DNA of 64,000 nt from Oculina patagonica (taxonomy: Eukaryota): contig NC_135761.1 in assembly GCF_052425735.1 (NCBI RefSeq), positions 8,184,001 through 8,248,000 on the forward strand. The letters are read 5' to 3'. Below are positions 1 through 64,000 of this stretch, piece after piece. Positions within the stretch are counted from its first letter, which is position 1; each line of letters opens with the position of its first letter. The translations under genes and the position numbers were made by a program. The notes below the pieces were generated by a model. It had not been told where the DNA came from. It was given only the letters and a program-made list of their open reading frames with translations, and ran no database searches.

Positions 1-11695: not shown

Positions 11696-14600
11696 ATGAC
11701 TCCAGAACGAGCAGCTTCACCCATTAAACATCCATTCGACAGGGTATTATCCACACAAACCAGACAGGAAATAAAGCAGCTATTGAGCTTATCATGGCCA
11801 ACTATCCTCCCATATTTCCTACATAATGCCTTATTCACCATAAGCCTTCTTTTCGCCGGGAGATTAGGCGAGACAGAGCTCGCAGCTACCGTTTTATCAA
11901 TGTCCTTCATTGCGGTTACTGGGACATTTCTTGGCTCGGGTGTGATCACAGCTGTAGAGGTTCTATGTGTACAGGCGTATCGGAGCAGGAGCTATCGACT
12001 CGTGGGAATAATACTTCAGAGAGGAGTATGGGTTCTAGGCATTGCCGTGTTGTTGGTATGGGCCATTTGGACAAATACGGAGCCGCTGCTGGTGATTATG
12101 AAACAGAAAAGAGAACTAGCAAGGTAATCTTATAAGTCGTATCTCCTGCAAACTCGAACCTTTTTTAATTTCCCGTCAAGTCATTATCTTACTAATTTTA
12201 CCCTCGATAACTCAAACTCCCGATAATTCGAACCCTTTGCCGGTTCCAGTTATCAGGGTTCAACTGTAGTTTGATACTTTCTTTTTAATGACTTCATCGA
12301 GCATCCAGTGTATTTAAACCAGTTTAATATCATATCTGTGTGCACGCTTTGCAGGCCTAGGAATTAAAGGCGCCCAAGACGCAAGTGTTTCGCAAGTAGG
12401 AACTACCGGCGGGAATAAAAGAACATACTGCGGTCAGGCGCGCAAGGGTCGACCTGCTCCATATTCTTGGATTATGTAGTCATAGAGATTAACCTATCGG
12501 ATTCCCCCTTCCAAAAATTCTCAAAGTACATGGCACACACTTTAGGCACGCACATACCATGCTCACGCAACAATCCGGAGAGTTTGCGGGAGTGTTCGCA
12601 GTTGCAATCACCCGCATGTGCGAGTGCGCGCTGATCGAAGAATGAGTTAAGGTTTCTGAAATTCGTTGAGTCCTTTGCATGATTATTTGCTACAGACAAC
12701 GCTTCGTCTTCTAATTATAATATACCCTGGATGCTGATTAAGATTTGCTAATGCGCGAAAGATATATTGTGGATTTCCACTGACGCGTAATTTTTTATGT
12801 GCATGAAAAAATTTAAAGACAATGTATGAACGACTTGTGTAAACGTTTACGAGGGTCTCAATGGGGTGGTGGCTTTTACGGTTAACGGTTAAAATTTTGG
12901 CCTTTTTACGGCTAACGGTTAATTTATTTCCATTACGGTTAACAGAAGTTAAAGTTAACTTTCATTGTTTTTAATAGTTAAAAATCAATTTCCATTATTG
13001 AAAAACATATGTTAGGTCTTAGGACCATTTTTGGGACGATGAAGTGAACTAGTTTGTTTTTTTTATAATCACTGACCGATTTTTACGGTTAACACATTTT
13101 ACGGCTAACGGTTAAAATTTTCCATTTTTTACGCCTAACGGCTAAATTTTTGGCCGATTTACGGCTAACGGTTAACCCCATTGAGACCCTCGTTTACGCA
13201 AGCCGTTCATACATTGTCTCTAAATTTTTTCACGCACGTAAAAATTACGCGTCAGTGGAAATCCACCAATAAACTGAATAAGCGGGAGCTTACGTAAATC
13301 CCCCTAAAGGAAAAAGTAACCTTTAACGCCGCATTCCTTAAAAGGTTTTATTCTTTTCTTTCATTTCCAGACTCTCTCAGCAATTCGTCTTCATTTGGTT
13401 TCCAGCACTTATTGTAAGTGATGCTATTTCTGTAGCAACCTTGCTCGAAGTTACTCAGTAAAAATAACCATCATTTGAGGGGAGGCTTGTGGTCTCATGT
13501 TAGCGCACTGGACTCCGGATAGAGTGATCTGGGTGTGAGCCGTATCTGACTAACTGTGCTGTTTTCTTGGGCAAGACACTTGACTTCCACACTGCCTTTT
13601 TCCTGTGTGTATAAATGCGTCACCAGCACTACCAGCACCACTTTAACCTCAGTGAAAAGTAATAAGATTGGAATCAAAATTCATGCTAATTTAAGATTGG
13701 CTTAATCGGGCTTTAAACAACTGGGCCCACGGGAGCATAAATGAAAATAAAAATATGAACTTGGCGAGATTGGGGTAGATAAATTGACACCGATCGAGTA
13801 CGAAGAACGAACGCTCTTTTAATTACACGCTTGTCTAATTTTGTTTCATTGTAGGCGGATTTTGCGTTTGTTCTTATTCAAAGATATCTGCAGATACAGG
13901 TATGTGGCTAACTGGGACGATGAAATTTTGACGAAAATTCTTTTTTCCAAATGTTGAAAAGATGGTTTACTCTACAATGCTGAAACTTTCAGTAGCTGTT
14001 CATTCATCCTTTGCGGAAATTTTGATATGTCAACCATGTGTCCATGATATTTGACGTTGCCATGGCAACGTCAAAAATGCCCGATTTTATCTTCCCTTCT
14101 TCTTTTTGTTAGGGTATTTTCAAGCCTGTCATCTATATCGGCATTACTGCAAACGTTATGCACATCGGACTCAATGTTCTGTTGGTTGACGGGGTCGATA
14201 TTGGATTCCAGTAAGTTAACAGTAGAATCTCAGTTAAACAAACGAGCACGGCAACGAGCACCAGTCCAGTTATTATGTGCTTACCCCAAGCTAGCCCCAA
14301 GGCGTTCTCCTCCTCTCTCGGGCAAGCGCAGAGTAAAAGTAAGAGCCTGGGAACGGGTTAGCGGGCCTGACACGTCACGAAGTTTCGCGCCAAATTGGTA
14401 GGGGTAGCGTTATCGGGAAGGGAAATCTTGTAAGACAAACCTATTTGCTAGTAAGCAACTGCAATTGTTTGCAGCTTTGCTGATATATAAGTTCTCCTTA
14501 GTGGCCGTCGTACATTTCTTTTAATGTAAGTTCTGAGAATTTCTTAGTACATCAAGAGAATTGTCCCCAGGCTGTCCAAACGTCTTTGCGCGTTTTCGTT

Positions 14601-17600
14601 TGCAATTGCCAAAAAAGCATTAATTTCAATCATGGCTATTTTTGTTTCACTTTTTTGCACGAAATCGAATTCAACCAAAATTAACGAAGATTTCTGCAAA
14701 ACGACACTGTAAATCCACTGATGCGAAAAGAGCTACAACGAAAAAGTCTTCATTTCTCAATCCATTAATAATTTTAAAAAATCACTCCGGGCGGGACAAA
14801 TCGGTCCAAATAATCCAGGTGACACGCTTCCCAGCGGGAACTAATGGAGAAGAATAATGTACCGTGGGGATGCGGAATAGAACCCTAGAATAAAACTTAC
14901 AGAAGGTATAAAGTTTCAAATTTAAAAATGACCAACAAAAACTACGCTCTATTTAACAATTAGACTACTCGCCCTCGTTTTCTATAAGCGAATAGTCAAC
15001 GGAGCCTGTGTACAGCCGTCCCGCTTCGTTAAAAACAAAAAATCGCGGTTCCCTCCGCGATTTTATTTAGCGGAGCAGTAGGGCTGTACACTAGCCTGCG
15101 TAGCAGGCGCCTGTGTAGTTACTTTAGCGCGTTTTAAAAAAGAGAGTGTGATTACGAGAAGGCCACGCGTTTCCCATACGCGCGCTCGAAACTACGGCGG
15201 CTGCTACGCAGGCTAGCTGTACACAGGCTAAGTCAACGAGGCGCAGCCTAGTTAATTATCGCTCATAGAAAACGAGGGCGAGTAGTCTTTTTTAGCAGAA
15301 GCTCTAAAGGATTGCAGTTCAAAACTAAAAATGTTGTGTACTCTTAAACCAAAAATCAAGAATTGTTGTCCCTTTTAAGGAGCAACTCACGCGCGATTGT
15401 GTTCTATCAGCGAAAAAAAAAAACAGTGGGAGAACCAATCAGATTCGCGGATTTGCAATAGAACACGGCTGAGTTTCTACTAAAAGAAAACAATGCACGC
15501 TTGATGTCTAAATAGCTGCTAAGGGATGCACAAGCCGTTAGGCGAGGGCATTCACTGGCTTTTCTAGAAATTAAATTATTTGAACATAAAAAAATGTTCA
15601 TCCATGAGCGCAATTTTTACGACAAGACACCCCATTTCATTCATGATTATAATCTCAACTATTTTAAGATAAGGAAAAACTAAATAGGTTTATTTTAATA
15701 ACATAAAATGTCGAAACAATATTTATATAATGAATTGAATAGCCATCGCATGAATAATTACCACAAAATCCAGAAGAGGAAAAAACAAATACTTTGAAAT
15801 GAGAATAAAAAAAAACAACCATTTGAAGAAGACATTTCTTTCGTGATCCTTAGTTTCTAGTTTACAATCAATCCACATAGCATTTATGAAGAGATAAACT
15901 GAAAAAAGCATTATTGATAAAAAGTTTAAATATATTCCTGAGTTACGGATCCACATAATCATTGTCGTTTTATTAGCAGGCACCCTCAATGGCGTAAAAA
16001 ACGATTATTTCAACTTTAATACAGTGATAAATCAGATCGTTTATACTGATATGTGTTTGTATATGATCGCTAGAGTTAAATGAGCAAGTTTCCTTTTTTC
16101 AAATCAAAATAAAATAAAGTGGTTTCTCGTATAATCTTACTAATTAGTTGTTCACGCAGCTGGATATCAAACTGTTCACAGATAAAGAAAGAAATTCACA
16201 AACCAGGATCTAAGTCAAAATAGGAGTTGACATATCAAAAAATTAATAATAAACTGAAGTCAACGCAAGTCGATATTATTTAGTTGTGTTTTTTTACTTG
16301 TCTTTACTAGAAAAAACCTTTAGCAATCCTCTTCGATAAGTTTAAAAATTCATTTTCCATTGACCGTGATATTTAAAATTCTTTTGTTTTAAAACTGGCA
16401 AGACGTTTGAATGGTCGTAAAGGATTTGGTGCAGCGGAAAGTTTAATTATGTCGATCCGACCAATTTTCACCTGTAAAATTATATTGCTGAAGAAATTTG
16501 CTTTTTGTAAAAGAGCAGGACCCAATAAAAAAACTGTTGCCTTCTTTGGTAAGAAAAAAAGTGGCCATGAAAGTATAATGAGGCGAGGAACACTACTAGA
16601 AGACGTGTACAATGGTGATATCGATAATGACAAGTTTTTAACAAAGATCTGTTATTAAAAATGTTAGAGTTGTTTGCTCACTAGACAAAAGGAAATTTCA
16701 TCAATACGTAGTTTGATGTTCTCAGCTGCCTGAATAAATATTACACGTACTTGAAAAACCCGGCTTCATTCTTGTTGACTGGCAAGCAAAATTACTGTCA
16801 TCATAAACAGAAGAAAATTAATAGTGAAAATTTTGTGTTGATCACCAAATTTTGTGTTGATGTTTTGTTCTGACTTTTGCAAGTTTTTGACGAAGATGTA
16901 TTATTAGTCTTGTTGACTGGCAAGCAAAAATATTACTTTGCTGATAAACAGTAGAAAATTAATAGTAAAACATTTGTGTGGATCACAAACTTTTCTGTTG
17001 ATGTTTTGTGTTGATATCGAAATTGACTTTTGCAGCTGGTTTTTAACGAAGATGTATTATGAAAACTTGGAGTTGTTTGCTGTTTAGACAAAAGGGAAGT
17101 TTATTAATTAATACGCGTTCTCGCAGTTTATAATTCTCGCAGCTTTTGACGCAGCTGCCAGAATATTAAAATATTTCACTTACTTGACAAACCACTTTAT
17201 TATTGTTTACTTGTAAGCAAAATTATTAATTAATTTGGTCATCACAAACAGAAGAAAATTAATAGTAAAAATTTTGTGTTGATCACCAAACTTTCTGTTG
17301 ATGTTTTGTGTTGATATTGATATTGAATTTTGCAAGTTTTTAACGAAGATGTTTTATGAAAACTTGGAGTTGTGTGCTGACTAGACAAAAGGAAAGTTCA
17401 TTAATACGTGTTCTCGCAGTGTGATGTTCTCGCAGCTTTTTAACACAAGCAAAATTACTGATTAATTACTTTGGTCATCATGCAAAGAAGAAAATTAATA
17501 GTGGAATAAGCAACGGCCAAAATACTGCTTAAATGTTTAACTTCATTTACCTTCGCTATATGACCTATATATTTCAAGTTTTTCCGGCGAACAGAGAAAA

Positions 17601-20600
17601 AATATCATAACAAGAACGAAAGCATGGTGATGGTGATTTTTGTTTTCTATTTGTTGATTATTCTGTTCTTATTAAAATCTTATCTCTGTGTGTGTTTTTT
17701 TTCTAATGATTCATTGTACTGTATACATTGAAAAGCGTTTTGCAGTCTTAGTAAGCCAATGAAATTAAAAATTAAAAATGTTCTTTCAGTCGACTGCTCT
17801 ACCCAAAAGCACAGCTTTGTTTGGCCACGGTGTATTTTAATAAACTCTTGTGTAAATCACAAATAAAACGATAAATGTATTTAACATGCGCTGCTACGAA
17901 ATGGAATTAGATTTAGCTTTTCTGGAACGAAGGAGGATCTCGTACGCTGTGTATGCATGGATGTGTTAACGTTGCTCATATCTGGAATATCAATTCCACT
18001 TCTCGTTTTCACTATTTTTGGGAACTTTCTTGTCATTGTGGTTATCAACAAAAACAAGAAACTGCAAAATGTGAACACAAGCCTAATATCCAGCCTCGCT
18101 TGGTCGGATTTCGGGTTCGCCGTTGTCACTTTCGTCGAAATATTTCTTGTGTCGAACAATGTCGCGAACTTTTCTTTTCAATTCGTCATGAACGCTTTAA
18201 GCTCAATTTACTTTCTTGTTGCTCTGGCAGTAGAAAGGTATTTTGGTATTTTGAAACCTTTTCTACACATGAAAAAAGTGGGAAAATCTTTGACGCAGAA
18301 AGTCATTTTTGCAGTATGGATGTTCGCTGGAGTTTTCAGCGCGGCGGGAATTGTTATTGACTCTCTAAGCTCGCAGAGTACTTGGGAAACGAAAAACGCT
18401 ACTGCGAATAAAACAAGCAGTTTACCTCACGAGAACGTAACAAACGGTGCACTACTTTGGTTTAAAACTCTTAGCACGGTAAGCACAGTTTACATATTTG
18501 TGCTCGTCACATTTGGTCTTGTTATACCGAGTGTTGTGATGATTTTCTGTTATTCGCGAGTTATTTATCACGTGTGGTTCAACACAGATAACAACAAATC
18601 GACAAATCTTGCTATTTTCAAGTCCCGACGCAAGCTGACAAAGCTCTTTATTATCCTTACGATAACATTTTTATTTACTTGGACTCCTACATTCGGAAGA
18701 CCCATTGTAACACGATTTGGAAATGAGGAAAACGCTCGGAGATACCAGTTATTTTCCATGTTCTTTGCTCTGGTCGGTTCAGCAGCTAATCCTGTGATTT
18801 TCTCATTTCGCTGTCCAAGATTTCGACAGGGACTTTTCAAACTGCTAAATTGTCGTTGTTGTAAAAGAAAGACACGACTAAACGCCAACAGAATTTTTGT
18901 GGCAAACAGCTATACACTGAAGGAAACGAAAAGACCGCCAGCTATTGTTCAACCTGTGTCAATTTCAGTTGGCGCCGCTGGACAACCAATGACTCCGTTA
19001 TGATCCACACTCGTTCCCAGACCCTACTTATTCGTTCTCAAAGGTGATAAAAGACTGAGGAGAAATTCCCTTGATGCAATGTGTTCTAGTCAAAACCGCC
19101 TCGGAAACGACTGGAAACGAGTCTGGTAATGACCTGTTTACAAGGGATGAAGATAACTTTAATACTAGGAATACCCTTGAAAGAGGGTCAAAGATGCCGT
19201 AAGATCAAATCAAAGGCCTTTGGGTTGTCTCGTGTCACGCATATTTCGGCAGTTATTACCTCTTTATACAAAAGATACAGGGATGACCTTTGGATTTCCC
19301 TTTAAAGAGTCTCTTTCACTGCAATTTTCTTTTAATTAATGAGACGTTAATATATATTGATTTTTTTGTTATTATTTCATACCAAGTTGTATATAAAGCA
19401 GTACAATCACCATTAAATGGTTAATAACATTGTAAGATAAAATTCACACACGGAAAATCAAAGTTATAAGCCCCTACCGGCTGCTAACGAAAACGATTTT
19501 CCGGGTATATAAGTCCTCCCCGAACCATGTTTTCGAAAAAAAAAATTACGTTCTAATTCGCTACGCTCAAACGAACGTAAATTATTTTCTTCTTCAATAC
19601 TGCAAAAAATACACACCAAGGGAATGATGGTTGGATGCTCAGGCAATCCAAGCTGACATTTATTGATACATTTCATACAGTGAAAAAGGAACGTTTAGAG
19701 CTATGTTGACGCCTACCAGAAAAAATAGAAGTACCAAAATACTTATTAAATCAGTTAGGATAAGGTGAGAAGTTATTTCAAAATAATTATATGTACAATG
19801 TAATAAAAGTAATCGTTGTGATAAATTGGCGCTACTTCTAACCACGGATGTAGCTTCTTCGGGCTTATGCTATCAATGACAATAAAATACTCAGAGCAAG
19901 ATCCTTTACAGTTCTTCAATAGCTCCCTACATCTTGCGCATAACAGCTTGGTACCATTCTGCTAGACGGTATTGAAAAACCACAAAAAACTTAGAAACTT
20001 ATTGATCAATAATGTTAAGCTGTTGTTGAGACGAGATAATATAGTTACATAACCTCTTAATTTAAACATTAGTCCCTTCACTGTAAACATCAGTAGATTT
20101 CCACATGTACGTAAGGAACAAATAACTAGAATGAACAGCCAAAATGCCAAAAGCTAAGCTTAAGGTAACAGACTATTCAATACATCATTTCGAAGAATCT
20201 TTCGCTACCTAACAAACATATGCAAGCTAAGCGCAAGTCCTTCAGGCTTGTTGATGGAGCAGCATACTTATCGATGATTTTATTAGCAGAGATAAACACC
20301 CTAACAAACGCTGAACCGCTATTAAAAAACTATTTCAAATTGAGCTATCCGGCCAAATGATAAATGATAATGCGGACATGAATCAAAAATAAAGCAGCAT
20401 AAGACTTGAAACTACGTAAGATGCGCATGCGGATTGTAAAGCGATACAACTGAAACTGATCATGAGACAGTATGAGGACAAGATACCGCATCTTATAAAG
20501 AACTTGACGATTTTTTTTTTTTTTTTTTTTGGAATATTTTTTTTTTGCTGTGAAATCCATCTTAACCTTCATAAACAACTTCAGGACGTCCTTCGTGCTT

Positions 20601-23600
20601 GGTTTCTTGCTAGCTGGGGGCTCCTCTGATAACCTTGAATAGTTAACATCTATAATGAAGAAAAAAGAGAAGTGACAGGCATTTGTATCCATATAAACCT
20701 ACATGGAAGCGAGCGAGCACATAAACTGAAATAAATTAACATAAGCTGAATGCAGACAAATTGCTCTGCAAAATCAGGCCAGCGCCTCCTTTCTGAAAGG
20801 TGAATGGACAAGTGACCCAAAATGAGGCCAGCGCCTCCTTGCTGATGAGTGAATAGACAAGCGTCCCAAAAACAGGCCAGCGCCTCCTTCTGATGAGTGA
20901 ATGGACAAGCGTCCCAAAGTCAGGCCAGCGCCTCCTTTCTGATAACGTCGATCAATCTTAACCAAACATAAATAGAAACTGGCCCAGCGGTCTTGTAATC
21001 AGCGAAAAACTTTATACAAACAGCTACCAATGTTGAAATGAAAGAATCTGCTCGAAGTAAAACAGTATTTCGCCGATGTTCCAGTACACTCTTGCTATAA
21101 AGACTATAAACAGCTTGCCATCTATTGCAAAACGAGCAATTATTCTGAAAGTTTAGGAAAAAACGAGACGAGGTCCAGAACAGTACGATAAATGTGGTAA
21201 TGGCCTTGCATGTACACGAGAAGTGAATACCTAGTGAATTAATAAATCCACTCCGTAAGTCCTGCATGGATTTCAAAAACTAAAGTGAAAACATACCTAG
21301 TTGTTGCCAAACTGACAAAGTAGACCACTATATGGGATTCCCACCCATTTTCAATGCTTCAAAACATGATGAGTTGTAATTAGTCAACCATTTATGTATA
21401 AATAATGCGACTTTATAATCCTCACATCGAGCTCCGTACGGGAAACCATAGCATACAATTTGACACCGCTGTCAATAGGAGCTGAAAATTTTGGGCTATA
21501 TAACATGTAAACTTCAACTTCGTGCTACTCGAATGTAATACTCTGCAAACGAACAACTATCTAAAACCAACTTAACATAGAGCCTTGCTGAAATGACAAA
21601 AACTTTTCCAGACACGTCATACCACAAACGTGTATACATGCACCCAGTTATCATTATGGCGCACTTGTCCACTGTTACCTAAATGGACGCCACATTTTGT
21701 GGCACTAGCATCTGAGCTAACAATACAATAAGACGGGCCAATCCATAATGACTTTTCAAAATCATCCTGTCCAGTCCTCTTCAATACTCAACATGTTTTC
21801 TTAGAGAATAAATTGGGCCAAAGTAAACGTCTAGTGAAATCGTAATCCTGCGCAGCCTCAATGTCCTTGTTGTAATAACTAGTCATAATTCGGGAAATGT
21901 CCTCAAATACTACACCAATGGAAACAAATTTCCCCCAAGCCAGGCTAAACAATTCCCCATAAAACTTTTTTCTGAAACAATTATGAAGACATACAGAAAT
22001 GCGAAGTAAAAATAACCGTCTATCCGAAATAGGAATTGTTCTATAGATAGTGTTCTATACTATACCATTCGAAAATTAACAAGGGTCCACTAAAACTTCC
22101 CGCCATAGCTAAAAAATAAATCTGAACTTCCGTAAACTGGATCTAAGACTGCACAAGAGTAATAATCAATATGGATCAAATTCCCCTCGTCCAGGAATAG
22201 AACAATGTTGACCCCCTTGAATCCTTCAATATTCAGTTCGAGCGACTTGAGGCATGGAATAAAGATCCAACCCAAATGGAAATACAGTAAACAGAAAAAC
22301 ACCTAAACTAAGCGTCACCTAACGAAAAGCAAGCGAAAACCTAACAATATAAATGTGCGATGATCAGGGTGTGAATAGCTATATAGGTGATAGGTAATAG
22401 CCACTTGGACCAAACAAAACCATAAATACTCCCTTTAGAATAGGGAAAAGTGATATTCCCATTTACGCACTAAATCCTTGTTCATAAAAATGTTTATCTC
22501 TTCTTCCATAGGGTTAATTCGAAACACTTAAGGGTAAACCATATAAGAAGGAGCCTTAACTTCTGCCAACCCGGTAAAATGTAAAGGCACTAAATAGCTT
22601 ATCTACAAATCATACAGAATGATGTAAAGATGACACATAGCTTTTGAAAAATTTCAGAGGGAATCTTCTTGAAAGGAAGACGAAAACCATCTAAAACAAC
22701 TGATACAATAATCTCTGAGACGCCTAAAAATAACAGAAATGAATATTTCTTCCCAGACTGCCCTTTTATAACTTGCAACACACCTGGTCTAGTAGAAACT
22801 TCACGCTCATATCTGATTTTTGTGTTACCTCATTCAATTCGTCAAACAGATCGACATTACCAATATCATTTCGATGCCCCATCAATGCGTGCTCCTGATG
22901 CCGGCGGGCTTAGTGGAAGCGGCGCTGCTCCAGTAATGGGAAGTTCAACTACTTTAGTTTTAATGCAGTCTGCAAAAAGTTTCCGAACCTGCAGTCCTTA
23001 ACCCACTGTCCGCCGTTTGAAATAAAAAAAATGACACCTGCAACACATTCTGTTCGGACAAAAAACATGTATAAAATTGACAAGCAATCAATTAGACAAG
23101 ATAACAAAAACGAAATGGGCGGGCGGGCGGGCGGGTTTACAACTTCAATGTCAGCATGGAATGCGAAAGCGAGAGGACTGAACAACTCTGAACAGTCTAT
23201 AAATACCTTATCAAACCAATCAGAGATACCCAAGGGACACGCCCAAGCGGCGTGTCATACACAGCGAAATAAATAACCAAAAACCTGTTAATGAACTGTA
23301 TTGACTGCATACCAGTAGAAAATACATTTACGTTCTAATTCGCTACGCTCAAACGAACGTAAATTATTTTCTTCTTCAATACTGCAAAAAATACACACCA
23401 AGGGAATGATGGTTGGATGCTCAGGCAATCCAACCTACGCGAGACATCACAAAGTAAAAAATATAAGATCCTACCGCGAGAAGGCTAAATTGCTAGTTGG
23501 TTAGAACCTCTTGAGAATACTGCGAAATTAGCGTCCGAATCCGCCTTCTTCTTTTCGGCTGACAGTCAATTCTCTTTGCATCTTCTGACAAGCAAGCTCG

Positions 23601-26600
23601 TCCGACTCGTATACCTGTAGAGCCAACCACTCGTCTTTGCTTCTATCCGCGAGATTTATCGCCTTCTGCCGCGTCGTTGTGAGCTGCCCTCCTTGCGTTA
23701 CCAGCTTGCAGACTTCTGACGGTTTATCCAGGCTGATTTCTAGCTGAACGAACGTTCAACTCAAACAGCTTATAATTACTATGAATTTAAACTACAATGC
23801 TTCAATGTCGATTTTCGACTTTCCTCCGAATTCTAATTTGACTAACCGAACTAGGACGACAGGTAATTCTTGAACAGGGAGGACACTTCATTGACTAACT
23901 CTGGATTTGAAGACTCTTGCTGCAACCATAGGATTACTCAAAACTTCGGGTTTACAACTTCAATGTCAGCATGGAATGCGAAAGCGAGAGGACTGAACAA
24001 CTCTGAACAGTCTATAAATACCTTATCAAACCAATCAGAGATACCCAAGGGACACGCCCAAGCGGCGTGTCATACACAGCGAAATAAATAACCAAAAACC
24101 TGTTAATGAACTGTATTGACTGCATACCAGTAGAAAATACATATACTAACGTCCTAGCTCACCAAGCATTGTGCTTCAGTAGAAATAAATTTATATTCTC
24201 TGGAATTATCATCGTCTTTTATTTAAAATTAATAACGTCTAGTCGTTAAATACAGGGCTAAGCTGACACAAAGGGATCAATGTTTTTAGAGTCGTGTATC
24301 TTCGCTTCCACTGACTAAATTGGTCTTCATAATGCAGCACAAAGCACGGTACATTTGCTTAACCCTCGATGTAAACACAAAGGCTAGCGCTATATACAGA
24401 CCCTGAAGAGTAGTAAATATGATAAACGGGTATTCAAAATACTGAGACACAAGAATCTTCAAAAACCCAAATATCCAAGTGAAGCCCATTAAGATGAAGA
24501 TCTTTAGAAACACACCGGCAGTTTTGCGTTTTACCTGTTCATGTGTTGCTCTTCGCGTCTGATTGTTAGTTTTCCTGATAGCTCGCACAGTCAAAGCAAA
24601 ACATACTGCGTTAAAAAAGATGGAAAACGCGAGCGGTACAAGCAAGAAAAACAAATTTGCAGTTGAGTTGTTTATCCAACATCCCTTGATACCGCCATAG
24701 TGAAATTCAACCACGTTGGTCTGGTCAAGAGCAACGCACACGACAACAAAAACAAAAGCAGGAAGCCAGCCTATTGGAATCCTTCGCAATAAATCAAAAC
24801 GCTTTTCCCTTTGGTTTGGCTGTCTGTTACGGATGCGAATTTTGGAAAACGCCTTCCATGTTTCAAAAGCTATGAATGACATCCACATGAAAGAAACTAG
24901 GAAGAAATATTGCAATAAAATAGCGATAATTGTACATGCAATTTTGGCATTAACGTACCCGGTTGCAAGATAGAACAAGTCAGCCAGCAAGTGTGCCAAA
25001 CAAAGATTCATGAGATAACTTCCAGGTAAAGTGCGAAGTTCCTTAAATAACGAATAGGTCACTAAGACTAAAACAAAACTTAAAATGGACAGGGAAAGTC
25101 CAACATAGGTCAACACGACTAAGACAATGTCATTCTCTGTTGTACTGCTGCGATCAGCTTTTGTAAGTGATTCTTCGTAATTTGAAGAAAACTGTGTACA
25201 AACCCAGATGGTGTTATTGAGTAACAGAAAACTTCCTGGTTGAAAGAGCTCTTCTGAAATGTTACGATACAATGAACCATTTGGTAAAATGACATATTCG
25301 TCTTCCGTTAATCCAACTAAAATTCCAGAACAGTTTAGCTGTGGTTGTTTACAGACTGTAAGGATGCCGATAGGCGCTAGCGATCCGTTTATCCATTCCG
25401 TTTCGTTTGAGTAATAGTCCGTCTCTTGAAATATTTCTCCTGTATTCTTGATTTTGACCGCGTTTCTTTCAAACGTATATTCACTTGGGTAGAAAGTTTC
25501 AACTACAGCACAATAAAATGGTTTCACAGCGACTTTGAAGACAGTAAAATTTGCGTTGTTCAAAATGACAAATTGAGATGTCATTGCTGTTTGGAAAGTT
25601 TGAGAAGAGATGTTCTTCTGTATCGTTGGGTTAATATGGATGTTAAACACTACAGTCGAGACTGGACCGAAAGGATTTCCAATAGAGATGTTAGAAATAA
25701 ATGTCTTGTTTAAGTTTAACTTATTCGCTATGGCTTCTTGGAAGTTGACTATAGTTATCAGAGGCCGGCCCCAAGAGGAAGTCTCGGAACGCATCCAAAC
25801 ACTGATAGTGAAGATTTTTTCATGGATAGAGATGACATCAGATGGTGAAATGCCAGGTCGACAAACTTCAAGATGAAAATCATAAACTTCGTCTCCTTGT
25901 AGACAAGAAACGTTAAATCGACGTACCTTTGACCTTTGAACTTCACGATCCATTCCGAGTTGGTCCCGATCTGAAAAGTCAAGATCCATTACAAGAGAGA
26001 AGGGCTTCACAAGTGTAGGATCATGTCTGGAAGGATAAGGTCCTGGGCCACAGCTGAAGTTTTTCACTTTGCTACAAAGAGCGCAGTATGGATTGGAAAA
26101 TGTTCTCCGGTAAAAACCATTCTTTTCGTATACAAGTCTCAATGGTCCGTTGAAACATTTTTGTTGCACTTTTTGTGGGAAGGAAATGTCATAACAATAG
26201 CTAGGTGAGATGAGGTGACAGTATCTGCGCCTTGCTCCTATCGGAGGCCGCCAGAAAGGGTTGTCACAGAAAGTAGACAAGAATTTGAAGATTTCTTTTT
26301 TCTTGTACTGATTTGGAACTGGGACATCGCAGCTGAATTTAAAATTGTAAAATGTCAGGTCATTTGAATTCAAACCGTGGCACTGTGCACAGTAATGATT
26401 TTTGTAAGTATTTCCTTTTCCGTCAATAACAGGCACATTGTCTTTGAGATTATCGTATGAAAGAAAAAGATCTGGATTGCAGAGATCTTTAATATCATCT
26501 TGAGTCCAATTCTTAGGACACGAAGAAATCATCCACACGCCATGAACTGTGCTAAAGGAGTTATAACTAGATACACACTTCCACCGGCCAATGTCATCCG

Positions 26601-29600
26601 GGCTCTTTGCGTTATGTGCTGACATCCCGGATGAGGGACAAAATTGGTCAAAGTCCGCACAGCAGTCTTTGAAGAACTCGCAACTGCTGTCACAGAAGCA
26701 TTGAAGCCTTTCCTCTGTTCCACCGAGTTCTCTTTCTTGCGTACATCGTCCCCTGCAGGAAAACCAGTAACTTTCACAATGCATTGTGATGTTGATATCT
26801 TCATTAGACCACAGATTTGGCACCACTTGCGTTGGCGTTGGTGTCACATTAAGGAATATGAACAGCAAGTTTGCAGTACTATTCACCACCGATGAGTTTG
26901 TCAAAATAGAACTGTTGTTACCTCGACTATCGTTCAGTAGTGCTGGGTTGATATTTCGACGCATCCTTTGGATGTTGCTCCCTGGAATTAACATTTACAC
27001 CCCCTTTCAGTGTTACATGCATAGCAGCTTTCTATCGACATCCATCTTTCGACGAGCTAAAAAAACCAGACGGATCGCAATCCGCCAATCACAGCCCACT
27101 AGCACAAACTTCTGAGCTTGTGGGCTCATTTGCAAGAAACCAACACCTGTATGCATCTGTTTTGATTGGCTCATTTCAAACAGCACGTCAAAAGACGATG
27201 TCGAAAGATGGATGTAGAGAGATAGCTATGCACGTAACACTGAGAGGGGGTGTTGTATATTCCGATGTTATTAGTACTGATGTTATTAGTACTTTGTGTT
27301 CGTTATCTTCACCACAGTTGTGTTAATTGATACTATGAGGCCAGATCCTATATCTTTTGTAATTTGTTTATAATGCAGCACCGCTTGTCAATACCATGCC
27401 ACGTATATCGTCGTTTGTTGTCTAGATTTCGCTTGTAAACTATAATTGTATTTTAAGTCATTTCTCTGATGCCTTTCAAAGTGTAGGAAAACTCAAAATA
27501 ATAGTTTCCTAACATAAAAAACAACAACAAAAAAGTAATAAAACGCGAAAACAACCAAGAATGGTTTTGACTGATAAAGATTAAGACGGATTTCGAACGA
27601 CAGACTTGAAAAACTTTGCATTTTTTTCAAGAAGTGTTGTCCGTGACGTTAACCGAAACGCGGTTTGCGAGCTGTGAACGCGTATTATTAGAGTAAACTT
27701 TCACAGAGGGTTTTAAAATTGCTGGCAGCAGATCGGAGAAATTATGCAAGAGACATAAATCAACATACTGCTGTTTACGAACAAGTCGCATTTTAGGAGG
27801 CCCTACATTTAATCAAAGGATATAAATGGTAGCCGGGAATAAAATAACCTTATCTTATTACACGAAATTTTCCTGACATAAAATTTTCGCGTTTTTCAAC
27901 TCGCGGAAATTAGAGGTGGCGAAGACAAGAAATTGGTATATTTGATGAAGGAATATTAAACAAATTTTCCAAATTCACGAAAATTAAGTGTCGCCAATTA
28001 TCCCTCTTCTAAGATCACGAAATCAAGGTAACTTTGGCTAAGTGAAATGATAAAAAAATGAAATTCGCGTTTATCACAATGAAATGGCGAAAAGGGAAGG
28101 TTAAGGCATATCAAGTCTACATACCAGCTGAAACGTGAAAATCCTTCTGCAAAACGTCGAATTGAGGTTTCTCCATCCTGTTTAGCTTGGCCATATTGTT
28201 TTCATCCGCGTTTTTCAAGTTTGGAAGATTGGCTGGACGTTCAATATGCAGCCCGAGCCGTTTTAAACAAGATTTTCCTACGCTGAAATAACTTGCTTGC
28301 TCAACATCTTTGTTTTGCTTTGGACTAGAAGAACAGAATATAAGAACTGTAAAACATTTGAATACCAGGCCGAAGAAGACAGATCTCTTTATAATCCACA
28401 TTTTCCAAAGCGAATGTGAATCTCCGCTCTCTTAGGCTGAAATAATCTGAAAGAGCCTTAATTATAAATATAAGGCTCCGCGTGGCTTCCGGAAAGAAGG
28501 ACGCGGGATAATGGATTAATTGATTGTTTTAATCTCCTACTATTAGCTAACTTCTAATTTGTATGCCATTAAGATGATGTCGTCATTCAAACTCAGCAAG
28601 GACGATAAAACCATCGTAATAAAAATAAGCTTTTTTTAATTATTATTCATTTATTATGCACATGGTATTGTAAATATACTTTCACACTTTAATTCCCCCG
28701 ATAGCGCCCCCTCCCATTTTTTTTGTACTTAAGAAATGTTTTAGTGCAAATGTCACAAGATAGGCCATTTTTTTAATGCTCAAAGGGAGTTATGCTCTGG
28801 TGTAAAAACTACAATTTCTAAGATACCAGGCTGCCTCCATTAGGAATCCACTGTCAGATTTTAATCTGTGAGAGCATATTTCCAATGGTTGCAGCAAAGT
28901 GGCTCAAGGGAGAGTCATTTGACAGTCCTACGTTAATTTTGAAACCGGCACGTGATTTGTTAAACGCCGGTTTTTATTTCCGGTAAAAAATCGACCTCTC
29001 CGGGTCCTACAGCGTATTTAAAGTTAGTGACAATATCGCCATGCCCTCCACCACTGAAGTAGATTTTGTCGACCTGACGTCATTTTGTGTGTGGTTTGAT
29101 GGGCCGCGCATAACAAGAAAAGCAAAAATCGCACTTTGGAGAAATTTTCTACCCTTCACTAGATCACTCGGAACCAAATGGACAACGAGAGGAAAGCGAA
29201 ATTACCGGAGATTACAGGGCTGGAAATTCTGTAGCGATTTGACCAATTTCACGGAAGATATTTCGCTTCGAGTGAGATGCTGTCGAAAAAAGTTTCCAGC
29301 CTTGGGAATATTTAATAAAGTACACGTGTTCAAAATTTCGCAAAGCAATAACTCGTCAAAATCACTTCAAATTGGCTCGAGGAGCTGCCAAACAAGAAAG
29401 AACACGACACAGCAACAGTGTCAATTTTATTCATAAAACGTTCGAATTTCTATATCGTAAAAGAAAACCGTTTCATTCCCATACAAATCCTTATAAATTG
29501 AGTCTTAGAGTACTCTGGCTCTTATCGTTAGCTTGGGCTGCCTGTGGATAAACAAAAGAAAATTAATTGTGAAAATTTTGTGTTGATCAACTAATTTCCT

Positions 29601-32600
29601 GTTGATGTTTTGTGTTGATATCGATATTGACCTTTGTAAGTTTTTAACGAAGATGTATTATGAAAACTTGGAGTTGTTTGCTGACTGAAAAAAGGAAACT
29701 TCATTAATACGCAGTTTGATGTTCTCACAGCCTTAAGAAGACTCAGCTCCTTGAATAAATATTACACGCACTTGGGAAGTCACTTTATTCGCAATGATTT
29801 ACAAGAAAAATTATTAATTACTTTGGTCATCATAAACAGAAAAAAAATAATCAAAATTTTGTGTTGATCACCAAATTTTCTAATGATGTTTTGTGTTGAT
29901 ATCGATATTGACTTTTGCAAGTTTTTTACGAAGATGTATTATGAAATATTGGACTTGTTTGCTGACTGGAAAAAAGGAAACTTCATTAAAGTGCCTATGA
30001 AGTGAAAATTGTCTTTGTTTAGTTATAAAATTTACCTCTTGAAATACACGATTCCAAAGTTTGAAACGCGTAGGGTTAAAACTATCAATTTTACAAGCGC
30101 TCAAAGTTGTGCCATTTTCACCTCAAAAATGGTCTTTGAATCGCGCGGTCAAAATACCACGTGATACTAATCTCTGACGTCACTTGGGTGCCTCAGATCG
30201 ATTTTACAATGGCGAGAGTGGAGAAAGCAAAGAGAAAACTGCGAGGGCGATTTTGCGTTGCTGGTGACCCTAACCAGCAAAGTTGTAAAAATCCTTCGTT
30301 CACGCCAGGTAAACGAATGCATCAGTTCCCGTCTGATCCGGCTGCGAAGGCAAAATGGGTCCAGTTTTTCACACGCACGATTTCAAAGATCCCTCCTCGA
30401 AGTACACGTCGCTTTGTTCGGCACACTTTGGAGTTCGAATGGGGCGATGCAAATTTCCCTTTCGTAAACGGTCGTTGCCATTTGAAACGGTCGATGCCAT
30501 TTCTCAGAATGGTCGTTGTCATTTGAAACGGTCGATGCCATTTCTAAAACTAGCCGAGCAGACGACAGCCCTCGTGAATAGCTCGTACGCTGTTGGCACG
30601 CTCGGACGTCACTTCCGGGCAGTGTTGTTTATAAGATGGCGGAGCAATCCACGTGCGCAAGAGTTGAGCCAGCTGAAAGAGAACGAACCCATTCTTCTTG
30701 TGCAGAAACAAAACAAAAATCAATTAAGAAGCCAACGAGGTGGAACTCCTTTATGCAGTCAGTTGCGGTGAGTTTGTTTTGTATTTCCCGAAATATTCAA
30801 TCATTTTCAGCCTGGATAAAGTGCTTGTTCAAATATTCTAAAACATGTTGTTTCCCTTACATCCTTTACATCCGATTACAAGTGATTAAGATTAAGTGAT
30901 CAGAAATATCAGTGAAAAATAAACCGCATCTAAAATTTTCGTTTATGTCATTACCAAATATCTTATCTATAAGTGTTGCACTTGTATTCGTTATTTTTGT
31001 AGGCCTTGAAATTACATTCGATATAAGCTGATATAGTTTCCTCGTACTTTGTATCATTCCACAGCCAGATGTCAAGGAACAACTTGGAAAGGGGGCAGGA
31101 ATCGGGCAGGTTTCCAAAGTGGTTGGCAATATGTGGAAGAAATTGCCGACAGACAGACGAAAGGTTAGTTATAAACTTCTAACATTGCGAATGTTTGTGT
31201 ATTAACCCTGCCCCATTTCAGTGGACTGCTATGTGGTTTACGTGGCTAACTTTGTAAGGACCGAGAGTGTAAATGTTCTCGTCAAACTTTCCAATTAAAA
31301 GTATTTTAGGTTATGAATGTTGATCTTGAATCAAGCTGGGACCTCAAGCTGAATGTCAATTTTGTAATATAATGTTCAGACTTGTTATTTTTCCAGACAG
31401 AACTCTTAAATATACCTAGGGGATAGCAAGGCCCATTATAATGTACCAATTAATTTAACCTAAATTTTAATTAGAAATAACCTACATGTGGCGGATACAG
31501 GTTTTGAGGAAAGGGAGGGGGGGGGGGGGGCAAGGGGGTATTATCCTCAAAAAATTATGATAGAGGGTGAAAAAAACTGTCTTTGCAATCTAGTTTATAT
31601 AAAAAATAGGGGGGATCAAAAATACACGATTGTTCCCTAATATATTTCCCCCCTTTTAAAATATCATGCTATGATCTTCATAGGACTGGAAAGATAAAGC
31701 ACAGAGCTTGAGGGAAGACCTTGATATGGGAATAGCAGAGATAAAAAAATGTCCAACCTGCAGCACCCAGTTCACAAGGGAGAAGGACTTCAAATACCAC
31801 CAGAAAGGTTGTCATGAGTGCATTTGCGAGGAATGCAATGAATCGTTTGACCATGAGCAAAAGCTACAGAGGCATAAAGACAAGAAACATAAAAACAGCT
31901 ACAAGTGTGATCATTGTCAAAAGACTTTTGCAGAGAAACGAAATCTTATAAGACACCAAAAGTCACATGTTTAATTAACCTATCCTGCATTTAATGATTT
32001 TAACTGGAGATGATTTGAAAGGACTATTGGATCAATCTATAATACATAATTGTTTTTGTTTTTAAATTATTATTATCGATTTTTGAAATTAATTGTGGTC
32101 ATTGCAGCACATGTACATGTTACTGTTCAAACCAAATTTTAAATCATTACAAATGTTGTGTTAGACTTTAACAGGAAAGAATGAATTAAAACTTATTTAC
32201 AATGTCAAAACCTCAATCTTTTTAATAACCTTGTTGTTCAGGGGCAGATCCAAGGAGAGAGGTTTTCAATCTAGGCAATTTGCCTTAAGTGAATTTCCCT
32301 TTATGTTAAACATTATGCGAACATTCCATTGTTTATTCACTAAGATTTCTCTGTTTTCCTATTTTTTCCTTTGCATGTGCTTTGTCTTCGATTTCATAGT
32401 ATGGGACCCAGACTTCTATGCCCACTTTCAAACAACTTCAAAACCCTTTCTGTGCACTCAGGAGAAAGGTCACGGAAATTAGAGGTCTCCAGAGTTTCAA
32501 GTGAATGGTTGTGGTCCCACTCTATGTCCACAGCACAACATCCCTCGCTGTCTATTTTGACTATCATCTGAAAGGGGCAATTGGTGTTCTTTACTCTGGC

Positions 32601-35600
32601 AGATGGATTCAAGTACAATTTCTGCTGTGGATCTTTACTTGGACTCCAGTTGCGAGTGTTGTGTTGGCATCTATAGTAGTTTTGCAACACATAGCCTGAT
32701 TGGTTCCGGGAGCGGGCGGTATTCTCCCATCCGGCCCGCTCACAGCGGGCGGTATCCGTTGCGAGATGAATCGTCGAGTGAATTTTCCGCGCGAAATCAT
32801 TTTGCAGTGTTGTACGAACGAACACATGAAAGATTTGCTCTGCAAAATCGAAATAGCTGCTCACCAACCGTTGTAAAGGTGAAAAGAAAAAATAGAAGTG
32901 GAATTAAAGGCCTCGAAGTTCTTCTAAAGGCGAGTATTCATTTCTTTATCGACAAAATCGAGTTCTAGTTTCGTAGTTTGTGGTTGTTTGTTATTTTGCA
33001 ATCATTTTCACGCCATTACGGTACGCTGAAACGGTTTTAAACTTCAATTTTGAGTAAAAAACTGCCTTTTTATCGGCCACTTTTTGCCAAAACAAAACTT
33101 TAAATGCTATCATTCAAGAAAATGTGATTCTTAATTACAAAACAGTCAAAATAATTCTCGCAATATTGTGCCGTACGTCCAAACTACGCATTTCATTCAG
33201 TTTCACTTTCGCACTGTTCATCACAAAGAAATTCTGCTGGGAATCAACGCTGAGTTTATTAATTCGTTAAAAACAAGTATGCATATCTGTACCGAAACTG
33301 TCTTTAAGTCAGATAATATTTTTTAGTCCGAGAATTACTATCCTACGAACACAATTCCTTTCAAAACATTCATCGAGAAGCCGGAATCGATTTGAAAGTG
33401 TTCAGTTTTGTCAATGATATAAATGCTTTGCCTCGATTTTACATTTATGCCATATTTACTACTTCAATTTCTTTTATTGAATCTCTTCAGTGTCAATTTA
33501 ATATGCTAAACCTTTCTGTTAGTTCGGTTCATTTAAGCGAGGCTATTTTATTCCGAATTTATAAATAACAAACAGGCAGCATTTTACACTCTTACTAATC
33601 CGTCAAACGACACAACATTGAAATGACGCGCGTATGCAAACAAAGATTTTGTGAAAAAATCTTCCTAGGTTTCTTTTAAAAACAAATAAAGTAGGAAAAA
33701 AATAAAAACGTTATTCACCAGCCTCGGTCGGTCCGTATTGGGAAAAACTGTGCCCTCGGTCTTGGTATCCAAGACCTTGGGCACAGTTTTTCCCAATACG
33801 GACCTCCCGGCTGGTGAATAACCTATATTTCTTGGCGACCTTTACGATGGCATCGACCGTCATGAGAAATGGCATCAACCGTTTTCAATGGCAACGACCG
33901 TTCTGAGAAATGGCATCGACCGTTTCAAATGGCAACGACCGTTCTGAGAAATGGCATAGACCGTTTCAAATGGCAACGACCGTTTACGAAAGGGAAATTT
34001 GCTGGGGCGATACTAAGTAAATAAATGAAGGCCGGCCTTATGCGTGCCGATTTAAAAGATCTATTCTCGAAGTACAAGTCGCTCTGTTTGGCACACTTTG
34101 GATTTCGAAATGGCCGATAGTAAATAAATGAAGGAATAGTCCGGGAGCTAGGAGCACAGAAATGATGTTTTGCACTTCAAGAGTACTGAAAAGGTTTGAC
34201 AACGGATTTCAATAGATTAAAATCTCCTCTTTCACGCTAGGTAGTTTGTGGTTTCAAATTGTGGTATACGTTTTGAGTTATAGCTATGTTTTTGTCAGTC
34301 GGTACAGGTCAAAAAAGGTCTCGCATGAGAACGAGGCTGAAATTGCCACTCAATTTATTCGTAGAAACTTATTCAATAAGAAAATTAATGTTATCCAGAT
34401 AACTGATAGGACTCTATGAAAGTCGATTTTAGGAAAAGCACCACGGCTTGCAAAGAAATCACGTGATATTTGTTCTCGTTTTGTGTGACGTGTCACAGCA
34501 TTCTCATTTCTCTGATACATAGGAACAGAAACTTTTCGCTCACGTTCACCTGCAAACCATTTGCTCTTTCAATTTGCTCTTTCCACACTAAAGAAAGGCA
34601 ATATTTTTAAAATTTATCACTTGCTGAAGTTAAAAATTTGGTGAAAGCCGTTAAAGTGGCGCCTTTTATTGGAAGCCTCCCTTTGGTGCTAAAAGGAAAA
34701 CGAACAGTGATAATAAACTTGGTTAGGAAAAAACAATATTCGATAAATTTCCCCTAACAGAAAATATCTAAAACAGTTGCTGTCGATCGGGTACAGTAGA
34801 AAATAAAGTTAAAGATCGAAATTGGTGCTTAAAAATATTCAAAGATTTTATTATACTTTGTTCTCCATTTCGTTCGTTGATGACATCAAGAATGTTACAA
34901 ATTGCAAATAACAACTAGTCACATTTTGTTCTTTAAAATGTCTCTACTCGAGAGCGTGTTTGAACTGCAAAAGTTGTTTTTAAAGGTTTGATATTCATTT
35001 CGTGTTGTTTTCACAACACGACAACACGAAGCAATGACCAAATGAGGGAGAGTGGTGGAGGGTAAAAAAAAAGAACTATTGTACACTATTAAGTGGACAT
35101 TTGGCCAAGTCACTGCAAGTGTCTTAACAGTGGTGTCCGAGATTGCACGGGCTTGGCAAAAAATTTGCGATGTAGCTGCTTGTAAACTTCCATGCACAAA
35201 CATACATTTCCTTGAAGATATCTTTTAAGAAACAAAAAATAAATGATATTTAAGACTGTTACGTTCATTACGAATCCTGCCTGCTCTATTCCCTCAGCCC
35301 TCGTACATGAAAGATGTATAAGCGACGTAGCCTCGAGATTTTTTCCAAAACTTTGAGAAGAAGATCTACTTTATGATGCAAAAATGTTCATTATAGCAAT
35401 TTTCCCCCGTGAATGTTTTGATGTGCCGAGCGTTTGCCTGGGACCGTGTTTAGTGACCTGTAGCCTCAGCTTCAGCGTTTTGACATAATTCTTCGTTTCA
35501 ATCACGACGTCCCTGACTACTTTTCAGGCACCAATACAGTAGGCACCAATACAGTGAGTAGATTGTAGCCAGCCATTTTCATTCTGGGATAAATTTTCCA

Positions 35601-38600
35601 TTACTTTACATTATTTTCTGACTTGGAGTCTGAAATAGTGACGTTTATGATGCAATGTTGAGGATATGAAAAAAAAAAAAAAAAGGATATGATGCTGTCA
35701 TACGTCGTCAAAAACCATCGAAAAACATCAAGAACAAAAATACAATGCAAAAGTTGACAAGATATTTCAGAATAAGTCTTTATGTCTCCTTATACCAGAT
35801 GCAATTTAAATACAAATTTATCAATAAGGTATAGTCAATTATTTGGTCAACAGCCGAGCTTTGTTTGCAAAGAGCGGTGAAAGGATTGTAGACCAGTCAA
35901 GTGTTGGGATAAATTTTGGCCACGCGAGGTGGCCGATTTATTGATTAAATCATACAAAGTCAAATTAACTTAATTACCAACGATTCTTGTTCGTAAAGCT
36001 CTAGCAAAGGTGAGGGTACGAGAAAAAAGGCCCAAAATAAAATTACCCAATACATCTAAATAAAGGTATACGAGGTGGAGGAAGGCTGGAGGAGGGTTGA
36101 ACTCGCAGAGTGTAAGGTCTGGAGACAAAGAGGACGAACTCAAGTAACACGCCACGTCTTATAGCTCTTAATGGAAACGAGGCTATGTACTTTTCCGAGT
36201 CAACTCGTGACTATTGCTCAATGAATTTTTATTGTTAGTTAAGTCACAAGATAGTCTTGTGACTATTGCTCAATCCGTTGTTTCACTGGACACAAAATAC
36301 ACTCTATCCCCCTCTGGTTGAACCCTGCACTGCCATTCCTCCCTAGCTGATCATTTTTGTTAAACTTTGATAGTTACATTTAATCATTAACAAAAGAAGT
36401 GGATAGGAGTCATAAACATTTTTATTTGGCGGCAACTAAATTCATTTAAAAAATTATTGTGCAGAAAGTTACTGTCAATTGTGGCTTTCGGCCCGTCATT
36501 GGGTTGCCCACAACACACTCTTACCTTGTAAAACAAACTAAGGGCTACCTGACGAAAGGAAAATAATTTTGATGTGTCTTACTAAATCAAGAACCTAAGT
36601 GGAAGATTGAATGACGTTTGTTGAAGAGACTTGCTATTCTGTTTCTTTCTTTCTGTTTCTTTTGTTTCACAACATGTTAGTCAGCCTTGCTTGGGAAGAG
36701 ATTAAGGCAGAAGCTCCTCCAGCAAAGTCCGTTCTCGGGTCTACCGTGACTCTGCTGCTTTCTACAACCATCCTAAGATTTCTTGATAAGCCTGTGTTTT
36801 AACATATTTTGCTTTCCATTATTAACATCAAAGTTTGTAGAATCGCATCCCAGGAGAGAGAAAGCATGAACTTTTCACAACTGTTTACCAAACATTGATG
36901 AAACAATTTTGTGTACTTGAGTGTATTTTGTTTGAACTTTAAACACTGTCCGGAACGACAGCTCTTGGCAGCCAATTTCCTTGCATAATAAGTACCAGTA
37001 CATTAAGGCTACATTACTCATTCAGTATCTGGCGATTGAATGGAAGCTCTCGCATTATCTTTCGCATCATCTTGGGCATCATGTTTGGCGTATGATAGAA
37101 CCCTTCTGACGGCTTTCTCGTTGTTTGAATCTAATGGTCTAATTAATTTTGGGCTTTCTCTTTTTCCGAGAAACTGCAAAATTTCTACTTTTACACTCAG
37201 TAGCAATAACAAGGTTCCTGTTTAAAGTATATTTTAAGAATCGGATTGGGAGGACACGAGATTAGTCCTTTTTTCCGGTTTTAAAATATATATACAGTAA
37301 AACCCCGCGGGTAAAAACCTAACAGTTAAGTACCTAAAATTTGGAAATTAGACCCCATTTGTATAAGAACCTATTTGGCCTCAAATTTGGAAACAAGTTG
37401 TTATTTTCTAAAATTGATTAAAATGTTTTTTGGAAGTTTGGACAAAGCATAACTGTGCGTATAAAATTATATAATGTCATTTTCTAAATGGCTAGTGCTT
37501 ATTACATAAGCACTTATGTGGTATGCAAATTTTATACAAGGAATAGGCCGAATATCACTAAAAGTTAAGCATTAAAGAAAATTTTCTTTAGAAAATAAGA
37601 ACTTATTAAGAACCTGTATTGCCTAAAATAATTTGTGTTACTACCATTTAGAAAAGAACCCGTTTCGGCTAACCTGGGAAAAATTAGGCTATTACTCGCT
37701 TCCCTGTAAATAACGTAAGGAAGTGATGTATGTGGGCCACTAATATCAATTTCAATGTTTTTTCCTCTCTTCTTTTGCTCTGCATCTTTGCCGGACGGAT
37801 ATTGGCCAATAAGGATCAAAGACAATGTTCTCCCCGCACTATTTTACTTCTTTAAGTGAGAGGTAACACTATTGAAGTGCTTTGAGGCAAGCGTACCAAA
37901 TGTTATTACTGCGGACGATTGGGGGCTTAAAGTAAGCTATACCGCCAACCAAGTAAGAGCCTAGTTTTGCTTGTCATATTGGAAGGCTTGGTTATACCTT
38001 CCTCTAACCCCCCCCCCCCGGGCCCCTCCCAACCACCACCCCTGCCCCTCACAAAAAAGGGAAGTGACCAGTGTTTTTGCGATCATTGCATTATATTCTG
38101 CCGCGAGAAAGCCTACACAAGGTTTCTATTACACACCAAACATGATTCGAAAGATGGTGCGAGCGCTGCGGTACTTTAAACACTTATGTGCTGCCCAGTT
38201 AGGAGCTCGATTCGTGAGAAAACAACAAGTTTTGGTCCCTCAGTAAAGCTCAAAAAAGATGCCATGCCGTCTCTTCCTGTTGAATTCTGTGAGGCGACTT
38301 GAATTGCAAATGAAGGCGCTGACTGGTCAGCACAGACGTGTTTTATTGCTTCTGTATTTAAGTGGGAAAGTTACCATAGGACTTGGAAAATTGTTGTGGA
38401 TTGTAGTTCCCTCCTTTTATTTGCATTTCCTGGTGCTTTGAACTCTCTCGCTGTAACTGGAAACCGAAATGCTTAAACATGTTTTACGCAGAATCAAAAA
38501 CTAAGATCGTTTAGGGCGGTTAGAGAAAGCGGCAGAGGTAGACGAGAGAACAGCACACAAACCAAAGCTTTGATTAAAAGAATGTATATATCCCGAAAGA

Positions 38601-41600
38601 GAGCTGTTTGTACGTACTGCGAATGCGCTGTACAATGTCATTTACTGTAAAAAAAAAAGAACATTACAGTATTCAGACTTACGTTTGAATATATAACCTA
38701 CAGCTACTAAAGACCTTGCCATAACCTGTTGGGCATGGTTAGAAAAAGTAATACAAAATGCTGCACTTTACGGGGGACCACGAGCGCCGAAACAGAAATA
38801 GAATGACTGTTTCATTAAGCGACTATTTGTGACCTGGTATTTATGATATTCTAGGCGTCATTACGACCGTTTATAACTTTCATATGAGACAAGTTTTAAC
38901 AAAATCTAAGGTGGAAACTTTCTTAATCTTCTTCTTTAAATTGGGTCTGATAGGTCTTGTCAGAACTGACACAGTTTAACGTCATATTTATTTTCTACGC
39001 TACAATTGACAGAACCTGCATGTATTTTAAATATTTTCTTGTGGGCAAATTTCATTAAATATTGCTTCTTTCCTTACCAAGTTTAATATTATTTTTTTCT
39101 TTTTCCATTAACATGACAGCGAGGCTTCTGTAAAAATGCGCTACTTTAACGCCTTTGGTCAAGGTTTTTATTACAACAAGTGATGAATTTTAAAATTATT
39201 GTCTTTCTTTAGTGCGAAAAGAGCAAATTGAAAGAGCAAACGGTTTGCAGATGATCGTGAGCCGGAAAAGTTTCTGTTCCTATGTAACAGCGAATAAGGA
39301 TGCTGTGACACGTCACACAAAACGAGATCAAATATCATGTTATTTCTTTGCAAGCCGTGGTACTTTTCATAAAATCGACTTTCATAGAGTCCTATCAGTT
39401 ATCTGGATAACATTTATTTTCTTATTGGATAAGTTTCTATGAATAAATCGAGTGGCAATTTCAGCCTCGTTCTCATGTGAGACCTTTTTTGACCTGTACC
39501 GACTGACAAAAACATAGCTATAACTCAAAACGTATACCACAATTTGAAATCACAAACTATCTAGCGTGAAAGAGGAGGTTTTAATCAATTGAAATCCGTT
39601 TTCAAACCTTTTCAGTACTCTTGAAGTGCAAAACATCATTTCTGTGCTCCTAGCTCCCGGACTAGCAGCCTTATGCCAGATTCCTCCTCGAAGCACCGAC
39701 AAGCCGCTCTGTTCGGCACACTTTGGAGTTCGAAATAGCCGATAGTAAATAACTGTTAAATAACAAGGACGGATGATGATGATAATGAAATAAATGAAAG
39801 GCAAATCCAAGGGTAATACATGTAGGTTTAGGCTTGAAGTAACGATGAATTTGAAAAAAAACCCAGCTCGAATTGGTGCGGGTCTCGCCGATATTTATCG
39901 ATATTTATGCAAACTTGGCCAAAAAGGAAGCCCGTATCATGCCGTATGTTGTGTCATGTTCGCTTGTGACATAATTTAGAACGCAAATATTAAACTTTGA
40001 AGTTCATTCCATTACTTAGTTTTCTTCTGAAAAATCCGTTGCCTGTGAAAAGAAAAATCTAAATCGGATACTTTCGTGCAGCAATGTTTTAACTACATGT
40101 ATGAGTGGATGCAAATTTTGTCCCCTTTTCCTGGCGCCGCCGTAAAAACCTGAAATTAATTTCCTTCTCAAAAGCTGGGATTACAATTGATACCATTATC
40201 TGTGTTATTAATAAAGACAAGTTTCATTCAAGAAGTGTTTAGGTTTTTAGACTTTTTATGCCAAATTGACAAGACAAAAAAGACACGTTCATTTCAAACT
40301 AGATCGACGCGACGACGCAGCACAAATGTTTATAATTTAAAATTGCCGCGTGATTTTGGGTTGTGTGGCCATTTATTCGGTTTACGGAAGGCTTCACGGC
40401 TACAATGATTTCACGTCGAACTAATGTCACTTCGTTTGTGGACAAAAGTGTGTTTGTTACACAAACTTAATGTACAGATTTATTTGCGAAAACCTCAAGA
40501 TTTACTTGCCAGTGAACATAAATTGCGTAAACTATGTGGTTGAAAACATACACTTGCAATGGGATCAGTTGGGCTCCGCAGGATCAGACTTTGATTAGGA
40601 AGGACAGCAGAGTATACTGTTAGACGGGGAGTCTTCTTATTTGTTCCATTCGTTTTAAATCTCGAAGTTCACCGTCTTTCTAGGACGGATTTTGTCAATA
40701 CTTGTACGGGTACGAGCGATACTTGTAGGCAAGTAAGCGGAATCAAGATCTGCGCGAAAATATCGTACTGTCGAATGTTGAGGTTTCTTCATGCTCGAGG
40801 TTGCTAGATATTTCTGAAATTTCGGTCATTTCTGAAACGCTCGACTTCTTTTCGTCCCGGAAACACTCCTTGGTTACAAGAAACTTAGTAAACTGACTGC
40901 GTGGTTGACTGCACAAACAAACGTGAGGCACCATAGTGACGTCACGGGCTCGTATTTCAGGAATAAACTCGACCCATTCCTCTGTCCATTTTTTAGGGGA
41001 AAATGGCACAAATTTGAGCGCTTGTAAAATCGATAGTTTTACCACTATACATTTCAAACTTTGGAATCATGTATTTCTAAAGGTAAATTCTTAAACTAAA
41101 CAAAAACATTTTTCACTTCATAGGCACTTTAATACGCAGTTTGATGTTCTCGCAGCTTTATGATCACTAAGGTGCTGGAATAAATATTACACGCACTTGA
41201 GAAACCACTTTATTCTTGTTGATTTGCAAGCAACATTATTAATTAATTTGGTGATCAAAAACAGAAGAAAATTAATAGTGAAATATTTGTCTTGATCATC
41301 AAATTTCCTGTTGATGTTTTGTGTTGATATCGATATTGACTTTTGCAAATTCTTTTTACGAAGATCGGTATTATTAAATCTTAGAGTTGTTTGCTGACTG
41401 GAAAAAAGAAAACTTCATTAATACGCAGTTTGAGGTTCTCGCAGCTTTAATGTCTCCGCACACGTGGGGACAAGACGCAGGGACACGTCGCAGCGACATG
41501 TAGCAGCGACAAAATCATGTGTTGTTCACACTGAGGGGACGTGAAGCGGGGACATGTAGCAGAAACAAAATCACAATGTGTACACACGCAAGAAAATGTA

Positions 41601-44600
41601 GCGGGGACATGTTCCAGGGACATGTCGCAGCGACACGTCCCCTCGTGTGTGCTAATTATTTTTGGCACGCGCAACACGAAGTTTGAAGCTGTTTTGTCCC
41701 TGCGACATGTTGCACGGAATCCAACTTGTTAAACTTCGTGCAACATGTCGCAGGGACAAAATGTTGCAGGAATTCGTGTTGCATGTGCCAAAAATTATCC
41801 GCACACACGAGGGGACGTGTCGCTGCGACATGTCCCTGGGGCATGTCCCCGCTACAGTTACTTGTGTGTGTACACATTTTGATTTTGTTGCTGCTACATG
41901 TCCCCGCTACACGTCCCTGCTTCATGTCCCCGCAGTGTGAACAACACATGATTTTGTCGCTGCTACATGTTGCTGCGACATGTCCCTGCGTATTGTCCCC
42001 ACGTATGCGGAGACCTTTATGATGACTCGGCTGCTTGAATAAATATTACACGCACTTGGGAAACCACTTTATTCTTAATGATTTGCAAGAAAAATTATTA
42101 ATTTCTTTGGTCATCATAAACAGAAAAAAATAATTATGCAAAATTTTCTGTTGATGTTTTGTGTTGATATCGATATTGACTTTTGCAAGTTTTTAACGAA
42201 GATGTATTTATGAACTTGGAGTTGTTTGCTGACTAGACAAAAGAAAATTTCATAAATGCGCAGTTTGATGTTCTCGCAGCTTTAAGATGACTCAGCTGTC
42301 AGAATATTATTTTTTTACTTACTTGAGAAACCACATTATTCTTGTTGATTGGAAGCAAAATTACTAACTACTTTGGTCATCATAAACAGAAGAAAATTAA
42401 TTGTAAAAATTTTGTGTTGATCACCAAATTTTCTAATGATGTTTTGTGCTAATATCGATATTGACATTTGCAAGTTTTTTTTTACGAAGATGTATTATGA
42501 AAACACAGAGTTGTTTGCTGACTAGACAAAAGCAAACTTCATTAATACGTGTTCTTGCAATTTGATGTTCTCGCAGCTTTATGATGGCTCAGCTGCCTGT
42601 ATAAATATTACACGCACTTGGGAAACCACTTTATTCTTGTTGATTTGCAAGCAAAATAATTAATTACTTTGGTCATCATAAAGAGAAGAAAATTAATAGT
42701 GGAATTTTTGTTTTGATAAGATTAAAAAAAGGAATAAGCAACGGCCAACATACTGCTTAAAGATCAAGCTTTCTTTACCTACGCTATATACTTCAAGTTT
42801 CTGCCGGCAAACAGAGAAAAAAATAATAAGAACGAAAGCATGGTAATTTTTGTGTTCTGTTTGTTAAATATTCTTTTCTTATTTATATTATAATCCTAGC
42901 TGTGTGTTTTTTCTAATGATTCATTGTACTGTTTACATGAAAAGCGTTGTTCAGTCTTAAGGCTGGTTCTCATATGATCGCCCCGATCGTCTCTGTCGCT
43001 TCTGTCGTTTGCAAAGTCTGCGGTGATTGGAGCAAGCAAACTTTTTGAAGCGACAGAGGCGACAGGGACGATCGGGGCGATCATATGAGAATCAGCCTTT
43101 AGCGACCCAATGAAATAAAAAATAAAAAATGTTCTTTCAGTCGACTGCTCCACCCAAAAGCACAGCTTTGTTTGGCCAACGGTGTGTTTTAATAAACTCT
43201 TGTGTAAATCATAAATAAAACGTTAAATGTATTTAACATGCGCTGCTACGAAATGGAAGTAGATTTAGCTTTTCTTGAACGAAGGAGGATCTCGTACGCT
43301 GTGTATGCATGGATGTGTTAACGTTGCTCATATCTGGGATTTCAATTCAACTTCTCGTTTTCACTATTTTTGGGAACTTTCTTGTCATTGTGGTTATCAA
43401 CAAAAACAAGAAACTGCAAAATGTGAACACATGCCTAATATTTAGCCTCGCTTGGTCGGATTTCGGGTTCGCCATCGTCACTTTCTTCGAAATATTTCTT
43501 GTGTCGAACAACGTTTCGTATTCGTCTTTTCAGTTCGTCATGAACGCTTTGAGCTCAATTTACTTTCTTGTTGCTCTGGCAGTAGAAAGGTATTTTGGTA
43601 TTTTGAAACCTTTTCTACACATGAAAAGAGTGGGAAAATCTCTGACGTGGAAAGTCATTTTTGCAGTATGGTTGTTCGCTGGAGTTTTCAGCGCGGCGAG
43701 ATTTGTTATTGAGTCTCTAAGCTCGCAGAGTACATGGGAAAGGAAAAACGCTACGACGAATGAAACAAGCAGTTCACCGCACGAGAACGTAACAAATGAT
43801 GCACTATTTTGGTTTAAAACTCTCAGCACGGTTAGCACAGTTTACATATTTGTGCTATTCACATTTGGTCTTGTTATACCGAGTGTTGTGATGATTTTCT
43901 GTTATTCGCGAGTTATTTATCACATGTGGTTCAACACAGATAACAACAAAGCGACAAATCTTGCTCTTTTCAAGTCACGACGCAAACTGACAAAACTATT
44001 TATTATCCTTACGATAACATTTTTATTTACTTGGACTCCTACATTCGGAAGACCCGTTGTAACACGATTTGGGAATGAGGAAAACGCCCGGAAATACCAA
44101 TTATTTTCCATGTTCTTCGCGCTGGTCGGTTCAGCAGCCAACCCTGTGATTTACTCGTTTCGCTGTCCAAGATTTCGACAGGAACTTTTCAAACTGCTAA
44201 ATTGTCGTTGTTGTAAAAGAAAGAGACGACTAAACGCCAACAGAATTTTTGTGGCAAACAGCCATTCATTGAAGGAAACGAAAAGAACACCAGCTACTGT
44301 TCAACCTGTGTCAATTTCAGTTGGCGCTGCTGGACAACCATTGACGTTGTTATGACCCAGACTCGTTCCCAGTCCCTACTTATTCGTTCTCAAAGGTGAT
44401 GAAAGACTGGGGAAAAATTCCCTTGATGCAATGCGTTATAGTCAAAACCGCCTCGGGAACGACTGGAAACGAGTCTGGTAATGACCTGTTTACAAGGGAT
44501 GAAGATAACTCTAATACTAGGAATACCCTTGAAAGAGGGTCAAAGATGCCGTAAGATCAAATCAAAGGCCTTTGGGTTGTCTCGTGTCACGCATATTTCG

Positions 44601-47600
44601 GCAGTTATTACCTCTTTATACAAAAGATACAGGGATGACCTTTGGATTTCCCTTTAAAGAGTCTCTTTCACTGCAATTTTCTTCTAATTAATGAGACGTT
44701 AATATATATTGATTTTTATTGTTATTATTTAATACCAAGTTGTATATAAAGCAGTACAATCACCATTAAATGGTTAATAACATTGTAAGATAAAATTCAC
44801 ACACGGAAAATCAAAGTTATAAGCCCCTACCGGCTGCTAACAAAAACGATTTTCCGGGTATATAAGTCCTCCCAGGATATAAGTCCTCCCCGAACCAAGT
44901 TTTCGAAAAAAAATTACTAACGTCCTAGCTCACCAAGCATTGTGCTTCAGTAGAAATAAATTTATATTCTCTGGAATTATCATCGTCTTTTATTTAAAAT
45001 TAATAACGTCTAGTCGTTAAATACAGGGCTAAGCTGACACAAAGGGATCAATGTTTTTAGAGTCGTGTATCTTCGCTTCCACTGACTAAATTGGTCTTCA
45101 TTATGCAGCACAAAGCACGGTACATTTGCTTAACCCTCGATGTAAACACAAACGCTAGCGCTATATACAGCCCCTGAAGAGTAGTAAATATGATAAATGG
45201 GTATTCAAAATACTTGGACACAAGAATCTTCAAAAACCCAAATATCCAAGTGAAGCCCATTAAGATGAAGATCTTTAGAAACACGCCGGCAGTTTTGCGT
45301 TTCACCGTTTCATGTGTTGCTCTTCGCGTCTGATTGTTAGTTTTCCTGATAGCTCGCACAGTCAAAGCGAAAAATACTGCGTTGAAAGAGATGGAAAAAG
45401 CGAGCGGTACAATAAAGAAAAACAAATTTGCAGTTGAGTTGTTGATCCAACATCCCTTGATACCGCCATACTGAAAATCAACCACGTTGGTCTGGTCAAG
45501 AGAAACACACACGACAACGAAAACAAAAGCAGGAAGCCAGCCTATTGCAAACCTTCGCAATAAATCAAAACGCTTTTCCCTCTGGTTTGGCTGTCTGTTA
45601 CGGATGCGAATTTTGGAAAACGCCTTCCATGTTTCAAAAGCTATGAATGACATCCACATGAAAGAAACTAAGAAGAAATATTGCAATAGAATAGCGATAA
45701 TTGTACATGCAATTTTGGCATTAACGTACCCGGTTGCAAGATAGAATAAGTCAGCCAGTAAGTGTGCCAAACAAAGATTCATAAGATAAATTCCAGGTAA
45801 AGTGCGAAGTTCCTTAAATAATGAATAGGTCACTAAGACTAAAACAAAACTTAAAATGGACAGGGAAAGTCCAGCATAGGTTAATACGACTAAGACAATG
45901 TCATTCTCTGTTGTACTGCTGCGATCAGCTTCTGTAAACGATTCTTCGTAATTTGAAGAAAAATGTGTACAAACCCAGATGGTGTTATTGAGTAACAGAA
46001 AACTTCCTGGTTGAAAGAGCTCTTCTGAAATGTTACGATACAATAAACCATTTGGTAAAATGACGTATTCGTCTTCCGTTAATCCAACTAAAATCCCAGA
46101 ACAGTTTAGCTGTGGTTGTTTACAGACTGTAAGGATGCCGATAGGCGCTAGCGATCCGTTTATCCATTCCGTTTCGTTTGAGTAATAGTCCGCCTCTTGA
46201 AATATTTCTCCTGTATTTTTGATTTTGACCGCGTTTCTTTCAAACGTATATTCACTTGGGTAGAAAGTTTCAACTACAGCACAATAAAATGGTTTCACAG
46301 CGACTTTGAAGACAGTAAAATTTGCGTTGTTCAAAATGACAAATTGAGATGTCATTGCTGTTTGGAAAGTTTGAGAAGAGATGTTCTTCTGTATCGTTGG
46401 GTTAATATGGATGTTAAACACTGCAGTCGAGACTGGACCGAAAGGATTTCCAATAGAGATGTTAGAAATAAATGTCTTGTTTAAGTTTAACTTATTCGCT
46501 ATGGCTTCTTGGAAGTTGACTATAGTTATCAGAGGCCGGCCCCAAGAGGAAGTCTCGGAACGCATCCAAACACTGATAATGAGCAGGAGGGCATTTTGCG
46601 TGCGCATGCGTCGATATGGGCTAGTGCGCACGACAGAGAAGTTCTGCTATCGATTGTTTACATATTTTTCACAATTTATGGCCTAATTTTCAGCTCAAAA
46701 TAAAAGGTGTTTTAAGTTTTATTTGCTGTATACGATATTAAGAGTCCTTGCTTTATCTTCTGACAACAACAAGCATACTTTGGTGTCGGCGTGCCGTTTA
46801 TCTGATCGACTTTGGCTATGTGTATTAAACATTGCGCGTGGACAAAATGGCGACCGAATGTCGAGAACCTAAATACCTTGCCCATGTTTTTAATAGCTGG
46901 GAGGTCTAAACGGACAAAGCGCTATGGCAACTTAGTACTAAAATATAAAACAGCAGTTTTAACTATACGATGTTATAATCAAGTATCCCGGGTTTGAGCG
47001 AGTGGTCATGATTTTGTTCAGATTTTTCATAAAACTGCAATTTCATCGTTCTCACGATGCAAAAATCTCAAAATCTAACCTTGATCTCCAGCGTCTACCG
47101 ATGATATATGGAGCCTGAAGTACTTGAACTATCGTCTAATGCTGCGAAGGTAGCGTTAAAAAATGGTCTATTGTGGTATTTTTTAGCTTTCTTTAACGTA
47201 CGTTCTCGCTGGTTTATTCTAACAGAGAAACTATCGTTTGTGATTATTTCCTTAAACTTAAGCATTGGTCAAAATAACTTCACATTTCGATGTACCACAA
47301 TTATTCCGTTGAACAAGAAAAGAATTACTGAGATCGGTCTTAATTTTAAAGTGTTATGGTAATTCTTTGCTGGTAGACTATTTGTTTACATTTTACTATG
47401 TTAATTAGTACATTTTTGGCTCCTTTATCAAAATCTAGCCTTGATCACCAGTCAAAAAATAGCATGAAACGAACAAGCGATATATATATTTTTCAGAAAC
47501 GTTCTAATAACTGCTGCATAAAATGTCTTAAGAAATAATTTTTAACTATAAACAATGTTATTTTCAAATTTTCATTCAACGTATATTTCTTTAAGATTGA

Positions 47601-50600
47601 TGTTCATTTTGTTATAACGACTGTTCTACTTCTGTGTCGCCTAAATGTGTTTTAAAGAACTGCAGTTCTTGTTCCAGGAAACTCTGTTTGCCAGTCGAGG
47701 GCAAGTTGGCTTTGCTTCAGAGTCATCAGTGAGCTGCATTATCATGTGCAGAACACCCAAACATGTCTTTCCCCTCAGGGAAAACCCTTTTCTTTGGTGG
47801 CCGTCCCTTTAGGCAAAAAATCTCCCGACAAGCTATAATATTGCTCGCACTCTACCTGTATTACAGCAATTGATTTGATGTGAAGTTTTGATCCTAATAT
47901 ATCACACTCCAGCACACGCATAAATGTTTTCCTCTTTTTACGACCTGTTTGATTTTTGTCGGTGAAGGCTTTCCTATCTGTCCCACATATTTTCCCATTA
48001 TTTGCAACAACGATCCCGAAGCAGGCCAGAAAATCTGCTTTATAAGAGCCTTGCCACACACAAAACACTTTTTCTTAGCGAAATTGACGTCTATATTAAA
48101 TTATGTGACGATAAACAGTACAAAAAACAAAGTTTGAATCTTCCGCGCCATTTTTATTCCCAAGATGACGCGGTCTTTGTACAGCGGTTGCACGCATGCG
48201 CCCGCAAAATGCCCTCCTGCTCTGATAATGAAGATTTGTTCATGGACAGAGATGACATCAGATGGTGAAATGCCAGGTCGACAAACTTCAAGATGAAAAT
48301 CATAAACTTCGTCTCCTTGTAGACAAGAAACGTTAAATCCACGTACCTTTGACCTTTGACCTTCACGATCCATTCCGAGTTGGTCCCGATCTGAAAAGTC
48401 AAGATCCATTACAAGAGAGAAGGGCTTCACGGGTGTAGGGTCAGTTCTGGAAGGGTAAGGACCTGGGCCACAGCTGAAGTTTTTCACTTTGCTACAAAGA
48501 GCGCAGTATGGATTGGAAAATGTTCTCCGGTAAAAACCATTCTTTTCGTATACAAGTCTCAATGGTCCGTTGAAACATTTTTGTTGCACTTTTTGTGGGA
48601 AGGAAATGTCCAAACAATAGCTAGGTGAGATGAGATGACAGTATCTGCGCCTTGCTCCAATCGGAGGCCGCCAGAAAGGGTTGTCACAGAAAGTAGACAA
48701 GAATTTAAAGATTTCTTTTTTCTTGTACTGATGTGGAACTGGGACATCGCAGCTGAATTTAAAATTGTAAAATGTCAGGTCATTTGAATTTAAACCGTGG
48801 CACTGTGCACAGTAATGATTTTTGTAAGTATTTCCTTTTCCGTCAATAACAGGCACATTGTCTTTGAGATTATCGTATGAAAGAAAAAGATCTGGATTGC
48901 AGAGATCTTTAATATCATCTTGAGTCCAATTCTTAGGACACGAAGAAATCATCCACACGCCATGAACTGTGCTAAAGGAGTTATAACTAGATACACACTT
49001 CCACCGGCCAATGTCATCCAGGCTCTTTGCGTTATGTGCTGACATCCCGGATGAGGGACAAAATTGGTCAAAGTCCGCACAGCAGTCTTTGAAGAACTCG
49101 CAACTGCTGTCACAGAAGCATTGAAGCCTTTCCTCTGTTCCACCGAGTTCTCTTTCTTGCGTACATCGTCCCCTGCAGGAAAACCAGTAACTTTCACAAT
49201 GCATTGTGATGTTGATATCTTCATTAGACCACAGATTTGGCACCACTTGCGTTGGCGTTGGTGTCACATTAAGGAATATGAACAGCAAGTTTGCAGTACT
49301 ATTCACCACCGATGAGTTTTTCAAAATAGAACTGCTGTTACCTCGACTATCGTTAAGTGGTGCTGGGTTGATATTTCGACGCATCCTTTTGATGTTGTTT
49401 CCTGAAATAAACATTTACACCAGCTCTCAGTGTTACGTGCATAGCGGATTTCCATCAACTTCCATCTTTCGACGAGCTAAACAAATAAGACGGATCGAAA
49501 TCCGCCAATCACAGCCCACTAGCACGACCTTCTGAGCTTGTGGGCTCATTTGCAAGAAACCAACACCTGTATGCATCTGTTTTGATTGGCTCATTTCAAA
49601 CAGCACGTCGAAAGACAATGTCGAAAGATGGATGAAGAGAGATAGCTATGCACGTAACACTGAGAGGGGGTGTTGTACATTCTGATGTTATTAGTACTGA
49701 TGTTATTAGTACTTTGTGTTCGTTATCTTCACCATGGTTGTGTTGATTGATACTATGAGGCCAGATCCTATATCTTTTGTAATTTGTTTATAATGCAGCG
49801 CCGCTTGTCAATACCATGCCGTGTATATCGTCGTTTGTTTACTAGATTTCGCTTGTAAACTATAGCTGTATTTTAAGTCATTTCTCTGGTTCCTTCCAAA
49901 TTGTAGGAAACCTCAAAATAATAGTTTCCTAACATAAGAAAACAACAACAAAGAAGTAATAAAACGCGAAAACAACCAAGAATGGTTTTGACTGATAAAG
50001 GTTAAGACGGATTTTGAACGACAGACTTGAAAAACTTTGCATTTTTTTCAAGAAGTGTTGTCCGTGACTTTAACCGAAACGCGGTTTGCGAGCTGTGAAC
50101 GTGTATTATTAGAGTAAACTTTCACAGAGGGTTTTAAAATTGCTGGCAGCAGATCGGAGAAATTATGCAAGAGACATAAATTAACATACTGCTGTTTACG
50201 AACAAGTCGCATTTTAGGAGGCCCTACATTTAATCAAAAGATATAAATGGTAGCCGGGAATAAAAAAACCTTATCTTATTACACGAAATTTTCCCGACAT
50301 AAAATTTTCGCGTTTTTCAACTCGCGGAAATTAGAGGTGGCGAAGACAAGAAATTGGTATATTTGATGAAGGAATATTAAACAAATTTTCCAAATTCACG
50401 AAAATTAAGTGTCGCCAATTATCCCTCTTCTAAGATCACGAAATCAAGGTAACTTTGGCTAAGTGAAATGATAAAAAAATGGAATTCGCGTTTATCACAA
50501 TGAAATGGCGAAAAGGGAAGATTAAGGTATATCAAGTCTGCATACCTGCTGAAACGTGAAAATCCTTCTGCAAAACGTTGAATTGGGGTTTCTTCATCCT

Positions 50601-53600
50601 GTTTAGCTTGGCCATATCGTTTTCATCCGTTTTTTTCAAGTTTGGAAGATAAGTTGGACGTTCAATGTCTAGCCCGAGCCGTTTTAAACAAGATTTTCCT
50701 TCGGTGAAATAACTTGCTTGCTCAACATCTTCGTTTTGCTTTGGACTAGAAGAACAGAATATAAGAACTGTAAAACATTTGAATACCAGGCCGAAAAAGA
50801 CAGATCTCTTTAAACTCCACATTTTCCAAAGCGAATGTGAATCTCCGCACCCTTAGGCTGAAGTGAGCTGAAAGAGCCTTAATTATAAATATAAGACTTC
50901 GCGTGGCTTCCGGAAAGAAGGAGGCGGGATAATGGATTAATTAATTGTTTTAATCTCCACTAATAGCTAACTTCTAATTTGTATTCCATTAGGATGATGT
51001 CGAAATTCAAACTCAGCAAGGACGATAAAACCATTGTAATAAAAATAAGCTTTTTAAAATGTCATTCATTTATTATGCACATGGCGTACGTGACGACAGC
51101 ACTAAAGCCTGTTTTTCACTAGCGACGCAAGTACAAGCACAAGCACAAGAGGACAAACACATTGAATTTTGATGCATATTCTTGAACTTGTGTCAAGCAC
51201 AAGCACAAGGGTCATTTTTTTCCTGTTCGCGTGCTTGCGTTTGTGCTTGCGTCGCTAGCCAACAAGGCTTAATAAGTTTGTCTTCTCATTATTATTATTT
51301 GAAATACGCCAAAAGGTGGTTGCGTCAGCGAACAGCTGGAATTCTTGAGAGTGGAACACTTCACATGTAATTACTAAAATTGACTTAGGATTTATATTGT
51401 ATTATTTTTTTACGATTTTGATGGAAGTTTAAAATCATCTTAATGGGATCTACATTAAAAAATTAGCTTTTAGTGTGCAAATGATGTGTAAAAAAGCAAC
51501 TTCAACGGCGGGGGCTAATACTTCTATCACAATCGTAAAAAATAATACAATATAAATCCTATGTCAATTTTAGTAATTGCATTTTTCATGATTGATATTG
51601 TTTTACTTTTGATCACAAATAGTTGCATCTGGCATGATCCTTCGTGAAACACTTTTAATGTCACACGTGTGGAATCAATTAGAAGTTTGTTTTTCCAAAA
51701 GTTTTTTTTTTTATGTTGTCACTGGAAGTCGATTACTTGTTTGAAATTAGTTTACTGGCTTGTAAGAAGTAAAATCTAGCAAAGAACCGGAACTATACAA
51801 CTGCGTGCCTTGAACTGAAAAATATGAATTGGCTAAATCTCTTTACTTACAATTCATAACATCTTTTGTCAAGTATCTTAAAAAATGGCAAATTTGTACG
51901 ACGGTGAAATCGTTTCTTTGAGCGACTTCACCTTCTTGTTTCAGAAATGAAATAGATCATGGACAGATAATTATTATGAAGTATTCTTACTAACACCAGC
52001 AGATCTGTTGGGAAGATGTCTTCATAAGCTGTATTGTAGGAGGCAAAATGGACTGAGTAATTTAATCTTATGAAAAAGATATTCATTTATTCATTTTTCA
52101 ACACAAAATAACGAAAAGAAAAATGAAATAAATTTTTAGAGCTGGAAGAGACCAAAACTTTATTAGTGCATTCCACTATTACGTGTACACCCTAATTACA
52201 TAATATGCGCGGATATATTGCGAGTTGCGTAATATTTTTTTCGAGCTCCGTCGGCGCGAGGAAAAATACAAGCAAAAAGCAAAATGTCCGCTCATATTAT
52301 ATGTGAACCATCGATTAAGGGATTTATTATTCCACTATTACTGGATTTCCAGTGACGCGTATTTTTTACGTGTGTTTACGTGCGTGAAAAAAAAATTAGA
52401 GACAATGTATGAACGACTTGCGTACACGTTTACGCAAGTCGTTCATACGTTGTCATTGTTTTACGCACATAAACGCACGTACAAAAATATACGCGTCACT
52501 GGAAATCCACCTTAAGTTTGGGTACATATTCTATAAGTTTGTCCCTCCGTATTTTTGCCCTGTTCTACAGTGTAATAACGTGGCATATTTTGCGCGTTCT
52601 TTTGCCCTAATATGGTAAAATGGCGCAATAGTGGAATAATAGAGGCTTCTTCTTTTTCTTCTCCTAGAGGCCTAACGAAATTAGGCTTCCGTGTATAGTA
52701 ATAAGTTAACATTAGTGGAAATTATTAAAAAAAATATATTACCATAATAAAACTAAACTGACTTAAATTTTTAATGTATATTCCATTAATGTGTTTTTGA
52801 AGCTCTTGCCACAGGCATACTGAACTAATTGTAAGAAATTCTTTAGACAAGCAAATATCGATCGTCTATAGGCAGTCGGATATCATCTATGCAAATATTT
52901 TTGTTAAGTATAAGGATAACTTTCTCAAAAATCGTTTCAAACATACCCTGAAGAAACGTAAAACATAATTAAGTCCTTTTGTTTAAAAGATCACTCGATA
53001 TGCCTTACTCTCGACAACCGCCATGATATTGAAGTATATGTGGCCTGACATGTCCTAATAGTCGTGTATCTGAGTGTGCAAAAATAATATTTGATCAGAT
53101 AAAATTACAGCTATTGTTCAGTTTAAATTTTTTATAAGTTCGGAAAGAGTATTCTTTATTCTGAATTGTTAGCGACACAACATTACATGGCTTGCTAAAA
53201 CTCAGCTCTTTATCCTCGTTCATTACTTAAACAAAGTGTTAGTATTAGAAAGCGAAATTCAAATGGGAATTCTAGAGATGACAGTCTTAATTAAAACAAA
53301 TAAGATTGACAATAATCTTTTTCTAGCATGTTATTTTCCTAAACAGTAGGCAAATTCAAGGACAAACAAAAATAGCAGCAAAGCGAAATGATTCCGCTAA
53401 AATAAATTTTATCTATTAAGCAGTTCGTTTTTCTGGCAAGACACAACAGACCCAAAATCTGCAGTTATTATTTTACCTAGAATGCGAACAGAATTAAAGA
53501 TCTTTAAGTAAACGTATGCTCTCTATAAGCAGGTCCTTTCGACTGTAGTAACAAAGAGCGTACTTAAAAGGACAATTTTATGGCCTTCAATCCTGTCACT

Positions 53601-56600
53601 AAAATCTTATTTTCCTTTAATTTTCAGAGGTGTGGCTTTAGCATCTTGCCTGTCTTACTGCCTGTTCCTTGGTGTTTCTGCTTTTGTTTACATATTTTGT
53701 TTTAAACTTTACCAGAAGACCTGGCCTGTCGAAGGTAAGACAGACAAACACTGCAGTTGCTTATAGTCATTAATTCCAGTAGGGAAGGTACGTTTTATCT
53801 CGGGGGGGGGGGGGGGGGTCGTGGGGGTGAGAGGGCTGGGGACTCAGAAAGGAGGATCATCAATGAAGGTGAGCACCAAAAGAGGAGGGCCATAGCTCTT
53901 TTTGAGCTATTCAAGGGGAGGGTCACACATCTTTTCCAGAACTTCCTGAATGTTCTTACAGATTAAGTTTATTTTTTGGTGTTTTATTATAGCTACTAGG
54001 TTACATTTCTACATGTATGACACATAGTTTGTTCGGAGGAATCGTGTCCTTTTCCGTCAGTATCGAGACGTACTCAGGTATCGTTTCTTCAGCTTCTTGC
54101 TGTTGACTATCCGCTGCCTGATCTCCTGAGTCGTTTACTAGTAGATCCAACAATGCGCTCTGGCTGAATGTTGGTCTGACTGTCCTGCACAATAGAAGTC
54201 AAAATTTTACTGCCAATGTGTGACTTTGCCACCCTCATTTTCCCATCTGTTCTTTCTTTAAATGCAATATTGTGGTGATTTATGTAAAGTTCAAGTTCAC
54301 CTACTTTAAGGGAAGACAATTTGTTTCTGTGATAGAGATCTCCCCAGACAATCATTGTATTCCTGTTGCTTTCTTTGTGCACGCTTCCTGTCATTATCTG
54401 TTCGCCGCTTTATCTTTTCCCATTTCAATGCCGGTTAGATGCTCAATATAATAGCAGAAACCCATAAGGGTTGAAACATGTAACTCCCAATGATTCGTAT
54501 TGTACAAAGCGTTTGCATAAGTACCATATTTGAAAAAGTCACGAGAGAAAAAATAGCAATCAAACTTGTAATATTTGGATTAAATTCACAGCGCACGCTA
54601 GCTCGCGCTCGATGGCAAAGTTTTGTTTTTAAACAAGTTGGTTGAATAAAGTTAAATTTGGTCAAATTCTCTTGTTTCTTCAACATTTAGTAGTTGAGGC
54701 GACTTCACTTGGATACAATTCTTTTAACTTCTGAAAGCAATTTACGGCGTTTAGATTGGAATTCAAGTAATTCATCCGAAAATCGAAAATGTTGTTGCGT
54801 GTACAGTGCATTCGCGTGCAAACTCTTCGTGTTTCCAAGTATGGTACTTGGCAATTCTGAATGTTCAAACGCTGTGAACGCGCGTTACACGTTTCAACCC
54901 CTTATGAGTTTCTGATAATAGGCAACCAGCTTTCCTTTATTTTTATAGGAAACGCCTTCATTGCCTTTTTATCCCCTGCTTTGTGCTTACCCTCTTGAAA
55001 CATCTGTTTATTTGAGCTCGAGGCTGATAATCATCGGGTTTGTGGTCACTCGTAGGTGTTTTCAAAAATGATTGTTCGCATTTTCTTGTTTCAGCGAGCA
55101 CACATCTAGTATCGAGATGTATTCATATTCACGGATTTTGCGTTCACAAGCGAAATGTTCTCAGGTTTCAATCTACGGCATGGAACATACCATGCAGTAG
55201 TGAGTGGAGGATCGCACGTTTGTCAGTCACCTAAAGGTGGGGGGTCAGGAGTTTTTTTTGTCAAAATCAAAACGCAAAGGAAGGCCGACACCTTTAGTGG
55301 AAAAAAATACCAAAATTCCTCAGCCCTCTCCACCCTTATTTCAAATTTTACATTTGAGTGGAAATTGTTCAAACATTCAAACTAAATTGTTATGACTCTA
55401 TCATTTTGGGCGCTAATTTTCATTTGCATATATGTTGCGTCGTTATGCGTTCTGTTTATGTAAAACGTTGCCCGATAACGACATTGCTGTCAGAAAACCT
55501 GCGTAACACGTGCACTATAAAGGACGTCAGTGATTGGCTAAGGAGATAGCAAGTTTTATCCTGAAGAACAAATGCACCTCTCTTTTACGGGACAGATTAG
55601 TTATGGTAATCGTATGAATGAAAGTGCAATTTTAATTTGAAAATTCGCTCAAAATTGCACAAGCCTTTAGTCCAGTGCAATTTTAAAGAAATTTTAAATA
55701 TCGCGAGTAGCGTAAATCCTTAATTTCTCAAGCTTTTATATATGATTATTGCATTAATTATGCGACTGAACAAATAATGAATGCGCGCACGTTAGAGTGT
55801 AGATTAAAAATTTAATAACAGCTTTGCCCACTCTCAGCCAATCATAATCATGAAATAATTTTTAAAAGTCCTACAATAAGGAGACAAACCACGTGTATCA
55901 GGTTGGTTAAAAAATCGTTTAGAATAGTTTGATGTGTTCAAGTGTAATTTTTACCACTGTTGCATTACAAGGTTGGACAACAGAAAGTTTACAACACTGG
56001 GGGCAGTTCATTATGTTAGCTGTACCTGGAATTTTAATGCTGTGTATTGAATGGTGGAGTTTTGAAGTGGGGACCTTTCTTATGGGTGAGTTAAGTATTT
56101 GTCTGCATTAGCTTCTGTGCATGCACCGTTATAATGGATATACTAGGTTATAATTAGCTTACTGTAAAGAGTCAGTATCAGCTCTCTGAGTCTACGCAGC
56201 CGCTATTTGGGGGCGTTGCATGACATCTCAAATAGCGGCTGCGAAGAAGACTCCAACTCTTTTGACGTCAGTAAAATTACATTACACTATCTCTTTCAGG
56301 ATCTTTTGGGACAATGCAATTGGCAACCCATGGTATTTTGATGCAGTATTCAAGCTTTATGTATATGGTTAGCATGCTCTTTTCTTTGATGCTCCTTACT
56401 CATAAACGGGGATCTTTTAGTTTAGCGTGGTTCACACCTTTCAACAAGTGGAATCACAAACAATATCGCACGTTATAAACGGCGCATGCCCTTCTTCACC
56501 TCCCTATTTGCTGAATATGTGTCAAAAAAACTTTTAAGCAAGTGCGAGCATGTATTTATGATTTACACTGTGATAAGTCGTTTTACGTCACTAAATTTTA

Positions 56601-59600
56601 ATATTGACCATGAATGGTATTCAAAACTAAGTTTCGCGAGGCTCTGCGAGTGTCATTTTTACTTCGGCAGAGTTTTACACATGTTTTAAAACAGTATTTT
56701 TCAGATTCCTTTAGGTTTGTCGGTTGCTGTCAGTGTTCGAGTAAGAAACGCTTTGGGAAAGGGTGACCACATCAGAGCTAAACACATCATGAAGGTCTCC
56801 ATTGTGACTGTGTGTAAGTATCCTATTGCAGTACTGATTCAGTCAATATCCACAATCTTCCTGTGCTGTTACATACAGTTGGATGGTTAAGGTATTGAAC
56901 ATCTGATAAATATATCAAATTCACCCGGGGAAGGGGGGACTCCCATATGAAAGAGGCGGGGATGCCCGTCGTCTCACTTAGGGGGTGTAAATTACGGAAT
57001 TTGGTCTCACTTAGGGTGCTCAGGAGCAGATCGCCAATATTTTTAGCGGCCAAGGTCTCGTTAAGGGTTGCACATGAAGATCACCATCACACCGTGTTGG
57101 CGATCAGGTATAAAAAATGCCCGGGGGGGAAGGGGGGCTCGCATATGAAAGGGACGGGAATGCTCGTCGGAAATTTTGAAAAGAACCCCTTAGTAAAAGA
57201 GACCAATCTGAGTGTGGCTCAAGCTTTTGTTCACCCCTAAAAGATACCAAAAAACTAAGAATAAAATATATATTTGTATATTTCTTTGTGCGCAGCCCTA
57301 AACGAGACCATTTTGGCTAAAAATATTGGCATTTTGTCCGGAACAACCTAAGCGAGACCAAAAATCCGAAATTTACACCCCTAAGCGAGACGACGAGCAT
57401 CCCCATCCCTTTCATATGCGAGTTCCCCCCGGTAAAAATGGTGTCTTTTAGGGGTCAAAAGGACTTCAGCCACGCCCAGATTGTTTTTTTTTTTAGGAGT
57501 TTAATTCAAATTTTCCCATGCCTTTTTCATATGAGAATACTCCCCCCCCCCCCCTTCCCATGGCCATCACTTACTATGCAATGAAGCCGCACCTTTCGAG
57601 GCTACCAAAGTTAACTTTTGTATTTCTGTCGTAATCTTTTTTCAGGTTGCTTTATAGCTGCATTGTCAGCAATCTTTATCGTCTTAAGAGAGAATCTTGG
57701 ACAAGCTTTTACACATAACAGGTGTGTATTTTGATGGAAAAAAAGCTGATAGAGATTTACCACGGCTTTCTTTTGTTTCTTTTGTTATTATCAAAAAATG
57801 TCAGGGTGTGATGAGGGTAAATCTTTATCCTTATTGTCCAGCAGTCCAGCCCCACATCCTGGTTTATTTTAATTGGGACAACGAGCCATAGTTGCGGGAG
57901 ACAATACCTTTTGTAAAAAAAAAAAACGTTGTCAAGAAGCCACAACTCATGCCCTTTATTTGCTTTCAGTGAGATCGTGGGTTTGGTCAGTAAAGTAACT
58001 CCAGCTATGACTGGATTCTCATTTTTCCTGAGCACGCAGGTAAGTGAAACAAACCGCGCTACGTGGCTATAGATCATCATTTTGAAGCTAGAACATAGGG
58101 ATGTCGGTGCATTTCGGTAGTTCGGTTGGTATCTTTTTTAAGTCGTCGGTGGTTGGTTGGTTGGTCGCGCGGGCAATATATGTTCCACTGAACGAAGCTA
58201 TTCACTTTTGTTTTTTGTTTCTAGGTGATATGTTCTGGCATAATTCGTGGCTGTGGTCGTCATAAGCTCGTGTTTTTCATCAATTTCATTTTCCACTATT
58301 GTGTGGCGCTGCCCCTGGCATCAAGTCTCGCCTTTTACGTCTTCAAATCCAGAGTCGAAGGTAAAGTACTGCCTCCTCCACAGGCTTTTCCAAGGCCGAT
58401 TGAGCGCGGATTCTGATCTGATAGAGAGCGCGAGCGGTGTGAACGATCGCGAGCGACTGGGGACGAGGCAGGGTAAGGTAACAAACTGAAATCAAGGAGG
58501 TTCTCAAATAAAAAGAGTGCGAGTAATATAATGAATTACAGAATAAACAGACCTATTTTCGTGTATTAGTGCTACAGTGGCTCTAAATTCATCGGTGCGG
58601 AATTTTTTGCTCAAATCTTGAGCGAAAATGATACTTGTTTAATGTACTTAGGTTGATCTTTACAAACTCGTTTCTTTATCAGTATGGTCAAGTGTTATTA
58701 ATCGCTCGTCACTGGTTATCCTCTAGGTTTCTGGTGGGGTCTTGCCGTTGGGCTCGCTCTTCAGGTAAATATTATTTCCAGTTTTGATTAGCTACAAGCT
58801 GGAGAAAGAGAGACGGATAATACGGTAATAACGATAAACAAAAGTTTGTGTTATCAGGCTACACGAACTTAACTTTGGCGACTTGAAATTGTAAAATAGT
58901 CTCACTACCTACAATACACATGAATATAACAATGAGATATGGAAGGGTGAAAATGGTCCGTGTCCACAGGAGTGGACAGCGGTATACTCACATGCATTAA
59001 AGGTAGTGCACCGCGTCATGGCTGGGGGCTGGGGTGGTTTGACAAATGTACACAATACAAAGAAAGGTGGTAATATATACAACGCTTAGGATTGTGGGAT
59101 ATCTATTGTTATGGAAATATTCTTGTTTTATTTCCGGTACTGAGAATAGTACTCAGCTTCATCTAATAATTGATCAGTTTTTTTAAGTTAATAATAAGCT
59201 TACTCATTGGCGGAGGGGGAGGATTTTTTTTGTCACTGGGGAAACTTACAGTGCATTTATCTCCTCAGTCACTCGCATTCATTATTATCCTCTGGTGGAT
59301 GGACTGGGACAAGTATACCAAAAAGGTAAGACCAAAAGCCATTCTATGTCACTTAAAGCGACTTTCCAAAAACTCTTCATCACAAAAGGAAGAAGTTCTT
59401 TATATCTAGCTACAACAATCCCACAAGTCAAACAGTCTTTTGTTAATTGTCTTTCTCAGGCCCGTAAAAGGTTAGCCCCCCAGCGGCCAACATCGCTTCT
59501 CAGTTGGAGCACTGGGAACGAGCGAGGAGATGAAGAAAGTAAGCCATGTTACCATTTCCTGACTTTTTTTTAGAACGAAACAAACTTTACCAAAAGTAAA

Positions 59601-61115
59601 CCCGCCACACTCTTGTAACCATTTATGCTTTCCTAATTTCTATTTTTTCTGAGACGTGCGGTGGATTAATGGTTAGCGCCATGGGTCGGGTTGCTCGTAA
59701 GCCAAATAACACAAACCCAGGATTTAAAAAATGATCAAAAATTCTGAATCGATTTCTCTTGTATTAAAGTATTTTATTGCTTATGTTTTCTGGAGTTTCA
59801 GATTAGTCGACCTCAAAACTGGTGGACAGAAAATATAAACAGAAAACCTCACTGTCCAAAACGTTGAAAAAATGAAATCAAAATTCAGGCTAATCCTGGA
59901 TTGGCTTTATCAGCTGGCCAGGATTGTTGTGTTGTGTTCTTGCCTTTCACCACTCAGGCGTATAAGAAGTTTTAACTTAAGGACGTTCGCGCGAAAATCT
60001 TCTAACATTGCAATTTTGTTCAAACTTTCACCAAAGCTACTTTACGAGTTAGTCAGGTCAGAAATGTAAAAAAAATTGGGGGTCACCGAATTCTTTTTTG
60101 AGATACGATATCTGAAAGAAGGCGCTTATTCGGTTAATTTTGACTTCGTCACTCGATGTGACCTCGGCGGCTTCTGGTGACAAAATATTTTAAATGAATT
60201 GATGCAGGCCAACTTTCTTTGTTCGAGTTTATTCAAGTGGGTCTATTGAACAAATATATTTCGCTTTCGAGGTCCCTTAAGGTAAATCTTGTCTTTAAGA
60301 ATTGCATTTGCGAACATTCAAGACTGCAAAATGTGATTGATTTGATCGCGCGCGAGAAGAGAAAATAAAAAATTAACAAACTTCCAACATTCAAATTTGG
60401 CCCATTTTTTGTCAGAGATTTATCGTAAAGGTGACACTCCCCGAAAAAAGTGAGTTTACCGACCATTTAAGAGAGGAAACTACAAGCGATGATAGCGTAG
60501 CATGACGTGGCGTGACGCTGCGACATGAATTTCGTGCGCAGAAGGATGCGCATAAAAAATTCGCGCGAACGTTCTTTTGAAGGGGTAAAGCTGCGAAAAC
60601 CTGGATAAACTCCGGCAAGATGGGACACTTTGGCCTGATGCAGCTCACTGAGTCAACCTCATTTCCATTTTACTTCAGATCTCGTTGTCACCTGGCTGTC
60701 CAGAACGTCGTCGCTATTTTCAGTGAACACGAACTCGTTACGAGAATTCACTAATCCACCGAATCCTGTTATGTCCTGGATCTACCGCTCATCTTCTCTA
60801 CTCAGCCTCAACACCACTCCTCTCAGGGCCATGAACAGGGACCACGAACAGGTCCTTCTCGAAGGCGGACCTCCAGGACGCGATCGATCAAGCGTTTCCA
60901 GGCAACAGCTTGGTATCCATGGAAACAAAATGACGTCAAATGAGAAGTGGTCCTTGATTTTGCGTCGACTCGTGTGGTTGATATTTGCACTGCTGGTGTT
61001 ACTAACAGCTGTTATTGTGCGAGTAACAATTTCTTTACCTTCGAATGAATCACACACATTGACAGCCGGGAATATGACCGGGCTGTTGACAAATTTAACA
61101 AATTTTTTAAGTTGA
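11696..61115 (+). CDS. MATE (SLC47-like) multidrug and toxin extrusion transporter, 15 exons, ~634 aa
   Basis: Phase-compatible GT-AG exons 11696-12123, 13371-13413, 13855-13899, 14113-14210, 53628-53734, 55972-56085, 56300-56367, 56705-56813, 57646-57721, 57970-58039, 58225-58360, 58727-58764, 59269-59325, 59460-59538, 60679-61115 total 1905 nt. MATE motifs: GRLGETELAA, QRYLQIQG, KTWPVEGWTTESLQHW, LAVPGILMLCIEWWSFE, SVRVRNALGKG, SGIIRGCG, GFWWGL, plus a C-terminal extra TM helix. Confidence 0.93.
12770..13268. mobile_element. Palindromic MITE containing a nested TIR element (12851-13191)
   Basis: Outer GGATTTCCACTGACGCGTAATTTT...AAAATTACGCGTCAGTGGAAATCC (same family at 52341-52512); inner GAGGGTCTCAATGGGGT...ACCCCATTGAGACCCTC flanked by a GTTTAC duplication. 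Confidence 0.8.
16600..17505. repeat. Degenerate ~300-bp tandem repeat array upstream of GPCR copy 1
   Basis: Recurrent unit ...CATAAACAGAAGAAAATTAATAGT...TTTGTGTTGATCACCAAA...GATATCGATATTGACTTTTGCAAG...GAAGATGTATTATGAAAACTTGGAGTTG...; boundaries approximate. Confidence 0.85.
17957..19003 (+). CDS. Class A (rhodopsin-like) GPCR, single ORF, copy 1, 348 aa
   Basis: 7 hydrophobic segments; GN (TM1), SLAWSD (TM2), LAVERY (TM3), FTWTP (TM6), NPVIF (TM7); Cys-rich tail. Confidence 0.95.
   Translation: MDVLTLLISGISIPLLVFTIFGNFLVIVVINKNKKLQNVNTSLISSLAWSDFGFAVVTFVEIFLVSNNVANFSFQFVMNALSSIYFLVALAVERYFGILKPFLHMKKVGKSLTQKVIFAVWMFAGVFSAAGIVIDSLSSQSTWETKNATANKTSSLPHENVTNGALLWFKTLSTVSTVYIFVLVTFGLVIPSVVMIFCYSRVIYHVWFNTDNNKSTNLAIFKSRRKLTKLFIILTITFLFTWTPTFGRPIVTRFGNEENARRYQLFSMFFALVGSAANPVIFSFRCPRFRQGLFKLLNCRCCKRKTRLNANRIFVANSYTLKETKRPPAIVQPVSISVGAAGQPMTPL
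19546..24142 (-). mobile_element. Decayed DIRS/Ngaro-type tyrosine-recombinase retrotransposon with split direct repeats
   Basis: Identical repeats A 19546-19651 = 23328-23433 (106 bp) and B 23132-23327 = 23947-24142 (196 bp). Minus-strand RT remnants (GVSEIIVSVVLDGFRLPF; IHPDHRTF; GVNIVLFLDEG) and YR remnant (ARCRELLKN; ATSVVRSSANLSQRLLLLH). Absent from the paralogous site at ~44913. Confidence 0.85.
20775..20941. repeat. ~42-50-bp minisatellite inside the DIRS-like element
   Basis: Four copies of AGGCCAGCGCCTCCTT...GATGAGTGAATGGACAAGCGTCCCAAA. Confidence 0.85.
24286..28401 (-). CDS. Somatomedin-B/Cys-rich ectodomain secretin-like (Methuselah/adhesion-like) 7TM receptor, copy 1, intact, ~990 aa
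   Basis: Predicted exon 1 28125-28401 (signal-peptide-like MWIIKRSVFFGLVFKCFTVLIFCSS; donor G|GTATGT) joins phase-1 acceptor TTCCAG| at exon 2 24286-26981. SMB motif SCRGRC..CFCDSSCEFFKDCCADFDQFC; TYKNHYCAQC and FSNPYCALC repeats; 7tm_2 motifs (LRTLPG, YFFLVSFMWM, GCWI, LMGFTWIFG, LQG). The splice model is inferred. Confidence 0.88.
26996..27257. mobile_element. MITE next to the receptor exon 2 acceptor (present in both duplicate copies)
   Basis: TACACCCCCTTTCAGTGTTACATGCATAGC ... GCTATGCACGTAACACTGAGAGGGGGTGTTGTA; paralog at ~49416-49677. Confidence 0.7.
28666..28946 (+). repeat. ~280-bp copy of segment 61583-61864
   Basis: Direct alignment by eye, roughly 94-95% identical; starts exactly where duplicate-unit homology ends. 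Confidence 0.9.
30209..30440 (+). pseudogene. THAP zinc-finger remnant of the Kolobok-like transposase
   Basis: FCVAGDPNQQSCKN...MHQFPSDPAAKAKWVQF in one frame and HDFKDPSSKYTSLCSAHF in another (C..C, FP, W, C.xHF signature). Confidence 0.8.
30636..31974 (+). CDS. HMG-box + 3x C2H2 zinc-finger protein, 3 exons, 173 aa, inside the MULE
   Basis: Exons 30636-30767, 31065-31163, 31684-31974, all phase 0 with GT..AG. Spliced: MAEQ...KKPTRWNSFMQSVAPDVKEQLGKGAGIGQVSKVVGNMWKKLPTDRRKDWKDKAQSLRE...CPTCSTQFTREKDFKYHQKGCHECICEECNESFDHEQKLQRHKDKKHKNSYKCDHCQKTFAEKRNLIRHQKSHV*. Confidence 0.85.
30885..31035 (-). mobile_element. LINE apurinic-endonuclease fragment in intron 1 of the HMG-ZnF gene
   Basis: ISRPTKITNTSATLIDKIF...SDH matches the CR1/L2-type APE C-terminal motif (PTR..TLID..ISDH). 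Confidence 0.75.
32340..32900 (-). pseudogene. Truncated MULE transposase (N-terminal FAR1/WRKY-GCM1-like zinc-binding domain; no DDE core)
   Basis: YYRCQHNTR...KNTNCPFQMIVKI...IEWDHNH...FRDLSPECTERVLKLFESGH, then stops; no catalytic domain between the TIRs. Confidence 0.75.
33708..33826. mobile_element. Short palindromic MITE inside the MULE
   Basis: GTTATTCACCAGCC..GGTCCGTATTGGGAAAAACTGTGCCC / GGGCACAGTTTTTCCCAATACGGACC..GGCTGGTGAATAAC. Confidence 0.75.
34137..39664. mobile_element. Academ-like non-autonomous DNA transposon
   Basis: TAGTCCGGGAGCTAGGAGCACAG ... CTGTGCTCCTAGCTCCCGGACTA; ~540-bp imperfect TIRs (34137-~34680 and ~39121-39664); TAG..CTA ends; flanks GAA/GCA (3-bp TSD with one mismatch); interior decayed. 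Confidence 0.78.
41450..42016. mobile_element. ~570-bp almost fully palindromic PIF/Harbinger-like MITE
   Basis: TTA|ATGTCTCCGCACACGTGGGGAC ... GTCCCCACGTATGCGGAGACCT|TTA; the arms pair nearly to the centre (~41730). Confidence 0.88.
42960..43098. mobile_element. Harbinger-like MITE present only in duplicate copy 2
   Basis: TTA|AGGCTGGTTCTCATATGATCGCC...GGCGATCATATGAGAATCAGCCT|TTA; empty site GTCTTAG at ~17745. Confidence 0.88.
43309..44355 (+). CDS. Class A GPCR, copy 2, 348 aa
   Basis: About 90% identical to 17957-19003 (about 35 substitutions by hand count); LAVERY and NPVIY intact. Confidence 0.95.
   Translation: MDVLTLLISGISIQLLVFTIFGNFLVIVVINKNKKLQNVNTCLIFSLAWSDFGFAIVTFFEIFLVSNNVSYSSFQFVMNALSSIYFLVALAVERYFGILKPFLHMKRVGKSLTWKVIFAVWLFAGVFSAARFVIESLSSQSTWERKNATTNETSSSPHENVTNDALFWFKTLSTVSTVYIFVLFTFGLVIPSVVMIFCYSRVIYHMWFNTDNNKATNLALFKSRRKLTKLFIILTITFLFTWTPTFGRPVVTRFGNEENARKYQLFSMFFALVGSAANPVIYSFRCPRFRQELFKLLNCRCCKRKRRLNANRIFVANSHSLKETKRTPATVQPVSISVGAAGQPLTLL
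45057..50822 (-). pseudogene. SMB/Cys-rich secretin-like 7TM receptor, copy 2, interrupted by a transposon
   Basis: Exon 1 50546-50822; exon 2 49401-45057 is split by the 46581-48222 insertion; both halves are otherwise open and near-identical to copy 1. Confidence 0.88.
46581..48222. mobile_element. 1.64-kb non-autonomous TIR DNA transposon
   Basis: TIR GAGCAGGAGGGCATTTTGCG(T/G)GCGCATGCGT; TSD TGATAAT (7 bp), or CTGATAATG (9 bp) if the ends are AGC..GCT; empty site at ~25802-25810. Confidence 0.93.
51103..51272. mobile_element. Harbinger-like MITE
   Basis: TAAAGCCTG..CTAGCGACGCAAG(CACAAG)n ... CTTGCGTCGCTAG..AGGCTTAA. Confidence 0.7.
56924..57562. mobile_element. CCCGGGG-ended MITE containing a nested related element (~57120-57432)
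   Basis: Outer CCCGGGGAAGGGGGACTCCCATATG ... CATATGAGAATACTCCCCC; inner CCCGGGGGG..CGCATATG ... CATATGCGAGTTCCCCCCGG with TAAAAATG-like flanks. Confidence 0.65.
59981..60574. mobile_element. Kolobok-like MITE inside a SINE
   Basis: TTAA|GGACGTTCGCGCGAA ... TTCGCGCGAACGTTC; right TSD degenerate. Confidence 0.6.
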
Positions 61116-62346
61116 GAAAGAAGAAACGAAAATGAAAATGACGGTTAAGAACATTAAAGCAAGCAGCAACAAAGAAGTTGGCCGAAAGCACAGTGTGTTG
61201 TATTACTTTTGTCTTTACAAAGATACCACTGGGATAACAAATTCAATTATGGGAGCTAGGCAGCGTGGCCGAATGGTGAGGCAGCCGGACTTTTTATTCG
61301 GAGTTCCCGAGTAAAAGTCCTGTTACAACCGCCACTGCCTGGAGTTGTTTTACAGTAGACCCGAGTTCAACTCCTCGGCCACGCTTGTAAATAGCCAACT
61401 GATTTGCCTCTTGCCGATTGGGAATTTTAACCTTGTAAACAACGTACAAGGAAACCGTTCAAGCAAGAATCAAACATGTCAATCAAACGCATTTGACGGC
61501 GGTGAAGTTATCTATATTGTAAAAGTAAAAGTGAAATGTTTTCTATAGATACGCCGGCGTCAGGGAAGAAAAGTGAACAATATATTGTAAATATACTTTC
61601 ACACTTTATTTCCCCCGATAGCGCCCCCTCCCATTTTTTTTTGCACTTAAGAAATGTTTTCGTGCAAATGTCACAAGATAGGCCATTTTTTAAATGCTCA
61701 GAGGGAGTTATGCTCCGGTGTAAAAACTACAATTTCTTAGATACGAGGTTGCCTCCATTAGGAATCCTTCGTCAGATTTTAATCTGTGAAAGCATATTTC
61801 CAATGGTTGCAGCAAAGTGGCTCAAGGGAGAATCATTTGACAGTCCTACGTTAATTTTGAAACCAAAGAGTTCATGTCAGTTGTCAACCAAAAAAAAAAT
61901 TAAGAGGTTATGTTCTAACCTTTTCTAAGATTATTGGTATTCAAAGCCTTCCATTCCTCTTTAGTAAGTAATAAGCAAGTAATAATCAACTGTTTCAACT
62001 TTAAGGCACCATCGATTTTTTTCGGTATTCAACGGAATCGAAAACCGTCAATTCAAAACATTGGCTTGATTAGCGAAGATAAGCAAACATTTGAATGCAA
62101 TTGCAAGACATTTGTGCCGGACAAGTATATTTCTTAACTGTTCCGAAGATTTTTCTTTAACTTGATATATCCACCGAGACAATCCCCGACAATTTACGAA
62201 GATATCACGAGCAGCTTAAAACGGCTTCTCACGCCAGTAGTTTCGGTTAAGGTCCCTTGAAAGCTTCCGAATAACCCCCCAGACTGCCATTCCGCGCTAT
62301 TGAAAGGCAAAGAGTGCGGACTGGGACTGTGGATAGGGAACCATTA

Positions 62347-62521
62347 CAGTCAACTCTCGCCTTGCGGACACCCCGCTATTGCGGACACTCGCTATAACGG
62401 ACAAAATCCACATCCCTGGCGAAAGAGGTTTGACTGGAAATGACTCCCGCAAATACGGACTCTCGCTATAACGGACACTAAACGACGCACCGAGCGTGTC
62501 CGCTATAACGAGAGTTGACTG
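62347..62521. mobile_element. Tc1/mariner-pogo-type MITE
   Basis: TA|CAGTCAACTCTCG ... CGAGAGTTGACTG|TA with internal CGCTATAACGGACA repeats. Confidence 0.88.
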
Positions 62522-62942
62522 TAATGGAAAAACCTTTCCCAGGCCACCGCTGTCACAACCTCTCCTTCCCTTTTCTCTCTTTTACAACGTTTTTTTTTGT
62601 TTTTCGTTTTGCTATGGGAGCCTCTGCGAGGAAGGGAGGTCCGAATGACGTTTTTGTGCCCAAGAAAGAGCTAGGAAATGGTCACTCCAAATGCAGTCAT
62701 GAGCCCCATTAGAAGCAAGTTTACTGCATCCCTTTCTTTACTGCATTACCCCTTCTAAGCCTTGAACGACTGAGCAGACAAAGACGAAACAAATGCGTTA
62801 TATCAGTCTTTTTTAATGGAATTTATTTTGCCATTACACCATTCCAGCACCATAAACACAAATCTACAAGTGAGACTTTTTAAAGGCAGACACTTTTCCG
62901 TTTGCCTTTTGCCGCTCTATAACATCCAAACAGATTGTAATT

Positions 62943-63932
62943 TTAACTCTCCTGGGGAGGCTCCACTTCTTCTATGATGATCCTGCTCACGGACTTAAAG
63001 CCGGTATATGCGTCCCCTCGCGTGTAACCCTCACAGGAACCCACATTGAGCCCCACCTTTACAGGACCCTTGTTGATCCCTGGGCAGTAACCCTCAATGG
63101 TTGCTGTACGGATGATGTTCCATTTGCCTTCAGAGTAAACCGCCGTGTCGATTGGTATGGAGCACTCGGCACCGTTAAATGTGAAGAACCATCGGTTACA
63201 GCTAGCTTCTGAAAAGACGCGCATGTTTCCCTGATAAACAACTCGGAGATACGTTCTGTATCTCTGCTTTTCAAAGGCGCATTCCTAATCAGAAAATAAA
63301 ACACACTTATCAACAACAACAACAAGCTTTATTTGCACGACTATAAATACATACAGTATTGCAAAAACATAAAATTTAACTAAAGAGAGAAAATAAAGTC
63401 TACTGATGTATGTATGTAAAGCGAAACTTATAACAATCATAATCATGAAATAGGAAAAAAATGCAATTACGTATGTGTTACTAACATCACTTTTATTCCA
63501 TAGAAGATTATTTCGTAAAGATAAGCATAATGAAAGGTGATATTTATATTTGTTCCCTGGGCGGTTAGTATTTTGCAGTAAGGACGATTAAGATCAAATC
63601 AAGGTTTTTTGGACACAATGTAGATAATTTTTTTTCAATAAAATTGAAAACTTTGTAAAGCTTTATCCAGCTTTTTGGTGAGTAAAACAACGGTCAACGG
63701 GAGCAACGAGACGCGAGAAGAGACATCTTTCTCTTTCCTTTTCACGCTATGTACAATTTAAAGTTTGAAGAACGCTTACACATATTTTGCCTTCGTCGAC
63801 GTCGCTGCTCAGACTTTTCCAAAAACACTGTTTCCAGTTTGATATCTTCCGGGCTTTAGCGCTGTGGATAAACTTCAGCTGAAGAATCACCAGGAAATTC
63901 AGGCAAAGAACCAAATAAATCACCCTCGGCAT
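62943..63932 (-). CDS. CTHRC1-like secreted protein (C-terminal domain only), 2 exons, 164 aa
   Basis: Exons 63780-63932 and 62943-63284 (phase 0, GT-AG): signal peptide + NWKQCFWK..DEGKICECAFEK..LRVVYQGNMR..CNRWFFTFNGAECS.PID..NIIRTATIEGYC.GI..G.C..GDAYTGFKSVSRIIIEEV, the CTHRC1 C-domain signature. Confidence 0.92.
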
Positions 63933-64000
63933 GACGCTTTAACACTGTCTTTCAACGGAGTATAGTCTAAAAGAGAAGCATAATGGCCACGCTTTAGAAA

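Follow-up and report, generated by a model that had tools for sequence, protein, structure and literature searches.

Among the retrotransposons that bear split direct repeats, the PAT-like elements, typified by the "nematode form" of Pat1 and by Kangaroo, display their repeats in the order A1-B1A2-B2, together with an upstream gag, a pol composed of reverse transcriptase (RT), RNase H and methyltransferase regions, and insertion without target duplication (PMC4157794). The internal junction of these elements lies inside the element and not at its 3' end, and shifted or variable positions of the internal repeats have already been published for PAT elements (PMC4157794). Ngaro, VIPER and the "echinoderm-form" Pat1 share the split direct repeats and are presumed to restore their ends by the same mechanism, but their internal repeats are located downstream of the recombinase (PMC4157794, PMC6681497).

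The element described here lies in a 64,000-nucleotide stretch of contig NC_135761.1 from Oculina patagonica (GCF_052425735.1, positions 8,184,001 to 8,248,000 of the forward strand), referred to as the window, and all coordinates are those of the window. With a probability of roughly 0.75, it is a copy of a non-autonomous PAT-like family of tyrosine-recombinase retrotransposons belonging to the DIRS order, with the layout A1-gag remnant-B1.A2-pol remnant-(possible recombinase remnant)-B2, and moved by the published scheme. The element itself is a protein-less, helper-dependent and young copy.

Repeat layout and coding remnants

The element spans 4597 bp (19546-24142), has its coding strand on the minus strand, and displays sharp termini that are identical across all copies, running from a 5' end at 24142 (ATGTATTTTC...) to a 3' end at 19546 (...GAACGTAA). 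Its direct repeats, all on the minus strand and designated P and Q here, comprise the 5' terminal repeat P1 (23947-24142; 196 nt; A1 in the literature), an internal copy of the 3' repeat, Q1 (23328-23433; 106 nt; B1), an internal copy of the 5' repeat, P2 (23132-23327; 196 nt; A2), and the 3' terminal repeat Q2 (19546-19651; 106 nt; B2). On the minus strand, P1 is followed by 513 bp, by Q1 and P2, which adjoin without a gap, by a further 3480 bp, and by Q2. This is the order that the first-pass annotation had given under other letters (B, spacer, A.B junction, remnants, A), and its description of both repeat pairs as identical holds, with 0 differences over the 196 nt of the P pair and 0 over the 106 nt of the Q pair. 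The internal junction between the short and the long arc is the element's 3' end fused to its 5' end (...GAACGTAA|ATGTATTTTC...). P1 contains a CCAAT box in reversed orientation, a TATA-like motif (position 123; TATTTATAG), an initiator-like motif (position 147; TCAGTC) and, in the gag frame, an ATG at position 171, while the Q repeat bears AATAAT about 40 nt ahead of its end. In comparisons with subfamilies that have just 70-93% identity in the arcs, P and Q remain conserved at 94-100%, and for P1 the value is 96-99% even with those subfamilies that are 88%-diverged. Between pol and the possible recombinase remnant, three tandem units, each about 49 bp long, are found (20791-20943, minus strand). 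In the region 18500-25500, inverted repeats of at least 30 nt are absent, and a DIRS1-type design, which combines inverted terminal repeats with an internal complementary region, was rejected on this ground. The element is located between two receptor genes and, for annotation, is an ordinary dead transposon.

Coding remnants were traced by frameshift-tolerant protein-to-DNA alignment, with L051, an intact PAT-like element of the same coral genome, as the reference. The element scored 216 against L051 pol, compared with 69 ± 9 for shuffles, and 108 against L051 gag, compared with 52 ± 7, in each case on the minus strand only; scores of the opposite strand, of the reversed sequence and of a control stretch were 49-71. 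The gag remnant (23496-24002, minus strand), broken by 3 stops and 4 frameshifts, shares 32% identity with L051 gag over residues 11-181 of the latter and includes RQK.I.LADRS..W....Y..D.LA.; its N-terminal part is also recovered by tblastn at E = 6e-6. As L051 gag begins within A1, so this remnant begins within P1, and it then enters the short arc, where the 513-bp stretch carries gag sequence instead of being the spacer of about 510 bp that it had been taken for. Downstream of the junction, visual reading of the aligned copies suggests what may be a decayed gag zinc knuckle of the CCHC kind (CCRC ... GQW.KDC; 22991-23046, minus strand), a feature of Pat1-like forms, and the statistical test of this region was null.

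The decayed pol (21189-22834, minus strand), interrupted by about 11 stops and about 29 frameshifts, is 33% identical to L051 pol over residues 105-675 of the latter, and spans the pre-RT motif, RT, RNase H (bearing the SDAS motif) and a methyltransferase-like part. L051 pol itself displays RVT_1 and a weak, sub-threshold match to Dam, and the alignment with the element continues across L051 residues 608-675, the site of that match. In-frame open pieces of the element are all 79 aa or shorter, and a Pfam search with ten of its open pieces gave no relevant match. The RT/RNase H thus traced is of the DIRS/PAT type and, along with the exact end-to-end junction, the insertion without target-site duplication that is usual for the DIRS order, and P and Q pairs arranged as the PAT-like A1-B1A2-B2, bears out the earlier assignment to the DIRS order with split direct repeats. 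The accompanying Ngaro label was dropped: a putative methyltransferase-like stretch after RNase H is traceable and fits PAT-like elements, and the junction lies upstream of pol, not downstream of the recombinase.

A tyrosine-recombinase remnant is weakly suggested at 20120-20790 (minus strand), by box I-like (LKDLRLA.ICLLG...R) and SKTDQ pieces, which in L020, an older copy, are in register. Frameshift-tolerant alignment reached at best a z of 4.0 over 16 tests, and a profile made from 9 recombinase ORFs of the same genome gave E of about 1 at the box I-like piece, in the expected place. Pfam returned nothing for the open pieces of this region, nor did plain tblastn with 42 ORFs from recombinase loci. 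The longest open frame of L020 (138 aa) has no match by Pfam or BLASTP because this frame is not the coding one. Where both RT and recombinase had been described as ruined, the description stands for RT/RNase H, with its many stops and frameshifts, and a recombinase remnant is not established by the z and E values above.

Family, age and derivative forms

Fourteen copies of one and the same layout are found on eight contigs. A 30-nt probe for the junction has 14 occurrences in the genome, always in this context and only in these copies. Twelve copies are full-length and share 97.3-99.9% identity; repeat pairs within a copy show 0-4 differences over 302 positions in eleven of them, and 24 in L013. 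The internal junction is kept in all young full copies.

The twelve full-length copies were aligned and the family copies compared individually for their stops. Of 14 stops on the alignment path, 12 are common to at least 10 of the 12 copies, namely all three gag stops (in 12/12 copies) and nine of the 11 pol stops (in at least 10/12). Stops shared by nearly all copies imply that the family was amplified when already dead, by enzymes that would have been supplied in trans. The proposal of a long-dead element is upheld by these stops, and that of recent mobilisation in trans agrees with the young copies, with the near-identical repeat pairs and with an insertion later than a duplication diverged by 3-5%. 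Searches of the genome for an autonomous partner, using three pol pieces and one gag piece, matched only family members, apart from distant gags of the L051 type matched by the gag piece; a search by means of the conserved junction led to 17 copies and no others, 14 of the family and 3 of the sister family. One candidate coding relative is located at C14:7375155-7380000.

The sister family has 28 of the 30 nt of the junction in common and the same layout, with 3 junction-bearing copies (C1:43162700-43167609, C6:19088985-19093913 and C9:23641003-23653758) and with short units of 907-916 bp and long units of 3994-4022 bp. It resembles the family little beyond the junction, through a 66-nt match (at one sister locus in the DNA search) and end motifs. 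In both family and sister family, copies that consist of the short arc alone or of the long arc alone, bounded by the same sharp ends, occur at separate loci, and mini-derivatives of about 220-410 bp are also present. In trees, the single-arc copies are scattered among both subfamilies, and they are therefore understood as repeated deletion products instead of separate lineages. The order of the arcs is the same in 17/17 junction-bearing copies (14 family and 3 sister).

This distribution bears on the possibility that independent short (P-gag remnant-Q, 815 bp) and long (P-pol remnant-Q, 3.8 kb) helper-dependent elements were joined by the recombinase at their shared junction, the two-arc form being a co-integrate and by-product. 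Although the sharp-ended single-arc copies at separate loci in both families, and the minis, are in favor of such an origin, it is unlikely: the single-arc copies nest in both two-arc subfamilies and form no clades of their own, both arc orders would be expected where a single one is seen, single-arc units bear no internal template from which to restore their ends, and the sister family is arranged alike.

Insertion sites and proposed replication

The reported absence of the element from a paralogous duplicate is confirmed within the same window, where the flanks align around an empty target site (44889-44925, no strand) that reads ...CGTTAGTAA|TTTTTTTT... on the coding strand and looks like the element's own junction. 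The match to the left flank ends at 44906 and that to the right flank resumes at 44918, at 94.5-97.2% identity. Comparison of the filled site with this empty one reveals just a short shared core and no target-site duplication, and the flanks of 24 insertions likewise agree with no target duplication. The dinucleotide AA, matching the 3'-terminal AA of the element, terminates the 5' flank at 12/24 sites compared with about 2 expected, which fits the published idea of a short core shared at DIRS junctions (PMC7192593). At the left insertion junction in the window, GTAT stands in place of the GTAA predicted for a clean core exchange, a discrepancy that counts against the reading given here.

Movement of the family is proposed to follow the published model for DIRS and split-direct-repeat elements. 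To judge from the motifs, transcription would begin in P1, downstream of the TATA-like box, and would stop in Q2 past AATAAT, yielding an RNA that lacks both extremities. This RNA would be copied by reverse transcriptase supplied in trans, with the internal Q1.P2 junction presumably providing the template for restoring and joining the ends, and a recombinase, also in trans, would paste the joined molecule into A-rich, junction-like sites without target duplication. As the junction is only a template for the ends in the published model, its position is irrelevant. The gag-pol position leaves the replication scheme unchanged, yet puts a copy of the promoter-and-leader repeat before each arc, and the different replication intermediate that the first-pass annotation had envisaged is not needed.

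About 15 independent insertions display one arc order despite two sequence-identical junctions, which, on a tentative reading, would mean that the pasting step distinguishes newly joined ends from the internal junction and, in turn, that the integrating intermediate would not be a simple symmetric double-stranded circle. A broader and tentative reading is that stony corals may harbor a PAT-like lineage in which the end-restoring junction has moved to the gag-pol boundary, placing a promoter-and-leader repeat before both gag and pol, and in which the integrating intermediate is asymmetric.

A route without any RNA step, in which circles would be cut out by the recombinase at the half-sites of the junction and the ends and then inserted anew, in the manner of Cryptons, is quite improbable. 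Such DNA-level spread agrees with the lack of target duplication and with a target that looks like the junction, and single-arc and mini forms are the expected products of recombination between junction and end. However, at least 14 two-arc copies are present, and excision and re-insertion alone would not raise copy number; moreover, P and Q have conserved motifs that resemble promoter and poly(A) signals, and no young full copy has lost its internal junction.

Very improbable, too, is the "mirror image" architecture that had been put forward as the mark of an undescribed group of tyrosine-recombinase retroelements with a different replication intermediate. The long coding arc does come after, not before, the internal junction, and a limited literature search found no published description of an internal junction between gag and pol. 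The gag remnant nonetheless runs from P1 into the short arc, like L051 gag from A1, which gives A1-gag-B1A2-pol-B2, the usual topology with the position of the junction alone moved. The pol remnant aligns to PAT-like pol, methyltransferase-like part included, and the end-restoring step of the model is independent of where the junction lies. Variation in that position is known, and in this respect the architecture is already documented, as shifted junctions in PAT elements (PMC4157794); the gag-pol placement is the part for which no description was found. Misassembly, or a partial second insertion that landed by chance beside a first, is conceivable in principle and nothing beyond, and is refuted by the identical layout and junction of 14 copies with unique flanks on eight contigs.

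Comparison with known elements

The PAT-like family proposed here amounts to a clean natural data set for a poorly tested replication model, in that its ends are sharp, an empty site is at hand, its copies are young, and both single-arc and mini derivatives and a sister family exist. With it, the range of sites known for the internal repeat among split-direct-repeat elements comes to include the gag-pol boundary, and the family's strict arc order poses a testable question, namely how a recombinase chooses between two identical junctions.

The closest known systems are the PAT-like elements, with which the repeat order, the upstream gag, a pol of RT, RNase H and a putative methyltransferase-like part, the lack of target duplication and an internal junction away from the 3' end are shared. 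L051 has this same form, its layout being A1-gag-RT/MT-B1A2-YR-B2 with the junction between pol and recombinase. The PAT-like elements differ in that their junction lies between methyltransferase and recombinase, whereas here it is found between the N-terminal gag and pol, and the window copy encodes nothing. Ngaro and VIPER are without a methyltransferase-like region, a putative one being traceable in the window element. The DIRS1-like elements have pol and gag motifs related to those found here, insert by way of a recombinase without target duplication, and show a short core common to junction and target (PMC7192593), but DIRS1 differs by its inverted terminal repeats and its internal complementary region. 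Finally, SIRE, a non-autonomous derivative of VIPER in Trypanosoma cruzi, is a short protein-less unit of A and B repeats that resembles the short-only and mini forms described here (PMC6681497); it belongs to another superfamily and host, and the dominant dead form in the coral, unlike SIRE, retains both arcs and the internal junction.

Anatomy and insertion site

The element occupies 19546-24142 on the minus strand, with ends set by comparison with other copies and with an empty paralogous site; once these were fixed, the span proposed in the first-pass annotation proved to be its exact limits. Read on the coding strand, a 196-nt 5' repeat (P1, 24142-23947; A1 of the literature) is followed by a short arc of 513 bp, a 106-nt 3' repeat (Q1, 23433-23328; B1), a second 5' repeat abutting Q1 (P2, 23327-23132, 196 nt; A2), a long arc of 3480 bp and a closing 106-nt 3' repeat (Q2, 19651-19546; B2). 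There are 0 differences between P1 and P2 and 0 between Q1 and Q2; the identical repeat pairs, the spacer of about 510 bp and the internal junction order originally noted were all recovered. A repeat search of 18500-25500 returned both of these direct-repeat families, and no repeats in inverted orientation. Three tandem units of ~49 bp (...GGCCAGCGCCTCCTT...) lie at 20791-20943, between the pol remnant and a possible recombinase remnant, and their number varies between copies.

A second copy of the element's flanks, 94.5-97.2% identical, lies elsewhere in the window. In this duplicate, 44906 is the last position of the left flank and 44918 the first of the right, with neither the element nor a target duplication, bearing out the reported absence of the element from the paralog. 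On the coding strand this empty site reads ...CGTTAGTAA|TTTTTTTT... and resembles the element's own junction. All copies have sharp ends, and the 5' flank closes with AA at 12 of 24 independent sites (~2 expected) and with A then A or T at 18 of 24. The element itself ends in the same AA, in line with a published proposal that DIRS targets match a short core present where the element's ends are joined (PMC7192593). At the left junction of the window copy, GTAT stands in place of the GTAA predicted for a clean exchange, a single difference.

The segmental duplication itself (17700-27200 and 43100-49620, 94.5-97.2% identity) holds a 348-codon rhodopsin-type receptor ORF (17957-19003, plus strand) and a 902-codon adhesion-receptor-like ORF (24286-26994, minus strand), and the retrotransposon lies between these two receptor genes in one duplicate only. 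At 46583-48221 the paralogous copy alone bears a 1.64-kb insertion. Its terminal inverted repeats of ~30 bp (AGCAGGAGGGCATTTTGCG...) and the 8-9-bp duplication of its target, CTGATAAT(G), suggest a non-autonomous hAT-like DNA transposon that breaks the paralog of the 902-codon ORF. Two other family copies, L007 and L016, sit in another repeat, with the palindrome-like motif TTCACATGTGAAAATAA on both sides.

Coding remnants and genomic copies

Pfam searches with ten open pieces of the element gave no match, nor did plain tblastn of the ORFs of same-genome recombinase loci against it. L051, an intact PAT-like element (L051:1-10000, G000:C7:16761500-16771499) in which gag, RT/MT and recombinase are all open, was reached by a genome search with a 75-codon open piece from the short arc. 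Its gag carries a CCHC knuckle, its 783-aa pol contains RVT_1 and a weak Dam-methyltransferase match, and its tyrosine recombinase is 350 aa. L051 is embedded in a 47-bp satellite, has an array of GCCAGTGGGTGGCT-containing repeats between pol and its B1A2 junction, and begins with a 5' end (TAGTATTTTCC...) resembling that of the window family.

Two matches in the window element came from plain tblastn with the L051 proteins: one (E = 6e-6) places the gag motif RQK.I.LADRS..W in the short arc, the other (E = 0.003) places the pre-RT motif GY.IPF where the long arc begins. With a frameshift-tolerant protein-to-DNA Smith-Waterman aligner assessed against shuffled queries, L051 pol residues 105-675 are colinear with 22834-21189 (score 216 versus 69 +/- 9 for shuffles), at 33% identity and with 11 stops and ~29 frameshifts, passing the PFGL, YLDD-like and SDAS motifs before entering the methyltransferase-like part. 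Gag residues 11-181 align with 24002-23496 (108 versus 52 +/- 7), and controls on the plus strand, reversed sequence and an unrelated stretch scored 49-71. The gag remnant begins within P1, as that of L051 does within its own A1. A knuckle-like relic just downstream of P2 was read by eye, and a statistical test there was null. Of the reverse transcriptase and recombinase described as riddled with stops and frameshifts, the former is thus confirmed; a putative recombinase remnant is only hinted at, by a best z of 4.0 among 16 tests, an E of ~1 with a nine-recombinase profile, and box-I-like (LKDLRLA.ICLLG...R) and SKTDQ-like pieces in register in the older copy L020.

The proposed search for near-identical copies across the 529-Mb genome yielded another twelve copies of full length (95-97% blast identity), together with long-unit-only copies, short-unit-only copies and fragments. 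A 30-nt junction probe occurs at exactly 14 places, all of them in two-arc copies of the same order, although two share flanks through segmental duplication and one, on a small contig, may be allelic. Twelve aligned full copies are 97.3-99.9% identical pairwise (gaps excluded), and repeat pairs within a copy show 0-4 differences in 302 positions, except in L013 (24). Of the 14 stops that the gag and pol alignments pass through, 12 each occur in at least 10 of the 12 copies, so the family's common ancestor was already non-coding; its copies would therefore have been made with enzymes supplied in trans, upholding the earlier view of a long-dead element still mobilised by others.

Trees of the long and short units place single-arc copies at scattered positions in both subfamilies, the pattern expected from repeated arc loss by recombination between direct repeats; separate lineages would not give such scatter. 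The identity of P and Q stays at 94-100% in comparisons with subfamilies whose arcs reach only 70-93%, and this conservation points to selection on cis signals. Mini-derivatives of 220-410 bp (G000:C2:32839524-32839741, C11:10906558-10906967 and C1:39137187-39137414) retain no more than the beginning of P and the end of Q; they may either define the minimal end signals or be no more than internal deletions.

Repeat signals, sister family and arc order

Within P, a reversed CCAAT box is accompanied by TATTTATAG (position 123), TCAGTC (position 147) and an ATG in the gag frame (position 171), and Q bears AATAAT ~40 nt ahead of its end; a candidate GTAAAC donor lies near the end of P, and candidate GT...AG pairs flank the Q1.P2 junction. 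Judging from these motifs, transcription would begin inside P1 and end inside Q2, leaving both extremities out of the RNA. The DIRS and split-direct-repeat model needs such an end-lacking transcript, with the internal junction as the template restoring the ends (as summarised in PMC7192593), a role that Q1.P2 would plausibly fill here.

Three further loci, located by their motifs (G000:C1:43162700-43167609, C6:19088985-19093913 and C9:23641003-23653758), share the two-arc layout and 28 of 30 junction nucleotides (2/30 differences; ...ATGTATTTTCCGCTGG). The layout of this sister family was derived by combining the places of its 5'-end 16-mer (22 genome occurrences, 0 in the control) and its 3'-end 16-mer. 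Its two-arc copies have short units of 907-916 bp and long units of 3994-4022 bp, and short-only copies, long-only copies and one 228-bp unit also occur; the one sister locus to appear in the DNA search matched the window family over only 66 nt around the junction. At C14:7375155, a sister-type 5' end precedes by ~100 nt a pol frame of 743 uninterrupted codons that has the same orientation; this locus is a candidate coding relative in which the repeat would stand immediately before pol. The variant 3'-end motif GTGAATTAGAACGTAA has ten sites, three of them within 80 kb of contig 13 (G000:C13:3839490, 3880662 and 3915858); one of the ten is inside a sister-family short-only unit, and the other nine suggest a further related family.

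After end-joining, each two-arc element has two junctions identical over at least 302 nt, and a symmetric double-stranded circle opened at a random junction should give the opposite arc order in half of insertions. The short arc comes first in 17/17 junction-bearing copies (14 of the family and 3 sisters; ~15 independent insertions). Such asymmetry may be common to all split-direct-repeat families and merely easy to see here.

Comparison with known elements

Split-direct-repeat elements such as Ngaro, VIPER and the echinoderm form of Pat1 are usually drawn as A1-ORFs-B1A2B2 (PMC6681497, PMC4157794), whereas nematode-form Pat1 and Kangaroo place the internal repeats between methyltransferase and recombinase, and 'translocation of the internal repeats' is regarded as a recurrent character change (PMC4157794). 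The L051 layout, A1-gag-pol-B1A2-recombinase-B2, is the nematode-form Pat1/Kangaroo arrangement within the same genome. Relative to these forms, the topology of the window element is unchanged, and its junction is displaced farther upstream, to lie between pol and the N-terminal portion of gag, a position for which no description was found in the literature examined. The architecture is not the mirror image first proposed but has a shifted junction, and a different replication intermediate is not implied, since nothing in the published model depends on junction position. The window element is a dead PAT-like retrotransposon of an ordinary, helper-dependent kind, in which the position of the internal junction is new and the variability of that position is already known.

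Follow-up and report, generated by a model that had tools for sequence, protein, structure and literature searches.

A dead Mutator-like transposon of Oculina patagonica from a family with its own putative accessory gene for an HMG-box and zinc-finger protein

Sleeping Beauty and RAG are eukaryotic cut-and-paste recombinases that borrow the host protein HMGB1 to bend their ends. Elements of the PIF/Harbinger superfamily, which are also cut-and-paste, encode a separate small DNA-binding protein of their own; in zebrafish Harbinger3_DR, this Myb-like protein reportedly binds subterminal repeats and recruits the transposase. In the Mutator superfamily, maize MuDR is flanked by 9-bp target site duplications (TSDs) and possesses long terminal inverted repeats (TIRs) and two convergent genes (mudrA and mudrB), each beginning just inside a TIR. 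To our knowledge, MURB occurs only in Zea, and neither an HMG box nor zinc fingers have been recognised in it. The second gene of MuDR is apparently required for integration, and additional ORFs with DNA-binding or anti-silencing roles have been described in other Mutator-like elements (MULEs), namely mutB of Mutyl and vanB/vanC of Hiun/VANDAL21 (PMC6446971). Among cnidarian MULEs, the 'Ghost sub-group' includes MuDR-1_NV of Nematostella (Repbase), which has a 177-bp TIR (Dupeyron et al. 2019; PMC6446971); one ORF is listed for this sub-group, with no type of zinc finger (PMC6446971). An accessory gene of the HMG + C2H2 type, of which the first-pass annotation of the present locus knew no example in MULEs, was likewise not found described in the literature searched, a scope that excludes Repbase and Dfam.

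The window analysed here, a 64,000-nucleotide stretch of the O. patagonica genome, contains a Mutator-like element of 3,554 bp (30449-34002), located on chromosome C4. Its TIR arms (30449-30545 and 33906-34002) are 97 nt long and 97% complementary, and the element is bounded by a perfect 9-bp TSD, TGGGGCGAT, at 30440-30448 and 34003-34011, so that both the clean TIRs and the perfect duplication around a 3.55-kb element proposed in the first-pass annotation stand. The left TIR (30449-30545, plus strand) starts with a conserved terminal 19-nt sequence, GCAAATTTCCCTTTCGTAA, followed by copies of the repeat ACGGTCGWTGCCAT at 30468, 30487, and 30528 (start positions) and a degenerate copy near 30509, and the right TIR (33847-34002, minus strand) contains three copies of a 41-nt subterminal unit. 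The four-repeat layout is kept in the copies found in Nematostella, Exaiptasia, and Branchiostoma. At least 131 matches to the family TIR were detected in the O. patagonica genome. The TSDs of seven family MITEs from this genome are also 9 bp long, being perfect in four and matching at 7-8 of the 9 positions in the other three; the 9-bp duplication of the window element is thus real rather than fortuitous. The TSD of the Branchiostoma copy matches at 8 of 9 positions. The 9-bp target of the family, which is centred on CGSCG, is palindromic and unusually strict.

The three exons of an HMG-box and zinc-finger (HMG-ZnF) gene are located on the plus strand of the element: exon 1 at 30636-30767 (residues 1-44; GTGAGT donor, with the ATG lying 187 nt from the end of the element), exon 2 at 31065-31163 (residues 45-77, the core of the HMG box), and exon 3 at 31684-31974 (residues 78-173 and the stop codon; the final helix of the HMG box, then three zinc fingers). 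The intron borders are GTGAGT..CACAG and GTTAGT..CATAG, all exons are in phase 0, and the joined exons form a 173-aa ORF without stops, in agreement with the gene structure first proposed. The three fingers predicted at that stage were recovered by a profile search, in which Pfam zf-C2H2 (PF00096) matched three stretches of exon 3 (E = 1.4e-11; 44.6 bits versus a threshold of 25.2); the first finger is of the C2HC type, with C120 as the fourth ligand. The HMG box had been predicted to be split over the three exons. Exon 2 of the window searched alone matched Pfam HMG_box with an E-value of 0.014, and the homolog in Porites harrisoni (P0157), which differs from the window protein at six residues, one of them inside the box, exceeded the gathering score of HMG_box (PF00505; 29.4 versus 25.4 bits, E = 1.1e-6) over residues 33-90, covering parts of all three exons, as well as the threshold of HMG_box_2 (26.8 versus 22.4 bits). 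An AF2 model predicts HMG helices at residues 35-51, 59-70, and 73-92 and three beta-beta-alpha fingers. The closest HMG sequences with solved structures are the boxes of HMGB1/2/3, with the HMGB1 chain from RAG complexes (5zdz family) among them. The amino acid sequence encoded by exon 2 is 100% identical to those of the Pocillopora and Porites copies. The HMG box of the window copy contains R35, a position occupied by Gly in every complete homolog.

Full elements of the family are about 6.6-7.7 kb long. One TIR is followed, after ~190 bp, by the three-exon HMG-ZnF gene (165-230 aa; an HMG box, one C2HC and two C2H2 fingers), and the other by a convergent two-exon gene for a transposase of ~830-900 aa, comprising a putative WRKY/FAR1-like zinc domain, a MULE DDE domain, and a possible SWIM-like motif. 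The copy in Pocillopora meandrina (L006, 7.5 kb) contains both transposase exons (96-97% amino acid identity) convergent with the HMG-ZnF gene, and that in Porites harrisoni (L012) shares the same TIR and gene with a convergent MULE transposase (precomputed MULE hit). A metagenome contig (L008) carries the gene convergent with ORFs of 625 and 280 aa, of which the former matched Pfam MULE (PF10551; E = 2.7e-12; 47.4 bits versus a cut-off of 27.6) and the latter, corresponding to the second exon, shows a visible CxC...CxH motif with no Pfam hit at E 0.01. More distant members were identified in Nematostella (L010/L011; 184-nt TIRs, transposase with 76-82% amino acid identity) and Branchiostoma (L013; 269-nt TIRs, annotated 830-aa MULE transposase with a precomputed MULE hit and 60.6% amino acid identity). 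Truncated copies retaining the TIR and the HMG-ZnF gene (L009, L014, and L015) were also found; Exaiptasia is represented by a truncated copy. The family is assigned to the Mutator/MULE superfamily, in which TSDs measure 8-11 bp and most often 9 bp, by its 9-bp TSD, long TIRs, and MULE-domain transposase, the last being present in members and lost in the window copy. A C-terminal SWIM zinc finger is frequent but not obligatory in this superfamily.

Homologs of the HMG-ZnF gene lie between the same TIRs and opposite a MULE transposase in all complete or nearly complete members examined (L006, L012, L008, L010, and L013). The mudrB-like arrangement suggested by the first-pass annotation, i.e. 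two convergent genes inside the TIRs, was established by coordinates in L006, L010, L012, and L013. In seven of eight loci, the distance between the ATG and the element end is 187-200 nt. The accessory gene is broken in L008 (exon 3 frameshifted), L006 (a Cys-to-Ser change in finger 3), and L010 (finger 1 without one Cys). Several copies combine an open-looking transposase with a broken accessory gene, and the opposite combination also occurs. Because one gene is broken in several copies, both genes could be verified as intact in none of the copies seen, with the possible exception of L013.

In the window element, the region between the two convergent genes (31975-32358), corresponding to their 3' untranslated regions, is 96-98% identical to L006, L012, and L008. 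The transposase had initially been thought to keep only its N-terminal zinc domain. This putative domain is present on the minus strand (32418-32699; residues 113-206, 98.9% amino acid identity to L008), but it is not the only remnant: tblastn identified the last 18 codons and the stop codon, also on the minus strand (32359-32415), which match residues 263-280 of the second exon of L008 with 100% identity. Alignment to L008 (positions 1218-3730 missing), L006, and L012 showed that 2,513 bp had been deleted internally, with the breakpoint at 32417; the loss comprises the catalytic MULE domain together with the intron and the SWIM-like region. The remaining zinc domain matched Pfam FAR1 at E = 0.03 (15.5 bits, under the cut-off of 28.1), and the top fold matches of its AF2 model (pLDDT 69) were WRKY domains with weak Z scores of 3.0 and 2.5 and 26-33% identity. 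An unrelated 1.14-kb repeat (32697-33835), foreign to the family and represented by at least 898 candidate copies elsewhere and here in the genome (82-96% identity), takes the place of ~394-403 bp at the 5' end of the transposase, where L006, L008, and RNA contigs have ~400 different letters. The first 57 residues of the 157-aa transposase ORF initially listed represent read-through into this nested repeat. The window element is therefore a dead, internally deleted, and non-autonomous copy. It is immobile on its own: its transposase is gutted, no intact transposase of the family was found in the O. patagonica genome, and the Gly of its HMG box is replaced by R35.

The positions and phases of the HMG-ZnF introns are identical in all lineages. 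Comparison between corals and Nematostella L010 yielded a dN of 0.19-0.20 and a dS of 1.0-1.2 (omega, 0.16-0.19), and pS values of 0.63-0.90 (saturated) versus pN values of 0.19-0.35 were obtained across all lineages, whereas the omega values of young coral copies (0.33-1.05) are based on only 11-12 substitutions and are without statistical power. These between-lineage values indicate that the protein is under long-term purifying selection. Among 11 HMG-ZnF sequences, the zinc ligands never vary, nor do helix positions -1, 3, and 6 in the first two fingers; in the third finger, R163 and N164 are likewise invariant, R167 is conserved in at least 90%, and position -1 (E161) falls below that level. 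The TIRs of coral, Nematostella, and amphioxus copies share 82-88% identity, with the four repeats at fixed positions. Copies from three coral families share 95-98% identity, and the transposon family is therefore a strong candidate for recent horizontal transfer between coral lineages that split about 415 million years ago.

Related copies produce spliced, poly-A, plus-strand RNA, as detected in two studies. Both splice junctions were seen: 31163/31684 in six raw poly-A reads with five start points and in a contig from the second study, and 30767/31065 in a transcript-derived ORF (P0001) that reads through it; the end of an X4 contig falls exactly on 30767. These transcripts derive from near-identical copies in other corals and not demonstrably from the window locus. 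Plus-strand RNA depth extends to about 32130, all RNA runs depart at 32417 into a longer, undeleted form, and the deletion junction and flanks of the window copy are absent from every RNA run examined. In run X4, the expressed copy no longer has its ATG and carries a +2 frameshift.

Judged from sequence comparison, the HMG-ZnF gene is a conserved accessory gene belonging to the family itself and not cargo of the window copy. The first-pass annotation had weighed such a gene against Pack-MULE-like capture of a host HMG/zinc-finger gene unrelated to transposition. Like a Pack-MULE, the window copy is non-autonomous and carries a gene-like insert inside family TIRs; within the O. patagonica genome its internal 2.15 kb is unique, and the family MITEs (0.8-1 kb) have unrelated inner sequences. 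Capture is nevertheless scarcely credible: searches of genome DNA and proteins found no close paralog or host parent of the finger exon (best match 38%, generic C2H2), the gene is found with identical introns at the same place in transposase-bearing copies from three coral genera, Nematostella, and Branchiostoma, and the family TIR is located upstream of it in nine of nine loci, all of which, along with the convergent transposase and purifying selection, favours an accessory gene. Pack-MULE status was rejected, as the gene has no parent copy and is present in transposase-bearing relatives of five genera; the insert is the family's second gene and not a host fragment. That the gene is now kept as an Oculina host gene after the death of the transposase is suggested by its being the sole copy in the genome, with an intact ORF beside a destroyed transposase. 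However, this copy is young (TIR arms 97% alike, and 97% identity to the Pocillopora copy including introns), so that its 522-nt ORF would be expected to be intact even in the absence of selection. As it also carries R35 where other sequences covering the position have Gly, and as no RNA from the window locus was found among the runs examined, such exaptation appears very unlikely.

The best overall explanation, to which we assign a probability of roughly 0.75, is that the window contains a dead copy of a two-gene MULE family with its own HMG-ZnF gene, encoding an inferred TIR-binding and DNA-bending cofactor. The cofactor function taken by itself is more tentative, with a chance somewhat short of even. 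The zinc fingers, whose base-contacting residues are, like the repeats, invariant from coral to amphioxus, would recognise the four repeats conserved in each TIR, and the HMGB-like box would bend the DNA, allowing the transposase to pair the element ends. The element would thereby supply by itself the role played by host HMGB1 for Sleeping Beauty and RAG and by the Myb-like protein for Harbinger. The putative DNA-binding domain of the transposase could instead read the TIR repeats. An element-owned protein may instead be a sequence-specific regulator, acting either as an activator or shield of the TIR promoters (anti-silencing, like VANC of Arabidopsis Hiun/VANDAL21) or as a transposase repressor. 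The TIR repeats lie directly upstream of the starts of both genes, 187-200 nt from the ends, and a TIR binder would therefore also be a promoter binder; HMG + C2H2 is a frequent composition of transcription factors, and the CGSCG target is CpG-rich, so that DNA methylation may matter to the family. Anti-silencing or DNA-binding roles have also been reported for accessory ORFs of MULEs (vanC and mutB; PMC6446971). The HMG box, however, is nearest to non-specific architectural HMGB boxes, which fits bending better than promoter-specific activation, and we consider a regulator rather unlikely. The regulator and cofactor readings are not mutually exclusive, and nothing separates them. It is doubtful that the HMG-ZnF protein, and not the transposase, sets DNA specificity, with the three invariant fingers reading both the four TIR repeats and the palindromic CGSCG target and the compact two-gene design having enabled recent crossings between coral families and older ones between cnidarians and cephalochordates. 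If true, the family would represent a natural zinc-finger-guided MULE with a built-in bending factor, in which changed fingers might change specificity.

As a cofactor, the HMG-ZnF protein would have its closest analogue for possible working in PIF/Harbinger elements, which differ in superfamily, in their 3-bp TSD, and in having a Myb/SANT domain instead of HMG + C2H2; membership in PIF/Harbinger was rejected, as the family transposase has the Pfam MULE domain. Host HMGB1 shares the HMGB-type box and the bending of DNA at recombinase sites, but is host-encoded and lacks sequence-specific fingers, whereas the box of this family is element-encoded and fused to three fingers. MuDR differs from this family, whose HMG-ZnF gene consists of three phase-0 exons and is conserved across a range from corals to amphioxus; given the HMG and C2H2 domains, its homology to mudrB is presumably unlikely. 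Mutyl mutB and vanB/vanC, compared by description only, belong to fungal and plant families, and no HMG + C2H2 architecture is given for them in PMC6446971. This jumping-gene family of marine invertebrates (corals, sea anemones, and amphioxus) thus has its own small DNA-binding gene and appears to have acquired its own HMG box, fused to sequence-specific fingers. As it offers two small natural genes and a MITE substrate of 1 kb, the family makes a long-standing question directly testable, namely how a cofactor for DNA bending or end recognition contributes to transpososome assembly and target choice. The Nematostella copies, with 184-nt TIRs, may belong to the same family as MuDR-1_NV (177-bp TIR) or to a sister family, TIR length being the only basis for this comparison. 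In a 2019 survey, MULE transposases were undetected in Branchiostoma; in contrast, the amphioxus copy L013 is a clear MULE with an annotated transposase.

The 3,554-bp MULE copy at 30449-34002 ends in 97-nt terminal inverted repeats (TIRs) that are 97% complementary, and an exact 9-bp direct repeat, TGGGGCGAT, lies on either side (30440-30448 and 34003-34011) as the target-site duplication (TSD), in agreement with the clean TIRs and perfect TSD described in the first-pass annotation. The accessory gene comprises three plus-strand exons (30636-30767, 31065-31163, and 31684-31974) in phase 0 with GT..AG borders, and these join, as also predicted there, into a stop-free ORF of 173 aa. Exon 3 encodes three zinc fingers (Pfam zf-C2H2, E 1.4e-11). 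The HMG box of the spliced window protein was judged from exon 2 alone (Pfam HMG_box, E 0.014) and from P0157, the Porites harrisoni homolog, which served as a stand-in and has six differences from the window protein, of which one falls within the box. P0157 exceeds the Pfam gathering score of HMG_box (29.4 vs 25.4 bits, residues 33-90) and also that of HMG_box_2, and both of the proposed domains are thus supported by profiles. The AlphaFold model of P0157 (pLDDT 73.7) places three beta-beta-alpha fingers after the three HMG helices. When the entire model was used as a Foldseek query, only generic zinc-finger arrays were retrieved, and the closest solved relatives of the HMG box are HMGB1, 2, and 3, including HMGB1 in RAG complexes.

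The transposase remnant lies on the minus strand. Residues 113-206 (32699 to 32418), which are 98.9% identical to those of the metagenome copy L008, are followed by the last 18 codons and the stop (32415 to 32359), and 2,513 bp are absent at the intervening deletion (32417), with a single base of microhomology between its breakpoints. The transposase had been described as dead and reduced to its N-terminal zinc domain; this domain is indeed kept, but so are the terminal codons and the stop. At its 5′ end, the transposase gene has lost a stretch that measures ~394-403 bp in other copies and has in its place a 1.14-kb repeat unrelated to the MULE (32697-33835), and the 157-aa ORF seen at first reading is therefore a chimera, the first 57 residues of which are read-through into the repeat. 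At least 898 candidate copies of this repeat, with 82-96% identity, are present in the Oculina genome. It is non-coding and unclassified, has a 41-nt near-perfect palindrome at its end (33725-33765/33769-33809), and substitutes for ~400 bp of the MULE rather than merely interrupting it. The zinc domain matches Pfam FAR1 below threshold (E 0.03), and WRKY domains rank at the top of a fold search at a Z score of only 3.0; from these matches, a WRKY/FAR1-like identity may be assigned only weakly. The window copy is itself a dead derivative, and the interest lies with the family as a whole.

Homologs of the accessory protein were identified by protein searches in Pocillopora meandrina, Porites harrisoni, Nematostella vectensis, Exaiptasia diaphana, and Branchiostoma, and the same TIRs were found with the gene opposite a MULE transposase in corals, Nematostella, and Branchiostoma. 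The P. meandrina locus (L006, ~7.5 kb) contains both transposase exons, with 96-97% amino acid identity to L008, and in the Porites harrisoni locus (L012) the accessory gene faces transposase residues 140-625 and exon 2. In L008, where the TIR is present, accessory exon 3 faces two ORFs, one of 625 aa (Pfam MULE, E 2.7e-12) and one of 280 aa that has a SWIM-like motif. The Nematostella copies (L010 and L011) are 6.6 kb long with 184-nt TIRs and a transposase of 76-82% amino acid identity, whereas the Branchiostoma copy (L013; CM033048.1, 19.70 Mb) is ~7.7 kb long with 269-nt TIRs and carries a 9-bp TSD (8/9 matching), the accessory gene, and an annotated 830-aa MULE transposase (60.6% amino acid identity). 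Three other loci (L009, L014, and L015) are truncated copies retaining the TIR and the accessory gene. The same three phase-0 exons occur in every lineage, with splits between ...SVA and P/K-DV... and between ...RRK/M and DW..., and in 7/8 loci the start codon of the accessory gene is found 187-200 nt in from the element end. The TIR setting, shared introns, and ATG position mark a family-wide gene and rule out a one-off capture. Of the two origins initially considered, a captured host gene is thus contradicted by the presence of the same gene and introns with a MULE transposase in coral, Nematostella, and Branchiostoma copies, and an element-encoded, mudrB-like arrangement is borne out by the convergent orientation of gene and transposase in L006, L008, L010, L012, and L013.

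The family therefore encodes two convergent genes, the smaller of which is conserved, spliced, expressed (in related copies), and under purifying selection. Between coral copies and Nematostella L010, dN was 0.19-0.20 and dS 1.0-1.2 (omega 0.16-0.19), and in all lineage pairs pS was saturated at 0.63-0.90 vs a pN of 0.19-0.35. The dN/dS comparison proposed at the outset was informative between lineages but not among young coral copies, in which omega ranged from 0.33 to 1.05 on too few substitutions (11-12). Across 11 aligned proteins, no zinc ligand varies, and fingers 1 and 2 also keep the same residues at the helix positions that contact bases (-1, 3, and 6; R109/D112/Y115 and H134/K137/R140). 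Finger 3 has an invariant R163 and N164, whereas its R167 is found in at least 90% and its position -1 (E161) is below that level. Single copies show decay, as expected of transposon insertions: accessory exon 3 is frameshifted in L008, finger 3 of L006 has a Cys-to-Ser change, finger 1 of L010 is without one Cys, and the window copy has R35 in place of the Gly found in every complete homolog compared.

Conservation of the element ends between phyla far exceeds that of synonymous sites, the coral TIR being 82-86% identical to that of Nematostella and 87-88% identical to that of Branchiostoma. They share a layout across lineages, namely a terminal GCAAWTTTCCSTYTCGTAA followed by four copies of ACGGTCGWTGCCAT at ~20, 39, 61, and 80. 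The TSD consensus of 29 Oculina insertion flanks (own-genome loci L016-L042, the window, and the transposase paralog L003) is G-N-C-G-S-C-G-M-C, a palindrome about its central base, and 27-29 of the flanks agree with it at each position of the central CGSCG. Some of these are duplicated, leaving ~26 independent sites; three or four of them share one sequence (TCACATGACGCCGTT), indicating that some MITEs sit within a larger repeat. The TSD of L013 obeys the same rule (AGCGGCGAT/CGCGGCGAT), and that of the window matches it on one half only. Such a near-exclusive CpG-rich palindromic target is unusually strict for a MULE.

Conservation extends jointly to the fingers and the TIR repeats, and mainly on this basis we propose that the repeats are the binding sites of the fingers and that the HMGB-like box bends the DNA, which would allow the element ends to pair more readily; we place the probability of this mechanism at about 0.45, a little short of even. 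Analogues of such an accessory role would be HMGB1, which assists Sleeping Beauty and RAG, and the Myb-like protein encoded by Harbinger. The recognition code of the fingers, read by hand, is presumably close to GACGGRNCG, with only partial likeness to the TIR repeat AACGGTCG and the target GACGGCGAC. A predicted complex of P0157 with the first-exon product of the L008 transposase scored 0.00, which weighs neither way. The main rival is that the accessory protein is a regulatory or anti-silencing factor similar to VANC, a role with precedent among MULEs (PMC6446971); it is compatible with the proposed cofactor role in end pairing.

Two-gene MULEs, namely MuDR, Mutyl, and Hiun, are already known (PMC6446971), and what appears to be new here is the HMG+C2H2 accessory gene rather than the two-gene design. 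No mention of such a gene was found in the 2019 MULE survey, in which a cnidarian MULE group with a 177-bp TIR is listed with one ORF (Dupeyron et al. 2019), nor was a description found in the literature searched; the family may already be annotated in Repbase or Dfam. MULE transposases were undetected in Branchiostoma in that survey (Dupeyron et al. 2019), in contrast to the annotated transposase of L013.

In raw poly-A reads of the coral RNA study X21, coverage fell on all three exons as well as on the 3′ UTR, with zero depth over the introns, and junction 31163/31684 was present in six reads with five start points, oriented as plus-strand RNA. Among oligo-dT contigs of a second study, X4, some stop precisely at 30767 and some cover 31064-31164, one contig contains the 31163/31684 joint, and the transcript-derived public ORF P0001 is continuous across 30767/31065. 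Both predicted junctions are thus spliced, but in RNA from related copies 95-99% like the window. The deletion junction, nested-repeat junction, and flanks of the window element were absent from all RNA molecules of these studies, and the spliced RNA is therefore not attributable to the window locus. The copy expressed in X4 has a start-codon change (ATG>GTG, 30636) and, in exon 2, an insertion of 2 nt (31077), yet it is still abundant and spliced; P0001 is this broken form.

Within the Oculina genome, the TIR is abundant (at least 131 candidates, 96-98% identity), and its carriers are mostly MITEs of 0.8-1.0 kb that have only the ~98-nt ends in common with the window element. The inner 2.15 kb (30546-32696) is single-copy by DNA search, the finger exon has no paralog there beyond generic C2H2 matches (38%), and a protein-level search of the genome found no intact transposase of the family. 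Family transposase fragments (34-88% amino acid identity) are all on C4, at 29.13, 32.84, 33.33, 34.99, 35.94, 37.07, and 38.88 Mb, with the window copy at 8.2 Mb, and all except one contain stop codons. A zinc-domain fragment paralog on C4 is represented by an Oculina patagonica NCBI protein (91% identical). The closest fragment paralog, L003 (29.13 Mb), was rejected as an autonomous copy, being cut off by gag-like and LINE insertions. Two 30-nt strings continuing beyond 32417 in RNA runs had no match in the genome at up to 3 mismatches, and the longer form seen in those runs is thus missing from the assembly. Distant MULE relatives (23-36% identity) are located on C2, C3, C4, C9, and C10. 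Those at C3:20858727-20860418, C9:2350504-2352189, and C4:42360473-42362050 (35%) have stop-free frames of 1596, 952, and 689 aa and belong either to other MULE families or to the class of domesticated genes.

With the Pocillopora copy the window element shares 97-98% identity (98.0 and 97.1% in the two introns), and with the Porites copy ~95%. Of the three hosts, Oculina and Pocillopora are robust corals (Vacatina) and Porites is a complex coral (Refertina); the split between these groups is estimated at ~415 Myr (PMC6214176). The three insertion sites differ, and the host flanks of L006 and L012 have only exon or repeat matches (66-84%) in the Oculina genome. Contamination is argued against by the location of the three copies on large host contigs (64 Mb, 694 kb, and 762 kb). 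The near-identity of non-coding element DNA between hosts so long separated indicates that the family has probably spread horizontally among coral hosts recently.

Several other observations concern individual loci. L010 and L011 (OW051993.1, 12.28 and 12.33 Mb; 43.5 kb apart) are 21-kb loci with 21,268 of 21,269 bases in common, and the shared stretch takes in the complete MULE as well as the end of a polyketide-synthase-like gene; the pair is either the product of a very recent segmental duplication or an assembly duplicate. L007 (Tara metagenome scaffold, 291-3375) is a copy ~72-86% identical, located beside a CLN3 gene, with frameshifted accessory exons and only the C-terminal region of the transposase; it represents an older lineage of the family, from a coral or another host. 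The window MULE was inserted in a degenerate THAP-like ORF (30161-30448 and 34012-34134; Pfam THAP, E 0.0025). Its flank is a diverged tandem duplication (30378-30448 vs 34048-34118, 85% alike), in which AGTAAATAAATGAAGG is present twice, 103 bp apart.
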